Source of the DNA: Escherichia phage vB_EcoM_Lh1B | Reading direction: 5' to 3' (one strand) | Length of the DNA: 64,000 bases | Sequence record: OK428535.1 | Part shown: positions 1 to 64,000 of the stretch, in pieces | Numbering within the stretch: position 1 is the stretch's first letter | How the letters are laid out: every line of letters begins with the position of its first letter | Notes under the pieces: generated by a model | The model's input: only the letters and a program-made list of their open reading frames with translations | What the model was told of the DNA's origin: nothing | Database searches by the model: none | Translations under genes and position numbers: made by a program

Positions 1-2
1 AA

Positions 3-260
3 ATCTTCATCACCCTCGGCATTGAGCGTCCGAAATCAACCGCATATCCGGTATCGGTTGCCAGCGTTATTCAGGAACTGGGCAAGATGCAGGAGCAGAC
101 CGTCGAAGTGAAAATCGACGAAGAGCAAATGCATATCGTTGCACAGGTACAGAAAACTCTGAACCTGGATAAACTGTACGCGGAAATCCGCAAGCAGCCG
201 AAAAAGAAACGTACTGCTGCCACAATCAAAGCAATGATGCGTGAAATTATCGGCAAGTAA
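3..260 (+). CDS. hypothetical protein, C-terminal fragment (5' end upstream of window)
   Basis: Open frame from window edge (first full codon at 3) to TAA at 258-260, followed by a strong hairpin terminator; absent from ORF track because no in-window start. Confidence 0.5.
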   Translation: MFITLGIERPKSTAYPVSVASVIQELGKMQEQTVEVKIDEEQMHIVAQVQKTLNLDKLYAEIRKQPKKKRTAATIKAMMREIIGK

Positions 261-270
261 TGCGATAAAA

Positions 271-318
271 AATAAAAGCCTACCTACTCCCAAGGGAGTA
301 GGTAGTTCTTTTTTTCTT
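271..318. terminator. bidirectional intrinsic terminator
   Basis: 12-bp stem CTACCTACTCCC / GGGAGTAGGTAG (280-305) flanked by an A-run upstream and T-run downstream, between convergent genes. Confidence 0.6.
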
Positions 319-941
319 TAATTTGTTAACCCGTTATCTTTCAGGATTTTCAACATCGCATCATTCAACGCCTGCAGTTCTTGATTCTGCTTAGTGAGTG
401 TTGCAACTTGTTCTGTCAGAGGAACCTGCTCACGGATTTTGGCTTTACGCACCGCTTCCATTTGCAAGTGTTCTTCTTCCGTCACCGTCCCTTCGTAATC
501 CATCGATGTGATGTCCACACGTGCATCGATTCCTAAACCGCGTTCTAAGATGCTTTTCAGGTCGTTCGTTAGCAGTGTGACATCGACGTATTCGGGTATT
601 AATGCCAGGTCAATAACCACCACATTGCGTCTATAATTTAACCCGTTCAGTCCAGGATACGTCTCAATGTACGTATCAGGCAACTCGTAGACTTGACCGT
701 CCCTCGACTTTAATGTTACAATCGAGGCTTCGACATTAGCGTCGCTGATATAGTCGTCACGAGTTAGGCCGACAGGTTTATAATACTTGTTATAAACGTC
801 AATATTATTACGTTGGAGTTTCGGAAAGTTCTGTACCGCGTCAACACGGTAAATCACTTTATCTGGCAACGTATAAGGTGCCTTAACCTTGAACAACCCC
901 TCAAGGTTAACCTGAGGCGTGTTAGGCAACAGTTGTGCCAT
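318..941 (-). CDS. hypothetical protein
   Basis: 207-aa ORF; GGAGGG SD-like sequence upstream of ATG; directly downstream of the 459-aa ORF on the same strand. Confidence 0.6.
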   Translation of the reverse strand: MAQLLPNTPQVNLEGLFKVKAPYTLPDKVIYRVDAVQNFPKLQRNNIDVYNKYYKPVGLTRDDYISDANVEASIVTLKSRDGQVYELPDTYIETYPGLNGLNYRRNVVVIDLALIPEYVDVTLLTNDLKSILERGLGIDARVDITSMDYEGTVTEEEHLQMEAVRKAKIREQVPLTEQVATLTKQNQELQALNDAMLKILKDNGLTN

Positions 942-951
942 TTAACCCTCC

Positions 952-2331
952 TTAGGCTTCTGGCTCTGCCNCAGGGACATCCCAAACAGCTTTGCGGGCC
1001 AAGACACGATACTCCACGTTATCGAATTCGAAGACGTAGAAGTAAACGTTAGGATCGACGTCGTCTACGAGCTTCACGATATCCAGCGGGGTGGAATGTG
1101 GGTGATACTCTTCCGCTGCGATTAACGCCTGGAAGAACAAGTCCAGCCACTCGGTGGTTTTCTTCGACATTCTCGCAATATCTGCATTGTTAGTGCCGAT
1201 TAATGCGTAGTCGGGAATCGTATCATGCAGGGTCGTTTTGCGTGAATCGTTTTCAGGGCCCGCGATAACTACAGCGTTTAGTGATTTATAGATGGACGGT
1301 AAATCCGTTACATCGGTAGTTGGAGTTGAGATTGCTCCACTATTTTTTTCCGTAATGGTTTGAACAGTCCACTCCCCAAATCGGGAGATTGCTTTGACCC
1401 AGAAATCATATGGGAGAATCGGCGAGTATAATGCCGCAACGTCTTCCTCATTTGGAANCCCACNAATTGACCAACCGGGAACAATTGTGAANTTGGNGGT
1501 CGTAAANATTTCTGGGAACACCTTGACACCCAACGCCACAGNAAAACTGGNGTTTNCCAAAATGTAATCACNNAACNCTTGTTTAATCCTGNTCGGGTTA
1601 CGACCCGCGCGTCCGTAGATGATAGCCGACATCGGTATCGGTAAGGTGGAATCAAAGTCTTCCTGGTCGTGCCAAGTATAGATGTTAGTAATCAGGCTAG
1701 TGTACGGATAACCGTCAGCTAATTCGTTAATCTTATTATGGTGATCCGGAAGGTTGAACCCTTCCATTGCCTTTTCGACTACAGATTTCACAGCCAAGAA
1801 AGTATCAACCGGTAATATCGGCATTTGGACTTCAATTTCAAATCCGGTATAGTCCTGATTGAAATCTTCATCAGCAAACCAGAGAATAATCTGGTTATTC
1901 ACATCAGATGGGTCTTCGACTTTATCTGCTGTGGTTTCAAGTTTCCAACTGACCCAACGTGGGAACCAGTTACTGTTAGTCTGAATCATCGCGCCAGACT
2001 GAACACCGCTGATGACACTATTAAATTGCCCCAACAGCAAACGCTGGAATTCAACTTCGTCGTTTCTTAAGTTGCCCAGGATAGACTGTTGGTAGATCCA
2101 TTGGGAAACAGTAAGAACGTGGTCGCTAAAGACGGCCGGGGTCTTAATAGGCAACTCGTCACGTTTAGAAGTAAAAGCAACCAGTTCCACCTGCAGATTT
2201 TCTTTAGTAAAATACTGCTTGCTTTTAGCGAACGAATATGACAGCTCAGACAACTCACCTACCGGAGCGGTGTTGCCAGGGCCATTATCAATCAGAGCCG
2301 CTATTTGAATAAAGCCTTGTAAATCATACAT
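952..2331 (-). CDS. hypothetical protein (possibly structural)
   Basis: 459-aa ORF with GGAG-like RBS; contains several N-derived ambiguous codons but frame is maintained. Confidence 0.6.
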   Translation of the reverse strand: MYDLQGFIQIAALIDNGPGNTAPVGELSELSYSFAKSKQYFTKENLQVELVAFTSKRDELPIKTPAVFSDHVLTVSQWIYQQSILGNLRNDEVEFQRLLLGQFNSVISGVQSGAMIQTNSNWFPRWVSWKLETTADKVEDPSDVNNQIILWFADEDFNQDYTGFEIEVQMPILPVDTFLAVKSVVEKAMEGFNLPDHHNKINELADGYPYTSLITNIYTWHDQEDFDSTLPIPMSAIIYGRAGRNPXRIKQXXXDYILXNXSFXVALGVKVFPEXFTTXXFTIVPGWSIXGXPNEEDVAALYSPILPYDFWVKAISRFGEWTVQTITEKNSGAISTPTTDVTDLPSIYKSLNAVVIAGPENDSRKTTLHDTIPDYALIGTNNADIARMSKKTTEWLDLFFQALIAAEEYHPHSTPLDIVKLVDDVDPNVYFYVFEFDNVEYRVLARKAVWDVPXAEPEA

Positions 2332-2349
2332 AATTAAAAACTCTCCGAG

Positions 2350-2865
2350 GTGAGCATGATAGCATCAGTTTTCAAACTGCTTCCATTCTTACAAATGCTG
2401 TGGGAAGCATTTAAACCGGGCGAGGGGGAGAAAGTAACACGAGCCGGGAAAATAGTGACACTAGTGATAGTGGCACTGATCGCGTTCTCTGCATTTGTCT
2501 CATACGCCTACATTGTTCAATACCACACACTGGTTAGCGTTCAATCGCGTACTCAGTATCTGGAGATATCCTATAAGGAGCTAAAAGAGAAGTCCGATCA
2601 TGGCGAAGTGGAGAACAATAAGTTGTACGATCGTCTCTTCACGTGCCTGGGTTCTCGACCGCCATATGATGGTACCAAATCTCCAACAGGAACAGGCACT
2701 GAGGCCGCGGTTCCGCCTGTANAAANCAANCCNGTAANNCCNCCGGCNCCGTTNAATCCNTCTANCCCNCCNNCCAAGAAATACCNGGCCNCTTCTCNCC
2801 CGGTAGGGTCGCAGGAGGCAAATGATTTCCGACAGGAGATTATCAGTACGCTTAATAATCCATGA
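2350..2865 (+). CDS. membrane protein, candidate i-spanin-like
   Basis: 171 aa; one hydrophobic segment (IVTLVIVALIAFSAFVSYAYIV) followed by a charged helical stretch and Pro/Gly-rich C-terminus; immediately precedes a lipoprotein gene. Confidence 0.35.
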   Translation: MSMIASVFKLLPFLQMLWEAFKPGEGEKVTRAGKIVTLVIVALIAFSAFVSYAYIVQYHTLVSVQSRTQYLEISYKELKEKSDHGEVENNKLYDRLFTCLGSRPPYDGTKSPTGTGTEAAVPPVXXXXVXXPXPXNXSXXXXKKYXAXSXPVGSQEANDFRQEIISTLNNP

Positions 2866-2874
2866 GGAGCATAC

Positions 2875-3354
2875 ATGAAGTTATTTTTGGTGGCGATACT
2901 GGTGCTATTGTTGACAGGATGCCCTGGAGCCATCCGTCACGTAGACCCAGATTACTCCTCAACCGGAGATTGGCCTTTTCGTCCTTTAGAACACCCACCA
3001 GTTTATGCTGGTGGGAACAGTCCTGAGGCGAAAAAGCTGGCAGGGAAAATGTTTGTTGCGGATGTGAACGCTTATGCTTATTACGTTTATCTGTACGCTA
3101 AGTCGTTGAACAATTACGCAGAAGCTAAGGGGTGGCGCACCCCGATGGCCGCACCGCTTTGTGAAGAGTTTATTCGCCCCACTCTTCATGATATACCCTC
3201 CGGGATATATCTCGACCCTGGTTCTCGTAGCCCTCAAGACATTAGTCGTGATTTGTCACGACAGATTAAGTCNCTCATTCGCAGCTATCGCGAAGACAGA
3301 GAGTCTTTTAATCATGCCTACGAACGGCACAAAAGTAGTTGCCTTGTGCAATGA
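2875..3354 (+). CDS. putative lipoprotein, candidate o-spanin-like
   Basis: N-terminal signal peptide MKLFLVAILVLLLTGC with lipobox L-T-G-C; 159 aa, longer than typical o-spanins. Confidence 0.45.
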   Translation: MKLFLVAILVLLLTGCPGAIRHVDPDYSSTGDWPFRPLEHPPVYAGGNSPEAKKLAGKMFVADVNAYAYYVYLYAKSLNNYAEAKGWRTPMAAPLCEEFIRPTLHDIPSGIYLDPGSRSPQDISRDLSRQIKXLIRSYREDRESFNHAYERHKSSCLVQ

Positions 3355-3358
3355 AAAC

Positions 3359-3397
3359 TCCCTCTTACCTTCGGGTAAGAGGGGATTTCCTTTTTTA
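3359..3397 (+). terminator. intrinsic terminator
   Basis: Stem CCTCTTACC / GGTAAGAGG with TTCG loop followed by T-tract, directly after stop of 2875..3354. Confidence 0.6.
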
Positions 3398-3413
3398 NNT
3401 TAATANTCAATAN

Positions 3414-3426
3414 TGTGATATATAAT
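3414..3426 (+). promoter_or_regulatory. candidate extended -10-like promoter element
   Basis: TGTGATATATAAT about 17 nt upstream of the 3443 start, downstream of a terminator; contains N calls nearby. Confidence 0.3.
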
Positions 3427-3442
3427 CTCNTGGNGAGTTGAA

Positions 3443-4162
3443 ATGACATATCCTAAAATTCTGCCTGTTTTAACGCCCACCGTTGTTGTTGGGACGGACT
3501 TAGAGACCCTGGCTTTACGTCCAGATGCCTACATCTTAACGTTGGCAAACGTGGCATTCGATGTTCCGACAATGAAAATGATCGGTTCATGTTACCACAA
3601 AATCGACCCCAATGATGCAAAAGCAAAAGAAATCTTCTACATCGATCCACAAACGGTCGGTTATTGGGAAGGTAAAGGCGACCCCGAATACGCACCGAGC
3701 GAGAAAGCACGTATTGAAGCGTTTTCTGGGACCACTCCACTGCCAGAAGCACTGTGGGCGGCCAAAAAATGGTTGGATGATCTGGGCAACGTGAAAATGG
3801 TTATCACCATGCGCGGTCCCGATTTCGATGCTCCAATTCTGATGAACGCATTCGCGCAGTGCGATATCCCGCCGGGCAAGTACCGCAAGTTTTCTATATT
3901 GGACTCTGACCGGACTGCAGAACGTATTGCATATGCGTTTGGCCTGGAACCGAACTGGCACGCAGAAGCGCACCATTGGACCCGTGGCAAAGAAGCGTAC
4001 GAGCATAACGCTAGCTTCGATGCTGCGAAGGAAGCGTATTCTACGGCACGCATCTATCATTTGGCCCTGGTCGCGCGTACGTACGGCTTCGAACGCATGT
4101 TAGAAGCCCACCGCGAAATGTGCACAGGTGAATACATTCCACCGCAGTTGCGAGGAGAATAA
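3443..4162 (+). CDS. DnaQ-like DEDDh 3'-5' exonuclease
   Basis: 239 aa; N-terminal VVVGTDLETLA (Exo I D-x-E) and C-terminal HNASFDA (Exo III H-x4-D) in the expected order. Confidence 0.6.
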   Translation: MTYPKILPVLTPTVVVGTDLETLALRPDAYILTLANVAFDVPTMKMIGSCYHKIDPNDAKAKEIFYIDPQTVGYWEGKGDPEYAPSEKARIEAFSGTTPLPEALWAAKKWLDDLGNVKMVITMRGPDFDAPILMNAFAQCDIPPGKYRKFSILDSDRTAERIAYAFGLEPNWHAEAHHWTRGKEAYEHNASFDAAKEAYSTARIYHLALVARTYGFERMLEAHREMCTGEYIPPQLRGE

Positions 4163-5676
4163 TGAAAGACGTCGACGTAGCGGTTATTTATACCGATGGT
4201 AGTCATACTGAGTCCCCGAAAGGTTCGGGGGCTGGTATTCATGGTTATTTATTCAACAACGGAGATTTGGAAGACAGTCAGGCTTATAGCCATCCGGGTG
4301 TTTCANAANGGATTACCACTGTTGGATANAAAAAAGNGCCGCAGGNTGNGAAGTGTCCGGNGTTGCCGGACACCGTTNAATTTNTNGACGCCGTTNTTCC
4401 CGTTCCNAAANAGTTNTNCNCAGATGTGGGNGNGTTAATCNCCTTCATCACGTTNTTTGAGAACGCGCCCTTCCGCGCGAAGAACTATATCATCTACGTG
4501 GATGCCAGTTACGTTGTAAACACTTTTAACGAGTGGATAGACGGCTGGCATAAACGTGGTTGGGTTCGTGCTGACGGTACTCCGCTGGCGAACAAAGAAC
4601 TTATTGTTCGTATCTGGGAAATCAAACAGCAGATGAAAAAAGAAGGACGGGGTGTTAAGGTTATCAAAATCAAAGGACACTCCGGCCACTACGGTAACGA
4701 CCGGGCGGACGAATTGGCTAGAAAAGGTTCAGCCATCACAGCGACCAACGACGGCGTTCCATATCAGCCGTACTGGTCGAAGGATGAGTTGCCTGCATCC
4801 GCGGAACCCGAGCCCATCGCCGCTGGGATGAACCTTGCGGCATATCCGCCTATTTGTACGGTTAAATATTGCTATCCGTTGGTGAACGAGGACCATCCTA
4901 CTGTAAAAGTGAAAGATGAAACTTTCTATTACATGTTTGGTGGCAACCATGCAAAGAACAAGGACGACTTGGTGTTTATTGGGAAAATGATTCCTGATGC
5001 ACACTTTTCCGTAATGTTCACTAAACAACCGTGGGATAACATCTACACGATTGTAAATACCCACGCCGCCCTGGCATGGAAAGATACACCGAAGATGCGG
5101 CAGTATGATCCAATCGGTGTTGTTAACAATGAGTTCGTTAAACGTAAGAAGTTCGTTGATGTGGCAGGTGATGGATTACCGGCAGACAAGATGCATTTCA
5201 GTGGAGAAGATTCCAATGTCTGGTTCTTTGAAGACCTGGCCATCTCCAGAATGCTTCGCCCGCCCTTATTGTCGTACCGTGCGCTGGATATTCGTGATGA
5301 ACTCGCTACAACGTTGCGAGATGTTCTGCATCAGGAAAAGGGTTACGTCTTAAACGACATTACCGACTTGCTATTCGACGACAAAGGTAAACCTGTCAAG
5401 GAATACTACCGTAGCGTCGATAAGTCAATAACGTTAAAGATTGACTTTCCGATGGGTAAACGACCTGTCTCGGTTATTTTGACTCGCGGTATCGATATTC
5501 CATCACGTACGGAAATCAACCGTATTAAAGAACCCGAAGGCCGTTATTACATCGCGGTGTGTCGTCCTGAAAAATACTACATCCGTTACTTCTTAATCTA
5601 TATCGGTAAAGAGTATCATGGGTTGTGGTGTGCGTATTACGCAAACCGTCGCATACTGCGAGAAGAAGAGGTGTAA
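4162..5676 (+). CDS. RNase HI-domain protein with large C-terminal extension
   Basis: 504 aa; N-terminal VAVIYTDGSH...GSGAGIHGYLF and KIKGHSGHYGNDRADELARKG match RNase HI catalytic blocks; about 350 aa of unknown function follow; N calls inside the RNase H domain. Confidence 0.65.
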   Translation: MKDVDVAVIYTDGSHTESPKGSGAGIHGYLFNNGDLEDSQAYSHPGVSXXITTVGXKKXPQXXKCPXLPDTVXFXDAVXPVXKXXXXDVXXLIXFITXFENAPFRAKNYIIYVDASYVVNTFNEWIDGWHKRGWVRADGTPLANKELIVRIWEIKQQMKKEGRGVKVIKIKGHSGHYGNDRADELARKGSAITATNDGVPYQPYWSKDELPASAEPEPIAAGMNLAAYPPICTVKYCYPLVNEDHPTVKVKDETFYYMFGGNHAKNKDDLVFIGKMIPDAHFSVMFTKQPWDNIYTIVNTHAALAWKDTPKMRQYDPIGVVNNEFVKRKKFVDVAGDGLPADKMHFSGEDSNVWFFEDLAISRMLRPPLLSYRALDIRDELATTLRDVLHQEKGYVLNDITDLLFDDKGKPVKEYYRSVDKSITLKIDFPMGKRPVSVILTRGIDIPSRTEINRIKEPEGRYYIAVCRPEKYYIRYFLIYIGKEYHGLWCAYYANRRILREEEV

Positions 5677-5677
5677 C

Positions 5678-6418
5678 ATGTTGCGAGTCGTGAGTGAATC
5701 GCTCACGCTCCACACACAAAGTCTGATTAACTGTGTGGAGCAATACGGATGGATGTCGTGGATGGCAACGAACCGTGAGTTTGGTGCTGCGCCCATGGAA
5801 GATTACGACGTGTTGTACAAGTGGGGATTTGAAGCGGCTTGTGATGTTGTGGCAGAGCTGGTTACCGAAACAATTGCGCGTTACAACGCAAGATGTGATG
5901 AACCGATGCCTAAACAAGTCCCGCCGCAAATACCTCCGCTACCGACAATCGATCGTGAGCATTGTCGAATCTGGACAATGGAAGAGTTGTACGACGAACA
6001 CGTTAGAATGCTGAAACCGAACGAGCTAATAACCGGTGCGTTGAACTGGTTCTTACATCGTTTCTGGACAGAGTTGGTCGATGTGGCGGGTGACGAAGAT
6101 AATTGTTCTCAGGTTATTTGGTACGATCGAGCGATGTTTCATCGCAGTCTTAAAGATCGTAGTCTCTGCAACCTGTATATTGTTGACCCGTGTGAAGACA
6201 TTGTAAAGGTTGCAGAAGGTAACTCTTATTCCGACTTGGTGATGCCCGTGGTAGAAAAACCGATGGGTATTTTCCTGCAGGGNGACGNTTGGGTTTTAAC
6301 GGATGATATCTCGGGCTACCTGCTGGACCCGGATGACATTCACTCGGACGAACCTGATACCATCGAGTATTTTCACTTTACAGAACAGGCAGCACGCTTC
6401 TTGCATCTCTTAAAGTAA
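5678..6418 (+). CDS. hypothetical protein
   Basis: In-frame ATG at 5678 two bases after the upstream stop with GAAGAGG SD-like sequence; preferred over the ORF-track start at 5618, which overlaps the upstream gene. Confidence 0.55.
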   Translation: MLRVVSESLTLHTQSLINCVEQYGWMSWMATNREFGAAPMEDYDVLYKWGFEAACDVVAELVTETIARYNARCDEPMPKQVPPQIPPLPTIDREHCRIWTMEELYDEHVRMLKPNELITGALNWFLHRFWTELVDVAGDEDNCSQVIWYDRAMFHRSLKDRSLCNLYIVDPCEDIVKVAEGNSYSDLVMPVVEKPMGIFLQXDXWVLTDDISGYLLDPDDIHSDEPDTIEYFHFTEQAARFLHLLK

Positions 6419-6421
6419 TCT

Positions 6422-6439
6422 GAGATAGATATTATCTAC
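6422..6439 (+). promoter_or_regulatory. candidate phage promoter motif (AT-rich TATATTAC-like family)
   Basis: GAGATAGATATTATCTAC about 33 nt upstream of 6472 start; related motifs at 14951..14978 and 46607..46634. Confidence 0.35.
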
Positions 6440-6471
6440 AGGGACGTAACCTTAAGGAGAATTTATTCACG

Positions 6472-7206
6472 ATGCTTAAAGTCGAAGTGCCAGTGCTTTT
6501 AAACCTCACGCCCCAGTTCTTTGAAGCGTTGTTCGAAAAGCATTGGCCCGCGTTCGCGAAGAACGAACTAAAGGATAACCCACAGTGGTATCCACTGCGC
6601 GATGAATTCAAGTACACAGCCATCAACGTCTGTATAGAAGTCTTCACTGCGTGGTTACAAGAGATGTACGACTGCATCAACACCGAACGGTTGTTCACGC
6701 TAGAACATGTAGAGATTAATGTTGTTGACGTCTACGAAGGTTACACCTACGAAGAAGGCATTACTGCCACGGGGTTAAGCCAACAAGACGTTGAAGAACA
6801 AATCTTTGCGTGGATCGAGTGGTTCACGGAAAAGTTGATGCTGGCTGATTTTGTCACGCAGGTGGAAGATGTATTCATCCCAATGTACGAGCGGTTAGCT
6901 GAGATACGTCGTAACCATCGTCTGCTCGGTTACTGGTATGACACTTATACCACCTCCTCAACATTGTGGTCTTCCGCTACTGCCGCATTTGGCATAACTG
7001 AAGGCGATTACGATGTCATTCATTCCGGCCCTTGGCAGTATGGTTTCGGCACCCTGTGGCACGAGCTGACCGATGCCATGTGCCTGGACTTTTATCTGTG
7101 TGGAGGTAAGTTTTACACGGATAACTGCGTGAGCCAAATTCCGAATGGTGCGATGGTGGTGATGTGTCGCATCCGTAAAGAAGTCGCTGAGAAACTAAAC
7201 TACTGA
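6472..7206 (+). CDS. hypothetical protein
   Basis: 244-aa ORF with AAGGAG RBS. Confidence 0.6.
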   Translation: MLKVEVPVLLNLTPQFFEALFEKHWPAFAKNELKDNPQWYPLRDEFKYTAINVCIEVFTAWLQEMYDCINTERLFTLEHVEINVVDVYEGYTYEEGITATGLSQQDVEEQIFAWIEWFTEKLMLADFVTQVEDVFIPMYERLAEIRRNHRLLGYWYDTYTTSSTLWSSATAAFGITEGDYDVIHSGPWQYGFGTLWHELTDAMCLDFYLCGGKFYTDNCVSQIPNGAMVVMCRIRKEVAEKLNY

Positions 7207-7219
7207 AGGAGTATTTAAA

Positions 7220-7591
7220 ATGACGCAAGACGAATTTGAAACGATGGTAAAACAGTATTACAAAGAAGGGACTATTCTGTACATAGTCGCACCCGAGAGC
7301 GAAAACTGGTTGACGTTATCGTCGCGGGTAACCACCCTACGCGGCCCAGTTTCTCAAGAAATAAGACAGATGGCTCGTATAGTTCGAGATACCGCCATCC
7401 AGGGCGGTAAAGTCGTCAGCTTCTCCCACCTCTCTCCGATCGGCCACTCTAACTTAGAAACCGAAGTTGATGTCGTTGCTACTGTTGGTTTTGATTTAGA
7501 TGGCTCTCCAGGCTCGAACCTTGTCGTGATTAAGAAATGGCGTGGATACGATGCAATCCCATCGCCAGGGGTGTGGCCGGCAACCAACTAG
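7220..7591 (+). CDS. hypothetical protein
   Basis: 123-aa ORF with AAGGAG RBS. Confidence 0.55.
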   Translation: MTQDEFETMVKQYYKEGTILYIVAPESENWLTLSSRVTTLRGPVSQEIRQMARIVRDTAIQGGKVVSFSHLSPIGHSNLETEVDVVATVGFDLDGSPGSNLVVIKKWRGYDAIPSPGVWPATN

Positions 7592-7601
7592 AGGGGTCGC
7601 T

Positions 7602-8009
7602 ATGTTAAAGGTGTATAGCGAGTCATTGATGGACTTGCAAGAGTATCTAAAGCATGTGGAAATTAACGGCAACCGTGGAATGATATACTCCATGGTTGTC
7701 GAGATTTTAATTAAAATCGTGCTTGTTTCATTCCACGTAGCAGAAAATGGCACTGCTGTACCAGGAGATGTTTATAAAGGCGTTATTAAGCATCTTAGCG
7801 AGCGCTACAGTTGTTTACGTGAACCGGATATCTTTAATGAGGTGCAGCGTGTTGTGTTGCTTATCCTCGACAACCGTGAAGACTTGGCGTACAAGCTTGC
7901 GCATGAATTGGCAGACACGTCACAGCACGGTGGACAACTGAAATATAACGTTGTGGATCTCGTAGCGTGCAGATACTGGTATACGCAGCCCGAGGTAAGT
8001 AACTTTTAA
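7602..8009 (+). CDS. hypothetical protein
   Basis: In-frame ATG at 7602 with AGGGG SD-like sequence just after the upstream stop; preferred over the overlapping ORF-track start at 7542. Confidence 0.5.
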   Translation: MLKVYSESLMDLQEYLKHVEINGNRGMIYSMVVEILIKIVLVSFHVAENGTAVPGDVYKGVIKHLSERYSCLREPDIFNEVQRVVLLILDNREDLAYKLAHELADTSQHGGQLKYNVVDLVACRYWYTQPEVSNF

Positions 8010-8019
8010 GGAGCATTAG

Positions 8020-8559
8020 ATGCAAATCGTAATTGACTTCGCTCTGTCGGAGTCGAGACGTCAGCTAGATGAAATTCTGTTAGGATTAAAACGTGACGTG
8101 GAATTTGAACTTCACGATGCGTTGGCCGTCCACGAAAATCGTTTGTCTGACGAAATAGGTTCGGGTGTAGATGTGGCTATCTGTGACACTGGGGATATGG
8201 TAAATCAGCTTATTGAACGTATGTTCACGCGGCTGCGTAACATTCTGAACTATCCCCATCGTTTTGAACTGGTAGAAGGGACGGACCAAATCACCGACTT
8301 ATTGAGTGAAGCCTTTGATAAGGTTGGTGAATCTCTGGCGGGGTTACATCAAGAGAACCTGGGCGAGACATATGTTGCTGTGGTCATTAACGGGCAAACG
8401 TCGAACGTTACGGATACGGTAACATGGTCCGATATCGTTGACCAGCCAATCATTGACAAAATCACCAAGCTGTATCNTGAGGCGGAGATGAAGGTGCTGG
8501 CTATCTGTCGTCGCGAACTGCTCTATCTCGGCGAGAAATATGGGAAACCTGTTGAATGA
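8020..8559 (+). CDS. hypothetical protein
   Basis: 179-aa ORF with AAGGAG RBS. Confidence 0.55.
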   Translation: MQIVIDFALSESRRQLDEILLGLKRDVEFELHDALAVHENRLSDEIGSGVDVAICDTGDMVNQLIERMFTRLRNILNYPHRFELVEGTDQITDLLSEAFDKVGESLAGLHQENLGETYVAVVINGQTSNVTDTVTWSDIVDQPIIDKITKLYXEAEMKVLAICRRELLYLGEKYGKPVE

Positions 8560-9098
8560 AAATATTCATTGATTTACTCGATGACGAATTTCGTGAAATA
8601 TTTCCAGCGGCGTTGTTCGAGTTTAAGCGTAAGTGTGAAGACTATCTGATACCGAAGAATATCGATCGTCAACACCTCGCTGGACTTATCTCTGCGGCGT
8701 ACGTCAATATCGCGGTAAATGAAGTTCATCAACTCGCGCAACGTATTGCGTGTTTCGAATACAACGACGAAGACATTGAAGACGGCTTCCTGCAGTCTAA
8801 GATGGGTCGCTTCTCACTCGAACTCAAGACCGATGAGGTTATTGATAAGGTCGGTAAAGCCTTTGATGAAATGAAGGACATCGAAATGATGATTAAGATG
8901 TCTGGACCGGAAGCAGGCCCATTGAAAGAAGCGTGGGAACATCTCAACCGCGACGAGTATAAAGAGATGTACATGGGTGAGTTCACCACCATGCTACGTC
9001 ACCTCGAAGCACAGGTCTGGGAGCATATCGTTTCACGTCTGAAAGAAATACTGATTGTGATTGAGCCAATGCAGCCACTCGCTATTAGTAAATTCTAG
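8556..9098 (+). CDS. hypothetical protein
   Basis: 180-aa ORF; start overlaps upstream stop (ATGA), suggesting translational coupling. Confidence 0.55.
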   Translation: MKIFIDLLDDEFREIFPAALFEFKRKCEDYLIPKNIDRQHLAGLISAAYVNIAVNEVHQLAQRIACFEYNDEDIEDGFLQSKMGRFSLELKTDEVIDKVGKAFDEMKDIEMMIKMSGPEAGPLKEAWEHLNRDEYKEMYMGEFTTMLRHLEAQVWEHIVSRLKEILIVIEPMQPLAISKF

Positions 9099-9102
9099 TT
9101 AA

Positions 9103-9137
9103 ACGGACACTCTTCGGGGTGTCCGTAGTTTTATTTT
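9103..9137 (+). terminator. intrinsic terminator
   Basis: Stem ACGGACAC / GTGTCCGT with TTCG-containing loop, then T-tract. Confidence 0.6.
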
Positions 9138-9149
9138 AATCGACCATTA
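9136..9149 (+). promoter_or_regulatory. conserved upstream element TTAATCGACCATTA
   Basis: Same 14-mer (one variant) found at 46657..46670 and 47536..47549, each 17-19 nt upstream of an ATG with AAGGA(G) RBS between. Confidence 0.3.
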
Positions 9150-9166
9150 ATCTAAAGGAGTATTAA

Positions 9167-10090
9167 ATGGACAGCTTTCTTTTTGATTTGGCAGAATCGG
9201 TAAATGTAGATGTAATCGGTATGCGCGAATCCCCGAGTAATTTCTTAAACGGTCTTACTAAAATCGACGAACGTGTGAAATCCAGAAGTGGAGATCCCGC
9301 CATCATCGAGCAATACGCAATAGCCCATTGTGGCGAGATAGGCCAGCACTTTATACCGATTGAGGCGTTCCTAAAGAACTGCTTCGCCGAAGAATGCACC
9401 GCAGACTTCCTGTCTCTTGCCTACGGCTGGCGATACGGGGGTATCCAAATGGAATTTGATCTTAATATTTTTGAACAAGTTCTACTTGGCGACGTTCTCA
9501 CTGAGATACCACGCAGCTGGATAGACAAGATTCCCGGTTGGGCCGTCTCCTTTTCAGTGTGCTATCGCGCTAAAGATATCGGTATCCAAGAAAAGACTTA
9601 CGTTTTCGGTCGGCGAATGTTTAAAGGGAAAGATTGTTTAACAATGATGATTTTTGGAAAACGTATCGAGGGGGAAACCTTTGAAATCGTGGACGTGGGT
9701 GACGGCTTTGTATCCTTGCGTGTGGCGGAAACTGGTACGCCGGCCAATGAGAAAACGTTACGCATTGTCGGCGCTACCATGTTTACATTCTCACTGATCC
9801 CGCACAACCCTACACCCGTCAAACTGAGACAATTAACTGGAAAGAAACGTATCGCCAATTACCACATTGAACCAAAATCTAAACCGACTGTCCTCTCCAC
9901 CGTAAAAGCACAAAGCGAGTATCTTGAAGAATTTGATACTGATACGGAGAAAAGAACACAAGGTAGCAGATGTGCGCATATGCGTCGTGCACACTGGTGT
10001 ACTTACTGGCTCGGTCCACGTGACGGGAATCGGACAAAGATTTTGAAATGGATACCGCCGACATTTGTCAACGGTTCTAAATGCAAATAA
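9167..10090 (+). CDS. hypothetical protein
   Basis: 307-aa ORF with AAGGAG RBS. Confidence 0.6.
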   Translation: MDSFLFDLAESVNVDVIGMRESPSNFLNGLTKIDERVKSRSGDPAIIEQYAIAHCGEIGQHFIPIEAFLKNCFAEECTADFLSLAYGWRYGGIQMEFDLNIFEQVLLGDVLTEIPRSWIDKIPGWAVSFSVCYRAKDIGIQEKTYVFGRRMFKGKDCLTMMIFGKRIEGETFEIVDVGDGFVSLRVAETGTPANEKTLRIVGATMFTFSLIPHNPTPVKLRQLTGKKRIANYHIEPKSKPTVLSTVKAQSEYLEEFDTDTEKRTQGSRCAHMRRAHWCTYWLGPRDGNRTKILKWIPPTFVNGSKCK

Positions 10091-10092
10091 AA

Positions 10093-10141
10093 TAAAGCCT
10101 ACCCACTCCCGTAAGGGGAGTGGGTACTGCTTACTTNNTNT
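10093..10141. terminator. bidirectional intrinsic terminator
   Basis: Stem TACCCACTCCC / GGGAGTGGGTA with GTAAG loop, A-run before and T-run after; near-copy of the 271..318 terminator. Confidence 0.6.
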
Positions 10142-10897
10142 TTATTTTTTGTTTGCTTTCAGGGTCTTGAGGCGATCACCGGTTACGTTCAGACATTCTG
10201 TCAGTTCATTAATCTGTTTCATAAACAGTCCGAACAGCTCAACCCAGTCAGCACCCATGTCAGCCATTTTCACTAACTCTGCCGCCACATTAGGATGGAC
10301 TTGTGAATTAGAGATAATGTCTACAGAGACGTTGATGCTTTCAACTGTACGGTCAATACCTTTCTGGAGTTTCTTAGTCACTTCCAGGTTCAGCGCTTTG
10401 GCACGATTAAACGCAACGTCAATCTCACCTGCACTGTGGTAGGTCTTTTCAATCGCACGCTGGTCGATCACATTGTTGGTGTACGACTTCGCCAGTTTTT
10501 CAACCAGGTCTTTCGGATTGATGTTTTTCAGTGGATAGTTCAGGTCTTTGAACTTAAACCNAATCGNNNGAGTTAACATGCCCNGGTCGTGTGTCATCGC
10601 GCCGAAACGTTTGTCGATGGGACTTAAAACCCCTTCCTGAATCTTCTGGAGCACAGCCCATACAGATTCCAACCGTTCTATGTGGTCCATCACATACGTG
10701 TTGAAGCCCGGTGGTACGGGTACAAGCATTCCGGTAAAGTTTAAAAACTTCTCTTGCTGCATCCACTTGGACACATCAGACATGTCGTCATAGGTGGTCA
10801 GCGCGAGTTCCTGTTGAGAGCCGCTGAAGGCTTTAGGCAGAATCGTGGATGCTTTGGCAACAAAGCCCGACAACGCTGCAAGTGGATTAACATTCAT
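10142..10897 (-). CDS. hypothetical protein
   Basis: 251-aa ORF on the opposite strand to its neighbours, bounded by a bidirectional terminator. Confidence 0.55.
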   Translation of the reverse strand: MNVNPLAALSGFVAKASTILPKAFSGSQQELALTTYDDMSDVSKWMQQEKFLNFTGMLVPVPPGFNTYVMDHIERLESVWAVLQKIQEGVLSPIDKRFGAMTHDXGMLTXXIXFKFKDLNYPLKNINPKDLVEKLAKSYTNNVIDQRAIEKTYHSAGEIDVAFNRAKALNLEVTKKLQKGIDRTVESINVSVDIISNSQVHPNVAAELVKMADMGADWVELFGLFMKQINELTECLNVTGDRLKTLKANKK

Positions 10898-10995
10898 TCT
10901 ATCAACCTCGAATATATAAGGGATTGGGCTACATAGTAAGTCTTTTACGTATCACCCAAACCTTATGTACGAGAACTGCAAAAAGGTAACACCTG

Positions 10996-11295
10996 ATGAA
11001 AATCAAATTACTGACTCGTGCTTTAACCTCTCGTATCGAACCTGAGATTTACACCACCCCGACGAAGAAGAATACCGATGGTAGTCCGATCGTGGTTGGT
11101 AAAATCCTGAACGTGACCACACGTGCTGATGGTCAACGCGTTCTGGAAATCGAAATCGACGAACGTAACCGTAACCGCTTCAAAAGCATTTCTAACATCA
11201 ATCCTAAGGATGACAACCAAGTCACCGAGTGGGCAGAAGTGCATTTCGAAGTTTGGCATAAACGTCGTCTGTTACTCCCACTGAAAAAACGCTAA
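10996..11295 (+). CDS. hypothetical protein
   Basis: 99-aa ORF, basic C-terminus; no clear SD (TAACACCTG precedes ATG). Confidence 0.5.
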   Translation: MKIKLLTRALTSRIEPEIYTTPTKKNTDGSPIVVGKILNVTTRADGQRVLEIEIDERNRNRFKSISNINPKDDNQVTEWAEVHFEVWHKRRLLLPLKKR

Positions 11296-11310
11296 TTGAC
11301 GGNGCGNTAA

Positions 11311-12804
11311 ATGGCAGGTCCAGCTAAACAAGTCATGGGTGAAGTGATTCGCCCTCGTTTTAACGTATATACCATCATGGACCACGCTCTCGGTAACTAC
11401 GAGCGCGGGGAAGATGGTTTGTACTACCTCAACGGTGGTTTTGCCCACATCATGGGCTTCGCAGGTCGTGGGAATACCTTTAAGTCTACCTTATTGGACT
11501 TCTGTATTTTCATGATTCTGCAACGTTATAATGCAGCCTGGGGATCGAAATACGATACCGAAGTTACGGCAGCATTAAGTCGTCTGGAAACGGGGTACAT
11601 TTCCGCAGCGAAAGCAAACGGATTAGAAGTATCGCCAACAGGCGGCGTGCTGGACCTGATCCACGAAGGTCGTTACAACATGGTTGGCTCGGATATCATG
11701 GCGGGTGAGGAGTATTACTCTGCTTATATCCGTGACGAAGTCGAAAAACGTTTCAAAGAGTATATGGCTGGTAAGGCACGTGAAACACCGTTCCCGGACC
11801 CAATCCGTCGCTCTGCGAAAAAGATTCTCGACCCGTGGTTGTACTCGATTGACTCCCTGTCCGAATGGCACACCTCTTCCCTGGAAGAGAAACACGCCAA
11901 ATCAGAAGTCGGTGATTCTGAACAGAACATCCTGAACGCCCACGATGCGCTGCAGAAATCGAACATGATGAGCCGTTGGCCGTCTGCGTTTGCGCGTGGT
12001 GGTTTCTATATGGGCTTCGTTGCTCAGTTGGCCGACGATGCGGGNAAAGCAATGGCGGCAGGTGGCCGGGGTGGACCGAAGGCGAACGGTAAACTGTTGG
12101 ACGATGCAGGCGATGATCTGAAGTTTGCGGGTATCCCGCGCCGTCAGTTGTCGTTCTTAACTAACTCCCTGCTGGTTGCAACCAAGTCTGGTGAGTTGAA
12201 GCAGGATCAGACTTACAACGCGAAGACCGGTGTAAACGAAGAGAAATACCCGACTGCGCGTTCGAAAGCAATGAATGCTTCGGTGAACGACCTGAAAGAA
12301 ATTGTTTTCACGCAGTACCGTGCGAAGGGTGGTCACACAGGCGTTAAGTTCAAAATGGTCTTCTCGCAGGAGATGGGTCTGCTTTATCACCTCTCTCTGT
12401 GGCATTACCTGAGCGACACACTGAAAGATGAATGGGGCTACAAACGTAGTGGTGCTAACTATACCCTCGATTTGCTACCTGGTACATCTTTCATGCGTAC
12501 CACGATTCGCGACATGTGTGACAGCAACCCGCGTTTGCGCCGTGCGTTGGAAATCACCGCCGCACTAGCGTACATGCAGAATAACTACCACCGACTGGAA
12601 ATGAAGTACCATCTCTCACCGGCGGAGCTTTATAAAGTTATCGACGAAAAGTGGGACTGGAATGAAATTCTGGACAATACAGTGGAATACTGGATGTTCA
12701 AGGATCAGGAAGTCAAAGGTGGTAAGCGTTGCTTAACAGCAATGTCATTACTGGCGATGGCCGTGGATGGTCTGGAACCTAAGTTCTTGACTAAGAAGAA
12801 ATAA
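11311..12804 (+). CDS. hypothetical protein
   Basis: 497-aa ORF; GFAGRGNTFKST is not a canonical P-loop, so no function assigned. Confidence 0.6.
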   Translation: MAGPAKQVMGEVIRPRFNVYTIMDHALGNYERGEDGLYYLNGGFAHIMGFAGRGNTFKSTLLDFCIFMILQRYNAAWGSKYDTEVTAALSRLETGYISAAKANGLEVSPTGGVLDLIHEGRYNMVGSDIMAGEEYYSAYIRDEVEKRFKEYMAGKARETPFPDPIRRSAKKILDPWLYSIDSLSEWHTSSLEEKHAKSEVGDSEQNILNAHDALQKSNMMSRWPSAFARGGFYMGFVAQLADDAXKAMAAGGRGGPKANGKLLDDAGDDLKFAGIPRRQLSFLTNSLLVATKSGELKQDQTYNAKTGVNEEKYPTARSKAMNASVNDLKEIVFTQYRAKGGHTGVKFKMVFSQEMGLLYHLSLWHYLSDTLKDEWGYKRSGANYTLDLLPGTSFMRTTIRDMCDSNPRLRRALEITAALAYMQNNYHRLEMKYHLSPAELYKVIDEKWDWNEILDNTVEYWMFKDQEVKGGKRCLTAMSLLAMAVDGLEPKFLTKKK

Positions 12805-12807
12805 GCA

Positions 12808-12834
12808 TGGGCGGGGCAACCCGCCTGTTTTTTC
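12808..12834 (+). terminator. intrinsic terminator
   Basis: Stem GGCGGG / CCCGCC with GCAA loop followed by TGTTTTTT. Confidence 0.5.
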
Positions 12835-12849
12835 CCCTNAGGATTAGCG

Positions 12850-13125
12850 ATGCGTTATCAGAAAGATATTGTAGAGCGTCTGTGTCTGGGTCTCGCTGGT
12901 ATTAGCCAGGAACTTAGCACCGCGTTCCATAACGAGTTCTCAGCACCGCGACATGCACTGTCTGAATTTAGTCATCAGGTAAATGCCCATTACGGCAACC
13001 TGATTAATGATAAACCGAAGGTTGATGCGGTCGGTGTGCCTGAACACAATGAAGATATCCCGTACTGGATTGAAGACCTGGAACGTGTGGTTCTTCCAGT
13101 GCTCCGTGAGAGGATGAAAAAATGA
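12850..13125 (+). CDS. hypothetical protein
   Basis: 91-aa ORF. Confidence 0.45.
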   Translation: MRYQKDIVERLCLGLAGISQELSTAFHNEFSAPRHALSEFSHQVNAHYGNLINDKPKVDAVGVPEHNEDIPYWIEDLERVVLPVLRERMKK

Positions 13126-13790
13126 GATTAGACCCGGCACGGCGAAAAAAAGCAGAAGCTTATGCTTTACAGTTACTGAACTTAGTTGACCCGACCGGGA
13201 TTAACGCGGAAGCTGCCAAGCGCGCTTTCTCACGAATGTCTGACGAAGAGTTCAATCGTCTGCGCGAAGGGTTGCCTGTTTACAACCCAACTGGTGNCAA
13301 GGTCAAAATTGACCATATGCGCAATATTAAAATTTGCGAAGCGATGGGACTGAACTTGTGTCAGCGCCTGTGGCTCACGGAACCGAAAACCGGTATCCTG
13401 CAGCGTACCCGTTACCCCCATTTAGTCTTCCGCCTGCCTGCACGTCGCCAGACGCAGATGCAAGAGAAGAAAATGGCGGTGGCGAAGAACGATAAAGTCC
13501 GCGATAAACTCTCAGGTCAGGTAGTAGGGCCTTCCAAAGCTTCGGGTGTTTCGTTTCCAGAAGCGTACATCATGTACTCGGATGGACACGACTCAACGCT
13601 CCAGGAGTTCCTGTGGGCGCGTGGTGGTAACGATACGTTACAACGTGCGTTCTATCAATCGCTACGGCAAACCGGTAAAGGTCGCATCAACCTGGAAGGG
13701 GCTGAGCGTACCAGTTCAAAAGCGCCGCGTACATGGTCTTCGTACTTTAAAGCAATGCACATCGGTAACAACTTAGGACGCCCGGAATGA
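13122..13790 (+). CDS. hypothetical protein
   Basis: 222-aa ORF; ATGA start/stop overlap with upstream gene. Confidence 0.55.
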   Translation: MRLDPARRKKAEAYALQLLNLVDPTGINAEAAKRAFSRMSDEEFNRLREGLPVYNPTGXKVKIDHMRNIKICEAMGLNLCQRLWLTEPKTGILQRTRYPHLVFRLPARRQTQMQEKKMAVAKNDKVRDKLSGQVVGPSKASGVSFPEAYIMYSDGHDSTLQEFLWARGGNDTLQRAFYQSLRQTGKGRINLEGAERTSSKAPRTWSSYFKAMHIGNNLGRPE

Positions 13791-14515
13791 GATTAGGACG
13801 CCGTTTCTTAGTCGATATCGACACAATCTTCGATACACGAATTGGTTGGGCGAAAGTGTTGCAGCCTGATGTATTAGAGAAGCTTGATTTAGAAGTGTAT
13901 CGGATGCGGTTCACGGATGCGTGGGCCGAAGTGGTAGGAATTCAGGACTGGAATAAAAAGTTCGCGGAGCGTGATAAACGCGCGTTGCAGAACGCGCAGC
14001 CAACAGAAATGTTGCTTACGCTAAAGAACGAAGTACAGGCAATGTTAATGACGATACAGATGCACGCTCCTATCGAGCGACCAGTCTTAACGTTTAACCT
14101 GTGGCCGTACGCCGATCTCGATGATGAAGAACGTCATGCGTTTTTGGAAGAACTGCGTTACTACTATAACGAAGTGCAAGTAGACGTCGTTGTTATTCCT
14201 CACAGCGATCTTACACCAGGACGACTTGCTTCGGCGTGGGACGGTTGGATAATGTACGACTGGTACCCGTGGATAGAACAACACGCGGGCCATTTCCAGA
14301 AACCGATTCCGGACTTCACTATTACCCGACCGAGTATGCTGACCAGCGAATTAACGGAAGAAGCCATCGCGCAAATAAAAAGAGATAAGGTGAACCCCTT
14401 TAAGGAGTCCACCCGTTTTCTTGCTCAGTACGTCGGTACTGACGTAAAGGACACTGCGCTGTTTAGTCTTCGTCGTCATCAGCAGGACGACGACTCGCAA
14501 ACGCAGACGCCATGA
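13787..14515 (+). CDS. hypothetical protein
   Basis: 242-aa ORF; ATGA overlap with upstream gene. Confidence 0.55.
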   Translation: MRLGRRFLVDIDTIFDTRIGWAKVLQPDVLEKLDLEVYRMRFTDAWAEVVGIQDWNKKFAERDKRALQNAQPTEMLLTLKNEVQAMLMTIQMHAPIERPVLTFNLWPYADLDDEERHAFLEELRYYYNEVQVDVVVIPHSDLTPGRLASAWDGWIMYDWYPWIEQHAGHFQKPIPDFTITRPSMLTSELTEEAIAQIKRDKVNPFKESTRFLAQYVGTDVKDTALFSLRRHQQDDDSQTQTP

Positions 14516-14933
14516 TCTGGTCAACGTCAATCTTTTCGCCTACTGGTGCCAACTCACCTTCTTTCGGAGGCCGTACTGCGGCAATCTGTGGGACGGTGGG
14601 TTGGTATCCGTTATTTAAATCTTCTTCATCGTCGTGACGTTTGATACCAACGCCAGCACGGGTCATTAAGAAGCCGTTTAAACTGTTGGCCAAATNTTGA
14701 GTCGCCTCAGCGCCTTTCNCAGCAGCTTTAATTTTCCGCTTCGTCATGACCTGTTTGTCGATGCCGTTGATTAGGCGTTCGATTCGGTCGACGGCTTTTA
14801 AGTCTTTGTGTACTTCACCGTCGTTCACCATATCCGTGACGAGCTTAACGCGTAGCTGTTGTGTTTGGCGGAGAAGCGAATCTTCGTTGTCCACATCTCC
14901 GTCGAACGCTTGGTATTTCACTTCTTCGCTCAT
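14463..14933 (-). CDS. hypothetical acidic protein
   Basis: 156-aa ORF on the minus strand whose 3' end overlaps the 3' end of 13787..14515 by about 50 bp. Confidence 0.45.
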   Translation of the reverse strand: MSEEVKYQAFDGDVDNEDSLLRQTQQLRVKLVTDMVNDGEVHKDLKAVDRIERLINGIDKQVMTKRKIKAAXKGAEATQXLANSLNGFLMTRAGVGIKRHDDEEDLNNGYQPTVPQIAAVRPPKEGELAPVGEKIDVDQIMASAFASRRPADDDED

Positions 14934-14950
14934 GGGATAACCTCATCTCA

Positions 14951-14978
14951 AAAAGAACTCAGACAGATATTATCTATC
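14951..14978 (+). promoter_or_regulatory. candidate phage promoter motif (AT-rich family)
   Basis: AAAAGAACTCAGACAGATATTATCTATC, near-identical in its first half to 46607..46634. Confidence 0.35.
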
Positions 14979-15009
14979 CGAGACAACATCTCATAATAGG
15001 ATAACACCT

Positions 15010-15540
15010 ATGCTTTTTAAATGGCTTTCAACACTCCTGCGTCGTAAGGCTGTAGAAGCTCGCAGACGCTCTTTGGAGGCTGAGTTTCATAAGAATACCC
15101 ATAACACCCTACACAGAGTGATGGTGGGCTTAGAACTCATTACAGAGCCTCTGGAATATAATGGGAAAGAATACCTTCCTTTTTCATTGCGTGGACAACT
15201 CGAATTACGTATTCGAGATTTTGACACGTTGGTGGAGCGATTGGAATTCTTCATTTCTGAGTATAACCGTGTATCCAGTAGCAACATTCCCAATCAACGT
15301 TGGTTAGAGTTGCCTGAGGCAATCGATAGAAAAGGAGAGAGTTCAGAACCACGATGGCTTGATCATTATTTCGGTGCATCCGATCCTGAAGTCGCGCGCG
15401 AAAAACTGCGCACAGTCTTCGCTATGTTAGAACTGTATCAGCGTGCATTTGATAAACAAACACCCGAACAGGATACGCTGTTTAATCAAACCGCACATAT
15501 CTTCCGCGAGTTAGAAGTGATAGTGGAACACTATCTCTAA
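15010..15540 (+). CDS. hypothetical protein
   Basis: 176-aa ORF. Confidence 0.55.
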   Translation: MLFKWLSTLLRRKAVEARRRSLEAEFHKNTHNTLHRVMVGLELITEPLEYNGKEYLPFSLRGQLELRIRDFDTLVERLEFFISEYNRVSSSNIPNQRWLELPEAIDRKGESSEPRWLDHYFGASDPEVAREKLRTVFAMLELYQRAFDKQTPEQDTLFNQTAHIFRELEVIVEHYL

Positions 15541-15573
15541 CTTTTAATCTATTCCCTTGTAACAAGGTGATGT

Positions 15574-16452
15574 ATGGATGATGAGAAAAAGCCGCCGCTG
15601 AATAGCACACGCGAGCAAATTTGGCACGGTACGCCACCGGCGTCAGATTCCAGCTACCCGTTAAGGAAAGCTTATTGGAATCTGGTTAAGTTGATGGGTA
15701 TTAGCGACGGGATATGGAAAGACCTTATCCGTCAACATGTCAACGACCCGGAGTATCTGAAACAGTTTCGCGACAGCAAACTGACCACGATGACCGACCG
15801 CGTTAACCGGCTGAACACCTCACTTACGGGTGGTTCGGTACGTAACCTGACAGTCGATTTTACGTGGAAACGTTTCATCGAGGGATTAGTTATCCTGGAG
15901 ATGCAAACGCTAACAGTCACCCTGCTGACTAAGCGGGGAAGCTTTGACACGAAGTGTTTTGTATTCGACAGTACGTTTGTGCGTGAGGACTTCATTAAGA
16001 ACTTACGTAATGAGAACAGGAAGAAACGTAAAGAGCGTTTCGAGCATCCTGCATCTCACGACGTTAACGAGTATGTCGCGAATATCGACCACACTATCGA
16101 ACATGTGATGAAGCACATTCTCCTGCGTTTAATCTACAAAGTTATTCGTGGGTATAAAATCGATGGTGATAAACTGGAACGGTGGACGACGAACTACGTC
16201 AACAACCCTAAGTTGTGCCCAGGCACATCATCCAAACGTGGGGACAGACGAAACAACATGAAACAGGCGATGCGTCACACCGAGGCAATCACCTGGCGTT
16301 GGTTTCTAATAATCTTACAAGCGCTGGACGTACGTGAGTTCGAAATCACTTTCAAAGTTCGTCATCGTAGTGGTAGAGAATATGAGGTCAGCGACGACGT
16401 TCCGTTAGCGACGTATAGATTCTGGAGTTCCAATGAAACTGAACAACCTTGA
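15574..16452 (+). CDS. hypothetical protein
   Basis: 292-aa ORF with AAGGTGA SD-like sequence. Confidence 0.55.
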   Translation: MDDEKKPPLNSTREQIWHGTPPASDSSYPLRKAYWNLVKLMGISDGIWKDLIRQHVNDPEYLKQFRDSKLTTMTDRVNRLNTSLTGGSVRNLTVDFTWKRFIEGLVILEMQTLTVTLLTKRGSFDTKCFVFDSTFVREDFIKNLRNENRKKRKERFEHPASHDVNEYVANIDHTIEHVMKHILLRLIYKVIRGYKIDGDKLERWTTNYVNNPKLCPGTSSKRGDRRNNMKQAMRHTEAITWRWFLIILQALDVREFEITFKVRHRSGREYEVSDDVPLATYRFWSSNETEQP

Positions 16453-17707
16453 TGGGATTACCAACCAGATAAGCAGCACAACGGGCGCAATAGAGAACAA
16501 AGTTAACGATGTTCAAAACCGTGTCCAGTCAACGATTGGTAATGCCGAGCGCGGTATTGAAAGTGCTCAAAATTTGTACAATAACGTAACCGCCAAAGCA
16601 GGGGAAACTTTCGACAAGATCTCCAACATTGGCAACACGATAAGTGAAAAATTTGGTAACGTGTTCGGGGGCGGCGACCAAGTCACGGTAGGTGGTAAAA
16701 AGGCAGCAGGTTCAGCGGCTTCCGGAGTATCGCCGCCACAACGTGTGCCTACTTTTGCTTCCAACACGAAAGAAGCGCTGCCAGTTATCGATCCACAGAA
16801 GCGCGATGTGTCTGAACCCTTTCAGAAGGTAAACCAGGAAGGGAAAACTGCACTGAGCTATCTCTCACCGGGCGGCGCAGGTAGTCTGTTAAGTAAGGGA
16901 TGGGATACACTGACTGATCTTCGCGATAGTGCTTTAAGCGCGGTCGGGACAGATTATGCGTCAGTGAAAGCTCGCCTGGAGTCCACGATGAACATCGCGG
17001 GACAGCTTGCCAAACTACCTGGTGAGGTACAGCGTGAAATCGGTAACTACGTCGATATGGCCAATAGCGCCAAGTGGCAAGTCACCGCACTGATTGACGA
17101 TGTTACGCACACGTTTGATAGCTTTAAGGACCTGGACGACTTCTTGTCTATCGACGGGATCATTGATAGCTTTACGGGCGGGAGTGGGAATTTCTCCTCG
17201 CTGGATATCAACACCTCGTCTGCGTTGATATACGGTATGTCCACAAAGCTCAATCAATACGGTCTGCCGAATCGCATCGATCCGATGATTCAGGCTATCA
17301 CCGATCCTATTGCACAACAAGCGTTGTACGGCGAACTGATGATACAGGCTGCGGCTGCGGGCAATCTCAATTCTGTTGAGTATTACTTGCCTAAACTACA
17401 GCCAGGTCAAGGTGCTGAGATTGCAGATACTGTTATTCAGAATCTTCTGATGAACCTTAACGTTGAGCCGGGGGTGGGTTACAGCACCTACGGTCAGCGA
17501 CTGTTGACGTTGTTTAATGCGCTTAATCCAAACTGGGATATCTCTAAAACGAATCCTGGAATGGTTGAGCTTAAGCTTTACACGTACGCCAACAGTAATG
17601 CGATTCAAGCACTCCTGACCACCGAGAAACGTCCGTACGTTATCGCCGGTGGTAGTGTCCAATATCAGTCTGCCAGTACGCTGGTGCAGAGCTATTTCGC
17701 CTTGTAA
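16433..17707 (+). CDS. hypothetical protein
   Basis: 424-aa ORF, Gly/Ser-rich middle, overlapping upstream gene end by 20 nt. Confidence 0.55.
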   Translation: MKLNNLDGITNQISSTTGAIENKVNDVQNRVQSTIGNAERGIESAQNLYNNVTAKAGETFDKISNIGNTISEKFGNVFGGGDQVTVGGKKAAGSAASGVSPPQRVPTFASNTKEALPVIDPQKRDVSEPFQKVNQEGKTALSYLSPGGAGSLLSKGWDTLTDLRDSALSAVGTDYASVKARLESTMNIAGQLAKLPGEVQREIGNYVDMANSAKWQVTALIDDVTHTFDSFKDLDDFLSIDGIIDSFTGGSGNFSSLDINTSSALIYGMSTKLNQYGLPNRIDPMIQAITDPIAQQALYGELMIQAAAAGNLNSVEYYLPKLQPGQGAEIADTVIQNLLMNLNVEPGVGYSTYGQRLLTLFNALNPNWDISKTNPGMVELKLYTYANSNAIQALLTTEKRPYVIAGGSVQYQSASTLVQSYFAL

Positions 17708-17716
17708 GGTACCTCT

Positions 17717-18568
17717 ATGTCGAAAGATGAAGGTAAGTTTTTGCGTAGTGCGTTGGAACGTCTACGTGTCGATGGTGCATCGGTGGATGCTTTGGCGGCT
17801 GCTTTTGGGTTTACGTTGCCCGCCTCGGTAGAAGCCACATATCCTGTTTTACGTCCCATCCTACCACCAGAAGAAAAGGAAGCCTTTGTACGCTATTTAC
17901 TGCGTATGGGTTACCAGAGTACCTTGGTGGATATCACGCCGTCTACAGACGGTCTGAATCACTTCAACATCTATTCGCAGGGGCGAACTGAGATAGGTCG
18001 GATGGCGAGTAACTTCTATGCTCGCCCTGGTGAGTATTTTGTTACCCCCCACGGACCTTTCCGGACGCTCGAAGGTTATTATCATTACCTGCGTATTCTG
18101 GATTACTTAATGCGTGAAATTNATAACCGCACTTTGGTGATGGAATTTGATATCATGNNACAGGCAGTGAACACCTGGCCTGATATTGAGAAGTTGCGTG
18201 CACTAGATGGCACCGACTGTATCCGGCTAGGTCGTAATCTGAAAGCGGAAATCTACGGAGGAACCAGTTATAAGCCCGGTTCATTTACCCCGGTTACAGA
18301 AAGCCGCTTTATCCATGCGCTGGTAAATAAACTCTTTATACTGTCGGTCGACGGGACATCGTTAGGTAATGTATTTGCAGAGATTCTGCGAGCACGTATC
18401 CCGCTTAAGCATTATTACATGATGCAAGGGCGTAAGATATTCCCAGCACACTGGGACTGGCTACCAAATCTGATTGAGATGATAGCTGAACATATCGATC
18501 CTGAGGACAGTACGTTTGATCGAACCGAACTTTTGAAGAAACTAGGAATCGATGATGGGACTATTTGA
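17717..18568 (+). CDS. hypothetical protein
   Basis: 283-aa ORF. Confidence 0.55.
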   Translation: MSKDEGKFLRSALERLRVDGASVDALAAAFGFTLPASVEATYPVLRPILPPEEKEAFVRYLLRMGYQSTLVDITPSTDGLNHFNIYSQGRTEIGRMASNFYARPGEYFVTPHGPFRTLEGYYHYLRILDYLMREIXNRTLVMEFDIMXQAVNTWPDIEKLRALDGTDCIRLGRNLKAEIYGGTSYKPGSFTPVTESRFIHALVNKLFILSVDGTSLGNVFAEILRARIPLKHYYMMQGRKIFPAHWDWLPNLIEMIAEHIDPEDSTFDRTELLKKLGIDDGTI

Positions 18569-19214
18569 TATTCTCAAAAACTTAGACGAGCAGCAGGAAA
18601 AAGAAGTCATTACTGTTGCGCGTGAGTCCATCTCTACGGAGAAGGAACGTGAGTATTGCATGTGGGTTAAACCCACTGAAGAAGGTTGGCAATGGCTGTT
18701 TGGTCAGACAGGTGAAACGTTCCTGGATGTGATTATGCCGGTCGTTAACGGCAAACGTCGTGTGCGGTTGTCCACCGATAAAACCGCAGTGTTGACGTTA
18801 AAACGGCAAGCATCTGACGGACGTATCGAAGAGAACTCGGATATCGGGTTTGCTTCGGGTCTGACCTTCTACGAAGATGGCAATCTTGCACATCTCGTGC
18901 GTCGTATCAAACTCGAACCAGGTGAACTGGCAGAGCAAGGTGCGAAGCATTGGGATATTGATCTGTTCTTTAAACTGGCAGGTCACCCAGTTATCGAATC
19001 GCAGGCAGGTTTCGAAGACCTTGTCAACGAACTGCGCGACTCCACGACATTCGGCGAGTGGGTAAAAGTCGAACTGGAAGTTGAGCGATTTGAGCTGACG
19101 TCTATCAAGGACGTATTGCCGTTTGCAGTAGAAGACGCTATTCCAGGCAACCCGTCGGATGCTGAAGCCCAGGAAGTCATTCGGAACTACTGGGATAATG
19201 AAACCCGCATCTAA
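18552..19214 (+). CDS. hypothetical protein
   Basis: 220-aa ORF. Confidence 0.55.
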   Translation: MMGLFDILKNLDEQQEKEVITVARESISTEKEREYCMWVKPTEEGWQWLFGQTGETFLDVIMPVVNGKRRVRLSTDKTAVLTLKRQASDGRIEENSDIGFASGLTFYEDGNLAHLVRRIKLEPGELAEQGAKHWDIDLFFKLAGHPVIESQAGFEDLVNELRDSTTFGEWVKVELEVERFELTSIKDVLPFAVEDAIPGNPSDAEAQEVIRNYWDNETRI

Positions 19215-19218
19215 GTCG

Positions 19219-19255
19219 TGCCCTCTCCTTCGGGAGAGGGTATCTTTATTTTTTA
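19219..19255 (+). terminator. intrinsic terminator
   Basis: Stem CCCTCTCC / GGAGAGGG with TTCG loop followed by T-tract. Confidence 0.6.
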
Positions 19256-19272
19256 TCTTAAGGAGTATGTAA

Positions 19273-19635
19273 ATGCAAATCGGCTTCTTCTTTAATCGTC
19301 ACGGAATCGTGTTTGTTTGTGGTGTTCCGGATAGTGACGGGAGACGTGTACNCANNTTAGAACTCGACGAAACATCTATGGTNGNGTGGAAAGAGAAACT
19401 TGCNCCCTTCGCAGAAGGTAAGTTTCAACTATTGCAACTCTACACGCAAGCTGCGTCGCCACGCGTGGCTTTCTCTAGGCTTGGGGACAGTGAAGACACC
19501 ACACACCTGGTTATCTTCAGTGGGCAGCCTGGTCGTGTATTGAGCGAATTATTGATGGGATTCAACCCGCCTAGCAAGCCCAGGATGAATACGTACAATG
19601 TGCACGACAGTAGTCAAATTCTTATTCTTCGATAA
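19273..19635 (+). CDS. hypothetical protein
   Basis: 120-aa ORF with AAGGAG RBS. Confidence 0.5.
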   Translation: MQIGFFFNRHGIVFVCGVPDSDGRRVXXLELDETSMXXWKEKLXPFAEGKFQLLQLYTQAASPRVAFSRLGDSEDTTHLVIFSGQPGRVLSELLMGFNPPSKPRMNTYNVHDSSQILILR

Positions 19636-19683
19636 TTTACGGCCACGGCTGTACGTATGTAAAAGACCTCAAGGAGAACTATA

Positions 19684-20103
19684 ATGAACAATATCGCGTT
19701 TGAAAAAGGCGTTGGCTTACTTCTGAACAACACCATCGTCGCTGGCACTAATAACGCNAACTGGGAAGCGTTAGCACAACGTCTCAAAGACAAGCCGGTG
19801 AAAATCGTGGTGACGAGCGAGTTACCGTTAAACGGCACAATGGCAAACTGTGGTCCAATGTTTGCAGCGTTTAATGTCGACTATGATTGCGGCTCCGCTT
19901 TCTTACAAAACGCCGCGTTACGTAGCCGTCTGTACAGCTGGCGTTTACTAGGTCCGGTAAGTAAAGCCGCAGGTCAAATGGTTAACCAGGGAACACCGAT
20001 GTCGGGTGTAGAAGACCAGACTATCGCCGTTGTCGTTTCTCGCGCAACCGGCCAGCTTAACTTTGCAATCTGCTACGCGTATCAGGAGGAGGAGTATGTT
20101 TAG
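19684..20103 (+). CDS. hypothetical protein
   Basis: 139-aa ORF with AAGGAGA RBS. Confidence 0.5.
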   Translation: MNNIAFEKGVGLLLNNTIVAGTNNXNWEALAQRLKDKPVKIVVTSELPLNGTMANCGPMFAAFNVDYDCGSAFLQNAALRSRLYSWRLLGPVSKAAGQMVNQGTPMSGVEDQTIAVVVSRATGQLNFAICYAYQEEEYV

Positions 20104-20956
20104 TATCATTCAGCAAGTTCAAGCGGTCGAAGAGTGGTTTCGGCAAGCGGATATTTACCAATACGGGACACGCGAGCAGCAGCTAGCCAAGTTCTATCGC
20201 ACATTAGGCGACGTCGCTGAAGGTGTGCAGAAGATGGACAACTTGAAAGTGGCGGCGGCCATGGGTCGCTCTCTTTGGGCGTTCGTTGGTCTGTTGCACT
20301 TCGGCAAGCACACGAACGTGGGAGATTTCGTTATTCCACTGGATGCAGCTATAAAAGACCGCACCACGGGAAACACCAAAGAGTTCCGTCTTCATAACCT
20401 TTTTGTTGTTGCCACCGAAGTGGTTGGACTCATATTGCAAGATGAGCACGAGCCCCACAGCTACGTTACCGAGCTGCATAGTTTGGCGCGACAATACCGA
20501 ATGTTGGCGCGTATCTGCGGCCTGGAATTCGGCCGTGTAATATACAACGGACATCGTGTGCTAATCAACACGAAAGGTGAAATGAACGGCATCGGGTTGT
20601 TTGTTCCCGCGTCTGATGATTTTACTGGCGATAAATTGCCTGGTTCTAGACAGATGTCTGGGCCAGCCATCTGTCTGATGTTCCAGACTGTCCTGGACAG
20701 TTGTGTCGCTACGCACCTTGCGCCCTATTGCCACCGGCCGTTTAAACGCGACGAGTTGCCGACAATCAATGCTGCACTCGCAACTACGTTAAACGAACTG
20801 CTGGACAAATATGTTCGTGACTCAGTGCGCTGGAATCGTATCCTGTTCGAACGTGTACCTGAAATAACCGCAGCCTACACAGATGGCGGTGTGAATGTGG
20901 TGATGAATGATGATCTACTTTACTTATTTGAAAGCTTAAAGAGGGATAGTATCTAA
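20096..20956 (+). CDS. hypothetical protein, translationally coupled to thymidylate synthase
   Basis: In-frame ATG at 20096 preceded by AGGAGGAGG; its stop overlaps the thyA start (TAATG). Confidence 0.55.
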
Positions 20957-21987
20957 TGAAACAGTATCTTGAAATGATGCAGAATATTCTGGATGAAGGG
21001 CATGTTAAAGGCGATCGTACTGGGACAGGGACGCTCTCCGTCTTTGGTCGCCAAATGCGTTTTGATTTGCGCAAAGGTTTCCCGTTAGTCACGACTAAGA
21101 AACTCCACCTGCGTTCTATTATTCACGAACTGCTGTGGTTCCTTAGTGGCGATACCAACACCAAATATCTGGAAGATAACGGCGTTACCATTTGGCGGGA
21201 GTGGCAAGATGAAAATGGGAACCTTGGCCCCCTGTATGGGGAACAGTGGAGACGTTGGAAAGATGTGAAACTGGTGCCTAAGAAAAATGCAGCTTTACTC
21301 GAGAAACTGCAAGATGCTGGATACGTGGATTATGGCGACGCGGACGACGGTTCACAAATGTTCGATGCGCGTGTACTTCTGAAACTACACGACCAAATCT
21401 CTAAGGTGATTGACCAACTGCGTAACGATCCTGACAGTCGCCGTATTATTGTCAGCGCATGGAATGTGGGTGAGTTGGATCAAATGGCGTTAGCGCCGTG
21501 TCATGCTTTCTTCCAATTTTACACTCGTGAGCTGTCTATCGACGAGCGGGTGAATTGGGCAGAAGATAACGATAACGAACTCTGGTCTGATTATGTCCAC
21601 AGCACGTACGTACCCGCACCTAAGCGATTAGAGTGGTTGGATAAAGCCAACGTGCCAACCCGTATGTTGTCATGTCAGCTGTATGCACGTTCCCAAGACT
21701 TCTTCCTGGGAACACCGTTCAACATCGCGTCTTACGCATTACTCGTACACATGGTAGCTCAGCAAGTTAACATGGTCCCGGGCGATTTCGTTTGGAGTGG
21801 TGGTGACGTACATCTGTACTCCAACCATCTGGAACAGGCTAAATTGCAGCTGACGCGCCAACCTTTACCTTTACCGAAACTGGTCATCAAGCGTAAACCG
21901 GATTCTATCTTCGATTATAAGTTCGAAGATTTCGAAATCCGGGATCACGTATCCCATGAAAAAATATCTGCACCTGTCGCTATCTAA
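20956..21987 (+). CDS. thyA: thymidylate synthase (ThyA-type) with two insertions
   Basis: 343 aa; [15 protein letters not shown]...[48 protein letters not shown], active-site [27 protein letters not shown] and C-terminal KISAPVAI all match bacterial ThyA blocks in order. Confidence 0.95.
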
Positions 21988-21999
21988 TTAGGAGCGTTT

Positions 22000-22536
22000 A
22001 TGGCTGACAACGTCGTTCCATTCAAACCTAAAGTGGCGGTTGCTACGGACGAACCGCCGTTTATTCCTGTCAATGGACAGAAGATCATCGAGTTTCCAGA
22101 CGAACATCGTGGACAATTGCACGTTCCACAACCGGACGGGACGATGAAAGCTATCGGTTTCCCGATAGCTGAACAAGAATGGTGGACGCTTCTGGCCATC
22201 CAGATGATGTCGCGTGGTCTGGGTGTGTCTACGGAACCTGTCGTTCGCATTAATACCGACCCGTATATCCACGAACAAGGCAGTTGGATGGAACGACGTC
22301 GGACAATGGAGATGCAGATTAGCAAAGAAACGCTTTTGCAAATCGCAGAATCCACACCTTTCATCCTGACCTCATCTTTTAACGGGGATATGGATGAAGA
22401 CCTCTACATGCACCTTTCAGGCTTAGCAGCTGAGCACCGTATTGCAGAAGAAGAGCCTATCTATACCGAAGCGATGATTATCCATCCGACCGGCTTAGAA
22501 GGTAATACCTTTAAACTGATTTGGGTGGAGCTATGA
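22000..22536 (+). CDS. hypothetical protein
   Basis: 178-aa ORF. Confidence 0.5.
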   Translation: MADNVVPFKPKVAVATDEPPFIPVNGQKIIEFPDEHRGQLHVPQPDGTMKAIGFPIAEQEWWTLLAIQMMSRGLGVSTEPVVRINTDPYIHEQGSWMERRRTMEMQISKETLLQIAESTPFILTSSFNGDMDEDLYMHLSGLAAEHRIAEEEPIYTEAMIIHPTGLEGNTFKLIWVEL

Positions 22537-22784
22537 CTGACCGACTTACTAAAACAATTCGACTACCACAAGAGCGTAATGTTCGCAAAGGCGTTGTTTT
22601 AACGGGGGAACAACGGGTTGAATTAAAGGCCCTGTTCCCGGAACAAACCGATTATCATGTCGACCAAACGGNATTAAAAGAGTTTGCAAAGAACGCTCCT
22701 GAAATGCTGCTGCGTAAGAAAGAAGAAGAACTGAATATGCTCCGTAACAGCGTAGACGTTCTCTTTAAAACAATGGAGAAATAA
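22521..22784 (+). CDS. hypothetical protein
   Basis: 87-aa ORF. Confidence 0.45.
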   Translation: MGGAMTDRLTKTIRLPQERNVRKGVVLTGEQRVELKALFPEQTDYHVDQTXLKEFAKNAPEMLLRKKEEELNMLRNSVDVLFKTMEK

Positions 22785-22785
22785 G

Positions 22786-23553
22786 ATGATGAAGCTCTTT
22801 GCGTTCTCCGATGAATTCTACACAGTGGAATTCGACGACTACGAATACGGGTTATTAGGGGCCGTCGACATGGAAGACGCTAAACGGCAGCTTCCCACTA
22901 GCGAAATAGAAATCATTGAGATTGGGGAAACTAATCTTAGTGGTATTTTGATGCTGGGGCGGCGACCNCGNCCTGNGGAACCNGNGNNGGAAAAANAGNA
23001 AANGNNANNGNTTTTTTTGGTTTTTGAGCCGAAAGACCCCGCAGCGATAGCGAAGGTAGTCGATACGTTACGGCCACAGATTGGCGTCGCGATTGAAAAT
23101 TATCGNTGGGCTCGTTTCTCAGGCGACACGCCGATATTTTCGAATAAGCACTGGTTGTTATGTATCAACAACGACACGATAATGGTACCGTTAACAGGGG
23201 AGAAGAATTTTGAAGATAACTTCGTCCCTGGCGAAGAGTCTGTTATCTTCGAGTATACCCATGTCATCGGAAAGCCGAGCTTCTACCAAGTTCTGATTGA
23301 TGTCTTGACTCACGTCGGTCGAACCATCGAATACCACTACTGGGCACGCCAGGCGCGTTCTAAATGGTTCTCGTTGACGTACGTCGAAGGTTGGGAACGT
23401 GTTGTTGAAAAGATTGACGGGCGCTATGAGCAGATTTGGTTCCTGAACCCGGCTTTCCGTGAAGAATTACCCGCATGGGTAAAAGAAGAGGCGAGCAAGC
23501 TGACGGTTGGCTTTACTAAGCAGGGCGCGCCGTATATGGTTAACTACAAATAA
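22786..23553 (+). CDS. hypothetical protein
   Basis: 255-aa ORF; contains an N-rich homopolymer-like stretch (22968-23011) without frame loss. Confidence 0.55.
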   Translation: MMKLFAFSDEFYTVEFDDYEYGLLGAVDMEDAKRQLPTSEIEIIEIGETNLSGILMLGRRXXPXEXXXEKXXXXXXFLVFEPKDPAAIAKVVDTLRPQIGVAIENYXWARFSGDTPIFSNKHWLLCINNDTIMVPLTGEKNFEDNFVPGEESVIFEYTHVIGKPSFYQVLIDVLTHVGRTIEYHYWARQARSKWFSLTYVEGWERVVEKIDGRYEQIWFLNPAFREELPAWVKEEASKLTVGFTKQGAPYMVNYK

Positions 23554-23564
23554 GGTGAAAACAG

Positions 23565-24044
23565 ATGTCTATAACTCGGATCGATTATCGTGCCGTAGTA
23601 AAAGAACTGTCCAAAGGTCTTATCGAACTGGACTCCGATGAAGCCCGCAACTGTGGCTTCCTGCCACACATTGCACTGAGTGAGTTCCGTACCATCCGTT
23701 ACGGTGCCGGTCGTCAGAAGGGCGTTACAACACACACCGTTGATATGTCAGCAAAGTTCCACGGCAGCGTTCTGTATCTGGTCCACAATGAATCGTTACG
23801 AAACGAAGTAGTGGAGAAGTTCCATGAAAAGGCTGCCGGGAACGGTTGGTTGACCGTGCACTGTAACTACTTGCCTGAGGGTTGGAAACGCGCGACAGGT
23901 GCTGGTATATCCGGCTACGAGAAATTCGGCTTGGTTATTGTCGACGAAGCGGGTTTCTTCTTCAACAAGTTCAGTTACGATAAAATCTATCGCAGTCTGG
24001 TTGACGTAGTAACGCCAGACGTTGTGATTCACCTGATTAATTAA
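23565..24044 (+). CDS. hypothetical protein
   Basis: 159-aa ORF. Confidence 0.5.
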   Translation: MSITRIDYRAVVKELSKGLIELDSDEARNCGFLPHIALSEFRTIRYGAGRQKGVTTHTVDMSAKFHGSVLYLVHNESLRNEVVEKFHEKAAGNGWLTVHCNYLPEGWKRATGAGISGYEKFGLVIVDEAGFFFNKFSYDKIYRSLVDVVTPDVVIHLIN

Positions 24045-24056
24045 GTAGAGGAAAAT

Positions 24057-24245
24057 ATGGCTGGAGAACTCGGTCGTGGGCAAGCCACAACGTTCATGTA
24101 TCGTGATGGGTTAGGTGCGGATGTAAACATGTCTCCGGATGACGAGATGGTTATCCCTGGACTTGACCCCGACGCAGGTGTGGAAGGTGGCGTTGACCCG
24201 TCGAAAGACGACGACAACTGCACTGGTGGTGCGTGCAAGATTTAA
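24057..24245 (+). CDS. hypothetical small acidic protein
   Basis: 62-aa ORF followed directly by a terminator. Confidence 0.4.
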   Translation: MAGELGRGQATTFMYRDGLGADVNMSPDDEMVIPGLDPDAGVEGGVDPSKDDDNCTGGACKI

Positions 24246-24255
24246 AATACGTATT

Positions 24256-24290
24256 AGGGTGTCCATATGGACACCCTACTTATTTTTTTG
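24256..24290 (+). terminator. intrinsic terminator
   Basis: Stem AGGGTGTCC / GGACACCCT with ATAT loop followed by T-tract. Confidence 0.6.
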
Positions 24291-24307
24291 TTTAAGGAGC
24301 TATCAAA

Positions 24308-25249
24308 ATGGGCGAACGTTTCATTATCCAGATTCCGTATAACGTTATTGTTGAACCTAATCAGTACCTGGCACAGATTAATGAGCTTCTGGCTGGATTC
24401 TGCCAACGTCAGTTTGTTAAACCGNGGTCCTTTGANAAACTNTACACCCTNTGCGNGAACAGNGAAACCGGTCACACTTACGTCGAAGGTAAAGTCTTCA
24501 NAGGCNACCAGCGTTTGGAAANAAATGATTTCGAAATGCCGTGGACGTTGGAGGGTGTCGAATATCGTGGTACGGTTGATCGCCCGCGTTACGTGCCTTT
24601 GTACACCATCCCACAATGTATTACTAACGTTATGGGTTGGTCTAAAGCGCGTGGTATTCTGGATAACGGCGTCTGGTATAGCCAAGCCACCAAACTCTAC
24701 GAAGAAGACGGTGAAGCAGCAACCGGCATCAGCAAAACCAAAGAACGTCTTATCATGGACGGCCTAGGCGATGCAATGGTGGTACTGGTTAACTTGATGG
24801 AACTCATTAAGTTTGACTCAACCGATATCACCACATACGTCAACGACGCACGTTCAAAGAAACCACACGCCGGGAACAGTCATTACCTGTTCCACAAAAT
24901 GCGTTTCCATCTTACTTGTGCAGTTGATTATATCTGGGATCAGGCAGGCATCGACTCAGCTAAGCAACTCGAATATAAACACTTCGAGAACAGCGACGCG
25001 GTAATGATCGAATGTCACTTCGCGCAGATGGTCGAATACGCCAATGCGCTGGCTAATGCGTACAACATTACCCTGGAACAGTGCTTCTCACTGGCTTGGG
25101 ATGAAATCAAAGACCGTAAGGGTTTCCTGAACGCGGACGGTATCTTCGTTAAAGAAGCAGACATGACCGCTGCTGAAATCGAAGTAAACGGTTCCCTTAC
25201 TGTAAAAGATGAGGCGCTTACCGATGGCGAAGAAACTGTTCACGGTTGA
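24308..25249 (+). CDS. hypothetical protein
   Basis: 313-aa ORF with AAGGAG RBS. Confidence 0.55.
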   Translation: MGERFIIQIPYNVIVEPNQYLAQINELLAGFCQRQFVKPXSFXKXYTXCXNXETGHTYVEGKVFXGXQRLEXNDFEMPWTLEGVEYRGTVDRPRYVPLYTIPQCITNVMGWSKARGILDNGVWYSQATKLYEEDGEAATGISKTKERLIMDGLGDAMVVLVNLMELIKFDSTDITTYVNDARSKKPHAGNSHYLFHKMRFHLTCAVDYIWDQAGIDSAKQLEYKHFENSDAVMIECHFAQMVEYANALANAYNITLEQCFSLAWDEIKDRKGFLNADGIFVKEADMTAAEIEVNGSLTVKDEALTDGEETVHG

Positions 25250-25646
25250 TTACGATGAATACGTTGATCGTTTACTGGTCAACAATATCGTCTGGGAAGA
25301 CCACGGTCTAATGCCATGGCATCTGAAACTCCTAGCGGAGCGTTCAGAACAATGCGGTGGTTTGGAGTTCGTACTCACCGACACACCAATTCCGGTACCT
25401 CATATTGCGCCGGTAGAAAATCTGTACTTCTTCGATGCTAATGTGAAGTTATTACAGCAGGTACTCTATACGCATGACTGGCGTGGTGGTTGTCAGTTCC
25501 CAGAGAACGTTCTAAAGCTCTCTGAGCGCTTCGGCACCGACATTGCATACTGTCAAACGTTCCCAAAAGACTTGGGACGAAACAGCGTGGTACTGTGGTA
25601 TTACCCTCCGGTAAAAGACATCGTGAAAGTGATTATCGAACGCTAA
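25209..25646 (+). CDS. hypothetical protein (start may be 25224)
   Basis: 145-aa ORF; a second in-frame ATG at 25224 has a GAGG SD-like sequence. Confidence 0.5.
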   Translation: MRRLPMAKKLFTVDYDEYVDRLLVNNIVWEDHGLMPWHLKLLAERSEQCGGLEFVLTDTPIPVPHIAPVENLYFFDANVKLLQQVLYTHDWRGGCQFPENVLKLSERFGTDIAYCQTFPKDLGRNSVVLWYYPPVKDIVKVIIER

Positions 25647-25701
25647 AAAATAAAAGCAAACGAGTACCCCGTAAGGGGTACTCGCGTTACTTATTTTTTT
25701 T
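25647..25701. terminator. bidirectional intrinsic terminator
   Basis: Stem GAGTACCCC / GGGGTACTC with GTAA loop, A-run before and T-run after, at a convergent junction. Confidence 0.6.
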
Positions 25702-25702
25702 G

Positions 25703-26254
25703 TTACGCTTGAGTCATGTCGGAGATGTCATAAACCAGACCGTTCAACTCAGTAACGGTGATCAGTTTACTGATATCGACACCATCGCTCGGAACTTCGG
25801 TCAAATAAACTTCAACCGTACCCGTCCACGCCAGTGACTTTCCATTGAAACGCAAATTGTGTTTCGTGGAAGACGTCATTGACTCGTTTGCGTAGATCTC
25901 CGATACGTCAATCATCCAGTTATACTTAGCCTGCAATAACGGGACAAGATCAGCAGCAGTAGATGCGCTACTACCGTCCACAGACAGCACCACGTTTTCA
26001 AACAGGTGGGCTACGTCCAATCGACGGTAAGTAAGACCCATCTTACCAAACGTACCTTTCTCAACGATACCAGAAACATCGAGACTGGTGTTCAGTCTGG
26101 TGTACTGTTCTGGGTCAGGATCGGCTGCGGTGATGTGCGACGGGTTACCGAACGACAATTTATCGATGGTCACGCCCTTACCAGTCAGTCCGGGATTCTG
26201 GGACACGATAAGATCGTAAACCAACTCTTTTGCGGTCTTTCCAAATAAACTCAT
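25703..26254 (-). CDS. hypothetical protein, likely virion-associated
   Basis: 183-aa ORF, last gene of the minus-strand block containing the giant SLT protein. Confidence 0.5.
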   Translation of the reverse strand: MSLFGKTAKELVYDLIVSQNPGLTGKGVTIDKLSFGNPSHITAADPDPEQYTRLNTSLDVSGIVEKGTFGKMGLTYRRLDVAHLFENVVLSVDGSSASTAADLVPLLQAKYNWMIDVSEIYANESMTSSTKHNLRFNGKSLAWTGTVEVYLTEVPSDGVDISKLITVTELNGLVYDISDMTQA

Positions 26255-26276
26255 AATGCGCTACCTCTGTGGTGTA

Positions 26277-28499
26277 TTATCGCGCTTGTGGTAGGAAAAT
26301 GTTCGCGATTTGTCGTGCCGGTATGATATCTAACGCGGCGTTGACGATGCTGCCCTGTGACCAGGNACTTGCCCNNTTCTNCGCCCAGATAGACGCGTTG
26401 ATTTTAGCCTGCGCGATACCGTTGGTACGCTCGTAAAGCGTGGCAGCACCCAACACAGACATAAATTCACTGAACTTGTTATCATCATCAAACACACCAA
26501 TATCAGTTACAATCGGCATGTACATAACACGCGACAGGTCGCGAATAGTTACCTGTATATCACACGACAACGGCAGACCGTCAGCACGCCACCCTAACCC
26601 ACCTGTACCAAACTGGAGACTCAAGTTAGTTACCATGGCATTACGCATGGAATAACGACCACGAGAATAACACTCCAGATAGAACGGGTGCGTAAACGAT
26701 TGTTTACCGGTTGCTAACGGGCAAACTGCCGCTAACCAGAACGACAACGGGACAATCAGATCCTGGAACACATCTAAGTCGTTACCCGACCAACAGCGAA
26801 GAGGAATGCTTAGCGAGATATCGTCACCTGAGGTGTCTGAGGAGTCCCACACTTCCGGGAAGTCAATCACTGACGAGTTGTACAGCGACATAATCCCTGA
26901 TAAATGCAAGAAATCGAGTGCGCCTGTAAAGGCGGACTTCAACCCAGTAATGAGACCATCGACTGCGTCGAAACCAGTCTTACCACCAGAGAGGTTTACT
27001 TCCAAAGAACGTGCTTTCTGTGTGGCGGAGTTAACCGTGCCAGAGATTTCAGGTTCTTTGGTGGTGTTGGAGAACGAACGCCCTACGGTATCACGTCCAT
27101 CAACACGCCAAGTAATCCACTGCGAACCATTGCGTATCTCCGAAGCGATGTTCGAAGTTAACCCATCCATAGCGCCTTCTAAAATATCGATATAGTCTTT
27201 GAAGACGCTACCGACAGATTCTTTCTGGCCTTGGTCCATCCAGTTTTCAATCTTCCCAATGTCGAGATTATTCTCATCCATTGAGTTTGCTTCGGTCTGA
27301 CTTTTAGCAACCTGAGCCTGGTTCTTTTCAACCTGTGCCATACGCTCGGCAAGCTCTTTACGTTGCGCATCACCTTCGTTTTCGAAGTTTTCAGCTTTAC
27401 CTCCTTGTGACTGAGCATCCTGAATGCTTCCGTTCATCCCTGCTACCAGTTCGTCTTCTTTGTTATCGACGTTTTCAAAACCGGCATCGTACCCTTTACC
27501 GGCTTTGGCTACGTATTCAAGGTTACGTAAAGAAACCTCGTACTGCGCAGCTTTCTCCAAATGGGTTGTTGAGTACGTCGCTTCCAGATAGAAGTTTCGC
27601 AAACGTCGAGCCATGTCCTCTTCGTTACTCGACTCTTTACGAATTTTATCGATGGTTTTCGCCTGGTAGTTGGCTAATGTTTGGTAGCGGTTAATCATTC
27701 GATAGATATCGAACTCACCATCAGCTGTCCAGATTTCTGGCAGCATGGAGTACCACTCTTTGCGGTCGCCGTTGTACTTATTAGCAGTACCGCCTTTCTC
27801 AGACCCATCTACAGCATTAGCAAGCTGGAAAGTCCCTAACACACCCGTTGGTACCAATCGGCGATAAACTAACTGGGTGTTGACCATATTCTGCACAGCG
27901 CGCAGATACAAGTGCATTGTCGGTTTCACGTAGTAGTAGCGAGAAGTCTGCTTGTTCAGCACCATCTTCAACATACGTGGTGTAATTAGAATAACCGCAA
28001 AGGCAACCGTACCTACCGCGGCCCATATTGCTGCGGCGGCAACATACGTCCCCATCGCACGTAACATACCTGGGTAGTCACCTGTGCGCGCCAGATACGC
28101 TAGGTTGGAATCGTACATATTCGCGAAGAATGCAGCGACCCCGATATATCGAGGTTTACCGAAACGACAATGAAGATAAAAACTGTTTTGGTTAATAGCT
28201 TCGTAATAGAAAGTACCTAGACGATAGGAACCACGTTGGTCTTGACCTTTAACGTACTTTGAGTACGAGCCACGACCTGCATCAGGTTGTGCAAAAGCAC
28301 CTGTTGAACTCGGATCAGCAAACATCGTAAACTGCGGCGGCGCATTTAACGCTTGCGAACCACCCATCGTGGTATCTTCAAACGAGAGCATCGCGTTAGA
28401 GTAACGACGCAAACCCAGGAAACGCTCATCGCGTTGTGCGGTTGTACCGCCAAACAGGCCGGTTACCCANCCNNAATCTTTTAGTTGTCTTGCTTCCAT
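26277..28499 (-). CDS. large membrane-associated protein, probable virion/ejection protein
   Basis: About 740 aa from in-frame ATG at 28497-28499 with GAGAGG RBS (ORF track uses a GTG at 28538); hydrophobic segment TYVAAAAIWAAVGTVAFAVILI and a charged coiled-coil-like middle. Confidence 0.6.
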   Translation of the reverse strand: MEARQLKDXXWVTGLFGGTTAQRDERFLGLRRYSNAMLSFEDTTMGGSQALNAPPQFTMFADPSSTGAFAQPDAGRGSYSKYVKGQDQRGSYRLGTFYYEAINQNSFYLHCRFGKPRYIGVAAFFANMYDSNLAYLARTGDYPGMLRAMGTYVAAAAIWAAVGTVAFAVILITPRMLKMVLNKQTSRYYYVKPTMHLYLRAVQNMVNTQLVYRRLVPTGVLGTFQLANAVDGSEKGGTANKYNGDRKEWYSMLPEIWTADGEFDIYRMINRYQTLANYQAKTIDKIRKESSNEEDMARRLRNFYLEATYSTTHLEKAAQYEVSLRNLEYVAKAGKGYDAGFENVDNKEDELVAGMNGSIQDAQSQGGKAENFENEGDAQRKELAERMAQVEKNQAQVAKSQTEANSMDENNLDIGKIENWMDQGQKESVGSVFKDYIDILEGAMDGLTSNIASEIRNGSQWITWRVDGRDTVGRSFSNTTKEPEISGTVNSATQKARSLEVNLSGGKTGFDAVDGLITGLKSAFTGALDFLHLSGIMSLYNSSVIDFPEVWDSSDTSGDDISLSIPLRCWSGNDLDVFQDLIVPLSFWLAAVCPLATGKQSFTHPFYLECYSRGRYSMRNAMVTNLSLQFGTGGLGWRADGLPLSCDIQVTIRDLSRVMYMPIVTDIGVFDDDNKFSEFMSVLGAATLYERTNGIAQAKINASIWAXXXASXWSQGSIVNAALDIIPARQIANIFLPQAR

Positions 28500-28547
28500 G
28501 TAAAACCTCTCTGTAAGATGATTAGGGGGTGTTGCCACCCCCTACGA

Positions 28548-31500
28548 TTAGCTTGCTTTCCGACTTACGTTTAACGACGGTGTCGGTTGGGTTATTTCCT
28601 GCCTACGTGCAGCTGAGCCCGGAGGAGGCACATTTGCCGCTTGCTGGATACTACCACCCCGTGTGTCGTTTGCCGCTCTTGGATTTGATTTCAAAATATC
28701 ACGAATCTCTTTCAAGTAATCGCGAGACTGAATCAGTACCTTGAGCTGCTGAACATCTATCGGGTCACCATTCAGCGTTGGCGTCGATGCTGTAGCATCA
28801 GAAGTTGGGGCGGCAATTGGACGAGCTGCTGCGTTAACCTGCGCTTCCGCGCCTGCTTTCACTTTAGCAACATCCGTCNCAGACAATCCTTCTGCTGCAG
28901 CTTGCGACGCTACGGTTTCGGCCGTTGTTGAGGCATCGGATGTTCCGGTACCGCCTGTGGTTGGNGTAGGTGCTGCTGGTCCTACATTACCTGCGGCGGT
29001 AGCCATTGCATCTTGTGCCGCCATGGCCCCTTTCTGCGTCAATGCGTCATCACGACGATTAGCATTATCTGCTGGCAGGTTATCTGCNGGCGACAGACTC
29101 GGGTCATTAGCGGCCGGTGCACCCATTGCCGCTGCCGGGTTAGTTGGTGAATTAGGCGACAATCCTGCAACCATATCCTTCGTCTTGCTCGGAACGGCAG
29201 CGACTTCGTTGGCGGAAATTGCGCCCATGCGGCGGTTCAGTTCCTGAATAACCCCGTCTACGCTACGTATACGACCGTTGCTGTAGAAGACGTTGGCATT
29301 CCCTCTCAGTATTGCGGATGTAATCCCAGGAGCACTCGATGCCGCCATATTCGGATTACGCTTCCATGCTTCCAGGAATTTCTTACCGCCGCCTGCACCC
29401 AGGAAGTGGTACAGATAAGCCACGGCTGGNGGNGGTGCTTTACCACCCAGGTCACGTTGTGCTTTTTGGATGTTGTCACGAATGAACTGTACACCCAAAA
29501 TANCATNCNCCCNCGGGNCCNTCTGGTTAACACGCGGAANACCNAACTTCCNCGAANACCCCTTCATCATCCCGTCCCACGNGCCGTTAACAAACTGGAA
29601 CAACCCAGATGCCGAAGCATACGGGTTTTTAGCGGTGTAGTTAAATCCGGACTCCNCCTTAGCCATTGCTAACGCCACTGCAGGTGGCACGCCCATCATG
29701 TTCGCTGCATCGGTAATCAATGCTTTGATATTCGGAACGTTCAACGCACCCTTTCTACCCAACATTTCTATCGGGTATTTTTCAGCCAGTGACTTATAAT
29801 CACCGTCTTTCACTTCACTCAGGTTAATCGAAGACGAACCAGTGGTCATTGCAGCGTAGTTCCGCACACCGCCAACCGCATCGACGACTTGACCCAAGTT
29901 ACCCGGCACACCACCACTCGTACCCGATGGAATGTAGCCTGAGGCGCGAGCACCGTCAGATGACAAAGAATCTCCCGAACTGATGTTCGAGTCTTCTTCA
30001 TCTTCACCGGTAACTTCCAGAGAACTGCGGTTCTTGTTACGATCCTTCCAGCGTGCACGCTTGCCATTATTTTTAATGGCTTTAATCATGTTACGCACGG
30101 CAAGGTCAGCTTCTTTTGACAACAGCTTCAGCGTTTCCAGCTCGGCTTTGATAGACGATGGGTTCGTGTTAGCATCGCCCCCTAGTGGGTTGATGTTCAC
30201 TTCCCACACCGACTGTCTTATACCGCCTTTCAGGCTGTAGGCAGTTGACATCATCAGACTGATTTCGTACAGGTAGCCGCCGGTCAGTTTCAAGTTCAGC
30301 GGATCGGCTGTTGGCAGGTAACGCTTCACCCCAACCAAATACGTCATGAATACCGGTAAGAAGCGGTCAAAGAACCACCGTTTCAAACGATCTTCTTTCG
30401 GTGTGCCGATAGCGTCTGGAACCATCGAGGCGATGGCTTTCTTCCAGTCACCTTTATAGCTTGCGGTTTTCACGTCGATGTCTTTGATGACGTTCTTCTC
30501 GAATACCGTAATCAACGTGCGTGTGGCGTTGTCGATGGTGGTAAAACCATAAGTCTTCCAACGCACCGACTCCATCGCATTCATGTCTTTCTGGTCGAGC
30601 ACCGCGTTCCAGTCTACCTGAATCTGAACCTGCTCTGTTCCGTCTTCCCAACCTTCTACCTTCGCCAGATTTTTATTACGTTCGTTATCCAACTGTCCAA
30701 GTTTGTTGATAGCTTCATCAACACCCGCGGACTTAATCCCCTCCACGGCCGGTGCCATTCCGTACTTACGNGCTTTCTTATCGTCCATTCTGAACTTGAT
30801 TGCACNCNCGACTTCATTCTGCACTTCCATAACCTCTTCACCGCTCAAAAACTCCTTCGGTGTAAAGGTTACAACGTCCCAGGCTTTCGAGAAGAAGCCT
30901 TGGTTGACTTTGCGTGGGTCTGTTAACGAAGAGAACGCTTTTGCATCCTTAGTCATCTTCATTTTGTTGAAGAGTGTCTGCATGTCCTCTTTCGATACTT
31001 TCTTAGCATCGCCGACGTCAGCCAACTGGATACTATTCGGCATTGATTTCAGTGCCGNAATCCAGCGGAGATAAATCGGAATAAAGCGCTGAAGCATAAA
31101 CGCTTGGAAGGCCAACATCTCGCCTTTTTCCTCGACGTTAATACCGAACCCTTCAGCTAACTTCTGAACGTCTTTTCCACCTAGCCCACGGAGACTGGCT
31201 TGGCCATCTTCCGCGTAAGACACATACTCACGCAATGCGTCTTCTAAGTAACGCGCTTTCGCCCCGTCATCCGACGACCACTTATCGTAATCACGGAAAC
31301 CGTACTGAGCTAAACGCATCTTATCCAGGTACTGGGTATAGGTAGTCGTTGCGATCTTGTACNCGGCGTAACCNNCCNCGGNGNNCNCNCCACCGATAAG
31401 AATTGCCGGCCAACCCACCGCAGTCACGACGGCAGAGGCCCCGGTTCCCACNNCGGNCACCNCGGGTGCCNCCAAACGGGTTACTGCGAACTTACCAACA

Positions 31501-34500
31501 TTCCACGCAGCCTTACCTAAAAGACCTACGGGTTTTAACACACCCCATTTCGTGATAGAACCGAGTATATTACCCACAGTTCCCAAGATACTGACGATGG
31601 GGCCGATGATAGGTAAGCCTTTCACCATATCCCACAGACCGCCAGATTTCCCTTTGGAGCCCTGCNCTTTCTCTTTCTTCNCCTTNCNTTTCNCACNCCA
31701 ACNTTTGAAGAAGTTAAAGTAGTCGCGTTTTTCATCACCTTCAGGCGGCTTGTTACGTTTACCGAACTTCGCAAACATGGTACGAATAATACCATCGTCG
31801 CCACCTGCACGGGATACTGATTCGCGCATGGTGTTAAACCACGACATCTCTTGCAAGCCAATCATTCGGTCCAAGCGTTCGAATAACCTTGCACCTGCTG
31901 ACTTGGCGGCATTCTTCCCTTTGTTGATAACCCTCCCTGCTGCATCACGGGCGGTCTCAAGGTCTTCCTTCGCATCGCCGTAGACTTTACGGCCAGAAAG
32001 GCCACCTTTCGCGTTCAAATGGCTGCGATAAAACTCAGCAACATCGTCATCGCGTCCAGCCAACCGACGTTCAACTTCGTAACGTGTAGCAATGTCGTGT
32101 CGTGCTCCACGATATCCATCGAGCATATCCCCAGCCCGGCCTCGGAAACCACTGAACCAACCNCGCAGGCNGTCGCGTCCACGACCAAAGAACGCTTTTG
32201 TTCTTGACCAACGTCCACCAAAACGTTCAGACAATGACGATTTCGCACGATCATACGCCCCGCGTACTGCACGACCGATCGTACTACCGCCACCCCCGAC
32301 GCCCTTCTCCATTTCCTCTGTCCAACTTTCGTCTTCCGGATCTCCCGGTAAACGTTGGTTCAACAGTTTATAGATACGGATAAGGATGTGGTTGGTTTTC
32401 TTGCCGGTTGATGAGAAGAGACTGAAACCACCACCCCCACCATCTTTACGGCCTTTCCACCAACGCGTCAGTGGGTTGTCGGTAANCATGTCTTTCAGAC
32501 GATCGACACCACGTTTCGCAAAACCGAGCACTTTACCCGGTAAGCTCGTTACACGGTTGAACGCTTTCTGGAGACGTGTCTTTTCTTCGCCTTCCGGAAT
32601 CTCGTTCAGCCAGTCCTTAATCTTACCAACGATGCTGCCTGCTTTCGGTGACAGGAAATCCAGGAACCGCTTCGGTAGCTTAGCCACCTTATTAAAGCCT
32701 AAGCCAATCTTACTGGCCAGACCTTGGGTCAGTGCTTGGATTTTCCCGCCTTTATAGTAGCGGAGTTTACCCGCAGCGGCTAAGTCAGCGGCTGCTAATA
32801 CCAGATTACCTGCGGAGTCAACAATATCACTCCCCAGTTTGATGTCGTCCAGCGTTTTCAGCTGAACCATTTTACCATCAATGACCTGATAGTATTCTCC
32901 AGCTTCCAGACGTGCACCTTGCAGAACAACGTTACCGTGGTCATCGTAAACATCGCGGATACCCAGTAGTCCTTTACCGAAGGAACTTACCGCTTCAAAA
33001 CCACCACGGACACTACCACTGATAAGGCCACGCATCCGGGTTAAGAAACCAGGACCTTCGCCACCTCCCATGCCTGCGACTTTACCGCGTGCCCAACCAC
33101 CGAACTGGTTCAGTTTATTCCAGGCACCCTTAACACCACGTTTCGCAAAGCCGCCGATTCCTGCTGCGGTGTCGAACAANACACCGCCCCAACGACGAAT
33201 AAGCCCATCCTCACCGATGATAATACGACGGCGTCTACCGCCACCGCTACCACCACCAGGGCGAGGCGGACCCATTTCTTCATCACCAGAACCAGCACCC
33301 CCTGCTAACGAAGCCAGAAGAACCCCTTCTTCGTCCATACTTCTGACGTGTTCCAGAATTTTCTGGAGGGTGTCACTGTTGTTGTTACCACGAATCGCTT
33401 CGATGATACCGTCAAAGTTATTCCGTGGTGCTTCTTCGCCGCGGTTACGTTGACTCAACAATTCAACAAAGTTAGTCGAGGTTTTACCGTAGAGAACTGC
33501 GGCTAACTGCCGAGGCGACATTCCGCGGCCTTTACCACCGCCACGTAAANCNGGNGGTAACGACGTGTCATCGGCACCACCACTTGCCCCTTGGTTCATT
33601 CGGCGCAGATAGTCGCCTAACGCCGAACCATTTTGCAGCTTACGTTGAATCTCCTGGTCACGAGTCAATGCGCGCCCGCTGCGTGTCTTACCCATCGCCA
33701 AGTCATTAAACAAGGTATAGGGATCGGACAGGTCTTTATCCACGCCGAAGGTGTCACTCTTCGCGTCGTAGTTAAAGATACCCGCATCACGCAACGCTCG
33801 CTCGCCGTAAATATTCACCGCCTCGTCGATAATTGCCTGACGTTGGGTGATAGATGACTGCACTGTGGAGATTTTGCGAGCCAGTTCGTTACTTAATTCG
33901 TTGCTACCACCGAGTAAGCTGTCTGAATGCCCCTGTAACGCTTCCTTAATGCGTTCTGCGGCGTTTCCTGGCATATACCGATGAAGATGCATCGGGTCTT
34001 TCAGAATCGCTTCTACGTCGAATGCGCGGCCCTGCGAGGCACGTGACTCGATATAGTCGGCAAGATGCTGTCGATCCTTCTGCGAGAGCGTTTTGCCACG
34101 GTCAACAAAATCCACAGTGCTGTTAATGGAATTTTGGAGACGCAGGCGCTGCTCATCGTTTGCAACCGCTTTGCGTACACGGTTACCGACCACTTTGCGG
34201 TCTACGAAACCACGACTGGTGATGTCGTATTCCAGATCGGCATGTTCGCCATAGCCACGACGAACAGATTTGTTAATCTCTGCCAGCCAGGCAGGAATAA
34301 CTTCAACCAGGCTAAGATACGCTTTACGGTCAAACTTCGCCGAACGACTTAACGTTTCGCCATTACGCTCATCGAGGAAGGCTTTCTCACGGTTTAACGG
34401 TTGGACAATACCGAGTTCATTCAGTACCCGGAACAAATCCGCCAACGGTCCTTGTGTTTCGCCTGCGATAGCTGAGTTCGAGATAGAGGAAAGATTACCA

Positions 34501-35522
34501 AAGGTGAACGCGCCCTTCTGCAGGCGTTTCATGACCTCTGGATTTTTCTCCATCTCCTCACGAGTCCATTTCTGGAGTTTCTCGATTTGTGGGCCGAGTA
34601 GTTTCTTCGCAAGGAATCCGCTACCCCATGCAGTTGCTTTATCGCGAGCATTTGTTTTGCGACGTTCGGCAGTCAACGAAGAGCTGTCGCTCATGCCGAA
34701 ATCGTCTTCAACACCCATGCCGAGAACAGACTCTAACAAACCACGACCTTCGCCAAATATACCAGAAATTTTCTTCTTGGTATTTTCGCGAATCATGTCC
34801 ATAAACCCGTCAGCATAACGCAANGGGTTCATCCATTCCGCAGCCTGGCGTTTAACGTTTGCCCAACGGACTTCTGAGAAATCTTCCTTCGCGTAGTCTG
34901 GCAGCGCCGTGTTCTTCACGATGGCTTCTAAAGCAGGCGTGTTACGATCGAACTCCGACTGCTTCATCTTCACGATGTCTTGAATGGCGAACAGGGTACG
35001 GTATTGCAATTCGAGTTTCTTACGCTCGATGTTTAAGAATACCCCACGGCTTAACCCGGTTAGCAGGTTAATGTCTTTCGCCATCCCAATCATGGTTTGG
35101 TGCATTGCATCCGCGCGCATCTCTTTGATGCTGTCGCGGAGCTTATCCTCTACCATGCGGTCCTGCAGTTGACGTTGTTCGTCGGCGTCCTTTGGCACGC
35201 CTGAGAAAACGTCGCCCAGTTCACGATCCATCAATGCCTGATTAGGATCGTAATTTTGGTAATCCAACTGGTCAGATTTTGACCACTTGTCGATGCGCTT
35301 AGTAACTGCATCCGGCAAGTATTTCTTCATCGTCGGACCGAGTTGGCGCGCTTGCATCTTCAGCGTGCGCTCGGTCTTCTCAAGCTCCCCTTTCGTATGG
35401 GCGTAAATGTCCTTTGCTGCAGCTGCCGCTGACTGATAACCCTCGTATGCATCAGCTGCCGGCTTAGGCATCCCCTTGAGGATAACTTGGTCGCGTTTCC
35501 CTTCTGGCCAGATAGTTGACAT
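28548..35522 (-). CDS. giant virion protein with lytic transglycosylase (SLT) domain
   Basis: About 2,324 aa from ATG at 35520-35522 (AGGAAG RBS); SLT signature AVALAMAK-x-ESGFNYTAKNPYASASGLFQF at about 29550-29700; Gly-rich linkers, hydrophobic segments and Ala/Pro-rich C-terminal tail. Confidence 0.8.
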   Translation of the reverse strand: MSTIWPEGKRDQVILKGMPKPAADAYEGYQSAAAAAKDIYAHTKGELEKTERTLKMQARQLGPTMKKYLPDAVTKRIDKWSKSDQLDYQNYDPNQALMDRELGDVFSGVPKDADEQRQLQDRMVEDKLRDSIKEMRADAMHQTMIGMAKDINLLTGLSRGVFLNIERKKLELQYRTLFAIQDIVKMKQSEFDRNTPALEAIVKNTALPDYAKEDFSEVRWANVKRQAAEWMNXLRYADGFMDMIRENTKKKISGIFGEGRGLLESVLGMGVEDDFGMSDSSSLTAERRKTNARDKATAWGSGFLAKKLLGPQIEKLQKWTREEMEKNPEVMKRLQKGAFTFGNLSSISNSAIAGETQGPLADLFRVLNELGIVQPLNREKAFLDERNGETLSRSAKFDRKAYLSLVEVIPAWLAEINKSVRRGYGEHADLEYDITSRGFVDRKVVGNRVRKAVANDEQRLRLQNSINSTVDFVDRGKTLSQKDRQHLADYIESRASQGRAFDVEAILKDPMHLHRYMPGNAAERIKEALQGHSDSLLGGSNELSNELARKISTVQSSITQRQAIIDEAVNIYGERALRDAGIFNYDAKSDTFGVDKDLSDPYTLFNDLAMGKTRSGRALTRDQEIQRKLQNGSALGDYLRRMNQGASGGADDTSLXXXLRGGGKGRGMSPRQLAAVLYGKTSTNFVELLSQRNRGEEAPRNNFDGIIEAIRGNNNSDTLQKILEHVRSMDEEGVLLASLAGGAGSGDEEMGPPRPGGGSGGGRRRRIIIGEDGLIRRWGGXLFDTAAGIGGFAKRGVKGAWNKLNQFGGWARGKVAGMGGGEGPGFLTRMRGLISGSVRGGFEAVSSFGKGLLGIRDVYDDHGNVVLQGARLEAGEYYQVIDGKMVQLKTLDDIKLGSDIVDSAGNLVLAAADLAAAGKLRYYKGGKIQALTQGLASKIGLGFNKVAKLPKRFLDFLSPKAGSIVGKIKDWLNEIPEGEEKTRLQKAFNRVTSLPGKVLGFAKRGVDRLKDMXTDNPLTRWWKGRKDGGGGGFSLFSSTGKKTNHILIRIYKLLNQRLPGDPEDESWTEEMEKGVGGGGSTIGRAVRGAYDRAKSSLSERFGGRWSRTKAFFGRGRDXLXGWFSGFRGRAGDMLDGYRGARHDIATRYEVERRLAGRDDDVAEFYRSHLNAKGGLSGRKVYGDAKEDLETARDAAGRVINKGKNAAKSAGARLFERLDRMIGLQEMSWFNTMRESVSRAGGDDGIIRTMFAKFGKRNKPPEGDEKRDYFNFFKXWXXKXKXKKEKXQGSKGKSGGLWDMVKGLPIIGPIVSILGTVGNILGSITKWGVLKPVGLLGKAAWNVGKFAVTRLXAPXVXXVGTGASAVVTAVGWPAILIGXXXXXXGYAXYKIATTTYTQYLDKMRLAQYGFRDYDKWSSDDGAKARYLEDALREYVSYAEDGQASLRGLGGKDVQKLAEGFGINVEEKGEMLAFQAFMLQRFIPIYLRWIXALKSMPNSIQLADVGDAKKVSKEDMQTLFNKMKMTKDAKAFSSLTDPRKVNQGFFSKAWDVVTFTPKEFLSGEEVMEVQNEVXXAIKFRMDDKKXRKYGMAPAVEGIKSAGVDEAINKLGQLDNERNKNLAKVEGWEDGTEQVQIQVDWNAVLDQKDMNAMESVRWKTYGFTTIDNATRTLITVFEKNVIKDIDVKTASYKGDWKKAIASMVPDAIGTPKEDRLKRWFFDRFLPVFMTYLVGVKRYLPTADPLNLKLTGGYLYEISLMMSTAYSLKGGIRQSVWEVNINPLGGDANTNPSSIKAELETLKLLSKEADLAVRNMIKAIKNNGKRARWKDRNKNRSSLEVTGEDEEDSNISSGDSLSSDGARASGYIPSGTSGGVPGNLGQVVDAVGGVRNYAAMTTGSSSINLSEVKDGDYKSLAEKYPIEMLGRKGALNVPNIKALITDAANMMGVPPAVALAMAKXESGFNYTAKNPYASASGLFQFVNGXWDGMMKGXSXKXGXPRVNQXXPXXXXILGVQFIRDNIQKAQRDLGGKAXXPAVAYLYHFLGAGGGKKFLEAWKRNPNMAASSAPGITSAILRGNANVFYSNGRIRSVDGVIQELNRRMGAISANEVAAVPSKTKDMVAGLSPNSPTNPAAAMGAPAANDPSLSXADNLPADNANRRDDALTQKGAMAAQDAMATAAGNVGPAAPXPTTGGTGTSDASTTAETVASQAAAEGLSXTDVAKVKAGAEAQVNAAARPIAAPTSDATASTPTLNGDPIDVQQLKVLIQSRDYLKEIRDILKSNPRAANDTRGGSIQQAANVPPPGSAARRQEITQPTPSLNVSRKAS

Positions 35523-35698
35523 CGCCGACTTCCTGGCAACATTCAGGGTACTGAGTATCGGGCTTCGTTTTTTCTCGTCTTTGGGACGGGGNGGTTCNCC
35601 NAAANCNTCCCANTCGTCGANTNTATCTAAATCNATATCATCNAAACCNTCTTTNCCTCTTTTTGCCNTAANNTTTNTTCCAATTNAGGAGNTTAAAA

Positions 35699-37312
35699 AT
35701 GACAAAGCTAAAATGGGTTNACTTTTACTTGTTAAACNNCAACAAGTCCCTGGTGTCGCATTTAAAACCAGTTACAACAACAGACACCTTTCAGGGACTG
35801 ACGAAAAACTTTCACCCTGAAGGACTGTATTCAACCGAAATTTTTGGCCTCACAGGGAGCGAAGCACGAGACTCAACGTTCTCGTACATTGATATCAAAC
35901 TGGATATCATTTCGCCGACCGTTTGTTTGGCATTGTTCCAGCTGAAACAGCTGTACGAAGAAATCTGTTCCGGGAAGCGATTCGCTATCTGGAATGAGAA
36001 AGAAAAAGATTTCGAGCCGGCTCTGCCCAGTGATAAAGGTGCAGACACCGGCTTCAACTTCTTCCTACGCTACTACGAACAACTGACACCGGGACGCAAC
36101 GAATCGATGCGTCGCGACGAGACAGTCGATTTCTTCAATAAGTTCCGTCCGGTCAGTCTCAGCCGCTATGTGCTGGTTCTGCCTGCGGGATTACGTGATT
36201 TGGTCATTCGTCAGGATGGCCGCGACCAAGAAGAAGAGATTGGCGGACTCTACCGTCGTCTGATTTCTCTGGCGCGTGCAATCCCCGACCGCAGTACGCG
36301 AACGGAACTGACTGACCCGGTTCGCTGGAAGCTCCAACAAACCTTTAATGATATCTGGATGTACTTCTTCAACATCCAGGATGGTAAAGGTGGTTTTGCA
36401 CGTCGTAAAGTGACGTCACGTAAGTTAATGAACGGTACGCGTAACGTACTGTCTTCATTCTCAACCGGTTCCAAGGTCATGGGTCGCGAAGATGCGATTC
36501 GTCCAACGGATACCCGTATCGGTTTGTACCAAACCCTGAAGGCATTACTGCCTGTGGCTCAATACCACATCCGTGAACGTTACCTCAGTAACATCCGGGC
36601 AGGGGACGGCAACTTATACGGCGTTAACACCAAAACACTCAAGCGTGAGTTCCTGGAAGTCTCCGGGCGGGTGTATGACCTTTTCACTACCGACGATGGC
36701 ATCGAAACACTCATCAACAGAATGGAAGCGCGCGAGCTTCGACATAAACCGCTGATGATTGATCCGGACCATTACGTGGCATTAATCTACCAGGACAAAC
36801 GCAGCTTCAAAATCTTTTACGATATTGAAGACCTGCCGGAAGGACGTGACCGCAAGCTTGTCCGCGGACTGAGCTTAGCAGAACTCCTCTATTTGTCAGG
36901 TTACGATATTTGGAATGACTACTTCTCGTTCATCACGCGTTATCCGGTTACGGGACGCGGTTCGACTTACTCCTCGACCATAAGATTGGAGACCACCACC
37001 TCTTCCCTCTATTTGCATGAACTGGAAGACGATTGGGNCACGTTAAAAGANAAGGGNGCAATTNGNTTCCCTGACCGTACCGTGAAAACNTTTGTGGAAT
37101 CCATGGCACCACATCCANCCCNATTAGGGGGNTTGGGNGGNGACNACGANGGNGACACCGGCNCANCAAANAGCCCGATGTCAACCGAAGCGCTCGNGGA
37201 AAATCGGAAGTGGGTCAGTTCGAAAAACTACTGGTTTGCAACAGACGGCAGTTTCAAAATCAATCCGGTTAACAACGTGATTAAAAGAACGACTGCTGCG
37301 CTGTTGAAATGA
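35699..37312 (+). CDS. RNA polymerase beta-prime-like subunit, N-terminal-half homologue
   Basis: 537 aa; ordered blocks VLVLPAGLRDLV, GGLYRRLI, GKGGFARRKVTSRKLMNGTRNVL, ITRYPVTGRGS, K.AI.FP and GGD-x-[D/E]-GDTG (37142..37156) match beta-prime lid/rudder/DPBB/catalytic-loop blocks; AGGAG RBS. Confidence 0.6.
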   Translation: MTKLKWVXFYLLNXNKSLVSHLKPVTTTDTFQGLTKNFHPEGLYSTEIFGLTGSEARDSTFSYIDIKLDIISPTVCLALFQLKQLYEEICSGKRFAIWNEKEKDFEPALPSDKGADTGFNFFLRYYEQLTPGRNESMRRDETVDFFNKFRPVSLSRYVLVLPAGLRDLVIRQDGRDQEEEIGGLYRRLISLARAIPDRSTRTELTDPVRWKLQQTFNDIWMYFFNIQDGKGGFARRKVTSRKLMNGTRNVLSSFSTGSKVMGREDAIRPTDTRIGLYQTLKALLPVAQYHIRERYLSNIRAGDGNLYGVNTKTLKREFLEVSGRVYDLFTTDDGIETLINRMEARELRHKPLMIDPDHYVALIYQDKRSFKIFYDIEDLPEGRDRKLVRGLSLAELLYLSGYDIWNDYFSFITRYPVTGRGSTYSSTIRLETTTSSLYLHELEDDWXTLKXKXAIXFPDRTVKXFVESMAPHPXXLGXLXXDXXXDTGXXXSPMSTEALXENRKWVSSKNYWFATDGSFKINPVNNVIKRTTAALLK

Positions 37313-37330
37313 TACCCATAAGGCACATGT

Positions 37331-40300
37331 ATGATTTTTCTGAAACAGTTTAACCAGCGCTTTACCGTGCGCAAGACCGATGAGTTCGGTCGTCCGCGTA
37401 TTATCCCGCTGGAGAAGCTCCAGCTCCCACGTGGTTCTATCTACCACACCATCGATTTAGACCAGGTGGTTTTAGCACCACCGTTAACTACACCGTNTTT
37501 TGNCCNGGTGGAAAAACCGGCGATGATTCGCCACCACTTCCAGCTGCCTGAAGACGGCATTATTGGCCACCCGCGTAAGAAACCGGTTGTTGGCCAAGAA
37601 CGTCAAATCTTCCAGTACCATCGTAACAATCGTCGTATTCGTCGCATGATTGAAGACGGCGTGGTACGTTCCGATCCGAAAGTGCTGCTCATCGAAAACT
37701 ACACCCCGATGCTGCCGCATTATTTCTACCCTGATACTCTGATGTCCTGGTACGAACGTCTGCACAACATTCAGCTGCTGATAACTAACCAGATGAAAAC
37801 TGACTCACGTGAGTACATGCGTCAGAACTACTACATCATCGAACTGGGTAACGTACTGCCTTCTTTCGATCGTTTTAAAATGACGTATAACGATCGTGTT
37901 AAAACCAAACTGGAGCGCTTTAAAGACTTTAACCTGCTGTGGTTACTGGAGTTGTTCGGTTGGGTGTACGGCGATCAGCAAGCAACACTGTTTGACGGTA
38001 TGGACATGAACCAGCTGTCACGTGTGAACTTTATCTTCACACACAACGGTGGTTTTACATCCATGAACATGGGTGTAATTGAAAGAATGCGTAAGTCTGC
38101 CGGTGGTCGTTTGACTGACGTGCAGATGGGCAGAATGTTCTACCGTACACTGACTACTGTGATGACCACACCGCCGTCTACCGACTACGAAGATGACGAG
38201 TTCGTTACACCGGAAGGGGATGAACGCGTACATCTGGGAGAGGACGACGATGCTGTTGAAACCGTTGCCAGTAAACCGGAAGAAAGCCTCGATATCGTCG
38301 ACGATGAAGCAACACAAAGCGACAACGTTGACGATACATTGAACGATCATGAGTTCGATGAGAAAGAAGATCTGGTCATCGAAGCGCCGAAAGAAGATGT
38401 CAAACCAACCACCATCGTCGTAGAACGCACCATCCCACACGATGCTGTGATTAAACAAGAAGTTGAGCGCCTGGCNGAAGCGGGCCGCGTCACCGCCAAA
38501 GCGTATCAGTTCCTGAACGAATCTTCTAAACGTTTCGTAAACTTACCCAACCCGTACAATCCTAAAGAGACGTACGGCGAAGGTCTGACCATCGATCCGA
38601 AGAAACTCGAAGTTAAAGCCGAGCCTAAGAAGATTGAACGCTTAGTTACGGATGAAGCCTGGGCGGAAAATACCACCGACCAAATCATTCGTCAGTACAA
38701 CCAGGAAATCTTCCCGAAAGATATTCTGGGGGCAGTAGCGTCATCTCAGCGTCTCGGTTTGGCGATTCACAATCACACTGTTNAGAAAGAGATTTCCGTT
38801 ACCGGGAATATCGAACACCACACGTTGCGTATTCAGCCGATTGGCGGAGAACCAACCACGGTACGTTTCTCAATTCCTGCATTAACCGAAGACGGTACTT
38901 GGGTTGCGAATGGTGTGGAATATACAATGCGTCGTCAGCGTGTTGATCTTCCCATCCGTAAAGTGTCCCACGATACTGTAGCGTTAACCACTGCCTACGG
39001 GAAGAACTTTGTCCGTCGCAGTGATAAAGTCGTCAATGATTACGGACGTTGGCTCACTAACGCGATTATTACTCGCGCGGTCGATCCAAAGAACACCGAA
39101 ATCACTGATGCAAAACTGGCGAATGTGTTCGATCCGCTGTCTAAACTGCCGCGTCAGTACACCGAGGTGGCACGTCGTGTAGCAGCATTCAACGCAATTG
39201 GGTACCAATGGAACTTTGACATTAAACAGAAAGCGGCATTCTTTAACGAAGGGCAACTGGCAGATGCGGACCGTGTCGAGCTGGTACCTGTGGCGAAGAA
39301 ACCGCGGAGTCATGTCATCGTCGGTATGGATAAAAACTCCCAGCTTTATCGAGTGGATAAGGATAAGACCGAACCACTGGGTACACTCGCCGAGGTCTTT
39401 GGCGTGGACACCTCTAAGGCTCCACGTGAAATGACCGAACTGTCACTGATGGGCAAATCAATCTCGCTGGGCTTTGTGTTTGCGTACTATCTCGGATTAA
39501 CCGGGATGTTGAAACACTTTGGTATCAGTTACGAGGTTCTCTCTGTCGGACAACGTATCGATAAAGGTCAGTTCGACTCCATTATTCGTCTCCAGGATGC
39601 GAAAATTGCAATTGTCTGCGAGAACGATCAACAGAGGATGATTGTCAACGGCTTAGACCGTTACATTAAACACTTTACCACGTATACCGAGTCGGAAGTT
39701 GACCGGGAAGACATTTACCTGAACCTGTTACGTGATGCAGATGGGCTAACACCACGCTACATCAAAGAGCTGAAACTGATGCGGACCGCATTTGTTGACG
39801 ACATGCACGCGCGTATCCTCAGGAAAATGGGCGAGCCGGNAACCTTTATCGGCTTACTGGAGCGTTCTAACGAACTGCTGCAGACGGACCACACGTTACC
39901 GGAAATTAACGGTGACGAAATGATGTTCATCGGGAACCAACGTATTTCGTATCACATCTACACCGCGATGGTGCGGGCGATGCGTAACTACAACAACGCG
40001 CCTAACTCGAATCGTAAGTTTGAGTTGACGCAGGACATGGTCTGGGGTGCAATTAACTCCGACCCGTCTGTTCTACTGGCTCCTGGTGCAAACCCGGTAC
40101 AGAACATCAAAGAAAAAGATGTTGTTACCATGGGCGGTACAGGTGGTCGTAACCGCAAGACCATGGTCTACAGTACCCGTGAATTCCAACCGAGCGACCT
40201 GGGGATTGTCTCCGGTAACACGGTCGATAACGGCGATGTAGGTATCACCGCCTTTGCAACAAACAATCCGCGTTACGACACCGTGGACGGCACGACCTTT

Positions 40301-41536
40301 AAAAAGGACCTCGATAAACTGAAGCCAGGTGAGGCACTGTCATTTATTGATGGCTTGGTGCCGGATACCCTGATGGACGATGCTAAGCGTCAGAACTTCG
40401 TTGGGATTCAATTCGGTTCTGCGACCAGTTGTGTTGGCGCAACCACCACACCGTATCGTACCGAGCAAGAAAAGTTCGTGGCACACCGTACTTCTGTGAA
40501 GCACGCACGCGTAATCGATAAACCTGGCAAGATTGTGGAGGTTCTTAACGACCACGTTAAAATCAAATACGACGACGGAGAGGAAGAAGCTTTCCCACTG
40601 GGCCGTTGGTTCGGTCCGCACGAAGGGACTTACTACCCACACACCCTGGTAACGAAATGGAAGCGCGGAGATAAACTCCCTGCCGGTGCCGTTATCACGT
40701 ACAACGAACAACACTTTGAACCAGACATCTACGATCCAACGCAGGTCAGTTTTAAAAACGGGATACTGGCAACTGTCGCTTTGATTGAAGGGGAAGAAGT
40801 AATTGAGGACTCCAACGCCATTAGTGAGCGGTTCGCTGCTAAGGCTGAAGCCGATGTTACCAAACTCAAAGAAGTCACAATGACGTTTACCCAGAACCTG
40901 TTGGAGATGGTAAAAGAAGGGGACCACGTAGACGTGGATTCAATTCTATGCACCTTCACCGACAACCTGACCGGCGATATGAGCGGGTTCAGTAAAGAAG
41001 CAGCGGAAACGCTGCGTGAGTTAAGCTCCTTTGCACCACGCTCTGGTGTTCGTGGGTTTATCGACAAAATCGAAGTGGTTTACCACGGCGAGGTGGAAGA
41101 TATGACCCCGTCTTTGGCGGAGATGGTTCGTAAATACGACCGTATACGTCGGAAGACTGCGCTGGCTCTCAAACGTGACGAGCCGAAGGATGGTCGAGTC
41201 AACGGTGATTTTCGTGTTGAGGGGGTGCCGTTAGCGTACAATAGCCTGTGTGTCCGATTCTACATCACACACCGGGTAGAGATGGCAGCAGCGGATAAGA
41301 TGGTTATTGCTAACCAGCTGAAAACGACGGTTCAGGAAGTGATGTATGGAACCAACAAAACGGAAGACGGGCAGGAACTCGACATTATCTTTGGTCGTGA
41401 TTCCGTCGACGCACGTATCGTAGGTTCTATCATGCGCATCGGAACCACCAACGCTGTCGGGTATCGTGGTGGGGAGAATATCGGACGCATCTTAGATGGT
41501 GAAGACGTCCCAGCCTTGCCGGCTAAAATCAACTAA
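37331..41536 (+). CDS. large protein, possible partner RNAP subunit (unconfirmed)
   Basis: 1,401-aa ORF in the same frame as the upstream gene, separated by TGA and TAA; only weak RNAP-like blocks (GAVASSQRLG, VVTMGGTGGRNRKTMV); acidic low-complexity insert. Confidence 0.55.
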   Translation: MIFLKQFNQRFTVRKTDEFGRPRIIPLEKLQLPRGSIYHTIDLDQVVLAPPLTTPXFXXVEKPAMIRHHFQLPEDGIIGHPRKKPVVGQERQIFQYHRNNRRIRRMIEDGVVRSDPKVLLIENYTPMLPHYFYPDTLMSWYERLHNIQLLITNQMKTDSREYMRQNYYIIELGNVLPSFDRFKMTYNDRVKTKLERFKDFNLLWLLELFGWVYGDQQATLFDGMDMNQLSRVNFIFTHNGGFTSMNMGVIERMRKSAGGRLTDVQMGRMFYRTLTTVMTTPPSTDYEDDEFVTPEGDERVHLGEDDDAVETVASKPEESLDIVDDEATQSDNVDDTLNDHEFDEKEDLVIEAPKEDVKPTTIVVERTIPHDAVIKQEVERLXEAGRVTAKAYQFLNESSKRFVNLPNPYNPKETYGEGLTIDPKKLEVKAEPKKIERLVTDEAWAENTTDQIIRQYNQEIFPKDILGAVASSQRLGLAIHNHTVXKEISVTGNIEHHTLRIQPIGGEPTTVRFSIPALTEDGTWVANGVEYTMRRQRVDLPIRKVSHDTVALTTAYGKNFVRRSDKVVNDYGRWLTNAIITRAVDPKNTEITDAKLANVFDPLSKLPRQYTEVARRVAAFNAIGYQWNFDIKQKAAFFNEGQLADADRVELVPVAKKPRSHVIVGMDKNSQLYRVDKDKTEPLGTLAEVFGVDTSKAPREMTELSLMGKSISLGFVFAYYLGLTGMLKHFGISYEVLSVGQRIDKGQFDSIIRLQDAKIAIVCENDQQRMIVNGLDRYIKHFTTYTESEVDREDIYLNLLRDADGLTPRYIKELKLMRTAFVDDMHARILRKMGEPXTFIGLLERSNELLQTDHTLPEINGDEMMFIGNQRISYHIYTAMVRAMRNYNNAPNSNRKFELTQDMVWGAINSDPSVLLAPGANPVQNIKEKDVVTMGGTGGRNRKTMVYSTREFQPSDLGIVSGNTVDNGDVGITAFATNNPRYDTVDGTTFKKDLDKLKPGEALSFIDGLVPDTLMDDAKRQNFVGIQFGSATSCVGATTTPYRTEQEKFVAHRTSVKHARVIDKPGKIVEVLNDHVKIKYDDGEEEAFPLGRWFGPHEGTYYPHTLVTKWKRGDKLPAGAVITYNEQHFEPDIYDPTQVSFKNGILATVALIEGEEVIEDSNAISERFAAKAEADVTKLKEVTMTFTQNLLEMVKEGDHVDVDSILCTFTDNLTGDMSGFSKEAAETLRELSSFAPRSGVRGFIDKIEVVYHGEVEDMTPSLAEMVRKYDRIRRKTALALKRDEPKDGRVNGDFRVEGVPLAYNSLCVRFYITHRVEMAAADKMVIANQLKTTVQEVMYGTNKTEDGQELDIIFGRDSVDARIVGSIMRIGTTNAVGYRGGENIGRILDGEDVPALPAKIN

Positions 41537-41583
41537 TGTAGGGCGGGTCGCTCCCGCCCGGTAAATAAACTCCGGAGTTAATA

Positions 41584-41877
41584 ATGGGAATTTTAGATAC
41601 GCTCAAGCAGCAGCATGGGATTCCGGTGGGTCGTAATAGCACGAATCCGGAAACGGAAGGTTATTCCCCACAGCAACGCATGAACTTTGTTGTTCTGGGC
41701 AATGCGGTTGAATTGGCCACCGAAATTATTCACGGACTGCTGAAGGGCAGCAATGGCCTGTCTGACCGCATGGGCGATCAGCGTTTGCTGAAACGAGACA
41801 TCGCTGATATGGTGGGTGCGCGTATTACTGGTCGCATCCAGGATTCTATCAGCACCAAAAACGGGGGTCAGGCATGA
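41584..41877 (+). CDS. hypothetical protein
   Basis: 97-aa ORF. Confidence 0.45.
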   Translation: MGILDTLKQQHGIPVGRNSTNPETEGYSPQQRMNFVVLGNAVELATEIIHGLLKGSNGLSDRMGDQRLLKRDIADMVGARITGRIQDSISTKNGGQA

Positions 41878-43349
41878 TCAACTTATATTCACTTAATGCT
41901 GTCACCAACGCAATGAAACTGGCGAAACAACACCAGGTTCGTTTGGAAGCTGACGTTGACAGTCCTGTTGGTCTACTGACAAAAGCGACTACGCAGCAGA
42001 GCGTTTTCGATACGCAGATAACTGACGAAGAGTTCTTCCAGTCTCTGCCGGATATCACTGCACTGAAAACACCACAATCTGGCACGGGCGAAGCGTCTGT
42101 AATCGCAGATACTGCAGCGGGTCCAGAAACGCTGAACGTCGAAGACCACGAACCGACACTGTTCGAACTGAAACGTATGGCTATCCAACGTTGTCAGGGT
42201 ATGCTTGACTTTGCCCGTAACGTTATTCAGCCGTTTGTTCAACTGGTTATCCAAAACAACCAGGGTATTGAAAACCNGGCNGTTNGNGAANAATGGGNAC
42301 TTGTGCCTGCAGGTATGGACCCGGCGTTGAACTCCCCGGTGGTACAGGCATTAATTGATTCGGTAGAAAACCCGCTGGGCAATGGTACTACGCACCCTGC
42401 AGTTAAAGCCAACGTCCCTGCTGATATCGAACTGCCAGAAACCGGCAGCAAAGCTTACGACGATCTGGTTAAAGAACTGTTGAATGCGCTGGGTTGGAAT
42501 ATCAACGAAGCCGTTCGCAACATGCTCGAAGGGAACATGCTCTCTCCGGTAAGCGACCAGGCACCACACAACCTGAAACGCAACATTCTGTTTATGCTNC
42601 TTTCTGGCTNCTACCTGGAAATGCCGTGGAAAGACTCTGGTCTGAATAGCGGGCAGTGGAAAGCACAGATGCTGCCGTTGCATTACAGCTATATCGGTTG
42701 GGTTTACGCCTACACCCAGAACATCGTTACCCGCATCAAGACCGGTAACATTGTCTTCGGATACGACAACGTTGAGAAGAAAGTGTATATCTGTCAGGAA
42801 GTGATGGACGACTATCTGGAAAAAGGCGGTAGCGTTGAAGCGTTACTGGGCGCTATCTACCAGCTGGACGAAGGTGACACCAATGTCTCCACGCGTGTAG
42901 CTTCACTGTTGGAAAAACAGAAAGACTACATCGCTGCCTGGGGCCACCGTTCTGCGATTCAGCGTGCTAAGCTCGACAGCAGTTGGGTAACACGCAATCG
43001 CCAGTCACTGAAACAAGCGTTTAACGTGGCTATCGATGCGACCGATCCTGAACTGTTCTGGCGTGGACAGGACGGTCAGGTAGCAACGCCGGAGTTCGTT
43101 AAGAAATCAACGGCAAGCTTCATCGATTCGTTCTTCACCACCGACACCACAGACATCACTGAGTTCGTTATCAAGGTCTCCGCGACTGAGGTCTTCGGTG
43201 AATACGAACTGTCCAAGCTGATGCTGGATATTCATCGTGGTATGATTGCTAACCGTCAACCTGACGAGGTGGCAACCGACTGGATGATTAACTACGTCCT
43301 GGATTGGATTTGTGGCGGTGTGGTTATTTCTGTACCGAGCAAAGTTTAA
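41874..43349 (+). CDS. hypothetical protein
   Basis: 491-aa ORF; ATGA overlap with upstream gene. Confidence 0.55.
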   Translation: MINLYSLNAVTNAMKLAKQHQVRLEADVDSPVGLLTKATTQQSVFDTQITDEEFFQSLPDITALKTPQSGTGEASVIADTAAGPETLNVEDHEPTLFELKRMAIQRCQGMLDFARNVIQPFVQLVIQNNQGIENXXVXEXWXLVPAGMDPALNSPVVQALIDSVENPLGNGTTHPAVKANVPADIELPETGSKAYDDLVKELLNALGWNINEAVRNMLEGNMLSPVSDQAPHNLKRNILFMXLSGXYLEMPWKDSGLNSGQWKAQMLPLHYSYIGWVYAYTQNIVTRIKTGNIVFGYDNVEKKVYICQEVMDDYLEKGGSVEALLGAIYQLDEGDTNVSTRVASLLEKQKDYIAAWGHRSAIQRAKLDSSWVTRNRQSLKQAFNVAIDATDPELFWRGQDGQVATPEFVKKSTASFIDSFFTTDTTDITEFVIKVSATEVFGEYELSKLMLDIHRGMIANRQPDEVATDWMINYVLDWICGGVVISVPSKV

Positions 43350-43358
43350 TAAAGAGAG

Positions 43359-44087
43359 GTGGTCATGAGCGCCATTGAAACAGCACGTCGTGACGCGACG
43401 AAAATTCATGCAGATTTAGTGGACCAAGGCACGGCCACCATCACCAAAGGGGGATGTTACATTTACATCCCTGTTGGCTTCGTGGCTAAAGAGCTGGCGG
43501 TAATTTCTTCGCAAGTCGAAATCGTCGGCATTTTCGCTATCTCCACTGACCGCAAAACCTACGGGGTATCGAACGTCACGACGTTCATTGAAATTACCCC
43601 GTCGGCGTTTGAGGAAATTGACGTTCAGGGTGTGCCGTATTACGAGTTCCGTTTTGACCCCGGCACGGTGGTGTTCCCCAACCGAATGCTGCAAGTGCTA
43701 TCCTCGCCAGTCTACAACATCGCTTCGTACATCTACGACTTCGGAAACCGGCCTTTCTGGTACACCGCAGTAGATGACGCTGAGCTATTGTCTGACACTA
43801 AGACGTGGAACGGCTTTACGGTCTTTAACGACCAGATCACCGCTGACTGTTATGCTGCCCACACACAGCGTAAGGTTGGCGACCCGCGGACGTATTTCCG
43901 CTACACCCTGAAAAAAGACAGCGATTTGATGAATCGGGTGCAGTTTATTCCGCTGCGTTCAGGTTCATTGAACAAAACTTCCCGGTTGGCCAAGATTGCA
44001 GATGTGGAACTGAAACAGGGTATCCGTTCTGCACTCCAGGTCGATCCGGTACGTGCAGAGCCACTCGAGGATTTGTATATGAGGTAA
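43359..44087 (+). CDS. hypothetical protein
   Basis: 242-aa ORF with GAGAGG RBS. Confidence 0.55.
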   Translation: MVMSAIETARRDATKIHADLVDQGTATITKGGCYIYIPVGFVAKELAVISSQVEIVGIFAISTDRKTYGVSNVTTFIEITPSAFEEIDVQGVPYYEFRFDPGTVVFPNRMLQVLSSPVYNIASYIYDFGNRPFWYTAVDDAELLSDTKTWNGFTVFNDQITADCYAAHTQRKVGDPRTYFRYTLKKDSDLMNRVQFIPLRSGSLNKTSRLAKIADVELKQGIRSALQVDPVRAEPLEDLYMR

Positions 44088-44149
44088 CTGAGGTAGGGTT
44101 ATTGTACGTCCCCAATAACCCGCTTCGGTAATAACAACTGGGGAAACCA

Positions 44150-44953
44150 ATGGAAAACTTGTCACTACGTTATAACTGCGTGGCACTCGCTGGGGTCAAT
44201 AAAGGGGCAACGCTAAAGAAAGATGCGGACGGATATTACTACGTCCTGTTAGGTGCATTGAATATTTTCAACTCTGAGAATATTTACTACGCCTATAACG
44301 AGTCAAAACATGTCTTCGAGCGCTCTAACGTTTTCATGCGTAAAGTTTTGGCGGGGAATCTCTTCGGTGAAGAAGACCATCCGCAATACGAACAAGGCAT
44401 GAGCGAAGCCCAGTGGATCGAACGTAACGAATGGATCGAAACGCGTAACGTGTGTATGCACATTCGCGAAGTAGAAGTGAAGCCGACCGACCAGATGTGT
44501 AACGGTCTGCCGGTGATGGAAATTTGGGGTTGGATTAAACCTAACCGTGAACGTGGTCCGCTTCTGGCGGAAGCACTAGAGAACCCACATCAGAACGTGT
44601 GTTTCTCACTGCGTGCTATCGTTCGTGAAGGTCGTCTGGGTACGACAATCGTACGCCGCATCGATAAACTGGTCACCTTTGACTGGGTTATTGAAGATGG
44701 TCTGCAAATCTGTAACAAATACTCTGCGATTCAACGCGGTAGTAAAGTGGCACAGGAATCCACTCGCACTTACGTCGACCGTCCTATTAGTCGTCAGGTG
44801 CTGGAAGACATCCTGTACAATCCGACAACGACCAGCGCTGTTGCCACTGAGTCCCGTCGTGGCGCTCTCCAGCAACTCGCGCAGGAATACCTGCAGCTGG
44901 CTCCGAAAGTGTCCAATCTGCGGGTAATGGGCATGGGTGTAAGGAGCTGGTAA
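44150..44953 (+). CDS. hypothetical protein
   Basis: 267-aa ORF. Confidence 0.55.
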   Translation: MENLSLRYNCVALAGVNKGATLKKDADGYYYVLLGALNIFNSENIYYAYNESKHVFERSNVFMRKVLAGNLFGEEDHPQYEQGMSEAQWIERNEWIETRNVCMHIREVEVKPTDQMCNGLPVMEIWGWIKPNRERGPLLAEALENPHQNVCFSLRAIVREGRLGTTIVRRIDKLVTFDWVIEDGLQICNKYSAIQRGSKVAQESTRTYVDRPISRQVLEDILYNPTTTSAVATESRRGALQQLAQEYLQLAPKVSNLRVMGMGVRSW

Positions 44954-44956
44954 AAA

Positions 44957-45586
44957 ATGGCAGAACATGTCGACCCGTCATTAGAGCGGTGGTGTGAACG
45001 CCAGATGCCGCACGTCGCCAAAAAGTTGACGTTACGTAAACTGACTGAACAGCCGCTGCATTTAAGCAAGTGTAAGATACCGACGTTTTCGCCGCGTATC
45101 CCACTTTCGTGCGCGCCAGATGAAGACAAGACCGTGCCCAGGATTTGCTGCTCGGTAGATTTAGAGCGAGCGATTAAGGGTGCACGTCACAACTTCTCTG
45201 CAATCGAAATACCCACACGATTGTATCTTTACGGTTTTGATGAACGTGATGTAGCGCAGCCTTCGGTCAACCTGACACAGGAACCGAATCGGGCGGGTGA
45301 AGTATGGATTGTACCACACCGCATGTCGAACTGGGATATCAAACCGATTTACCTGGGCGAGATGCGATTGTCAGAACTTCGCAACGGTGGTCATGTTTTT
45401 GTCTATCACTTAAGTTTCGGACAAGATGTGCGCCTGTCTACCAGTCAACTGCTGAAAGCCGGCGAGTTTTATCGGCTGATTATCAGCGTCAACTGGGAGC
45501 GCGGTGAAGTTAAGGTCTCGGAGGCGGTCGCCACTGCGCGTACTGCTTTTGATAACGCACTGAACGAATACGTCGTTTCACCGTAG
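44957..45586 (+). CDS. hypothetical protein
   Basis: 209-aa ORF with AAGGAG RBS. Confidence 0.5.
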   Translation: MAEHVDPSLERWCERQMPHVAKKLTLRKLTEQPLHLSKCKIPTFSPRIPLSCAPDEDKTVPRICCSVDLERAIKGARHNFSAIEIPTRLYLYGFDERDVAQPSVNLTQEPNRAGEVWIVPHRMSNWDIKPIYLGEMRLSELRNGGHVFVYHLSFGQDVRLSTSQLLKAGEFYRLIISVNWERGEVKVSEAVATARTAFDNALNEYVVSP

Positions 45587-45641
45587 TGCCTAGTTCGTGG
45601 TCTGCAAATCACAACTAAAAACCACTACAGTAGGGGGACGC

Positions 45642-45941
45642 ATGAAGGTCGTTAACATCGCAATACCTCCGACCCTTCGTTGTTTGACGCCGGAAGAACT
45701 GAAAGCGTTAGCGATCTACGCTATCCAAGGAAAGGCTGGTAAAGAAGTGCTTGCCGAAATCTTATCGAAACGTTTTGATACAAAACGCAAGGTTAATAAC
45801 ATTATCTCCGGAATCGCGTCGCTAGATATCATGGCACTCTATTGCGACATTAAAGAGGCTGGAGTGACAATCGACTATCGCCGTACTTACTTTCTACTCA
45901 CTGAGCCGTATCGTTCGAATATGGCAATAAAGCAGATGTAA
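45642..45941 (+). CDS. hypothetical protein
   Basis: In-frame ATG at 45642 preceded by AGGGGGA; preferred over the ORF-track start at 45597. Confidence 0.45.
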   Translation: MKVVNIAIPPTLRCLTPEELKALAIYAIQGKAGKEVLAEILSKRFDTKRKVNNIISGIASLDIMALYCDIKEAGVTIDYRRTYFLLTEPYRSNMAIKQM

Positions 45942-45994
45942 TTTTTTACATGACGTTGGTTTCATGTGTTGGGGAACAAAATAAGGACAAGAAA

Positions 45995-46543
45995 ATGTTT
46001 TATCTGGATAGCGATGGCGTTTTTGCACGCTGGCGTAAATACGTTTTATCCACACATTTTCCCGGAANGACGATTAAAGAGTTTAACGCATTACCTGAAC
46101 TCCGCCGTCGTAGTTTGGTTCGTTCGATGTATCAGAACGATCCTGACTTGTTTTACAAACTCGAACCAATTGAGGGTGTAGAGCGAATCCTGGAAACGGT
46201 AGATAGACTTTGCGACAGTTGGGCAATACTCACCTCTGGGTCAGAAGATCACTACGACCACCAATTGGTTGTGGATTCAAAACAACGGTGGTTCATGAAG
46301 CACTTTGGGGTACCAGCTGACAAAGTCATCGTCACCGAAAGTTCAGGGCAGAAGAAAGCTTACGCCTCGCGAGGTAATTTGCTTGTCGACGATTATGGTC
46401 GTAACTGTCGAGAATGGATTTTGCAAGGTGGTGCGGCGATATGGTCGCGAACTGAAGAACCGAACATTGATGGCATTTGCCTCCAGTGTGAAGCGTTCTA
46501 CAATGACCCGATTACTCACTCGGGGACACTACTGCAAGTCTAA
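45995..46543 (+). CDS. HAD-superfamily nucleotidase-like protein (candidate 5'(3')-deoxyribonucleotidase)
   Basis: N-terminal FYLDSDGV matches HAD motif I (hhhDxDG[TV]); in-frame ATG at 45995 with AAGGA RBS. Confidence 0.45.
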   Translation: MFYLDSDGVFARWRKYVLSTHFPGXTIKEFNALPELRRRSLVRSMYQNDPDLFYKLEPIEGVERILETVDRLCDSWAILTSGSEDHYDHQLVVDSKQRWFMKHFGVPADKVIVTESSGQKKAYASRGNLLVDDYGRNCREWILQGGAAIWSRTEEPNIDGICLQCEAFYNDPITHSGTLLQV

Positions 46544-46552
46544 GCTCTACTA

Positions 46553-46596
46553 GGCTCATCCTATCTTCGGATACGGGTGAGCCTTTTTATTTTATT
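46553..46596 (+). terminator. intrinsic terminator
   Basis: Long hairpin GGCTCATCC-TATC-TTCG-GATA-C-GGGTGAGCC followed by TTTTTATTTTATT. Confidence 0.6.
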
Positions 46597-46606
46597 AATT
46601 GCATTC

Positions 46607-46634
46607 AAAAAGAACTGAGATATATATTACTTAG
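46607..46634 (+). promoter_or_regulatory. candidate phage promoter motif containing TATATTAC
   Basis: AAAAAGAACTGAGATATATATTACTTAGG between a terminator and the next gene. Confidence 0.4.
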
Positions 46635-46656
46635 GTGAGCGTTACACGTTAACGCT

Positions 46657-46670
46657 TTAATCGACTATTA
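46657..46670 (+). promoter_or_regulatory. conserved upstream element TTAATCGACTATTA
   Basis: Variant of the 14-mer at 9136 and 47536; 19 nt upstream of ATG with AAGGAG between. Confidence 0.3.
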
Positions 46671-46689
46671 CCCAGAAGGAGTATTTACA

Positions 46690-47088
46690 ATGACTAACCA
46701 ACTACGCCAAGACCCGTTTGTTGCCATGATGCTTTGTGCTAAAGCCGAGAGCAACGAAGCCGATTTAATTCGTCTGTTGACTGATGACGAATACCTTATC
46801 TCTGAACGTGATAAACGTTTAGAAGAACTCTATAAGCCAGAAACCGGTGAATCGCTCGGTAATCAAAACGCCTGGAAATTTCTTATTCTCGTAGCTGATG
46901 AAAAATGGCGAGCAGAAAATCCCATCGTCTGCGATATTACAGACTTACCGTACAAATACGGCGGACTCATCACTAGCGACCTGCATCTTAAAGCGTTCTT
47001 TGCTGGTGAAGCAATTCAAGAACTGCAAGATGTTCTTGTTACAGCAACAAACACTTTGAGACGTTTACGCGCTGAGCAGCTAATCTGA
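46690..47088 (+). CDS. hypothetical protein
   Basis: 132-aa ORF with AAGGAG RBS. Confidence 0.5.
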   Translation: MTNQLRQDPFVAMMLCAKAESNEADLIRLLTDDEYLISERDKRLEELYKPETGESLGNQNAWKFLILVADEKWRAENPIVCDITDLPYKYGGLITSDLHLKAFFAGEAIQELQDVLVTATNTLRRLRAEQLI

Positions 47089-47142
47089 TCCCTCAAAAAT
47101 AACGAATCGTACAAATCCTTTGACTGTGTAGGAAGGAATAAA

Positions 47143-47532
47143 ATGAAAATCGCAGAGGGGTTAGTAGATGCGTGCAGAGACCCATTCACGCTATGGGTTC
47201 TTTGTGGCTTGCGCCGAGACGATCGTTTCGGTGAGTTTGTTCGAAATCCAGATGCTTTACTAAGCTTCGTAGAAAGCGAGGAGAAGCGTTTAGAGGAGAT
47301 TAAAGAGGAAAGTAGTACCCTTACACCAGATATGGTGGTTTATAGCCGTATGACGTCACACAGGTGGCGTACGACCCATCGGCTGAAGGGAACCTCAATG
47401 AAGGAATTGATTGAAGGGTTATCAAAGGCGCTTTCGTCTGATAACATTATCTGGCCGGTGGTGTATACCAACGAAGACCATTCTGATAACGTGAAGGTTA
47501 CACTGACACGTTGTTATCACACATTCTCGTAG
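47143..47532 (+). CDS. hypothetical protein
   Basis: 129-aa ORF. Confidence 0.5.
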   Translation: MKIAEGLVDACRDPFTLWVLCGLRRDDRFGEFVRNPDALLSFVESEEKRLEEIKEESSTLTPDMVVYSRMTSHRWRTTHRLKGTSMKELIEGLSKALSSDNIIWPVVYTNEDHSDNVKVTLTRCYHTFS

Positions 47533-47535
47533 TAG

Positions 47536-47549
47536 TTAATCGACCATTA
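47536..47549 (+). promoter_or_regulatory. conserved upstream element TTAATCGACCATTA
   Basis: Identical 14-mer to 9136..9149; 17 nt upstream of ATG. Confidence 0.3.
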
Positions 47550-47566
47550 TCGTAAGGAATATTTAC

Positions 47567-48238
47567 ATGCAGGGCACTGAACTCAACAAACTTTGGGAAA
47601 AACTGGTTCGTCAATTCCGCGACTTCTATCGTTATACCGATAGTGCGCATCGCATGGATCACATCAACTCAGTTAAATCAAATGCGATTCGTATCGCGTA
47701 TATGCTTGGGCAAACCGAACACCTGAAGCTGATACTGATTGCGGTGGCAGCTCACGATATCTTCTCTACCAAAGAAGACCGTGCGTCGCACCACATCAAA
47801 GGGTATAGCTGGATACTGGATAACAAGCCAGTGCTCAAACGTAAGTATAAACTTACCGATGATGAATGTTTGACGATTGCCCATGCAGTCTTAGAACACC
47901 GCAGTTCTCACAAAGGGAACTACAACGGGATTGTCTCTGAGATAGTTGCCGCAGCTGACCGTGGCATACCGTCTGTAGATGACGTGAGTAATTACATGCA
48001 CCGTTCTTATCTGTTTGCCCGTGAACAGGGTAAAAGTAAAGGCGATGCAAAATTCCATGCCGTTGGTCACGTCCAACAGAAGTTCGGACGCAACGGTGTT
48101 AGTAATATCCCTAGTTGGTACGGTACGCTCTTCGCAGAGCGCATTCTGGAACGCAGGGATTTCGTGGAGCAGCTAGATATTAGCTATTTCACAGATACCA
48201 TTATCGATGACCTCGAAGCTCGTCTTTCTCATAACTGA
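47567..48238 (+). CDS. HD-domain phosphohydrolase
   Basis: 223 aa; H...HD...H...D pattern (HRMDHINSV, AVAAHDIFS, AHAVLEHR, AAADRG). Confidence 0.5.
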   Translation: MQGTELNKLWEKLVRQFRDFYRYTDSAHRMDHINSVKSNAIRIAYMLGQTEHLKLILIAVAAHDIFSTKEDRASHHIKGYSWILDNKPVLKRKYKLTDDECLTIAHAVLEHRSSHKGNYNGIVSEIVAAADRGIPSVDDVSNYMHRSYLFAREQGKSKGDAKFHAVGHVQQKFGRNGVSNIPSWYGTLFAERILERRDFVEQLDISYFTDTIIDDLEARLSHN

Positions 48239-48258
48239 TCATAGGGAGTTTACCGAAA

Positions 48259-48753
48259 ATGAAAATGGCACAAGTAACATCTATTAAAGAATTGAACAAA
48301 ATGATTGCTGAATTAGAATCTCCGGCAGCAACTCTTTCAGACGATCTTGCGCTCAATGCTGAGCCGCTCGTCGAGCTATATACTTCCACGCTCCCCGTAA
48401 CGAAAGTGGGCGATGTGGACTATCGTTTCACGCTGGAAGACGCGGATGCGCTGCGTCAGCACGACGCAAACTTCACTGAACTGTTTGGTGGTGTTGCCGG
48501 TGGTCTGATTGCCGAACGTGCAAAAGCGGACAGCGATGTCGGTGCACTGGACTTAACGCTCGATATCGGCAACGCAGCATTCTCTACCGTGTTCTCTCGC
48601 CCGGTTACTGAAAACCCAACTCAGAAAGAATGGGCAGCGTCCATCTCTTACGGTTTCGGTTCTCCGAAGNNTAAGGNGTTGGAAGGCAAACNGCGTAAAG
48701 AGTTTGCCAAATCCATGATGGCAACTGATGAAGAAGACGAAGACGACGAATAA
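48259..48753 (+). CDS. hypothetical protein with acidic C-terminus
   Basis: 164-aa ORF with AGGGAG RBS. Confidence 0.5.
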   Translation: MKMAQVTSIKELNKMIAELESPAATLSDDLALNAEPLVELYTSTLPVTKVGDVDYRFTLEDADALRQHDANFTELFGGVAGGLIAERAKADSDVGALDLTLDIGNAAFSTVFSRPVTENPTQKEWAASISYGFGSPKXKXLEGKXRKEFAKSMMATDEEDEDDE

Positions 48754-48956
48754 TGATTCCGTCCAGCCCAAAGGAACTCGCTGAGCTACTCGGGGCTAAA
48801 GTGGAGTGCCATCCTAATGTGAATCCGGCTACTGGGTTACGTTGGGATGGTACCATTGCGCCACACGAGGAAATCGGTCTCACCGTCACCTTCCCTAAAC
48901 CCATGCCGAAGCCGCTGCAGTTAGAAGGGCTTGCTTCGCTATACGGTCGGAAGTAG
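48753..48956 (+). CDS. hypothetical small protein
   Basis: 67-aa ORF overlapping upstream stop. Confidence 0.4.
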   Translation: MIPSSPKELAELLGAKVECHPNVNPATGLRWDGTIAPHEEIGLTVTFPKPMPKPLQLEGLASLYGRK

Positions 48957-48964
48957 TAAACAAT

Positions 48965-48998
48965 GGGGTGGTCTTATGACTGCCCTATTTTTTTTTTG
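48965..48998 (+). terminator. probable intrinsic terminator
   Basis: Imperfect hairpin with two wobble pairs followed by a 10-nt T-run. Confidence 0.45.
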
Positions 48999-49012
48999 AT
49001 TTTGGAGCTACA

Positions 49013-49555
49013 ATGAAGCAACTTAATACTCTCGGTCAGGATGATATCAAACCGATTCCATCTGATATGAAACGTGAAGACATTATTCGCCACATCAATC
49101 AGATCGGTGACGTGTTTACGTTGTCCATGAAAGCTATACTGGAAGATGCTTTCGAAACCATTGCCGAATATCCGGTTGAGATTATTCCGCACACCATCAA
49201 CGGCTACCAGCGTTTTCTCGACACGATCACCAAAGGTAGTAGCGGTCGTATTATCGCGGGCTTTATCATCCGCTTTAAGTGCCTGTTGCAAGTAGAGCTG
49301 GGTGACGATGTACTCCGTCGGCTGGAACACGAACTCATTAGCATGTCCGCCAACGACATTCTCGCGGCAGAATCAGGACAAGGTTATAAAGACGGGATGT
49401 CTCTCTGGAAGATTGCCCACCCTGACTTGGGCGATGTTCAACCGCCGTCTGAATTCGATGTGCTTGTAACTTATCTGTTATTGCTGCAAATCAAGAACTT
49501 GTTGATTCGTGCCAATGCGCAGCGTGAAATCGATGCTGGTCAACCGAAAAAATAA
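49013..49555 (+). CDS. hypothetical protein
   Basis: 180-aa ORF. Confidence 0.5.
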   Translation: MKQLNTLGQDDIKPIPSDMKREDIIRHINQIGDVFTLSMKAILEDAFETIAEYPVEIIPHTINGYQRFLDTITKGSSGRIIAGFIIRFKCLLQVELGDDVLRRLEHELISMSANDILAAESGQGYKDGMSLWKIAHPDLGDVQPPSEFDVLVTYLLLLQIKNLLIRANAQREIDAGQPKK

Positions 49556-49603
49556 AACGTACCTCTCTCCAAATGGAGAGAGGTAACGCTTGTTTTTTTT
49601 TTG
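49556..49603. terminator. bidirectional intrinsic terminator
   Basis: Perfect 10-bp stem ACCTCTCTCC / GGAGAGAGGT with AAAT loop, A-run before and 11-nt T-run after. Confidence 0.65.
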
Positions 49604-49605
49604 TC

Positions 49606-50481
49606 TTAGCGCATCTGGTTGGCCATCTGCTCGTCGGAGACAGAGTTGTAGCCACCTGGGGTTGCGTTGACGTCCGGGTTGATACCATCGGTCTGCTGAG
49701 ACGGAGTAAGCCACAGTTTGCGTTCGTAAGGACGCAGACCGTACAGCTTCATACGATCCAGCTCTTTCGCAGCGGCCTGCATCGGACCCCAACCTGTCCA
49801 TTGCTGGGNGGTAAAGGCGATTGACAGTTCGTTAATCTGCGGACCGGTGTTGGTTTCACGCTCACCNATATCCTGGCCAGCGGTTTCCGGAATCATGTTC
49901 GTTAACCACCACGCGTTCTGCGGTTTACGCTGATACGCATCTGGCTCGATGAACAGCACGGTCATGCTGTACATATCCGGCAGGTGGTCAGGAACGTTCG
50001 GGTTGATTGCGGCCAGGCCTGGGTGACCAGTCTGGGGATCACAAACACCGTAAACCAGCCACGCCCACAGCATGTTTTGGTACACCTTCCCGAGTTTATC
50101 CGGGGTGGTGAAGGTAACAGAGGACAGTGCTTCCGTTACCAGACCAGCTTCATACTGGGTACGGTTGTTACGACCCTGCTGAGTTTCAACAGCCGCATGG
50201 CTCAGGGTTTTATCCAGGCCAGTAATCTCGGAGTGAACCTCGATAAAGGACTTGATAGCCTGACGCCACATCTGCGGGTTCGGCATGTAATCCACCCAAC
50301 GAGGGAATTCCATGACGCGCGCGATGACGTTACGACGCAGACGAGAGGCGTTAGTAACGAACTTGCCAACCTGTCCAACCGGGCCGTTTTGGCCCGAGGA
50401 GAACGCGTTGACCATATCGTACTGGCCGCCGTCGACGTGCAGACCCTGATCAGGCAAAATGAGACGATCTTTGATTGCCAT
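49606..50481 (-). CDS. structural protein, possibly tail tube-like
   Basis: 291-aa ORF immediately downstream of the 681-aa major structural gene; assignment is by gene order and size only. Confidence 0.55.
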   Translation of the reverse strand: MAIKDRLILPDQGLHVDGGQYDMVNAFSSGQNGPVGQVGKFVTNASRLRRNVIARVMEFPRWVDYMPNPQMWRQAIKSFIEVHSEITGLDKTLSHAAVETQQGRNNRTQYEAGLVTEALSSVTFTTPDKLGKVYQNMLWAWLVYGVCDPQTGHPGLAAINPNVPDHLPDMYSMTVLFIEPDAYQRKPQNAWWLTNMIPETAGQDXGERETNTGPQINELSIAFTXQQWTGWGPMQAAAKELDRMKLYGLRPYERKLWLTPSQQTDGINPDVNATPGGYNSVSDEQMANQMR

Positions 50482-50484
50482 CTA

Positions 50485-52530
50485 TTAGCTCTCCCGACGG
50501 TAAACTTTGATAGTGGTGTTGAACTGGGTGAGCAGCACACCGCCTTCAGCGATCAGGTCCAGCGTCACAGAGTAACCATTGGATTTATCGTCTGCAGTGA
50601 AGTACGCCTTCGGAGTGACGACAGCAACGTTATCGAGACGGCCTTCCAGACGTTCGATAATTTTGTTCTCAATCATCTTCGCACGTTCATCATCCGTCAT
50701 GGCCGCTTCGCCAGACATGTCCGCCCATACACGGTCGGAAACACGATAGACGTAGGTCATCATGAAGTTGAACAGGGCGTTGTTCAGTACAGAACGATCT
50801 TCGCTGTAGATTGACTGAATCGCCGGAATGAACAAGCGATAGTAGTCGTAGGAACGGGCAGTGATCAGCGACACATCCCAGTCAGACGCATACACTTCGT
50901 TGCCTTTCCACGGCATACTCAGGTCAGTCAGATCTTCGATAATCGTCAGTTCGCCACGGCTGAAACGATAAGCCGGTTTTGCACGACCGTCGCCTGCACC
51001 CAGGTACTTCGAGAAGAAGTTCGCCAGGGAGTAGTTCATCGGAACAGGCTTCTTGTAGGAAGAGTTCTTGATGAACGCCGATTGGCCGGTGACCATACCA
51101 CGTGCAGCCGGAGTGCCGTAATAGGCAGATTCCGGTACCGCTGTGATCAATTCGATCAGGGCGATTTTTGNACTTTCTTCTGTCTGCTCATCGTTACGGC
51201 CTTGGCTGTAAACGTGAGTCGCCAGCGTCAAGAAGGTGTTACGTGAACGACCGATGAAGTTCACGAGCGCAGCTTTAGTATCGAAGCTAAAGCCAGAGTC
51301 CCAGAAACAACCCAGCGAGTATTTCAGCTCGTTGTCGTAACGGACTTTACCGCCATCCGGGAACAGCAGCATTTCACGGCGAACGAGTTCGTCGTAAACG
51401 TCGTTGTTCATGGTACCATCGCTACCACCTTGCAGGTAGTGGATGTTGGATGCGGAGAACACAACTTTACCGGTTTCAGTAGCCGGGTTTACCTGAAGAC
51501 CATCGTAAGGCTGGCCCAGTAAATCATAGCCGCCAAAGATGTCAACCATATACGGGTCAGCAGGCGCATCAGTTGTGATAGCGGCCTGAGCCAAGCCCAG
51601 TACAGTTTCCAGGTTCTCGCGATACAGATAGAACTGCTCGAAAGGACCATAATCTGGCAGCTCGCCAATGTCAGGCATCGTCTGACGATATGCATCCGCA
51701 ACAACAACTTCGAAGTCGAGTTGCGTTCTCATCGGCTGATAGTATGCATCGGGCTTAAAGCTAAAATTGATGCTACTCATGCCAGTGAGAGTTTTCCACA
51801 CTACCGGAGAAGTCACGCCTGCCAGGGTTTCGAACCATTGCAGGGTGTAAACACGACCACCGACTTCATTTTGATAGGAGGAGGTCAGAGCCGGGCTGGA
51901 TTTCTCGCTGAGTGGGATCAGTTTGAAACCGAAACCGTTGACGTCAGCACCCGCATACGGGCCTGCGATATCGAACAACGGATACAGCTTCGATTTCGTG
52001 CCGCCTTCGCCAGTCATCGTCCCCTCGATAACCACACCTGCGCCGATGGCCGGGGTAGTTTCGTCGATTACGACAGAACGGAAGACGATTACCAAACCGT
52101 CAACTTGTTCTTTGATCTTGGGCTTGCCCGAGTTGTCGTACTGAACGATCCCGTTGCTGTCGCGTTCGTAGGACGGAACTTTCGTTTCGAGTACGTCGGC
52201 GAATACGCGAACACTTGCGGTTTTCGCATCTTCAGGGATCAAGCGCTGATACATACACTCGTTTGCGTTAGCGTTGAACATCGCCTGATAGGGCGTGTTG
52301 AACGTCGCGTAGGGGCCTCGCAAGTCAAAGACATTGCGACCAAGCAGAGACAGTGCATTATCCCCGGTTAACGGGAACGCCTCGTTGTCTACCCCGCGCG
52401 CGGCAAAGGTGAAGATCAGCGGCTTATGAATTGCGTCACCCGTAGGGGTACGCNCAAGCTCGGGGACAGAGTTATCCTGCCAACCTTGCTTGTTATTCAA
52501 CGGCGCGCCGTTTCGTGGAATAAAAGTCAT
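50485..52530 (-). CDS. major structural protein, possibly tail sheath-like (or capsid)
   Basis: 681-aa ORF, no enzyme motifs, followed by a ~290-aa partner as in sheath/tube pairs; sheath versus capsid not resolved. Confidence 0.6.
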   Translation of the reverse strand: MTFIPRNGAPLNNKQGWQDNSVPELXRTPTGDAIHKPLIFTFAARGVDNEAFPLTGDNALSLLGRNVFDLRGPYATFNTPYQAMFNANANECMYQRLIPEDAKTASVRVFADVLETKVPSYERDSNGIVQYDNSGKPKIKEQVDGLVIVFRSVVIDETTPAIGAGVVIEGTMTGEGGTKSKLYPLFDIAGPYAGADVNGFGFKLIPLSEKSSPALTSSYQNEVGGRVYTLQWFETLAGVTSPVVWKTLTGMSSINFSFKPDAYYQPMRTQLDFEVVVADAYRQTMPDIGELPDYGPFEQFYLYRENLETVLGLAQAAITTDAPADPYMVDIFGGYDLLGQPYDGLQVNPATETGKVVFSASNIHYLQGGSDGTMNNDVYDELVRREMLLFPDGGKVRYDNELKYSLGCFWDSGFSFDTKAALVNFIGRSRNTFLTLATHVYSQGRNDEQTEESXKIALIELITAVPESAYYGTPAARGMVTGQSAFIKNSSYKKPVPMNYSLANFFSKYLGAGDGRAKPAYRFSRGELTIIEDLTDLSMPWKGNEVYASDWDVSLITARSYDYYRLFIPAIQSIYSEDRSVLNNALFNFMMTYVYRVSDRVWADMSGEAAMTDDERAKMIENKIIERLEGRLDNVAVVTPKAYFTADDKSNGYSVTLDLIAEGGVLLTQFNTTIKVYRRES

Positions 52531-52587
52531 GGAACGTCTCCATATATTCGTCTTAAAGACCTGATGGTCATACTAAGGATCATACTC

Positions 52588-53493
52588 ATGGCACTCGAAA
52601 ACGCTTACAGCGGTAATCCCTTTAATGCACTTGACCTTACTCGCACCAAGGCAGACCTGGAATTAGCCCGTAAACTTAACCAAACTGTCGCACAGTCCGA
52701 TGAAGTTCATTACGTTGTTGAGACCGCTGATGTAAAACCGTTTCCTTTGCCGATTGTTATCGGCGACGACGTTTATGTATACGCAGCCACGTTTACCACG
52801 CTGGATAAGACCAACGAGCTAAAAATACGAAACCCAGTCGAACACGCATTGCGTCTCGACCAGGCTCGCTGGGAATTGGTGTGGAAACGGAGTAATGGTA
52901 AGCTTGCTGCACTGATGGCACAGATGCCCTACCACCATGAGATTTTCAGCAAATGGGTGTCGGATGCGATTACCCACACGTTTGCACTTGCTCCATATCA
53001 AAGTGGGCAAATCAAAGCGTTGGCTGCATTGTTCTCTGTGGGACAGTTCTATAATCACGTCGAAGATGATGTGAAAGCTTTACGTTTGCAGCAGATGCTG
53101 GAGCAACAATTAGGCTTACCTGCGGAACTGTTTGAATCAGTGACAGGCCACACAGAATATCTTTTCCCGCGTAATATCGCAGAATTCGTCGAAATGGTGC
53201 AGGCTGCAGATATCACTCCGCGGGTGCGTGACCTGAGCATTCTGTCTCTGCAGCAGATGTTGAATACCAGCTTCTTCGGGGTGAGTTATGAAAAACAACT
53301 CGCTACTAGCGCCATCGAATATCCGCCTAGTCTCTTCGTTATGATTAAGGCTTGTCTGGATAATAACATGTTTAACCGCAGTCGGTTAGGTGGGATTGTG
53401 AAGAAGTCAGACACCGCTAAGAAACGCGATAAGTTTGAATTCACCTACAACCTTCTGATGAATCAAAACACCAAACCACTGAACATCAAGTAA
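52588..53493 (+). CDS. hypothetical protein
   Basis: In-frame ATG at 52588 with AAGGA RBS; the ORF-track start at 52426 would overlap the divergent gene. Confidence 0.5.
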   Translation: MALENAYSGNPFNALDLTRTKADLELARKLNQTVAQSDEVHYVVETADVKPFPLPIVIGDDVYVYAATFTTLDKTNELKIRNPVEHALRLDQARWELVWKRSNGKLAALMAQMPYHHEIFSKWVSDAITHTFALAPYQSGQIKALAALFSVGQFYNHVEDDVKALRLQQMLEQQLGLPAELFESVTGHTEYLFPRNIAEFVEMVQAADITPRVRDLSILSLQQMLNTSFFGVSYEKQLATSAIEYPPSLFVMIKACLDNNMFNRSRLGGIVKKSDTAKKRDKFEFTYNLLMNQNTKPLNIK

Positions 53494-53503
53494 GAGGCCC
53501 ACT

Positions 53504-56017
53504 ATGGAGAACTGGCTGGTCGCTCACGCCGTTAAAAATGCGTGGCAGCGTCCGTACCTCGATGGGGTGTTGAACATTGCGCCTTTTCGATTAACTGAAA
53601 AGACCGGAGCGATCGGGTTTTTCAAGCACGGGCGTAATCCGATTCCTTNACNGGGCGNGGGGTGGTGGNACGCGTTTGTAATTGACAAGCTCCACCTCAA
53701 CTACGGCAACTTGAGTATCCCTCCTGAGCGCTGGAAGAAACTTACTACGTGTGTAAATAACTTCCATGCGTGGATGCAGGTGTACAACGAAGATGGGACA
53801 ATTATCCCGTCGAACTCTGTGTATTTCTGGCGGACACTCTCTGGTCAGATTTACATGGCGATTCCGCAAACGGAACGCTACAAGTGGTTAGACGACACGC
53901 CGTGTTATCTACGCATTTATGCTGGTAATGATGGCGGCGAAAACGCTCCTGTTGTTAAACCGACGTTCATCGAACCGTATAATCCGCCGAACCCACAACA
54001 GATCCAGATCGTCTTAGACCGTTATAATCTGTTGAAAGGCCAGAAAATCGGCTATGTCGATTTCTGGGTAAACGGAAAGATGATTGCTGATCCTAAGCCC
54101 GCGGATATCAAAGCATGGGATGATGTTGAAATTCGTGTCGACGGCCGCATTCGTCGTGTAATTGAATACCGTTGTGGGGATTTGCAAACGTTCTACTCAA
54201 CGCTTGACCAAACACGAAAATACCTGCTGCACATTCCAAAAGGGGATGGCATTTGGATTTTCAACAACGACTGTGAAATTCAGTTGTTGTGGAAAGGCGA
54301 AGGGCGTTACTACCACCGCCACCGTCATCAGGCCGTGCGTCAATTGACGTGGAACGATATATCGATTCCGTCGATGCGGATTTCGAAATACCGCACCGCT
54401 TTCACTAACCCAATGAATGATATCGACGAACTAACGATTCGTTTATTGATACGTGACGATTTCCTTGACCTGAAGCCGTTGTATAACTCCACCCACACAC
54501 ATGACCTCTATCGTCTTAGTGACGAGCAGATCATCGGTGCGATGGTGGGGGCAAACTCCAACGTACCAGAGTGGACCGCAGCAGCGCTCGAGGAATCGGC
54601 AGCGAATCGGTTAGCGGCAGCCAAACTCCGGAACATCACACGCGATCTCTGCACTGATGCGTACGGCTACAATGCCGCCGCACGTTACAGTGCCGACACT
54701 CCACAGCGTCTGGAACTTACATCCGGTGGCTATCGCGGTACTTTGCCCGACTTACTGGCAACGCTGTCAACTGTATACGAGTACGATGCCGATGGGTTGC
54801 TGTTAGAACATCACCGTAATGCAGGCTACGATGTTTACATCCCTCGCAATCCAGAAGCACGAATCATCGAGGCTATTGCGGGTGAAGTCTCGGATGCGGT
54901 GAAGATTGTTGACAACGCTCCTGACTTTGAAATTGAGCCAGGTTCAAACGTTGGGTTGTGGATTCGAATGGTCATCGGGGAAGTTCCAACCAACGACTAC
55001 TACAAAGCCGAGGAAGGAACGGATTATACTCGCGACGGAAATAAAATCACCTGGACCGTAGATCGGACACGACGTCACCCGACAGTGATTTACGACGACT
55101 TCCATCTGTTCTTCGAAGTGGATGTTAAGGTGTCGGAAGGTCAGATACGTATTCCGATTGTAGCACGCAACCAAGACGGGCAGCAGCGCACGCTGTGGCT
55201 ACCGATGGAAACGGTTGAAGTGTGGTTGAACAACCACCCACTGGTGCACGGTATCGATTACCACACCCGCTGGCCGGAAATTGTGGNGGTTTGTAAAGCG
55301 TGGATGGCGGACGGGGATACAAATAAAGTCTCAGTGCGTTGTCGTGGCGTGACCGGTGAACTCCGTATTCCTAAACATGGTTTCGTGTCAAGCGGACTGC
55401 TGTCTAATAACAGCCAGTTTGATTGCCGTGACGACAAAGTGATTCGTGTCGTGGGTGGCGGCTCACTGCTATTGCGTGACGAAGTCGTGTTCCGTGAAGA
55501 CAACACTGTAGGTGTTGACATCGTGCAAGACGGGTTCCCATACTCGGTCGACGATCCGACTATTCCGTTGCGGACGCTGGTAAGCGGCGATACGTACGAC
55601 TTGCGCGACACNNCCCGTNNTTTNGNCACNCNCGTCGAGGCTTACCTGTCTAACTGGTTCCCGACACCTCCGCCGGTTAACCCGGTACCGTTGCCGTATC
55701 TGTATCACCTCTATTCGCCAACCCTGAACAAAATCTTGTGGGACTACTTGCAAGGTATTCTGATTCTGCGGGAAGACGATCCGGAGTATCGTATCTCGAC
55801 ATCACAGCTGGATGACATCATGGAGCGTTATAAAGACCTCCTGCCGTTTGACCCGGCCTATATCGGTTACGATAAAGCGTTTGTGAAACTGCATCCGCAT
55901 GTGAAGTACGAAACGGTAGAAATCAACGAACTTGGCTTTGCCTTCTTAGACCGCGTCAATGAACGTTATCTGAATGGCGAAGTGCAGCTTAATCAGTATC
56001 TGATAATCAAGGGTTAA
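53504..56017 (+). CDS. hypothetical large protein, likely structural
   Basis: 837-aa ORF with AAGAGG RBS. Confidence 0.6.
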   Translation: MENWLVAHAVKNAWQRPYLDGVLNIAPFRLTEKTGAIGFFKHGRNPIPXXGXGWWXAFVIDKLHLNYGNLSIPPERWKKLTTCVNNFHAWMQVYNEDGTIIPSNSVYFWRTLSGQIYMAIPQTERYKWLDDTPCYLRIYAGNDGGENAPVVKPTFIEPYNPPNPQQIQIVLDRYNLLKGQKIGYVDFWVNGKMIADPKPADIKAWDDVEIRVDGRIRRVIEYRCGDLQTFYSTLDQTRKYLLHIPKGDGIWIFNNDCEIQLLWKGEGRYYHRHRHQAVRQLTWNDISIPSMRISKYRTAFTNPMNDIDELTIRLLIRDDFLDLKPLYNSTHTHDLYRLSDEQIIGAMVGANSNVPEWTAAALEESAANRLAAAKLRNITRDLCTDAYGYNAAARYSADTPQRLELTSGGYRGTLPDLLATLSTVYEYDADGLLLEHHRNAGYDVYIPRNPEARIIEAIAGEVSDAVKIVDNAPDFEIEPGSNVGLWIRMVIGEVPTNDYYKAEEGTDYTRDGNKITWTVDRTRRHPTVIYDDFHLFFEVDVKVSEGQIRIPIVARNQDGQQRTLWLPMETVEVWLNNHPLVHGIDYHTRWPEIVXVCKAWMADGDTNKVSVRCRGVTGELRIPKHGFVSSGLLSNNSQFDCRDDKVIRVVGGGSLLLRDEVVFREDNTVGVDIVQDGFPYSVDDPTIPLRTLVSGDTYDLRDXXRXXXXXVEAYLSNWFPTPPPVNPVPLPYLYHLYSPTLNKILWDYLQGILILREDDPEYRISTSQLDDIMERYKDLLPFDPAYIGYDKAFVKLHPHVKYETVEINELGFAFLDRVNERYLNGEVQLNQYLIIKG

Positions 56018-56019
56018 TC

Positions 56020-57663
56020 ATGGCGAAGATTGCGTCCAAATTAATCGACAAGGATCGCGGGTTCGAAGTCTGGGACCCGAGTGAATTGTACGAACCAAAC
56101 AAACCAACAGGTTACGTACCTAACCCACGTGACCTTATCGTGAACGACATGACCTCCGGCTTTGACCGCGTGGTTAGCGTAAACTATTCGGTACCGTCGT
56201 GGGAAACAGAACCGTTCGGTGGCGTTGGTGTGGCAAACCAAGACGGGCGTCTTAATGGTCACTACCCACTACGCTCTGACAGATATCGCGTCTACGTGGA
56301 CAGCACCAAACTTCCACCGACGATGGTTATCGATGATGCCGTCACTTTCAACGGTCCCGATATCGACGGTGTGCGTATCCTGCGTGGGTCATCTGTAAAC
56401 GATGATGCGGAAATCCTGTCTGGTTATTACAAAGACGGGGTTCTGAAAAAGAACTATCTGCCGGTGCAGACTATCAGTGCGGCTGACGCAGAAACTGTGG
56501 TGAAACAAGCGATTCCTGGGAGCTGTCTGGCTGAAGTCAGTAACGGTGAAGAGTGTACTTTCCTGGTTTACTCTGACACCGGTAACGTTGTTCAGATCGC
56601 CCACGGTCACATCATCAAGACCAATCTGGTGATGGCGCAAGAGACTCCGTCTCGCACTGTGCTAGGTATTAAACTGGTTTCACCGTTCCTGGTAGACGAC
56701 AATGGTACTACGCTGACGCTGCCGATTAACATCCCGCTGGAATCTATTCCGCTGTGGTGTGACATCCAGTACAGCGACGGAACCAAACGCCTACCTATCG
56801 ATGGTTCGCGTGTGAAGTTTAACGGTCTGCGTAACTCTGGTGCACATGACACGTTTTACATCGCTTCAAATGCCGGTAATGAGTTACCTTGCCAGTTAAG
56901 CTATCAGTTGGCTCGCGGTGAAACCTACGGTGGTACTGACATTGTTAAAGATACAATTGTCAAAGACTACACCGCTGTAACCGAAACAGTCGATGGTGCT
57001 TATTCCATGAAGCTGTTTGTGGTTCCGCGTTGGTTGGATGCGAACCGTGGTTATCGTCTGTCGTTCCTGCTGTACAACCTGACACGCGGCCAAGTCTACG
57101 ACGCGACCGCAAACATCCAGTACACCACAGGGACTACATTCGACCCACTATTGATGGGTGTGAAACAGCGTCTGAATGTGCAGGTGGATATCAGCAAAGT
57201 AAATCCACAATTCCGCGCTTTCATCCAGGCGCAGTCTTTCGCCATCACGTTAGTGAACCCAGGTAACGAGTTGAATACCAACTTCCTTATCGAATACCTG
57301 CCTGATGGGCTGGTCTACGGTAATGAAATTTGGGCGGAGTTCAAATACTCTAACGTCAACTACTCCACGCTGAACCTTCGTTGTGGTTGTGCCTCTAAAG
57401 CCGAGTGGCTTAAAGCGTTGTACGAGCCGATTTATCCGCTCTACGATCGTCGTAATGAATCTGAGGCTCCCGAGCCTACACACTTTGAGGTGCATGTCGG
57501 TGGTAAGGTTTACACCCACAGCATCGATGAGTGGTTAAATGAGCAAACGGTAGATTATCGTATCGCTCTGGACGATTCGTTAGTTATTCGCTGGATTCGT
57601 CGCACTCCTACGGATACGCTTAACCTCGCGGCTACGCCAATGCTGGCGCACCACATCGAGTAA
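56020..57663 (+). CDS. hypothetical protein, likely structural
   Basis: 547-aa ORF directly upstream of terminase large subunit. Confidence 0.6.
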   Translation: MAKIASKLIDKDRGFEVWDPSELYEPNKPTGYVPNPRDLIVNDMTSGFDRVVSVNYSVPSWETEPFGGVGVANQDGRLNGHYPLRSDRYRVYVDSTKLPPTMVIDDAVTFNGPDIDGVRILRGSSVNDDAEILSGYYKDGVLKKNYLPVQTISAADAETVVKQAIPGSCLAEVSNGEECTFLVYSDTGNVVQIAHGHIIKTNLVMAQETPSRTVLGIKLVSPFLVDDNGTTLTLPINIPLESIPLWCDIQYSDGTKRLPIDGSRVKFNGLRNSGAHDTFYIASNAGNELPCQLSYQLARGETYGGTDIVKDTIVKDYTAVTETVDGAYSMKLFVVPRWLDANRGYRLSFLLYNLTRGQVYDATANIQYTTGTTFDPLLMGVKQRLNVQVDISKVNPQFRAFIQAQSFAITLVNPGNELNTNFLIEYLPDGLVYGNEIWAEFKYSNVNYSTLNLRCGCASKAEWLKALYEPIYPLYDRRNESEAPEPTHFEVHVGGKVYTHSIDEWLNEQTVDYRIALDDSLVIRWIRRTPTDTLNLAATPMLAHHIE

Positions 57664-57671
57664 CAAACCTT

Positions 57672-57695
57672 CCTCCACCCCTTCGGGGGTGGAGG
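57672..57695 (+). promoter_or_regulatory. GC-rich stem-loop occluding the terL Shine-Dalgarno
   Basis: Perfect 10-bp stem CCTCCACCCC / GGGGTGGAGG with TTCG loop, no T-tract; right arm contains the GGAGG 12 nt before the terL ATG. Confidence 0.4.
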
Positions 57696-57707
57696 TATGG
57701 AGATTGT

Positions 57708-59819
57708 ATGATACTGCGAAAAAACGATTGGCGACACTATCCGGGGGCGATTGTTGACGACGTCACACCAAACGTGCACTTCCTTCAATTCGCCACAACA
57801 CTACAAGGATTAGGTGTCCAGCATTGGTACGTCCACCTGGCATTACACAATCCCGAACTCCGTGGTGTTGATCCGTTTAGCCCGGATTTAACACTCGAAC
57901 AAAAAGCGATGATTGTTACGGAGTGTGCGGAAAACCCATGGTACTTCTTCCGTGAGTGTGTCCGGGTCCCTGCGGATGGTGTAAAGAACGGGATGCCGTT
58001 TCGTCTAGACCGCGGTAACTTTTCGATGTATTGGATTTTCTTCAACAACATCGACGCCGCTATCGAGTTTCTCCGTCAGCATGGTAAGACTGTCGGGATG
58101 TCCGCATTGCTATTGTGGCTGATGCGCTTCCTGGAGAACTCACGTACGATTCTTATCACGAAGGGTCCTGCCCTGCGTGAAGAAACTATCAACAAAATGA
58201 AACAACTGCGTAACGCGTTACCGGATTATCTCTGGCCTCATCACCCGGACGATCCTGATAACCGTGAGACATTTGCATGTCTAGCGNAGGGTAACAAACT
58301 TATCACCGGCATCGGTCAAAACGATAAGGAAGCTGCGAACGGGGTAGGCCGTGGACTCACAGCCGGACGCCTGTTCTCGGATGAAGGACCGTTTACCAAC
58401 AACATCCACCATATCCTCCCTGCTGCACTAGCATCGGGTACCGCGGCGCGTCGTATTAACGAAGCCGAAGGTGTTCCATACGGCAACGTCTTCGCAACAA
58501 CGCCTGGGGATTTGGCGACAGAAGAAGGCGAGTACATGTACAGCCTGATGACGTCGGGGATTTCGTGGGATGAACGGTATATCGACATTCCGACTCGTGC
58601 ACAACTGATTGACATGATTCGCAAAGGCTCTACTGCGAAGATTCCACGTATCATGTTCTACGTGAAATACAACCACCGCCAACTCGGTACCACGGACGAA
58701 GAACTCGCAGATATGATTGCGAACGCCCCAGGTACACCAGACCAAATCCGCCGTGACTTCGGTGGTGAATGGACAACCGGTGGTTACAACAAACCGTTCT
58801 CAGGCGATGATGCAAGACGTATGAACGCCTCGCGTATTCGGGCAGCACAGAAAATTATCTCTGCTTCCAACTACGTAACGGATTGGTATTACACCGAAGA
58901 ACAGATGCTGGTTAAAATGCAAGACCGCCACATCATCGGTTTGGATACTTCCGAAGCCGTGGGACGTGACGCCATTGCCATGTCAATCGTCAACTCTGTC
59001 ACTGCCGAATATGCCGGCAAGCTCACCGTGAACGAAACAAACGTCATCGGGTTTGCGATTCACCTAGCAGACTTCATGATCGAATATCCGAACACGGTAC
59101 TCATTCTGGAACGACGGTCTACCGGCTCCTCGGTAGCAGATGCCATCATACTGCAGCTGCAATCTAAGGTTCGCGATTTGCATCGTCGTTTGTACGTGAA
59201 AGTGACCCAGGATTACTCAAGGAACGATGAACTTTACAAAGAGTTCCATCGTGGCCCTGTGGGCAGTCCAGAGCGCTTCTGGGACAAATTCCGTAAATAC
59301 ATCGGTTTCTCAACCGACCAGGATAAACGCCGTAAGTTGTATGGTGAAGTATTTACCACGGCGTTGCGTCTTTCTGCGGACTTACTGCGGTCAGGCGAAT
59401 TGATCGACCAAATCCTCGGTCTCGTCGAACGAAACGGGCGCATAGACCACCGTGCATCCGGTCACGATGACCTGGTAATATCCTGGCTCCTGGCAATGTG
59501 GTTACTTCTGTTCGGCAACAACTTAGGCCACTACGGTATAAGTAACAGCCGACTGATGATGCGCAACCGCAATATGCTCGGGGGCACGGCAGGTGAATTC
59601 GATGAAGAGGCTGCAGTCGAGGAAGAAGAAAAGCAACAACAACTGATGGGGCAAATTGAAACGATGATTAGGCAGAGTCAAGTTGTAGCCGACCCGGTAC
59701 AACAGCTCATGTACAAGAATCGTATTCAAGCGCTCGTCTCTCAACTCAACACTGACGTTCGTAACGTCGCATCGATGGAAAGCTTGAAAGAGCTAATCCA
59801 ACGACAGAGGATGAAGTGA
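57708..59819 (+). CDS. terminase large subunit
   Basis: 703 aa; deviant Walker A LRQHGKT (as I recall, T4 gp17 has SRQLGKT), C-terminal RNase H-like nuclease blocks IIGLDTSEAVGRDAIAMSIV and GHDDLVISWLLA. Confidence 0.8.
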   Translation: MILRKNDWRHYPGAIVDDVTPNVHFLQFATTLQGLGVQHWYVHLALHNPELRGVDPFSPDLTLEQKAMIVTECAENPWYFFRECVRVPADGVKNGMPFRLDRGNFSMYWIFFNNIDAAIEFLRQHGKTVGMSALLLWLMRFLENSRTILITKGPALREETINKMKQLRNALPDYLWPHHPDDPDNRETFACLAXGNKLITGIGQNDKEAANGVGRGLTAGRLFSDEGPFTNNIHHILPAALASGTAARRINEAEGVPYGNVFATTPGDLATEEGEYMYSLMTSGISWDERYIDIPTRAQLIDMIRKGSTAKIPRIMFYVKYNHRQLGTTDEELADMIANAPGTPDQIRRDFGGEWTTGGYNKPFSGDDARRMNASRIRAAQKIISASNYVTDWYYTEEQMLVKMQDRHIIGLDTSEAVGRDAIAMSIVNSVTAEYAGKLTVNETNVIGFAIHLADFMIEYPNTVLILERRSTGSSVADAIILQLQSKVRDLHRRLYVKVTQDYSRNDELYKEFHRGPVGSPERFWDKFRKYIGFSTDQDKRRKLYGEVFTTALRLSADLLRSGELIDQILGLVERNGRIDHRASGHDDLVISWLLAMWLLLFGNNLGHYGISNSRLMMRNRNMLGGTAGEFDEEAAVEEEEKQQQLMGQIETMIRQSQVVADPVQQLMYKNRIQALVSQLNTDVRNVASMESLKELIQRQRMK

Positions 59820-60058
59820 TGACTCAACTCTACTACGCAATCGTGCTGGTAATGTGGATTTGCCTATACTTTGGCTTACGCCACACCATCGAAGTAATAC
59901 GCATACACGCACAAAGCCACGATGTCTGCACACGCACAATGCGGCTCGGACAGATTATCTGTAGCTTTGGCGTATTGCTTATCGGTGGACTATCAACCGC
60001 GGGGCTACACGTTGTGTATACCCTACATCAAGTTGCCGTATCGGGAGCACTCGCCTGA
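59816..60058 (+). CDS. small two-pass membrane protein
   Basis: 80 aa with two hydrophobic segments; start overlaps terL stop (ATGA). Confidence 0.4.
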   Translation: MMTQLYYAIVLVMWICLYFGLRHTIEVIRIHAQSHDVCTRTMRLGQIICSFGVLLIGGLSTAGLHVVYTLHQVAVSGALA

Positions 60059-60071
60059 ATCAACTTTAACT

Positions 60072-60130
60072 CGAAAAAATACGACGTAGCCACCTCTCCG
60101 AAACTGGAGAGGTGGCATTTTATTTTATTT
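60072..60130. terminator. bidirectional intrinsic terminator
   Basis: 11-bp stem GCCACCTCTCC / GGAGAGGTGGC with GAAACT loop, A-run before and ATTTTATTTTATTT after. Confidence 0.65.
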
Positions 60131-61501
60131 CTGCAAAGAGCGGATCAAGAAGTACAACAGTAACGCATTACGTAAGGCAGCCAGAGCGGCCTCATGACGG
60201 ATGTGTGTTTCCCGTGCGGCCAGTTTCTCAATCCGTTCACGCAACGATAACACGTATGGGTTAGGGGACTTCGAAGCCTGGTACAACGAACGCATACGCA
60301 GTAGAACCGTACTCGCATCGTTAAAGTTCAGACGAGAGGTAACAATTTCATCGAACGCGTGCGATAGCGTGTCCTCCATGATAGCGTTAATCTCATCACG
60401 CTTTTTGCCAAGCGGTAGACTTGCAATATACGCCAGCAAAGTTTTCAGTGCCGCGGGAGATGCTTTGGGTACTAGCTCCAACACCACTTTTGCTAATTGC
60501 TCTTTGTAAAGATTGTTGATATCGTAAGACGCATCGAACAGATTCTGCTTAGCGATATCCAGCGCACCCACTTTGTCACGAATAATCGATTCGCCGTCTA
60601 ACTCTATACGAGTTGACTGCGTAATCACACGGCTATTATCGCGACGTACTTTGTCCAGTACCGCGTAATAGTCCTTCACGGTTTGTTTGGTACGGGTGTT
60701 CAAGTCGGTGATGAAGCGCAGCACCAAATCCGGCGTATCGAAGCGTTTAACCGCATCGTAGTTTGGGTACTCTGGGGAACAGAAGTATTCTGAACGCTCC
60801 TGCATGTGCAAGCCCCAGTTACCTAAACGTCGAATATCGAACTTTAACGACAGCATTGAATACGCAGCGTCGGCGGCGGCCATGTCGACCGGCTTGGGGA
60901 AGAAGTGGTAATATATACTGGAGTAGAATTTGAATTGCAGAAGCGTTACTAACGATACAGCCGCGGCGTGGATTTCACGATCGGCGAATTTCGACATCAT
61001 TCGATGTAGAGTATACACCGTAGAGAGGTTATACGGATCACCCGCCACTGCCCAGTCGGTGTTAATCGTGCCCGATTCTTTAATCATCTCGAACAGATAG
61101 TCTTCGTCGACTTTCAAGACATCTTCAAAAAAGCGGTTACGGTCAGAATCGTAGAAACGAATGGTGTGGACGCCTAATAGATTAGACCCTAGCCACTCCA
61201 CATTGCCTTCACGTTTAAGGATGTTGTCTACGTGAAGTTGAATTTGCTTTGCAAAACGACGATCGATGACGACGTGTTTAAAGCATTCGTCAAACACTTT
61301 ACGTAATCGGTCATTCTTCATGGCTTCTGCAGCAACCACCAGTCCCATCGGGACGTAGCCGCCAAAACCATAGTCGTAATACAAGCCCGTAGAATACGTG
61401 TCATCGTCGAAGAATGGGTCACGTCCGAATGATTCGACGGCAACCTTCACTCCGGTATCACGATAACAACCGGCACTGAAATCATAAACCAGTTCAGACA
61501 T
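60125..61501 (-). CDS. hypothetical protein
   Basis: 458-aa ORF on minus strand. Confidence 0.6.
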   Translation of the reverse strand: MSELVYDFSAGCYRDTGVKVAVESFGRDPFFDDDTYSTGLYYDYGFGGYVPMGLVVAAEAMKNDRLRKVFDECFKHVVIDRRFAKQIQLHVDNILKREGNVEWLGSNLLGVHTIRFYDSDRNRFFEDVLKVDEDYLFEMIKESGTINTDWAVAGDPYNLSTVYTLHRMMSKFADREIHAAAVSLVTLLQFKFYSSIYYHFFPKPVDMAAADAAYSMLSLKFDIRRLGNWGLHMQERSEYFCSPEYPNYDAVKRFDTPDLVLRFITDLNTRTKQTVKDYYAVLDKVRRDNSRVITQSTRIELDGESIIRDKVGALDIAKQNLFDASYDINNLYKEQLAKVVLELVPKASPAALKTLLAYIASLPLGKKRDEINAIMEDTLSHAFDEIVTSRLNFNDASTVLLRMRSLYQASKSPNPYVLSLRERIEKLAARETHIRHEAALAALRNALLLYFLIRSLQK

Positions 61502-61573
61502 GGCACTAAACCTCTAAAAATTTACGGATATATGTTATCATACTGAGAGTATACCTGAAGGAGATTTTACCCA

Positions 61574-62707
61574 ATGATGAACTATGAACGTAAGCACGCG
61601 TGGCAAGAAAAGCTACGCACGGGGCAGATACATTCTGCCCAACAAGTGAAGATGTGGGTGCTGCCGCACGGCGTCATCTGCGAAATGGTCCAGGTCGGGG
61701 GATTACCTATTCTTCGAAATGGCAAATACGATTCGATGAACACGGTACTCGCGCGCTTGCTGGCCGATGCAGGCATAATGGGTACCGTGATTTTATATTC
61801 AACCGCAACGATTCCTCAGAACCTTTCTCGCTGGTTAACACATTGGCTTTCCAATGACCCTAGCGAGGACGATCCGTGGCTACGTTCGATGACAGTGACA
61901 ACAATGGGTCAACGGCCGACGAAACCCCTCCCATTCCAGGTCAATGTAATTGAACCAGCTATTCTGGAAGCGGGTGAAGTGTTTGAAGCAATCAAACATC
62001 GATCTCGCGATGTTAGCATCAGTCAGTTTCTTATCGAAGCGAATGATGTGACTTACCGGCTGGAGCCTGTACGACGTATGGACGCTCGTATCGTCGACTG
62101 CACAGAGTTCGGTTATGTCTTGCGTACACAGGGCAACCATACCTTCCTGGCATCGATGCTCTCTCGCCGCGTGCAGGGACAGTTAGCACACTACAAAGTG
62201 TCCCCTGCTGACCTCGTCGGTACCGACGTTAAGGTCGAATACACAATGTTTACCGAAGGGAATCGACTGTGTAATTTTAAGTCTCCGGTAGTCTATCGGA
62301 GTAAGGCACTTGATGCCTTAGGCGACCAGAATGTCCCGACATACGATGGCCCCTATCCGTTTAAATCGCAAGCATCTGCAAACCGTGCGCTCCTTACGGT
62401 AACTCGGTGTAAACGCGCAGCGATCACGCGGACCGACGGGGAAATTTATGGTAAGGACACTGAGTCTGACGCAAAACTCTTTTCGTTCCGGCGTGGTGTG
62501 AAACCTGGATTGTATGCCGCGACGTTTGAAAAGGGGGATGACGTCGAGTTCTGGCAGTTCGACAGCGATTTTGCAGTAGATGCGATTGACCCAGATGCGT
62601 TAGTGAGTGTCATCACAGACCAAATCTTTTACGCGACGGGTATGAGCCTGCTGGAAATCTTTTTAATGTACGATGCCAGATTACCTTCACAGTCAGTCAA
62701 AACGTAA
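61574..62707 (+). CDS. hypothetical protein
   Basis: 377-aa ORF with GAAGGAG RBS. Confidence 0.55.
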   Translation: MMNYERKHAWQEKLRTGQIHSAQQVKMWVLPHGVICEMVQVGGLPILRNGKYDSMNTVLARLLADAGIMGTVILYSTATIPQNLSRWLTHWLSNDPSEDDPWLRSMTVTTMGQRPTKPLPFQVNVIEPAILEAGEVFEAIKHRSRDVSISQFLIEANDVTYRLEPVRRMDARIVDCTEFGYVLRTQGNHTFLASMLSRRVQGQLAHYKVSPADLVGTDVKVEYTMFTEGNRLCNFKSPVVYRSKALDALGDQNVPTYDGPYPFKSQASANRALLTVTRCKRAAITRTDGEIYGKDTESDAKLFSFRRGVKPGLYAATFEKGDDVEFWQFDSDFAVDAIDPDALVSVITDQIFYATGMSLLEIFLMYDARLPSQSVKT

Positions 62708-62717
62708 GGAGCCTCCT

Positions 62718-63227
62718 ATGTTTACTGCGCCAACCGTGCAGGTGGGGCAAGGTCTTAACCTGGTGGTACACGACCAGCGGTTAATCGACCTCTGCGACAC
62801 AAGCATAATTACTGCGATGATGGACCATAACCCTTTAGGTGACTACGGAAATACCAGCGAGATTTTGGCTGTTGCTGCCGTCCTCCGTCGTATTTACGGT
62901 CAAATAACCATCGTAGATCTCTGTAACTTCATTGACAACCACAGAGATTTAACTAAAGGGTTGGTCGCACTTACTCAAGATGGGGTGTCAAGTTTTGACA
63001 GTTCTCTTGGTAATTTCCTAGACATCGGTTCCGGGTTCGACTCCGGGCTAATGTTCATCACTCGTGAACGCTACGTCGCCGTCTGGGAATTTCTGCAACG
63101 CATGGGTGTGCATGTTCCTGCAAAGATCATGCATTACCAAACTTACGACCTGAATATTTTCGGGGAGCCAGGGTTATGGATAAAACCAGTACACCTTGGC
63201 CTTGATGGCTACACCATCAAGTGTTAA
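62718..63227 (+). CDS. hypothetical protein
   Basis: In-frame ATG at 62718 with AAGGAG RBS; preferred over ORF-track start 62673. Confidence 0.5.
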   Translation: MFTAPTVQVGQGLNLVVHDQRLIDLCDTSIITAMMDHNPLGDYGNTSEILAVAAVLRRIYGQITIVDLCNFIDNHRDLTKGLVALTQDGVSSFDSSLGNFLDIGSGFDSGLMFITRERYVAVWEFLQRMGVHVPAKIMHYQTYDLNIFGEPGLWIKPVHLGLDGYTIKC

Positions 63228-63236
63228 GTCACTAGG

Positions 63237-63290
63237 CGTACTCTCTTCGGGGAGTACNCCAATNTTNTTTTTTTTGTTTTTTTAACCAAC
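63237..63290 (+). terminator. intrinsic terminator
   Basis: Stem GTACTCTC / GGGAGTAC with TTCG loop followed by a long T-tract (contains N calls). Confidence 0.55.
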
Positions 63291-63872
63291 CGGTTAAAGG
63301 GGTCTGGGAAGCATCAGAAAACGATTAGGTGGTATCGACGTAGGGTAGCTCGTTTTTGGCAGTTTATCGTTTTCTAGGGTCAGTTACGTGCGTTTTAGAG
63401 GGGGTTATGTATCGAGACAGAGAATTTATTTTTGTCGGGGCGAGGAAATTCAGGGAATGGGGATTCAGGATTGTATGTTTTTTAACCAGTTATTAAAAAC
63501 GCTCTAGAAAGCGCTAGAACGAGATTTGTACCAGACCCAGTACACTTGGGTTCCCCCTACCGGAAAATCGCGCCAGCGGGCCGCTGAGAGCGCGAGAGTG
63601 CCATTCCCGTTTCGGTTCCGAGGTGACGGTCGCGGCCGGCGACGACGATCACACGTTGGGTAGCACTTCGTGCCATGTCTGGGTGAAAACTGGATCGTTC
63701 TGTAACCGACACACACTGTCGGTTACTTACGAGTTCTTTGGGTTGTTTAACTCGCTCTAAAATCCCCCTTAGGGGATAATTTAATCTAATTCTCAAAATT
63801 TCTTTTTAAAACAATCACTTAGATTGTTTTTTAGATTGATCCTGTGGATCGGGTCGAAGACCCTTTCCTTAT

Positions 63873-64000
63873 ACGCGTGCGCGTGCGCACACCCGTATCC
63901 TCCAGGATCTTTTAAAATATATAATAATATTAAATATAATAATACCTTTAGGTATTATATTTAATTATTATAATTATTTATATAAATAAATATATTAATA
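63873..64000. other. alternating purine-pyrimidine tract followed by an extremely AT-rich region
   Basis: ACGCGTGCGCGTGCGCACAC (63873-63892) then about 85 bp almost entirely A/T with short inverted repeats, running to the window edge; no coding potential. Confidence 0.4.

Follow-up and report, generated by a model that had tools for sequence, protein, structure and literature searches.

A membrane protein and lipoprotein gene pair of SPN3US-like jumbo phages as a candidate separated two-component spanin

Spanins are the devices with which phages disrupt the outer membrane at lysis. The spanin of phage lambda consists of Rz, a type II inner membrane protein in which two helical segments are joined by a linker, and its partner Rz1, an outer membrane (OM) lipoprotein of 40 aa that is unstructured and Pro-rich. 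Both subunits have periplasmic Cys residues, and their genes are coupled and linked to the lysis genes, with Rz1 embedded. [quoted passage not shown] Among the nucleus-forming jumbo phages, gp141/gp141.1 of phiKZ are experimentally validated overlapped spanins (PMC12894885); their locus adjoins holin gp142 and endolysin gp144, and the o-spanin, encoded by 120 codons, is fairly long and has a conserved pair of periplasmic Cys. The closest described pair is CR5_183/CR5_184 of Cronobacter phage CR5, which the survey of the Young lab (Kongari 2018) had already listed, as a prediction only, as a singleton family of "separated" i-spanin and o-spanin (PMC6139136). CR5_183 is given there with one predicted coiled-coil segment and CR5_184 with a periplasmic part of 134 aa, ~48% helical, the longest among the o-spanin values in the available parts of the table (PMC6139136).

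The locus described here lies in a stretch of 64,000 nucleotides from Escherichia phage vB_EcoM_Lh1B (OK428535.1), which was analysed whole and is called the window below. It stems from an SPN3US-like jumbo phage (Seoulvirus, Chimalliviridae), and the two genes, here gene A and gene B, are orthologues of SPN3US gp204 and gp205, annotated as "hypothetical" in all 72 records. They are best read as a two-component spanin of SPN3US-like phages with a "separated" gene architecture, an assignment that we hold with roughly even confidence. The CR5 genes are true orthologues, with the same synteny and an identity of ~34-40% for gene A and ~30% for gene B; the two pairs agree in the TMD/helix/Pro-linker/helix architecture, in the lipobox and in both conserved Cys, and differ in that the CR5 pair is in the Kongari survey while SPN3US stands outside it (PMC6139136). 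The proposal of an earlier note on this DNA that the genes form a spanin pair is thus reasonable and agrees with a curated prediction (PMC6139136); what speaks against it is the missing similarity to validated spanins and the presence of a second pair in phiKZ, both taken up below.

The pair resembles Rz/Rz1 in the type II inner membrane protein with its two helical segments and linker, in the OM lipoprotein partner, in the periplasmic Cys of both subunits, in the suggested coupling of the genes and in their linkage to a lysis gene. However, there is no sequence similarity, the genes are separated whereas Rz1 is embedded, the mature lipoprotein has 143 aa with two long helices, and the membrane protein carries a conserved cytoplasmic amphipathic helix of ~30 aa that Rz lacks. 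With gp141/gp141.1 the pair has in common the virus family, the topology and a fairly long lipoprotein subunit with two periplasmic Cys, but there is no detectable homology and the two lie at different loci. An N-terminal OM lipoprotein signal, as in T1 gp11, is present in the gene B product; yet there are two open reading frames encoding two helical proteins, and gp205 has no C-terminal TMD, so that the "unimolecular architecture" suggested in the earlier note gives way to a separated two-component arrangement.

Gene layout and the membrane protein

Gene A (positions 2356 to 2865 on the + strand, as are all features below), the orthologue of gp204 (PHROG 8719, match E 1e-74), encodes a bitopic inner membrane protein of 169 aa according to the list of open reading frames, the sequence and the alignments. 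The ATG at 2356, preceded by the Shine-Dalgarno-like GAGGTG, is a likelier start than the alternative GTG at 2350, the product having 169 or 171 aa; the GenBank start of SPN3US gp204 is set at Met16, which cuts off the conserved N-terminus. Gene B (2875 to 3354), the orthologue of gp205 (PHROG 8165, match E 2e-60), encodes a predicted OM lipoprotein precursor of 159 aa, and its relatives bear the UniRef name "Lipoprotein". At the junction (2864 to 2874), the stop of gene A overlaps the Shine-Dalgarno sequence GAGGAG and is followed by a 9-nt spacer, which suggests that translation of the two genes is coupled. A terminator scan placed an intrinsic-terminator-like hairpin with an 11-bp stem, a UUCG loop and a T-rich tail at 3359 to 3397 (RNA fold -21.4 kcal/mol, z = -3.1, 0 of 200 shuffles as good), and this hairpin closes the two-gene transcription unit. 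Since the window contains N (247 in total, 17 of them in gene A at 2722-2798, mostly in the Pro-rich linker, and 1 in gene B), EC001 and SPN3US, with an identity of 96-98% to it, served as the source of clean sequences. The two open reading frames and their arrangement, a transmembrane protein with a helical periplasmic part and a lipoprotein 9 nt further on, are as the earlier note had described them, by both the sequence and the AF2 models.

The gene A product begins with a predicted cytoplasmic amphipathic helix (aa 2-18, KLLPFLQMLWEAF; 2359 to 2409; AF2 secondary structure), which is the best-conserved part across the family, its K, L, P, L, E, F and G columns being invariant or almost so. 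A similar K-LL-PFL motif is present in phiKZ gp156.1, Goslar gp247 and proteins of PCH45 and Xoo-sp14. The transmembrane helix (~aa 33-54; 2452 to 2517) has its Kyte-Doolittle maximum of 2.48 at residues 33-51, and 3-4 K/R in the 15 residues before it versus 0-1 after it indicate an N-in/C-out topology. In the AF2 model, residues 29-100 including the TMD form an unbroken helix, with pLDDT >90 for ~40-90, and the periplasmic α-helix running on from the TMD to ~aa 100 occupies 2518 to 2655 (pLDDT >90). Its end is marked by a single conserved Cys (LFxCL) and an RPPY(D/E)G motif; in the alignment of 22 sequences the Tyr never varies and the Cys hardly ever does. A Pro-rich, disordered and hypervariable linker follows (~aa 101-140; 2656 to 2775; pLDDT <50 at 104-138, gappy alignment) and, after it, a C-terminal periplasmic helix (AF2, aa 153-167, FRQEIISTLN; 2812 to 2856). 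This last helix is a candidate site of contact with the lipoprotein: the ending ...R-x-x-(I/L)-x-x-x-(I/L)-N is found in SPN3US-, CR5- and Vibrio-type and metagenomic proteins, each of them paired with a lipoprotein of the long form, and is missing from the phiKZ-type and the partner-less homologues. The predicted single N-terminal TMD with N-in/C-out orientation, and the modelled periplasmic domain of two helices and a flexible linker, are what is expected of an i-spanin.

Known families gave little guidance. Pfam searches at E<=10 with each protein and all members of both alignments returned sub-threshold TM and coiled-coil noise (FtsH_ext, DivIC, TatC) and no spanin, holin or lipoprotein-function family; the weak DivIC and FtsH_ext matches of the gene A product reflect its TM plus coiled-coil architecture. 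In PHROGs, the two proteins match only the function-unknown families 8719 and 8165, and no spanin PHROG. The idea that the pair is paralogous to the validated phiKZ spanins was dropped, as hhalign of the gp141/gp141.1 families against the gp204 and gp205/gp156 families gave probabilities of 1-43%, with alignments confined to the signal peptide and tether. The lack of detectable sequence similarity to any validated spanin counts against the spanin assignment; it does not exclude it, because spanin families are very diverse. In the literature searched, no functional data were found for SPN3US gp204/gp205 or phiKZ gp156, and no experiment on any member of the two families. A likeness by eye between the N-terminus of the gene A product and the T4 holin T (FK-x5-KV followed by a TMD) had no Pfam support and was not used, and the PCH45 "gp54 Rz/spanin" is probably not a gene A homologue; its neighbours are tail-fibre genes and the gene A homologue of that phage adjoins RNase H.

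The lipoprotein and its place in the genome

The gene B product starts with MKLFLVAILVLLLTGC. Its lipoprotein signal peptide (2875 to 2922) ends in the lipobox L-T-G-C (LLTGC) with Cys16 at 2920-2922 and Pro at +2, and fits the PROSITE-type lipobox rule applied in the genome scan, so the clear lipoprotein signal seen in the earlier note is well founded. The Pro at +2 indicates sorting to the OM. Across the family, the lipobox Cys is kept in 53 of 59 representatives, none of which has Asp at +2. A predicted OM lipoprotein lacking an inner-membrane retention signal at +2 is what an o-spanin should be; two representatives in which the signal peptide is a plain one and the lipobox Cys is missing count against the spanin assignment.

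The mature protein begins with a flexible Pro/Gly-rich tether (aa 17-49; 2923 to 3021; AF2 pLDDT <50 at 18-42), the length of which varies from ~20 to 110 aa in the family. It is followed by a helical hairpin (3022 to 3342) that AF2 models with low-to-moderate confidence (mean pLDDT 62): helix 1 spans aa 50-84 (VNAYAYYVYLYAKSLNNYA...GW), the loop contains Cys96 (3160-3162), and helix 2 spans aa 120-156, ending at Cys156 (3340-3342). In nearly all 59 representatives 58-60 residues separate the two Cys, the second of which lies 2-3 residues from the C-terminus, and this constant spacing of ~60 residues suggests an intramolecular staple. Together with the one in the gene A product, three periplasmic Cys are thus conserved, at least one in each subunit, which may favour the spanin assignment; disulfide use is known for spanin subunits (PMC6139136). 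After the signal peptide there are no hydrophobic segments up to the end at ...SSCLVQ. A BFVD fold search with the gp205 model (pLDDT 62) found only family members and weak gp156-type matches. With its two helices of ~35 residues (AF2, low confidence), the mature protein departs from typical o-spanins, which are short, Pro-rich and have little structure. The earlier note was right to call it long for an o-spanin: it is an outlier, as is its CR5 orthologue among the tabulated values available (PMC6139136), and its length and helicity weigh against the spanin assignment, although the survey accepted the atypical CR5 protein as an o-spanin.

By tblastn, gene A and gene B are each found in 72 phage records, with identical organism counts. 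They are neighbours in all nine relatives for which loci were extracted, with a spacing of -4 to +9 nt; for the pair itself, the gap of 9 nt places the lipoprotein gene directly downstream, one of the gene orders (embedded, overlapping, directly downstream) known for o-spanin genes. A six-frame, all-start lipobox scan of the 240-kb SPN3US genome yielded three credible lipoproteins, gp159, gp180 and gp205, of which only gp205 has a gene for a type II membrane protein directly upstream. The pairing is not due to chance, and its being the sole combination of membrane protein and lipoprotein in the genome supports the spanin assignment. The other two were rejected as o-spanins: gp159 has no membrane-protein neighbour, and gp180, in the cluster gp180-183 of small secreted proteins, lacks a TM partner with a coiled coil.

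The membrane protein and lipoprotein genes stand at a fixed place between a divergent gp157-like virion gene and an RNase H-like gene in 16 phages or contigs. These comprise SPN3US, EC001, Caitlin, CR5, Phobos, Asesino, Huxley, Wellington and EarlPhillipIV, and further Vibrio JHP1101, metagenome L023, phiKZ, PhiPA3, 201phi2-1, Phabio and PS119XW; the genera with this synteny infect Salmonella, Erwinia, Cronobacter, Vibrio and Pseudomonas. The match of Vibrio JHP1101_139 to PHROG 8719 has an E of 1e-5. The two proteins also covary, in that the C-terminal helix of the gene A product and helix 1 of the gene B product occur together in the SPN3US, CR5, Vibrio and metagenome forms and are jointly absent from the phiKZ-type forms, which again favours a spanin.

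These observations bear on the further suggestion of the earlier note that gene B might encode a superinfection-exclusion or surface lipoprotein. Non-spanin phage lipoproteins often act in exclusion. The gene B product would then exclude superinfecting phages or mask a receptor in the manner of Llp or Cor, and gene A would be an unrelated or accessory neighbour. Its length beyond that of typical o-spanins would suit such a role, and since SPN3US has further lipoproteins and secreted proteins, accessory functions directed at the envelope do exist in this phage. However, the two genes strictly co-occur at near-zero spacing, and neither PHROGs nor Pfam shows similarity to known exclusion proteins (T5 Llp, Cor). 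Because the pair is fixed and syntenic between core genes in the conserved backbone across genera, unlike a variable moron, we regard an exclusion function as very improbable.

The gp156.1/gp156 module of phiKZ and roles other than outer membrane disruption

In phiKZ, PhiPA3, 201phi2-1, Phabio and PS119XW, the same locus holds gp156.1/gp156 and their orthologues (PHROGs 14813 and 15897), in the same order of a TM protein followed by a lipoprotein. The lipoproteins gp205 and gp156 are homologous (hhalign 90.8%, E 1.2e-6), the aligned part running from Cys96 to the end and including both Cys. Phage phiKZ gp156 also cross-matches PHROG 8165 (E 1.8e-6), and a profile search with gene B reaches the gp156-like proteins P0103, P0105 and P0106. 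The gene B product has all the marks of this module, namely C-x-x-(F/Y)-x-(L/M/I)-P, an amphipathic helix at the C-terminus and a Cys that lies 2-3 residues before the end. For the membrane proteins, a common pattern of K-LL-PFL...G...K-x-T plus TMD is visible by eye only, and hhalign of gp204 against gp156.1 gives E 0.054 and a probability of 1%, though residues 20-46 are in register. The phiKZ-type forms are shorter: the membrane protein has ~95 aa, with a periplasmic part of ~40 aa that lacks linker and second helix, and the lipoprotein lacks helix 1. At the same position, gene A stands without a lipoprotein partner in Goslar, PCH45, the RAY-like Mortimer and Xoo-sp14, where Xoo-sp14_153 matches PHROG 14813 (E 2e-8).

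The phiKZ locus speaks for a rival account, in which the pair is a conserved envelope module of the Chimalliviridae that does not serve OM disruption, with the gene A product near-core and the gene B product accessory, acting for example in envelope remodelling, superinfection signalling or membrane anchoring; on this account SPN3US-like phages would lack a classical spanin or possess one that has escaped recognition. As gp141/gp141.1 are proven spanins of phiKZ, the syntenic gp156.1/gp156 beside them, of which gp156 is homologous to gp205, is not the working spanin there. This coexistence, the occurrence of gene A alone in four relatives, and the fact that the best-conserved part of its product is a cytoplasmic N-terminus of ~30 residues, which an i-spanin does not need, argue for such a module and against a spanin. 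So does the transcription of phiKZ 156.1/156, which share a transcript with gene 155; this essential RNase H-like gene is highly expressed by 20 min p.i., in mid-infection and not late (PMC12571901). Transposon data show gp141/141.1 not to be dispensable in phiKZ, and 156 and 156.1 have zero insertions after trimming, a further point for such a module; yet a polar effect on gene 155 is a likely cause of these zeros, which are therefore not taken as a sign of essentiality. Finally, no spanin can be recognised in ~13% of the phages that infect Gram-negative hosts.

Against this account stands, first, that nothing positive points to any one alternative function, and second, that a homology between gp204 and gp156.1 is not supported statistically. 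Moreover, the long forms of SPN3US-like phages have gained a second helix and a linker in one protein and an extra helix in the other, as a periplasm-spanning complex would need, and their linkage to a transglycosylase gene (see below) is conserved. An envelope module without a part in OM disruption therefore seems to us rather unlikely. A related and slightly more favoured proposal, which we put forward tentatively, is that gp204/gp205 are not a spanin but a second, hitherto unrecognised envelope-spanning system of nucleus-forming jumbo phages, of which gp156.1/gp156 would be the short form and of which Goslar, PCH45, RAY-like phages and Xoo-sp14 would keep the membrane subunit alone. The cytoplasmic amphipathic helix might couple an intracellular event to the periplasm or OM, for example the restraint or release of the Sec-exported transglycosylase or the sensing of superinfection, while the OM would be disrupted by another route.

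Lysis genes and the proposed mechanism

The earlier note had remarked that no endolysin or holin is adjacent. This is true inside the window, but a gene for a signal-peptide lytic transglycosylase lies ~4.2 kb upstream of the pair, just beyond the window edge. It corresponds to SPN3US gp198 ("putative endolysin"), the other genes near which are all annotated as hypothetical, and in SPN3US, EC001 and all the relatives inspected, including every long-form phage, it precedes the pair by 2.1-4.7 kb on the same strand. The transglycosylase gene and the pair are never contiguous, two inverted virion genes always lying in between; in the two most distant long-form relatives, just these two genes separate them. 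In SPN3US, gp200 (86 aa, 2 TMDs), a candidate holin, also lies between gp198 and the pair. The lysis genes of T4 are likewise scattered. The conserved linkage supports the spanin assignment.

It would also suit a regulator of lysis, in which the gene A product would be a class III-like holin or antiholin and the gene B product either its periplasmic partner or an inhibitor that silences the Sec-exported transglycosylase until lysis. The transglycosylase has a classical Sec signal peptide in every phage with the long forms of both genes and would need restraint after export, and in gross topology the gene A product, with its short N-terminus in the cytoplasm, a single TMD and a C-terminal domain in the periplasm, is like a class III holin. 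On the other hand, none of the 22 gene A members matches Phage_holin_T or another Pfam holin even at E<=10, and gp200, near the endolysin, is a more conventional holin candidate. In phiKZ the holin is gp142 by experiment, and phiKZ-type phages have the lipoprotein although their endolysin is not secreted, gp144 having no Sec signal peptide. We know of no antiholin that is an OM lipoprotein. A regulatory role is thus improbable.

With its topology, secondary structure and gene order, the modelled architecture of the pair fits the bioinformatic definition of a two-component spanin. If the pair is a spanin, the gene A product would be the type II inner membrane subunit, reaching into the periplasm with a long helix, a flexible Pro-rich linker and a short C-terminal helix, and the gene B product the OM lipoprotein, from whose flexible tether a disulfide-stapled helical hairpin would hang. 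The two may bind in the periplasm through the C-terminal helix of the former against helix 1 of the latter, and the resulting complex would bridge the inner and outer membranes. Its collapse, after removal of the peptidoglycan mesh by the Sec-exported transglycosylase gp198, would then fuse or disrupt the OM and set the progeny free.

Among giant phages of enterobacteria, SPN3US serves as the genetic model. As a spanin, gp204/gp205 would complete a lysis set with the transglycosylase gp198 and the two-TMD candidate holin gp200, and their o-spanin, unusually large and helical, would widen the known range, with a bearing on membrane fusion by spanins. If the pair is not a spanin, SPN3US-like phages would offer a tractable "spanin-less" case in Salmonella, and the module in common with phiKZ gp156.1/gp156 would be a conserved envelope system of nucleus-forming phages that calls for another explanation. 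The practical gain would be modest, a better annotation of at least 72 phage genomes, some of them phage-therapy candidates.

A tblastn search of SPN3US with phiKZ gp141, 141.1, 142 and 143 gave zero matches, which favours gp204/gp205 as the spanin of this phage. SPN3US gp84/gp85 are homologues of phiKZ gp139/gp140, and no gp141/gp141.1 counterpart follows them at the syntenic site. The genes next in line, gp86/gp87, lie where gp142/gp143 counterparts would be expected but show no similarity to them (BLASTP, PHROGs), so that their correspondence is a positional idea only. By tblastn, gp141-type i-spanins were seen in Pseudomonas phages only.

Genes A and B and their products

Gene A (window 2356-2865, + strand) and gene B (2875-3354, + strand) encode a 169-aa inner-membrane protein and a 159-aa lipoprotein, orthologous to gp204 and gp205 of the jumbo phage SPN3US, and we predict, at roughly an even chance, that they form the spanin of SPN3US-like phages. 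Over its first 12 kb the window aligns with Escherichia phage EC001, Salmonella phages JN03 and SPN3US and related Seoulvirus jumbo phages at 96-98% identity and 90-100% query coverage, with window position 1 corresponding to SPN3US position 177,623. The two genes equal SPN3US_0204 and SPN3US_0205, EC001_2010/2020 and RefSeq gp062/gp061, and are labelled 'hypothetical protein' in every record annotating them. The window contains 247 clustered Ns (e.g. 2722-2798 and 3398-3434), with 17 in the proline-rich linker of A, 1 in B and 6 in the intergenic region past the terminator. As just 3 of the 18 Ns within 2350-3354 fall where EC001 and SPN3US differ, these are not simply polymorphisms between the two strains, and because of the Ns the clean EC001 and SPN3US sequences were taken for protein work.

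ORF A ends at 2865 and starts at 2350 (GTG) or 2356 (ATG); GAGGTG stands before the ATG, and this start agrees with EC001 and the N-termini of all relatives. The GenBank and RefSeq entries for SPN3US gp204 start at Met16 (JN641803 180017; window 2350-2400), which loses a conserved amphipathic N-terminal helix. The protein has one strong hydrophobic segment (approximately residues 33-54), with three to four Lys/Arg before it and none or one after. An AlphaFold2 model, built on a 22-sequence alignment, places helices at residues 2-18 (the amphipathic one), 29-100 (continuous, pLDDT above 90 at around 40-90), 141-146 (short) and 153-167 (C-terminal), with proline-rich disorder over 101-140. A single periplasmic Cys is nearly invariant in the family alignment, with a P-P-Y-(D/E)-G motif after it.

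ORF B starts with MKLFLVAILVLLLTGC; the lipobox in it is canonical, its cysteine being Cys16 and the +2 residue Pro. The family of B is small, since only 50 relatives were found when 1.84 billion representative proteins were searched with its profile, and every member with a visible source or genomic context is of phage origin. The lipobox Cys lies near position 15 in 53 of 59 family sequences, none of which has Asp at +2, and nearly all 59 carry two more Cys, 58-60 residues apart, the last lying 2-3 residues from the C-terminus. The AlphaFold2 model is of low confidence (mean pLDDT 62) but consistent with the family alignment, and contains a flexible Pro/Gly tether before residue 50, then a first helix at residues 50-84 (VNAYAYYVYxYAxxLNxYA...GW) and a second at 120-156, the latter ending at Cys156 and the loop between the two starting at Cys96. 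Neither protein matched a Pfam family above threshold, and the sole PHROG match of each was its own family of unknown function (8719 for A, 8165 for B). Two metagenomic relatives of B, P0063 and P0100, carry an ordinary signal peptide lacking the lipobox cysteine and, if their gene starts are called correctly, point to soluble forms of the lipoprotein in the periplasm.

The observation behind the earlier note, a single-TMD helical membrane protein followed 9 nt on by a lipobox lipoprotein, is borne out by the ORFs, the AlphaFold2 models and the sequence. Unimolecular spanins are single chains of the T1 gp11 type, and the word 'unimolecular' in the title of that note is misapplied to what are two genes.

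Pairing, neighbourhood and earlier prediction

The 9-nt spacer between A and B contains a Shine-Dalgarno sequence, GAGGAG, overlapping the stop codon of A. The stop codon of B is followed by a strong terminator-like hairpin at 3359-3384 (z = -3.1; 11-bp stem with a UUCG loop and a T tail), which gives A and B the appearance of a separate small operon. Their pairing is more than chance. By tblastn, A and B were each found in 72 phage records with identical counts by organism (34 Erwinia, 33 Salmonella, 2 Cronobacter and 1 each of Proteus, Enterobacteria and Escherichia), and they are adjacent, with a gap of -4 to +9 nt, in nine representatives from five genera. A scan of the complete SPN3US genome in six frames, from all potential starts and under strict as well as relaxed lipobox rules, yielded only three credible lipoproteins, gp159, gp180 and gp205; of these, gp205 alone is immediately preceded by a gene for a type-II membrane protein. 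This makes A and B the sole candidate pair in that genome, and they show the defining features by which two-component spanins are recognised bioinformatically; both points favour the spanin reading. As to the other two lipoproteins, gp159 (JN641803 137623-138114) has a clear lipobox, LLAGC, and no membrane-protein partner, while gp180, with a lipobox-like VLAAC, belongs to a run of four small signal-peptide proteins with several Cys each (gp180-gp183; JN641803 165783-167492).

The spanin reading of this family is already published as a curated, bioinformatic-only prediction. The Young laboratory survey lists CR5_183 as the i-spanin and CR5_184 as the o-spanin of a 'separated' pair, each a singleton family, and the supplementary sequences and coordinates (168815-169330 and 169340-169786) are those of the genes extracted here from CR5 (PMC6139136). 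SPN3US is absent from that survey, and our literature search found no paper discussing SPN3US gp204 or gp205. Proposing A and B as a spanin candidate is an addition to a family already catalogued by prediction, and membership rests on prediction for every member, which weighs against the reading. B is also large and helical for an o-spanin. A role for this lipoprotein in superinfection exclusion is very improbable.

All relatives keep one gene order: a macro-domain gene comes first, then the lytic transglycosylase, up to four small genes, two virion genes on the opposite strand (gp202 and gp203), A and B, and last an exonuclease and RNase H. The earlier note saw no adjacent endolysin, which is correct within the window; the transglycosylase, SPN3US gp198, annotated as endolysin (L003, the SPN3US locus, 3059-3781), ends about 4.2 kb upstream of A, roughly 1.8 kb beyond the left edge of the window, and so escaped that first reading. 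CR5-type phages have 3.0 kb between the transglycosylase and A. The most distant relatives with the long form of A and B, Vibrio phage pVp-JHP1101 and a metagenomic contig, have 2.1 kb, with only the two inverted virion genes between. Retention of this linkage over a large evolutionary distance favours the spanin reading. A lysis-timing or endolysin-restraining role for the pair is unlikely in our judgement. All SPN3US-, CR5- and Vibrio-type transglycosylases checked (L003, L004-L010, L023, L027) start with a classical Sec signal peptide whose site is of the A-x-A type, unlike the phiKZ endolysin gp144, which has no signal peptide. SPN3US gp200 (L003 4429-4689; 86 aa, two TMDs, no PHROG match) is a plausible holin or pinholin candidate, encoded ahead of the virion genes as the second gene after the transglycosylase. 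Past the terminator (window 3443-5676) follow a 3'-5' exonuclease, Rv2179c-like in a metagenomic relative, and an RNase H-like homologue of phiKZ gp155 (Nlp2), which is essential for phage-nucleus maturation according to a 2025 antisense study.

A second membrane protein-lipoprotein pair in phiKZ

The lysis cassette of phiKZ has been defined experimentally as i-spanin gp141, o-spanin gp141.1 (120 codons), holin gp142, regulator gp143 and endolysin gp144, with gp141/141.1 complementing lambda RzamRz1am (Manohar et al. 2026, PMC12894885). No homology was found between these spanins and the A or B families, and by tblastn gp141-type i-spanins occur only in Pseudomonas phages; the lack of such a pair in SPN3US-like phages favours A and B as their spanin. 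Against that reading, phiKZ carries a counterpart of the pair, with a lipoprotein homologous to B, alongside its proven spanins. Its gp156.1 (96 aa; amphipathic N-terminus, TMD, helix of about 40 aa) and gp156 (about 133 aa, lipobox LISGC) are syntenic to A and B, between gp157 and the RNase H-like gp155, homologues of SPN3US gp203 and gp207, respectively, and are kept in PhiPA3, 201phi2-1, Phabio, PS119XW and others. The gp205 and gp156 lipoproteins are homologous, as shown by hhalign of the family alignments (90.8% probability, E 1.2e-6; the 65 C-terminal columns, both Cys among them), by the match of gp156 to the gp205 PHROG (E 1.8e-6) and by a gp205 profile that reaches gp156-like proteins in a large protein library. 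For A and gp156.1 the hhalign score is not significant (E 0.054), although residues 20-46 align in register and a K-LL-PFL...G...TMD pattern is common to both by eye. The long-form additions, namely the linker and second helix of A and the first helix of B, appear and disappear together, which supports a spanin, and they would let A and B meet across the periplasm.

In phiKZ the pair is co-transcribed with gp155, whereas in the window the terminator separates A and B from the gp155 homologue. A genome-wide transposon study recorded no insertions after trimming in 154, 155, 156, 156.1 and 157, 19 insertion sites in 158 and one 3-read site each in 141 and 141.1 (bioRxiv 10.1101/2025.11.23.690004, Table S2). 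Gene 155 is essential, co-transcribed with 154, 156 and 156.1, and, in a nucleus-dependent way, highly expressed at 20 min (Gerovac et al., PMC12571901), and owing to this co-transcription the missing insertions in 156/156.1 may be polar effects. Taken together, the transposon and expression data show that the gp156.1/gp156 module does not replace gp141/141.1 and that its transcription is unlike that of typical late lysis genes.

Membrane proteins lacking the lipoprotein

In Goslar, PCH45, RAY-like Mortimer and Xanthomonas phage Xoo-sp14 an A-type membrane protein occupies the syntenic position with no lipoprotein. Those of Xoo-sp14 (Xoo-sp14_153, L022 3001-3552), Goslar (gp247, L026 3895-4446) and PCH45 (L025 3916-4440) combine the same amphipathic N-terminus and a TMD with a long coiled coil in the periplasm, and their genes lie between a gp157-like gene and RNase H with no lipoprotein gene after them; an outer-membrane partner, if needed, would be encoded elsewhere or absent. 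Such partner-less A proteins in other genera argue against a spanin, as does the strongest conservation of A falling in its cytoplasmic N-terminus, which a spanin does not need. That the pair serves a different conserved envelope function is a reading we hold to be possible but rather doubtful; the probability remaining beyond the four readings is left to other explanations. Our literature search found neither the link of gp156.1/gp156 to A and B nor an earlier observation of two TM-lipoprotein pairs in phiKZ-like phages. This link turns a routine annotation into a question, namely whether the pair is an old spanin kept on next to a newer one or a second system spanning the envelope.

Directly after the homologues of phiKZ gp139/gp140, at the site of the phiKZ lysis cassette, SPN3US encodes gp86, in which a cytoplasmic domain of roughly 100 aa precedes two TMDs, and gp87, which is soluble (JN641803 84978-86286; L014 34978-36286). 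This layout recalls holin gp142 and regulator gp143 of phiKZ, with no detectable sequence similarity. Two annotated starts are probably wrong: the ORF of Mortimer gp150 (L028 4015-4500) extends upstream to the conserved ...PFIKK... N-terminal motif, and the TTG start of phiKZ gp156 (L012 22185-22598) lies four codons upstream of the signal-peptide Met.

What the first reader, a model, noticed from the sequence alone, without database searches (positions are those of the whole stretch)
4162..5676. RNase HI domain fused to a ~350-aa C-terminal domain of unknown function
Canonical RNase HI is about 155 aa; here the catalytic domain (4162 to about 4700) is followed by a long extension with no recognisable motif. 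The upstream gene is a DEDDh exonuclease whose stop overlaps this start (TAATGA), suggesting a coupled primer-removal/processing pair.
Basis: partly seen in the sequence, partly recalled or inferred. Interest (0 to 1): 0.45.

Follow-up and report, generated by a model that had tools for sequence, protein, structure and literature searches.

The report
Phage RNase H–clamp polymerase subunit (Rhc)
This gene is the Salmonella jumbo-phage (SPN3US-type) copy of Rhc, a recently described protein that joins an RNase H to a sliding-clamp-like DNA-binding domain and helps the phage's split DNA polymerase, so the "unknown" extension is already explained.

Summary
Window 4162..5676 (+) is one intact 504-aa ORF. 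Its 20 N bases cause no indel, and the protein equals SPN3US YP_009153501.1 at every unmasked residue. Residues 1-195 are an RNase HI domain with intact catalytic residues D12/E91/D114/D183 plus H173.

The whole protein aligns end to end with PhiKZ gp155 and Goslar Rhc (E about 1e-38). Three papers from 2025-2026 show this protein ("Rhc", RNase H-clamp, also called Nlp2) is the third subunit of the chimallivirus split B-family DNA polymerase. Its clamp domain holds the newly made duplex and boosts synthesis.

SPN3US encodes both polymerase halves. The contact residues tested in PhiKZ and Goslar are partly conserved.

The upstream DEDDh exonuclease does overlap the start (TAATG). That arrangement is kept across the SPN3US/Erwinia-phage clade but not in PhiKZ or Goslar. 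A functional pairing is untested.

Verdict: real feature, already known family, low novelty.

The parts
3359..3384 (+). Terminator-like G+C hairpin followed by a T run. It is the likely upstream boundary of the transcription unit that holds the exonuclease and Rhc.
   Evidence: 11-pair stem, matched on both strands.
3443..4162 (+). DEDDh-type 3'-5' exonuclease (Rv2179c-like), 239 aa. Its stop TAA overlaps the Rhc ATG by one base.
   Evidence: PF16473 35.5 bits; phrog_255 E 4e-53. Motifs D19/E21, D127/D129 and H188/D193. Directly upstream of Rhc in relatives.
4162..5676 (+). Rhc (RNase H-clamp) gene, 504 aa plus stop. Ortholog of PhiKZ gp155/Nlp2 and Goslar Rhc. Identical to SPN3US YP_009153501.1 outside the masked bases.
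4162..4746 (+). RNase HI domain, aa 1-195. Catalytic D12, E91, D114, D183 and H173. Trp-rich basic protrusion WIDGWHKRGWVRADGTPLANKE.
4255..4377 (+). About 40-aa insertion between strands beta2 and beta3 of the RNase H fold (aa 32-72). Present in PhiKZ and Goslar Rhc, absent from the distant homolog P0049.
   Evidence: D12-to-E91 spacing is 79 residues. Secondary structure. Alignments.
4306..4455 (+). Stretch with 20 scattered N bases (17 X residues). No indel relative to SPLA3 or SPN3US.
4747..4836 (+). Interdomain linker, aa 196-225. Acidic, poorly conserved and low confidence in the models.
   Evidence: pLDDT below 50 at aa 210-215 in the full model and at aa 196-217 in the domain model. 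Variable length in alignments.
4837..5673 (+). Sliding-clamp-like domain, aa 226-504, pI about 8.2. Conserved motifs GNHAKNKDD (aa 261), KRKKF (aa 327), RPPLLSYR (aa 366), NDITDLL (aa 398), GIDIPSRT (aa 443).
5257..5280 (+). RPPLLSYR motif (aa 366-373). L370 aligns with PhiKZ M346 and Goslar L363. Y372 aligns with Goslar W365. These are positions mutated in the published polymerase-assembly mutants.
   Evidence: Residue lists from PMC13648687 and PMC13648698.
5647..5661 (+). C-terminal RRILR tail (aa 496-500). I498 aligns with PhiKZ I479 and Goslar Y505, both assembly-mutant positions. R497 and L499 are nearly invariant.
5678..6418 (+). Next gene, one base after the Rhc stop. 246 aa, phrog_9472, function unknown. 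Same transcription unit.
9103..9126 (+). Terminator-like hairpin that closes the eight-gene plus-strand unit (exonuclease, Rhc, six genes of unknown function).

Best explanation
The gene encodes the SPN3US-lineage ortholog of Rhc (RNase H-clamp, also called PhiKZ gp155 or Nlp2). Rhc is a core protein of nucleus-forming jumbo phages (Chimalliviridae).

Shown here: the protein has an N-terminal RNase HI domain with an intact active site, then a flexible linker, then a C-terminal domain with the fold of a DNA sliding-clamp subunit. It is homologous end to end to the two Rhc proteins that have been studied experimentally.

Inferred by homology to PhiKZ and Goslar:
- After import into the phage nucleus, a single Rhc molecule docks transiently on the thumb and palm side of the split B-family DNA polymerase. 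In SPN3US the two halves are DNAP-N (YP_009153338.1) and DNAP-C (YP_009153312.1).
- Docking probably uses the RPPLLSYR motif and the C-terminal RRIL tail.
- The basic concave face of the clamp domain, together with the polymerase thumb, grips the newly made duplex. This shifts the enzyme from exonucleolysis towards processive synthesis, much as herpesvirus UL42 does as a monomer.
- The tethered RNase H domain can cut RNA annealed to the incoming template (R-loops or RNA primers). It may also clear R-loops that hinder late transcription.

The gene sits in a terminator-bounded unit. It is translationally abutted to an upstream DEDDh 3'-5' exonuclease and to a downstream gene of unknown function.
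For: - The ORF is intact and matches SPN3US at every unmasked residue.
- Orthology: 26% identity with E 4e-38 to PhiKZ gp155 (NP_803721.1) over aa 5-493; 27% identity with E 8e-38 to the Goslar 508-aa RNase HI protein. PhiKZ gp155 has a single hit in the window.
- Partners: SPN3US encodes orthologs of PhiKZ gp50 (34% identity, E 8e-138) and gp82 (32%, E 6e-47).
- Tested functional positions: D114 = PhiKZ D102 = Goslar D119. L370 = M346/L363. Y372 = W365. I498 = I479/Y505. K265 = Goslar K259 (invariant). K329 = Goslar R318.
- Published function: PMC13648687, PMC13648698, PMC12571901.
- SPN3US is a nucleus-forming chimallivirus according to the literature.
- The clamp domain is C-terminal in proteins of 430-585 aa in 136 of the 150 best representatives. 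RNase_H was found in 5 of 7 long ones sampled.
Against: - No experiment exists for the SPN3US protein itself. Every mechanistic step is transferred from proteins only 26-27% identical.
- Several published contact or DNA-binding positions are not conserved: Goslar R233, K262 and R264 align with Y236, D268 and L270; PhiKZ F478 aligns with R496; Goslar S272 and L507 align with P278 and R500. The C-terminal alignment register is uncertain.
- PhiKZ and Goslar differ on whether RNase H catalysis is needed, so that point cannot be predicted for this phage.
- I could not inspect model coordinates, so charge distribution on the surface and the absence of ring interfaces were not checked here.
- The two key papers are preprints.
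Confidence: 0.88

Rival explanations
1. First reader's model. The protein is a free-standing primer-removal RNase HI whose C-terminal domain has an unrelated, unknown role. It works as a coupled processing pair with the upstream DEDDh exonuclease: RNase H nicks the RNA and the exonuclease trims it.
For: - One-base stop/start overlap.
- The exonuclease is directly upstream of Rhc in relatives down to 38-41% identity (L007 and L008) and in Erwinia and Cronobacter jumbo phages. Coordinates show this, for example Derbicus 169483-170148 then 170153-171691.
- Both genes lie in one terminator-bounded unit.
Against: - The C-terminal domain is not unknown. It has a clamp fold and is homologous to the polymerase-binding domain of Rhc.
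- PhiKZ, Goslar and L009 have no exonuclease next to Rhc.
- The exonuclease was found in 80 phage records, against 183 records with a full-length Rhc, so Rhc does not generally need it.
- Gene adjacency alone does not show a physical or functional pairing.
Confidence: 0.1
2. The main role in this phage is R-loop removal for late transcription inside the phage nucleus. The clamp domain would act as a general nucleic-acid anchor rather than a polymerase subunit.
For: In Goslar, Rhc is needed for a subset of late genes independently of DNA replication. That role needs both RNase H catalysis and the clamp's nucleic-acid surface (PMC13648698). The catalytic residues are invariant across 45 homologs, which argues that catalysis is under selection.
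Against: In PhiKZ, phage gene expression was hardly changed on knockdown and a catalytic-dead mutant complemented fully (PMC12571901). The polymerase-contact motifs (L370, Y372, I498) are conserved here. The two roles are not exclusive, so this is more an additional function than a true rival.
Confidence: 0.3
3. The C-terminal domain is a true ring-forming sliding clamp, a trimer or dimer that encircles DNA, which would need a loader.
Against: Basu et al. report that PhiKZ Rhc lacks the oligomerisation elements. Their cryo-EM structures show a single Rhc subunit bound beside the DNA. No clamp loader has been identified in chimalliviruses. Monomeric or dimeric clamp-fold factors (UL42, UL44, PF-8) are also among the hits. 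This was not tested directly here.
Confidence: 0.03
4. Artefact. The N-rich stretch hides a frameshift, and two separate genes have been read as one.
For: 20 N bases lie inside the RNase H part.
Against: There is no length difference from two clean relatives. The same 504-aa CDS is found in over 30 genomes. Homologs from 45 clusters keep both domains in one protein.
Confidence: 0.01

Closest known systems
PhiKZ gp155 (Rhc / Nlp2, NP_803721.1)
   Same: Same two-domain layout: RNase HI with the beta2-beta3 insertion, a linker, and a clamp-like domain. The end-to-end alignment has E 4e-38. The catalytic Asp aligns (D114 = D102). Assembly positions M346 and I479 align with L370 and I498. The neighbourhood is similar, with a divergent virion structural gene and the UvsX/gp152 ortholog nearby.
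   Different: Only 26% identical. PhiKZ F478 aligns with R496 here. PhiKZ has no exonuclease gene upstream; gp156 is a small gene of unknown function. The PhiKZ protein is 482 aa against 504 aa here.
Goslar Rhc (gp190 in Rani et al.; GenBank locus tag Goslar_00246, 508 aa)
   Same: 27% identity, E 8e-38. D119 = D114. Assembly residues L363 and W365 align with L370 and Y372. DNA-binding residues K259 and R318 align with K265 and K329. Similar domain boundaries (1-209 and 210-508 against 1-195 and 226-504).
   Different: Three of the five Goslar DNA-binding residues are not basic at the aligned positions here. No exonuclease lies upstream in Goslar. Identifying Goslar_00246 as gp190 rests on its length and annotation, not on an accession given in the paper.
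Herpesvirus processivity factors UL42 (HSV-1), UL44 (HCMV), PF-8 (KSHV)
   Different: No detectable sequence similarity. They carry no fused RNase H. UL42 binds its polymerase stably, whereas PhiKZ Rhc binds only transiently.
Cellular RNase HI / RNase H1 (E. coli RnhA, human RNASEH1 catalytic domain)
   Different: The cellular enzymes are about 155 aa with a single catalytic domain. Here there is a roughly 40-aa insertion and a 280-aa clamp domain.
Retroviral reverse transcriptase with tethered RNase H
   Different: In reverse transcriptase the RNase H is part of the polymerase chain. Here it sits on a separate, transiently bound clamp-like subunit of a DNA-dependent B-family polymerase.

Membership tests
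Rhc (chimallivirus RNase H-clamp; PhiKZ gp155 / Goslar Rhc) | N-terminal RNase HI domain with the DEDD active site | tested here: met
Rhc (chimallivirus RNase H-clamp; PhiKZ gp155 / Goslar Rhc) | C-terminal domain with a DNA sliding-clamp fold | tested here: met
Rhc (chimallivirus RNase H-clamp; PhiKZ gp155 / Goslar Rhc) | Full-length sequence homology to the characterised members | tested here: met
   E 4e-38 to PhiKZ gp155. E 8e-38 to the Goslar protein. PhiKZ gp155 has a single hit in the window.
Rhc (chimallivirus RNase H-clamp; PhiKZ gp155 / Goslar Rhc) | Encoded by a nucleus-forming phage with a split B-family polymerase (DNAP-N plus DNAP-C) | tested here: met
   The window is 97-98% identical to SPN3US-type genomes. 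SPN3US has orthologs of PhiKZ gp50 (E 8e-138) and gp82 (E 6e-47). Nucleus formation by SPN3US comes from the literature. The polymerase genes lie outside this window. Chimallin could not be confirmed by BLASTP (E 0.69).
Rhc (chimallivirus RNase H-clamp; PhiKZ gp155 / Goslar Rhc) | Conservation of residues that contact the polymerase (PhiKZ M346/F478/I479; Goslar S272/L363/W365/Y505/L507) | tested here: inconclusive
   L370, Y372 and I498 keep their hydrophobic or aromatic character. P278, R496 and R500 do not match. The alignment register at the C-terminus is uncertain.
Rhc (chimallivirus RNase H-clamp; PhiKZ gp155 / Goslar Rhc) | Basic DNA-binding face on the clamp domain (Goslar R233/K259/K262/R264/R318) | tested here: inconclusive
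   K265 (invariant) and K329 match. The other three positions are Y236, D268 and L270. Neighbouring basic residues exist (K267, K275, KRKK 327-330) and the domain pI is 8.2.
Rhc (chimallivirus RNase H-clamp; PhiKZ gp155 / Goslar Rhc) | Binds DNAP-N plus DNAP-C and stimulates primer extension; has RNase H activity on RNA:DNA hybrids; is imported into the phage nucleus | not testable with these tools
   These need biochemistry and microscopy. They are known only for PhiKZ and Goslar.
Canonical bacterial RNase HI (RnhA) | Single-domain enzyme of about 155 aa | tested here: not met
   504 aa, with an extra 280-aa domain and a roughly 40-aa insertion. The catalytic core itself is RnhA-like.
Ring-forming sliding clamps (PCNA / 9-1-1 / gp45 / beta) | Sequence-family membership (Pfam clamp families) | tested here: not met
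   No Pfam family for aa 196-504 at E up to 0.1. No PDB sequence match outside the RNase H part.
Ring-forming sliding clamps (PCNA / 9-1-1 / gp45 / beta) | Oligomerisation into a closed ring around DNA | not tested
   Reported absent for PhiKZ Rhc: a single subunit in cryo-EM and no ring interfaces.

The most novel reading that the evidence does not exclude
In the SPN3US / Erwinia-phage / marine clade, the DEDDh 3'-5' exonuclease abutted to Rhc may be a clade-specific fourth accessory of the replisome. It would work with the Rhc RNase H domain to remove RNA (R-loop remnants or RNA primers) ahead of or behind the split polymerase. Variant architectures of the clamp domain point to a wider, unexplored family of clamp-tethered nucleic-acid enzymes. 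One example is the Macro-domain + clamp protein P0069, which has no detectable Pfam RNase H.
Probability: 0.15. Interest if true: 0.45.

Novelty: already known. Interest (0 to 1): 0.22.

Why it matters
The family matters for three reasons. It explains how nucleus-forming jumbo phages, which have no recognisable sliding clamp, clamp loader or primase, still achieve efficient DNA synthesis. It shows a clamp fold reused as a monomeric DNA-binding subunit fused to an RNase H. And it is an essential protein, so it is relevant to engineering these phages for therapy.

For this window the value is in annotation. The SPN3US-type gene labelled 'ribonuclease' or 'ribonuclease H' should be read as Rhc, a DNA polymerase accessory subunit. 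SPN3US has an amber-mutant genetic system, so it could be used to test whether RNase H catalysis is needed, a point on which PhiKZ and Goslar disagree. It could also test whether the adjacent exonuclease takes part.

Tried and rejected
- Sequence searches of the C-terminal domain found nothing: Pfam at E up to 0.1 and PDB sequences. Only fold comparison and distant full-length homologs were informative.
- I first looked for Goslar Rhc in the wrong part of that genome, because GenBank locus tags do not match the paper's gp numbers. It turned out to be Goslar_00246.
- BLASTP of PhiKZ chimallin (gp54) against the syntenic SPN3US 617-aa protein was not significant (E 0.69; phrog_8316, unknown function). 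Nucleus formation therefore rests on the literature.
- tblastn of PhiKZ gp154 and gp156 found no counterpart in the window.
- The sigma-70 promoter scan found fewer sites than expected by chance (5 against 8.9). It is uninformative because these phages use their own RNA polymerases.
- The PDB sequence search with the exonuclease gave nothing significant.
- Stand-alone clamp domains: most short hits are fragments. P0090 and P0122 begin with a truncated RNase H. P0104 (291 aa) and the BFVD hits I1VX43 and G4KKB4 remain unresolved.
- The frameshift or artefact reading was rejected.
Full report
**What is in the sequence.**
The window is a stretch of an SPN3US-type Salmonella jumbo phage (genus Seoulvirus). 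The region 3400-5700 is 97-98% identical to SPLA3, the SPFM phages and SPN3US over its full length. The ORF at 4162..5676 (+) encodes 504 aa. It is annotated as a single CDS ('ribonuclease' or 'putative ribonuclease H') in SPN3US (YP_009153501.1) and SPLA3.

A DNA alignment with two clean relatives shows no insertion or deletion. Outside the 17 resulting X residues, the protein has no amino-acid difference from SPN3US. The frameshift and two-gene reading is therefore excluded.

The upstream ORF 3443..4162 ends in a TAA whose last A is the A of the start codon. It is a Pfam Rv2179c-like 3'-5' exonuclease and matches phrog_255. It has DEDDh-type motifs.

**The N-terminal domain.**

D12, E91, D114, D183 and H173 are conserved in all full-length homologs. 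The Trp-rich basic protrusion is present. The domain is about 195 aa rather than 155 because roughly 40 residues are inserted between strands beta2 and beta3 (aa 32-72). PhiKZ and Goslar share this insertion. The distant homolog P0049 lacks it.

**The C-terminal domain.**
Residues 196-504 have no Pfam family and no PDB sequence relative. At the sequence level, 'no recognisable motif' is correct. The domain is nevertheless strongly conserved, with motifs GNHAKNKDD, KRKKF, RPPLLSYR, NDITDLL and GIDIPxRT.

- the ASFV clamp, 5.3
- the T4-type gp45 clamp, 4.8
- herpesvirus UL42, PF-8 and UL44
- archaeal and eukaryotic PCNAs, and bacterial beta clamps

In the BFVD viral library, the best matches are the 'ribonuclease H' proteins of other jumbo phages (Wellington, Noxifer, RP12). 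Phage beta clamps and giant-virus PCNAs follow weakly.

**Identity with a known family.**
Literature searches led to three papers.
- Gerovac et al. [quoted passage not shown] It is essential and is needed for genome amplification. A catalytic-dead D102N allele complements the knockdown.
- Basu et al. (bioRxiv, October 2026, PMC13648687) named the protein Rhc (RNase H-clamp). They showed by cryo-EM that one Rhc clamp domain binds the thumb and palm side of the split B-family polymerase (gp82 plus gp50) and the emerging duplex. Rhc(D102N) converts the enzyme from primer degradation to extension. An interface mutant (M346E/F478A/I479D) abolishes this effect.
- Rani et al. (bioRxiv, October 2026, PMC13648698) found the same for Goslar Rhc. 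They also found a separable role in late-gene transcription that points to R-loop removal. They defined assembly and DNA-binding mutants.

I tested orthology directly.
- The SPN3US protein aligns with PhiKZ gp155 (NP_803721.1, the accession used by Basu et al.) from residue 5 to 493 at 26% identity, E 4e-38.
- It aligns with the Goslar 508-aa RNase HI protein at 27% identity, E 8e-38.
- PhiKZ gp155 has a single hit in the window, on this ORF.

SPN3US also encodes the two polymerase halves. One is 34% identical to gp50 (E 8e-138) and the other is 32% identical to the N-terminal part of gp82 (E 6e-47). It also encodes a DnaB-like helicase. SPN3US is reported to form a phage nucleus.

**Mapping the tested residues.**
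- The catalytic Asp matches: D114 = D102 = D119.
- Among polymerase-contact positions, L370 (M346/L363), Y372 (W365) and I498 (I479/Y505) keep their hydrophobic or aromatic character. They lie in the two most conserved C-terminal motifs, RPPLLSYR and the RRIL tail. P278, R496 and R500 do not match.
- Among the five Goslar DNA-binding residues, K265 (invariant in every sequence aligned) and K329 match. The other three align with non-basic residues, although basic residues lie next to them.
- The clamp domain has pI 8.2, against 6.3 for the RNase H domain.

These features are partly conserved. I score both as inconclusive rather than met.

**Distribution.**
A profile of the clamp domain was searched against 1.84 billion cluster representatives. 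It finds 775 proteins at E up to 1e-3 and 349 at E up to 1e-10. Of the best 150, 136 are 430-585 aa with the domain at the C-terminal end.

Five of seven long proteins sampled have a Pfam RNase_H domain. Two short ones begin with a truncated RNase H and so are fragments. One 585-aa protein (P0069) has an N-terminal Macro domain and no detectable Pfam RNase H. One 579-aa protein has no Pfam hit at all. The fusion is therefore the rule, with a few variant architectures.

**Context and the exonuclease idea.**
Terminator-like hairpins at 3359-3384 and 9103-9126 bracket a plus-strand unit of eight tightly packed genes: the exonuclease, Rhc and six genes of unknown function. The Rhc stop is one base from the next start.

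The exonuclease lies directly upstream of Rhc, with overlapping stop and start, in metagenomic relatives only 38-41% identical (L007 and L008). It is also directly upstream in Erwinia, Cronobacter and Salmonella jumbo phages (coordinates). It is missing beside Rhc in PhiKZ, Goslar and a distant 443-aa homolog. It was found in 80 phage records, against 183 with a full-length Rhc.

So co-expression in this clade is well supported. A functional 'primer-removal pair' is an untested inference, and Rhc clearly works without such a neighbour elsewhere. The UvsX-like recombinase at 11311..12804 is the ortholog of PhiKZ gp152 (30% identity). The gp152-gp155 neighbourhood is therefore loosely preserved.

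**Mechanism, with status of each step.**
- Shown here: domain architecture, intact active site, clamp fold, orthology, presence of the polymerase partners in the same phage type, and partial conservation of tested contact residues.
- Inferred from PhiKZ and Goslar experiments: import into the phage nucleus; transient docking of one Rhc on the DNAP-C thumb and palm; gripping of the product duplex between thumb and clamp domain, which favours synthesis over exonucleolysis; and placement of the tethered RNase H over the incoming template to remove annealed RNA, with a possible second role in R-loop clearance for late transcription.
- Not predictable from sequence: whether catalysis is required in SPN3US-type phages. 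PhiKZ and Goslar differ on this.

**Verdict.**
The feature is real and biologically interesting. However, it is a member of a family that is already described and mechanistically characterised, and the protein itself already sits in public SPN3US-type genomes. The 'unknown function' label is superseded, and the exonuclease coupling remains a clade-specific hypothesis. Novelty: already known. Interest is low, about 0.2.

Noticed in passing
window 9130-10100 (ORF 9167..10090, +): A segment of about 970 bp encodes a 307-aa protein (phrog_6160, unknown function, no Pfam hit). It lies between the last gene of the Rhc unit and the next minus-strand gene. It is present in only 2 of 33 related Seoulvirus records (EC001 and JN03) and absent from SPN3US and SPLA3. 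It may be a mobile or recently gained or lost gene.
   Followed up: partly
proteins P0069 (585 aa) and P0079 (579 aa): These are distant homologs of the clamp domain with different N-terminal parts. P0069 has a Macro domain (aa 1-104), then about 200 unassigned residues, then the clamp domain (313-581), with no Pfam RNase_H hit. P0079 has no Pfam hit at all. They are possible variant clamp-tethered enzymes.
   Followed up: partly
window 3359-3384 and 9103-9126: Two strong terminator-like hairpins bracket an eight-gene plus-strand unit: the exonuclease, Rhc and six genes with only unknown-function PHROGs (5678-6418, 6472-7206, 7220-7591, about 7609-8009, 8020-8559, 8556-9098). In PhiKZ, gp155 is also co-transcribed with small genes of unknown function.
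   Followed up: partly
window 4255-4377 (aa 32-72 of Rhc): A roughly 40-aa insertion between beta2 and beta3 of the RNase H fold. It is shared by PhiKZ and Goslar Rhc but missing in the distant 443-aa homolog P0049. Its role is unknown. I did not find it discussed in the parts of the papers I read.
   Followed up: no
window 11311..12804 (+): A UvsX/RecA-like recombinase, 30% identical to PhiKZ gp152 (Nlp1). Like gp155 (Nlp2), gp152 has been used as a nuclear-import cargo. The two genes lie near each other in both phages.
   Followed up: partly
whole window: There are 247 scattered N bases in clusters of single positions (for example 1-3 kb, 29-37 kb), not in runs. In the Rhc gene they replace single bases without changing the length. 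This looks like per-base masking or low-quality calls rather than assembly gaps.
   Followed up: partly
BFVD entries I1VX43 (233 aa) and G4KKB4 (247 aa): Two short viral proteins match the Rhc clamp domain by Foldseek (E 6e-10 and 1e-4), better than annotated phage beta clamps do. They may be stand-alone relatives of the domain. P0104 (291 aa) is a similar case.
   Followed up: no
SPFM1, SPFM9, SPFM12, SPFM20 records (P0035-P0037, P0047; H111, H114, H123-H131): Several SPFM-series genomes give fragmented, low-identity versions of both Rhc and the exonuclease (many short pieces, odd protein lengths). This suggests frameshift-rich assemblies rather than real gene decay.
   Followed up: no

Follow-up and report, generated by a model that had tools for sequence, protein, structure and literature searches.

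What does a 14-nucleotide word do just ahead of several start codons in the genome of a jumbo phage? The question arises at position 9,136 of the 64,000-nucleotide stretch of Escherichia phage vB_EcoM_Lh1B DNA (OK428535.1) analyzed here, which we refer to in its entirety as the window. The window is 96–97% identical to Salmonella phage SPN3US and its relatives (Seoulvirus), and so belongs to an SPN3US-like, phiKZ-like nucleus-forming jumbo phage with virion and non-virion RNA polymerases. SPN3US serves as a genetic model for the enterobacterial nucleus-forming jumbo phages. In the literature searched, we found neither a catalogue of its regulatory signals nor a promoter study or transcription-start map, nor any 5'-end data for transcripts of its phage group, and no paper mentions the motif, whose string is present only as unrelated primers. 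Our answer is that the core of this word, TCGACYAT, is a real gene-expression signal, apparently undescribed, because it is kept across phage genera. How it works is a more tentative matter: the reading we favor, to which we give a probability of a little under 40%, is a single-stranded operator or cleavage site on a subset of early mRNAs.

All three copies of the 14-mer TTAATCGACYATTA named in the original prediction, at 9136, 46657, and 47536, were recovered on the + strand, each with an ATG 17–19 nt further on and a Shine–Dalgarno (SD) sequence, AAGGAG or AAGGA, between the two (Table 1). All three lie outside genes and read in the same direction as the gene they precede; the gp250 and gp251 homologues are 34 nt apart, and copy 3 takes up most of that space. 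Chance can be set aside as an origin. The Y-degenerate 14-mer has three exact matches against 0.00 expected from 100 dinucleotide-preserving shuffles, and the 10-mer TCGACYATTA has three against 0.24 expected, a count reached in 0 of 100 shuffles; moreover, the core is kept across genera. At up to two mismatches, the window holds no further 14-mer copies, while the bare 8-mer core occurs five times in its coding sequence, which is about background. Hundreds of clustered N bases (e.g., 1458–1592, 2722–2798, 4306–4455, 22968–23011, 35592–35739, and 37038–37197) led us to treat the window as a low-quality assembly; none falls inside the three copies, and weak family members might be masked elsewhere.

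Table 1. Features of the motif-bearing loci and of the other signals discussed, with positions in the window unless another sequence is named.
Feature	Position	Strand	Remarks
Intrinsic-terminator-like hairpin	9103-9126	+	10 bp, UUCG loop, then AGTTTTATTTT; -17.2 kcal/mol, z -5.5; U-run
Motif copy 1, TTAATCGACCATTA	9136-9149	+	Core TCGACCAT at 9140-9147; AAGGAG 5 nt on; ATG 17 nt on
SD AAGGAG of 307-aa gene	9155-9160	+	
307-aa gene (phrog_6160)	9167-10090	+	Led by copy 1; function not assignable
Terminator hairpin and U-run	46552-46584	+	-21 kcal/mol, z -6.25; ends preceding transcription unit
Early promoter GAGATATATATTACTTAGGTGAG	46617-46640	+	phiKZ virion-RNA-polymerase type; box TATATTAC at 46623-46630
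5'-terminal leader hairpin AGCGTTA-CACGT-TAACGCT	46638-46656	+	Member of variable-sequence hairpin family after early promoters
Motif copy 2, TTAATCGACTATTA	46657-46670	+	Core 46661-46668; in leader, 3' of early promoter and 5' hairpin; ATG 19 nt on
SD AAGGAG of gp249 homologue	46676-46681	+	
gp249 homologue, 132 aa (phrog_27024)	46690-47088	+	Led by copy 2; function not assignable
Motif copy 3, TTAATCGACCATTA	47536-47549	+	Core 47540-47547; ATG 17 nt on
SD AAGGA of gp251 homologue	47554-47558	+	
gp251 homologue, 223 aa (phrog_3921)	47567-48238	+	Led by copy 3; HD-domain protein by annotation in relatives
SPN3US gp30	L002:23859-25493		Outside window
SPN3US genes led by exact 12-mer AATCGACYATTA			gp66, gp101, gp135, gp184, gp249, gp251
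SPN3US genes led by one- or two-mismatch versions			gp5, gp30, gp55, gp56, gp131, gp137
Asesino genes with matching copies			gp22, 47, 73, 83, 118, 152, 205, 271, 272
AGATAGATATTATCT class sites	6427-6436, 14965-14974 (+); SPN3US 7394, 15711, 23814, 28973, 72490, 72688, 184048, 191606		
TATGACY sites	52566-52572 (-), 48975-48981 (+), 4201-4207 (-); SPN3US 64409, 87711, 89044, 99583, 135424, 158709		
T-tract + TT(C)ACG sites	L002:5490-5501, L002:11488-11499, L003:43459-43466, L003:45791-45800		Outside window
Gene starts directly after strong terminators	SPN3US 66010, 105764, 131791, 168130, 225623		Last corresponds to window ~48962-49010

Scanning the whole SPN3US genome reveals a family of about 12 (12–13) members, all in the same orientation relative to the gene that follows, with an invariant core TCGACYAT placed 0–9 nt upstream of the SD and 11–19 nt from the start codon. 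The exact 12-mer AATCGACYATTA occurs six times, always on the + strand and 16–19 nt before an annotated start, and versions with one or two mismatches precede further genes. A weight matrix for the family separates cleanly: the 10 best sites in 240 kb all lie before gene starts, and lower scores fall to scattered coding matches. An unbiased 6-mer enrichment test, run over positions -34 to -6 of predicted starts, ranks AATCGA (14 observed, 3.2 expected) and TTAATC top after the SD words. The bare 8-mer occurs elsewhere in SPN3US about 17 times, nearly always in coding sequence and about as often as composition-matched control words. Position Y is C or T(U), and R is almost never seen there, a tolerance that fits pyrimidine read-out or pairing to G. 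All motif-led genes lie in early-gene regions; none of the copies precedes a replication or structural gene.

Conservation extends beyond Seoulvirus. Erwinia phage Asesino (Erskinevirus) carries 10 copies, nine of them at genes matching SPN3US copies; tblastn supports the orthology of gp272 and gp47, and synteny that of the rest. Protein identity between the two phages is 82% for the HD protein and 58% for the fast-evolving gp30, and their flanks upstream of the motif and spacers to the SD have altered in sequence and length. The 8-nt core is nevertheless intact at all nine gene pairs, with a single C/T change at Y, whereas just two of 10 alignable coding copies of the 8-mer are conserved (Fisher p ~0.0006). 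The left half-site, on the TAAT side, is poorly kept in Asesino; at gp101, a 25-nt run through motif, spacer, and SD is the same in both phages. Further afield, Machinavirus and ChrisDB-type phages have TCGACTATC, CCGACTATC, or TTGACYATC directly abutting AGGAG, and in CR5/Derbicus-type phages only ACYATT(A/T) is left before the SD. In front of gp30 and its counterparts, Seoulvirus and Erskinevirus retain CAATCGACTATTCG, which has decayed in Machinavirus, Kwan, and Derbicus, where the promoter box upstream of it persists. IMG/VR scans for motif plus SD and for the early promoter mostly returned chance matches in unrelated contigs, jumbo-phage contigs alone being informative. A position-locked cis element with about 12 members per genome, conserved across genera, thus stands behind what the original prediction saw as a recurring 14-mer.

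The genes marked in this way are a mixed set. Copy 1 leads the 307-aa gene, whose product has a C-terminal CAHMRRAHWCTYW stretch, and is part of an insertion/deletion cassette comprising terminator, motif, SD, and gene (window ~9099–10085), with the hairpin at 9103–9126 as its upstream boundary. The cassette is also found in phages EC001 and JN03 and is missing from SPN3US and about 30 close relatives. Asesino gp235, a 44%-identical homologue at the equivalent position, sits behind a terminator and a variant motif, TCGACAATTG, which indicates that the cassette is old and was lost in SPN3US. Two of the SPN3US genes have recognizable products. gp101 encodes a 121-aa protein with an XRE/Cro-type HTH_3 domain; an early promoter drives it, and its own leader holds a perfect motif copy. 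gp30 is homologous to PHIKZ068, which is the fifth, sigma-like subunit of the non-virion RNA polymerase (E 2e-6 to PDB 7OGP_B). For gp30 the annotated start is probably not the true one, which we place at an ATG 27 nt further upstream, at 23859. Apart from gp101, gp30, and gp251, the motif-led genes drew no function from Pfam, PHROGs, or PDB, the gp251 homologue of the window has no Pfam match, and Pfam and PHROG scans of the motif-led genes found no RNA-binding domain.

Seven of the 12 SPN3US copies lie 28–37 nt downstream of a strongly conserved early promoter, GATATATATTACYTAGGTGAG. In phiKZ-like phages, transcription starts about 10 nt after the center of the AT-rich box (PMC7598289, PMC11512511, PMC8244752), so by analogy these seven motifs would fall inside the early 5' UTR. 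The motif is accordingly presumed to be transcribed into early mRNA leaders, including that at 46657, where the AT-rich element of the original prediction proved to be the promoter box, separated from the motif by 26 nt. Neither 9136 nor 47536 has this box upstream, and no promoter-like site lies directly upstream of the latter. The remaining copies (gp56, gp131, gp137, gp184, and gp251) lie within operons that start at early promoters.

Every early promoter that precedes a motif copy is separated from it by a small hairpin, the sequence of which differs from leader to leader. Across the first 32 nt of 27 unique early leaders, drawn from SPN3US, Asesino, Machina, ChrisDB, and IMG/VR jumbo contigs (L002–L006, L046–L047, and L050–L169), the mean z score against shuffles is -2.8, and 23 of the 27 fall below -1.5. 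The stems show compensatory changes and some G.U pairs; the hairpin following GATATATATTACYTAGGTGAG is probably a stabilizing stem-loop at the 5' end of early mRNAs. That hairpins of differing sequence are maintained by compensatory change points to RNA-level selection on the motif-bearing leaders. No predicted leader fold pairs the motif itself.

Some early leaders are organized differently. The SPN3US gp180 leader (L005:15691–15782) has an early promoter, within about 25 nt a 5' hairpin, and, still ahead of the gene, a strong terminator, and in Asesino and a metagenomic relative (L169:16036–16153; L091) an early-promoter leader of about 100 nt is conserved between both; attenuators or short early RNAs are possible explanations for the two types. 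Separately, the leader of the phiKZ chimallin gene phiKZ054, AACCATAATCGTAAAGGTATTTAAAATG (L172:45620–45650), resembles the gp251 leader, GACCATTATCGTAAGGAATATTTACATG (window 47542–47569).

Terminators form the other part of this setting. The original prediction placed two of the motif copies just after a terminator, which holds in full only for 9136, where the hairpin ends 9 nt upstream: at 46657 some 70 nt, containing the early promoter and the small leader hairpin, separate the terminator from the motif, and at 47536 the upstream hairpin is no more stable than shuffled sequence (z -0.04) and lacks a T-run. Elsewhere, the motif directly follows an intrinsic terminator at SPN3US gp184, at the gp180 variant, and at Asesino gp73 and gp235. 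Many SPN3US genes start 20–30 nt after a strong terminator with only a T-run and an SD between, which implies either substantial terminator read-through or promoters that cannot be recognized.

Why, then, favor an element that works in the mRNA? The motif is by all appearances transcribed, predicted to be single-stranded, tightly coupled to the SD, and confined to a subset of early genes, and no promoter slot is obviously empty. As RNA, UCGACYAU (usually UUAAUCGACYAUUA) would act just 5' of the SD in about 12 early-gene leaders and would be read in the cytoplasm by a sequence-specific trans-factor, most likely a phage-encoded RNA-binding repressor or endoribonuclease and less likely a host factor. 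Such a factor may occlude the adjacent ribosome-binding site, or may cut between the protective 5' hairpin and the SD, a nuclease cut at the motif thereby removing the hairpin. In either event, translation of the marked early messages would be set or shut off together. Both the action as RNA and the existence of a trans-factor are what we infer from this arrangement, and no candidate for the factor, including a RegA or RegB homologue, was identified. Control in the cytoplasm is an attractive option for a phage whose DNA is enclosed (PMC13282480).

Several observations count against an RNA-level role or narrow its form. A translational enhancer pairing with 16S rRNA, of the T7 epsilon type, was rejected, since complementarity is nothing special: the best duplex with Escherichia coli 16S rRNA reaches -8.9 kcal/mol against a shuffle mean of -10.4. 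No complementary RNA is apparent in the phage, where the motif has no non-coding reverse-complement copy and the minus-strand 8-mers are all coding, which disposes of an antisense or small-RNA partner encoded there. Nor is a known RNA family involved, Rfam 15 giving 0 matches in the window at gathering score and 0 in 46500–47700 at E<=1. Local structure involving the motif was likewise discarded, since it is unpaired in predicted folds and its TAAT/ATTA arms are too weak and not kept in Asesino. Lastly, copies that follow strong terminators can work as RNA elements only if the terminators are read through.

The foremost competitor is a secondary promoter overlapping its own start site, probably read by the non-virion polymerase or a modified form of it, which we regard as possible yet on the unlikely side. 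Transcription would begin either at the G of TCGAC or where the motif ends on its 3' side, so that certain early genes would be transcribed again in a later, second wave, with a 5' UTR of about 12–27 nt. The start-site consensus elements of jumbo-phage non-virion polymerases are indeed very short, T(-3)ATG(+1) in phiKZ and AACA-N6-TA in AR9 (PMC7598289, PMC7618050), and GACY is common to the motif (AATCGACY) and to a set of conserved TATGACY sites (TATGACC), so that a DNA-level reading comes naturally. Early and later promoters in tandem have a precedent at phiKZ054 (PMC8244752) and in the continuously expressed genes of AR9 (PMC7598289). Copies occupying the slot directly behind a terminator (9136, gp184, gp180, and Asesino gp73 and gp235) fit as well, and because the motif-bearing gp30 is a homologue of the sigma-like subunit, such a promoter would give positive feedback.

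Other signals are present in the genome. Besides the early promoter there is a second AT-rich, promoter-like class, (G/C)AGATAGATATTATCT, with nine copies about 40–47 nt before starts; it precedes gp30 and an RNA-polymerase beta-subunit gene, and before the gp30 homologue it is conserved out to Derbicus. TATGACY occurs 24–42 nt ahead of several genes, that for the tail sheath among them, is conserved at matching Asesino positions and before the CR5 sheath gene, and is a likely counterpart of the phiKZ late promoter TATG(+1). A long T-tract with TT(C)ACG directly follows terminators 32–45 nt or more before gp6, gp18, gp100, and gp104, among them the genes for DNA polymerase (gp18) and thymidylate kinase (gp100); it is a candidate middle-promoter class and resembles the phiKZ middle-promoter layout (PMC8244752). 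The early, middle, and late classes of phiKZ thus all seem to have counterparts in SPN3US, which makes TCGACYAT an additional element.

The original prediction offered three functions, a second promoter class, a transcription start element, and a regulator's binding site, each of which keeps some probability. A plain second promoter class meets some contrary evidence, namely a site in the 5' UTR, close SD coupling, and the promoter classes in place. The motif lies 0–9 nt from the SD, far tighter than the 9–24 nt of TATGACY sites, and where it touches the SD (Machina, ChrisDB, gp131, gp137, and gp5), initiation at its 3' end would give a transcript with hardly any leader. The part most widely kept in distant relatives is the 3' half (ACYATT, CR5-like), not TCG. 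There are only some 12 sites, early-type genes alone being served. The argument that a gene behind a terminator needs a promoter is weak because so many SPN3US genes follow terminators with nothing but a T-run and an SD; post-terminator position as such needs none. Finally, secondary start sites in phiKZ number only 2 of 65, phiKZ054 being one of the two genes concerned (PMC8244752).

Nor does the motif match the established promoters with which it was compared. Like the late promoters of phiKZ and AR9, it is very short, oriented, near the gene start, and conserved within a group, and a tandem arrangement with an early promoter has precedent; unlike them, it has another sequence, lies nearer the SD, and occurs in about 12 copies, all at early-type genes. 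The phiKZ-type late promoter, T(-3)ATG(+1), requires all four bases (PMC7598289), whereas the motif has no TATG and, with the TATGACY sites of SPN3US, nothing but GACY in common. With the AR9 late promoter, A(-11)ACA-N6-T(A/G)(+1), read from template-strand uracil (PMC7598289), AATC-GACYAT-TA agrees only in AA...TA, and the invariant bases of the motif fall within the N6 part. The phiKZ-type early promoter of the virion polymerase, an AT-rich box of about 10 nt near -10, TATATTAC-like, is present in the same leaders, just upstream of seven of the 12 copies, but the motif is a separate element: it sits 28–37 nt downstream, its core is not AT-rich, and it also occurs without the promoter (9136 and 47536). 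A consensus scan for sigma-70 promoters (TTGACA, 16–18 nt, TATAAT) found none at or ending near any of the three window copies. A resemblance to the T7 promoter, TAATACGACTCACTATA, needs two gaps, no single-subunit polymerase is annotated in SPN3US, and we take it as coincidence.

Considerably less probable is a DNA operator for a phage helix-turn-helix regulator, for which gp101 is the obvious candidate. Bound between promoter and gene, or within operons, the regulator would block early transcription, and gp101 would be autoregulated. Beyond the domain, the early promoter, and the perfect copy in its own leader, with 25 nt unchanged in Asesino, the symmetry of the motif speaks for this possibility: in the SPN3US consensus, TAATCG-A-CYATTA, five of six pairs are symmetric (chance ~0.005) with half-sites one helical turn apart, and the gp137 copy, TAATCGACGATTG, is likewise symmetric in five of six. 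Such a near-palindrome suggests a DNA-binding dimer and to that extent tells against an RNA element. In length (about 13 bp) and near-symmetry the motif resembles Cro/XRE operators, whose inverted half-sites work in either orientation; other features argue against this reading. All 12–13 copies have one orientation, and the asymmetry never shifts to another position; in Asesino the left half-site is only weakly kept, in contrast to the asymmetric core TCGACYAT, which does not vary; and the motif is locked to the SD, an adjacency for which a roadblock has no need. A repressor made in the cytoplasm must, in addition, enter the vesicle or nucleus holding the phage DNA (PMC13282480).

Very improbable, finally, is that the motif has no function of its own and hitch-hikes in a leader module (terminator or hairpin, motif, SD) spread with cassettes: the leaders of the ins gene, gp56, gp66, and gp101 do have about 25–30 nt in common, spacer and SD included (and are not the otherwise unrelated leaders they had been taken for), the gene behind copy 1 is found in some close relatives and missing from others, and gene content between motif-bearing leaders differs by genus, but a module would be kept whole or lost, and a core kept nine times out of nine amid changed spacer and flanks indicates selection on the core itself. 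T4 has PeSL modules, promoter–early stem-loops that flank mobile gene cassettes. The present leaders are similar in placing a hairpin or terminator and then a conserved signal before small genes in plastic early regions, with one gene present or absent, but differ in that conservation of the motif core does not depend on its flanks; the motif showed no recombination junctions.

For the favored reading, an operator or cleavage site on early mRNAs, the closest comparison is with RegA and RegB of T4. RegA sites overlap the AUG and are degenerate, and RegB cuts inside GGAG on early mRNAs, inactivating the message. As in T4, certain early messages, about 12 here, have a short sequence at or beside their ribosome-binding site, in a leader that is transcribed (its start site placed by analogy), and it is predicted to be single-stranded, which would make joint post-transcriptional shut-off possible. 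The difference is that the word here is invariant over 8 nt and precedes the SD, and that action at the RNA level is deduced from its placement. A bolder and rather doubtful extension is a post-transcriptional regulon, in which a new RNA-binding protein or endoribonuclease would read UCGACYAU by the ribosome-binding sites of about 12 exported early messages, that of the sigma-like subunit included, and would time the early-to-middle switch from the cytoplasm, the enclosed phage DNA being out of reach.

Whatever its mode of action, the motif marks out a few early genes as a conserved set. Two of them encode the sigma-like non-virion polymerase subunit and a helix-turn-helix regulator, and the membership of these two makes it likely that the set bears on sustaining or shutting off the early program. 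It also provides experiments with a concrete target of 8–14 nt. The promoters of jumbo-phage polymerases are notoriously ill-defined, and if the motif is a promoter, it would represent an additional and unusually well-defined class for these enzymes. An RNA-level mode of action would make it the first post-transcriptional operator with sequence specificity to be described for the SPN3US phage family.
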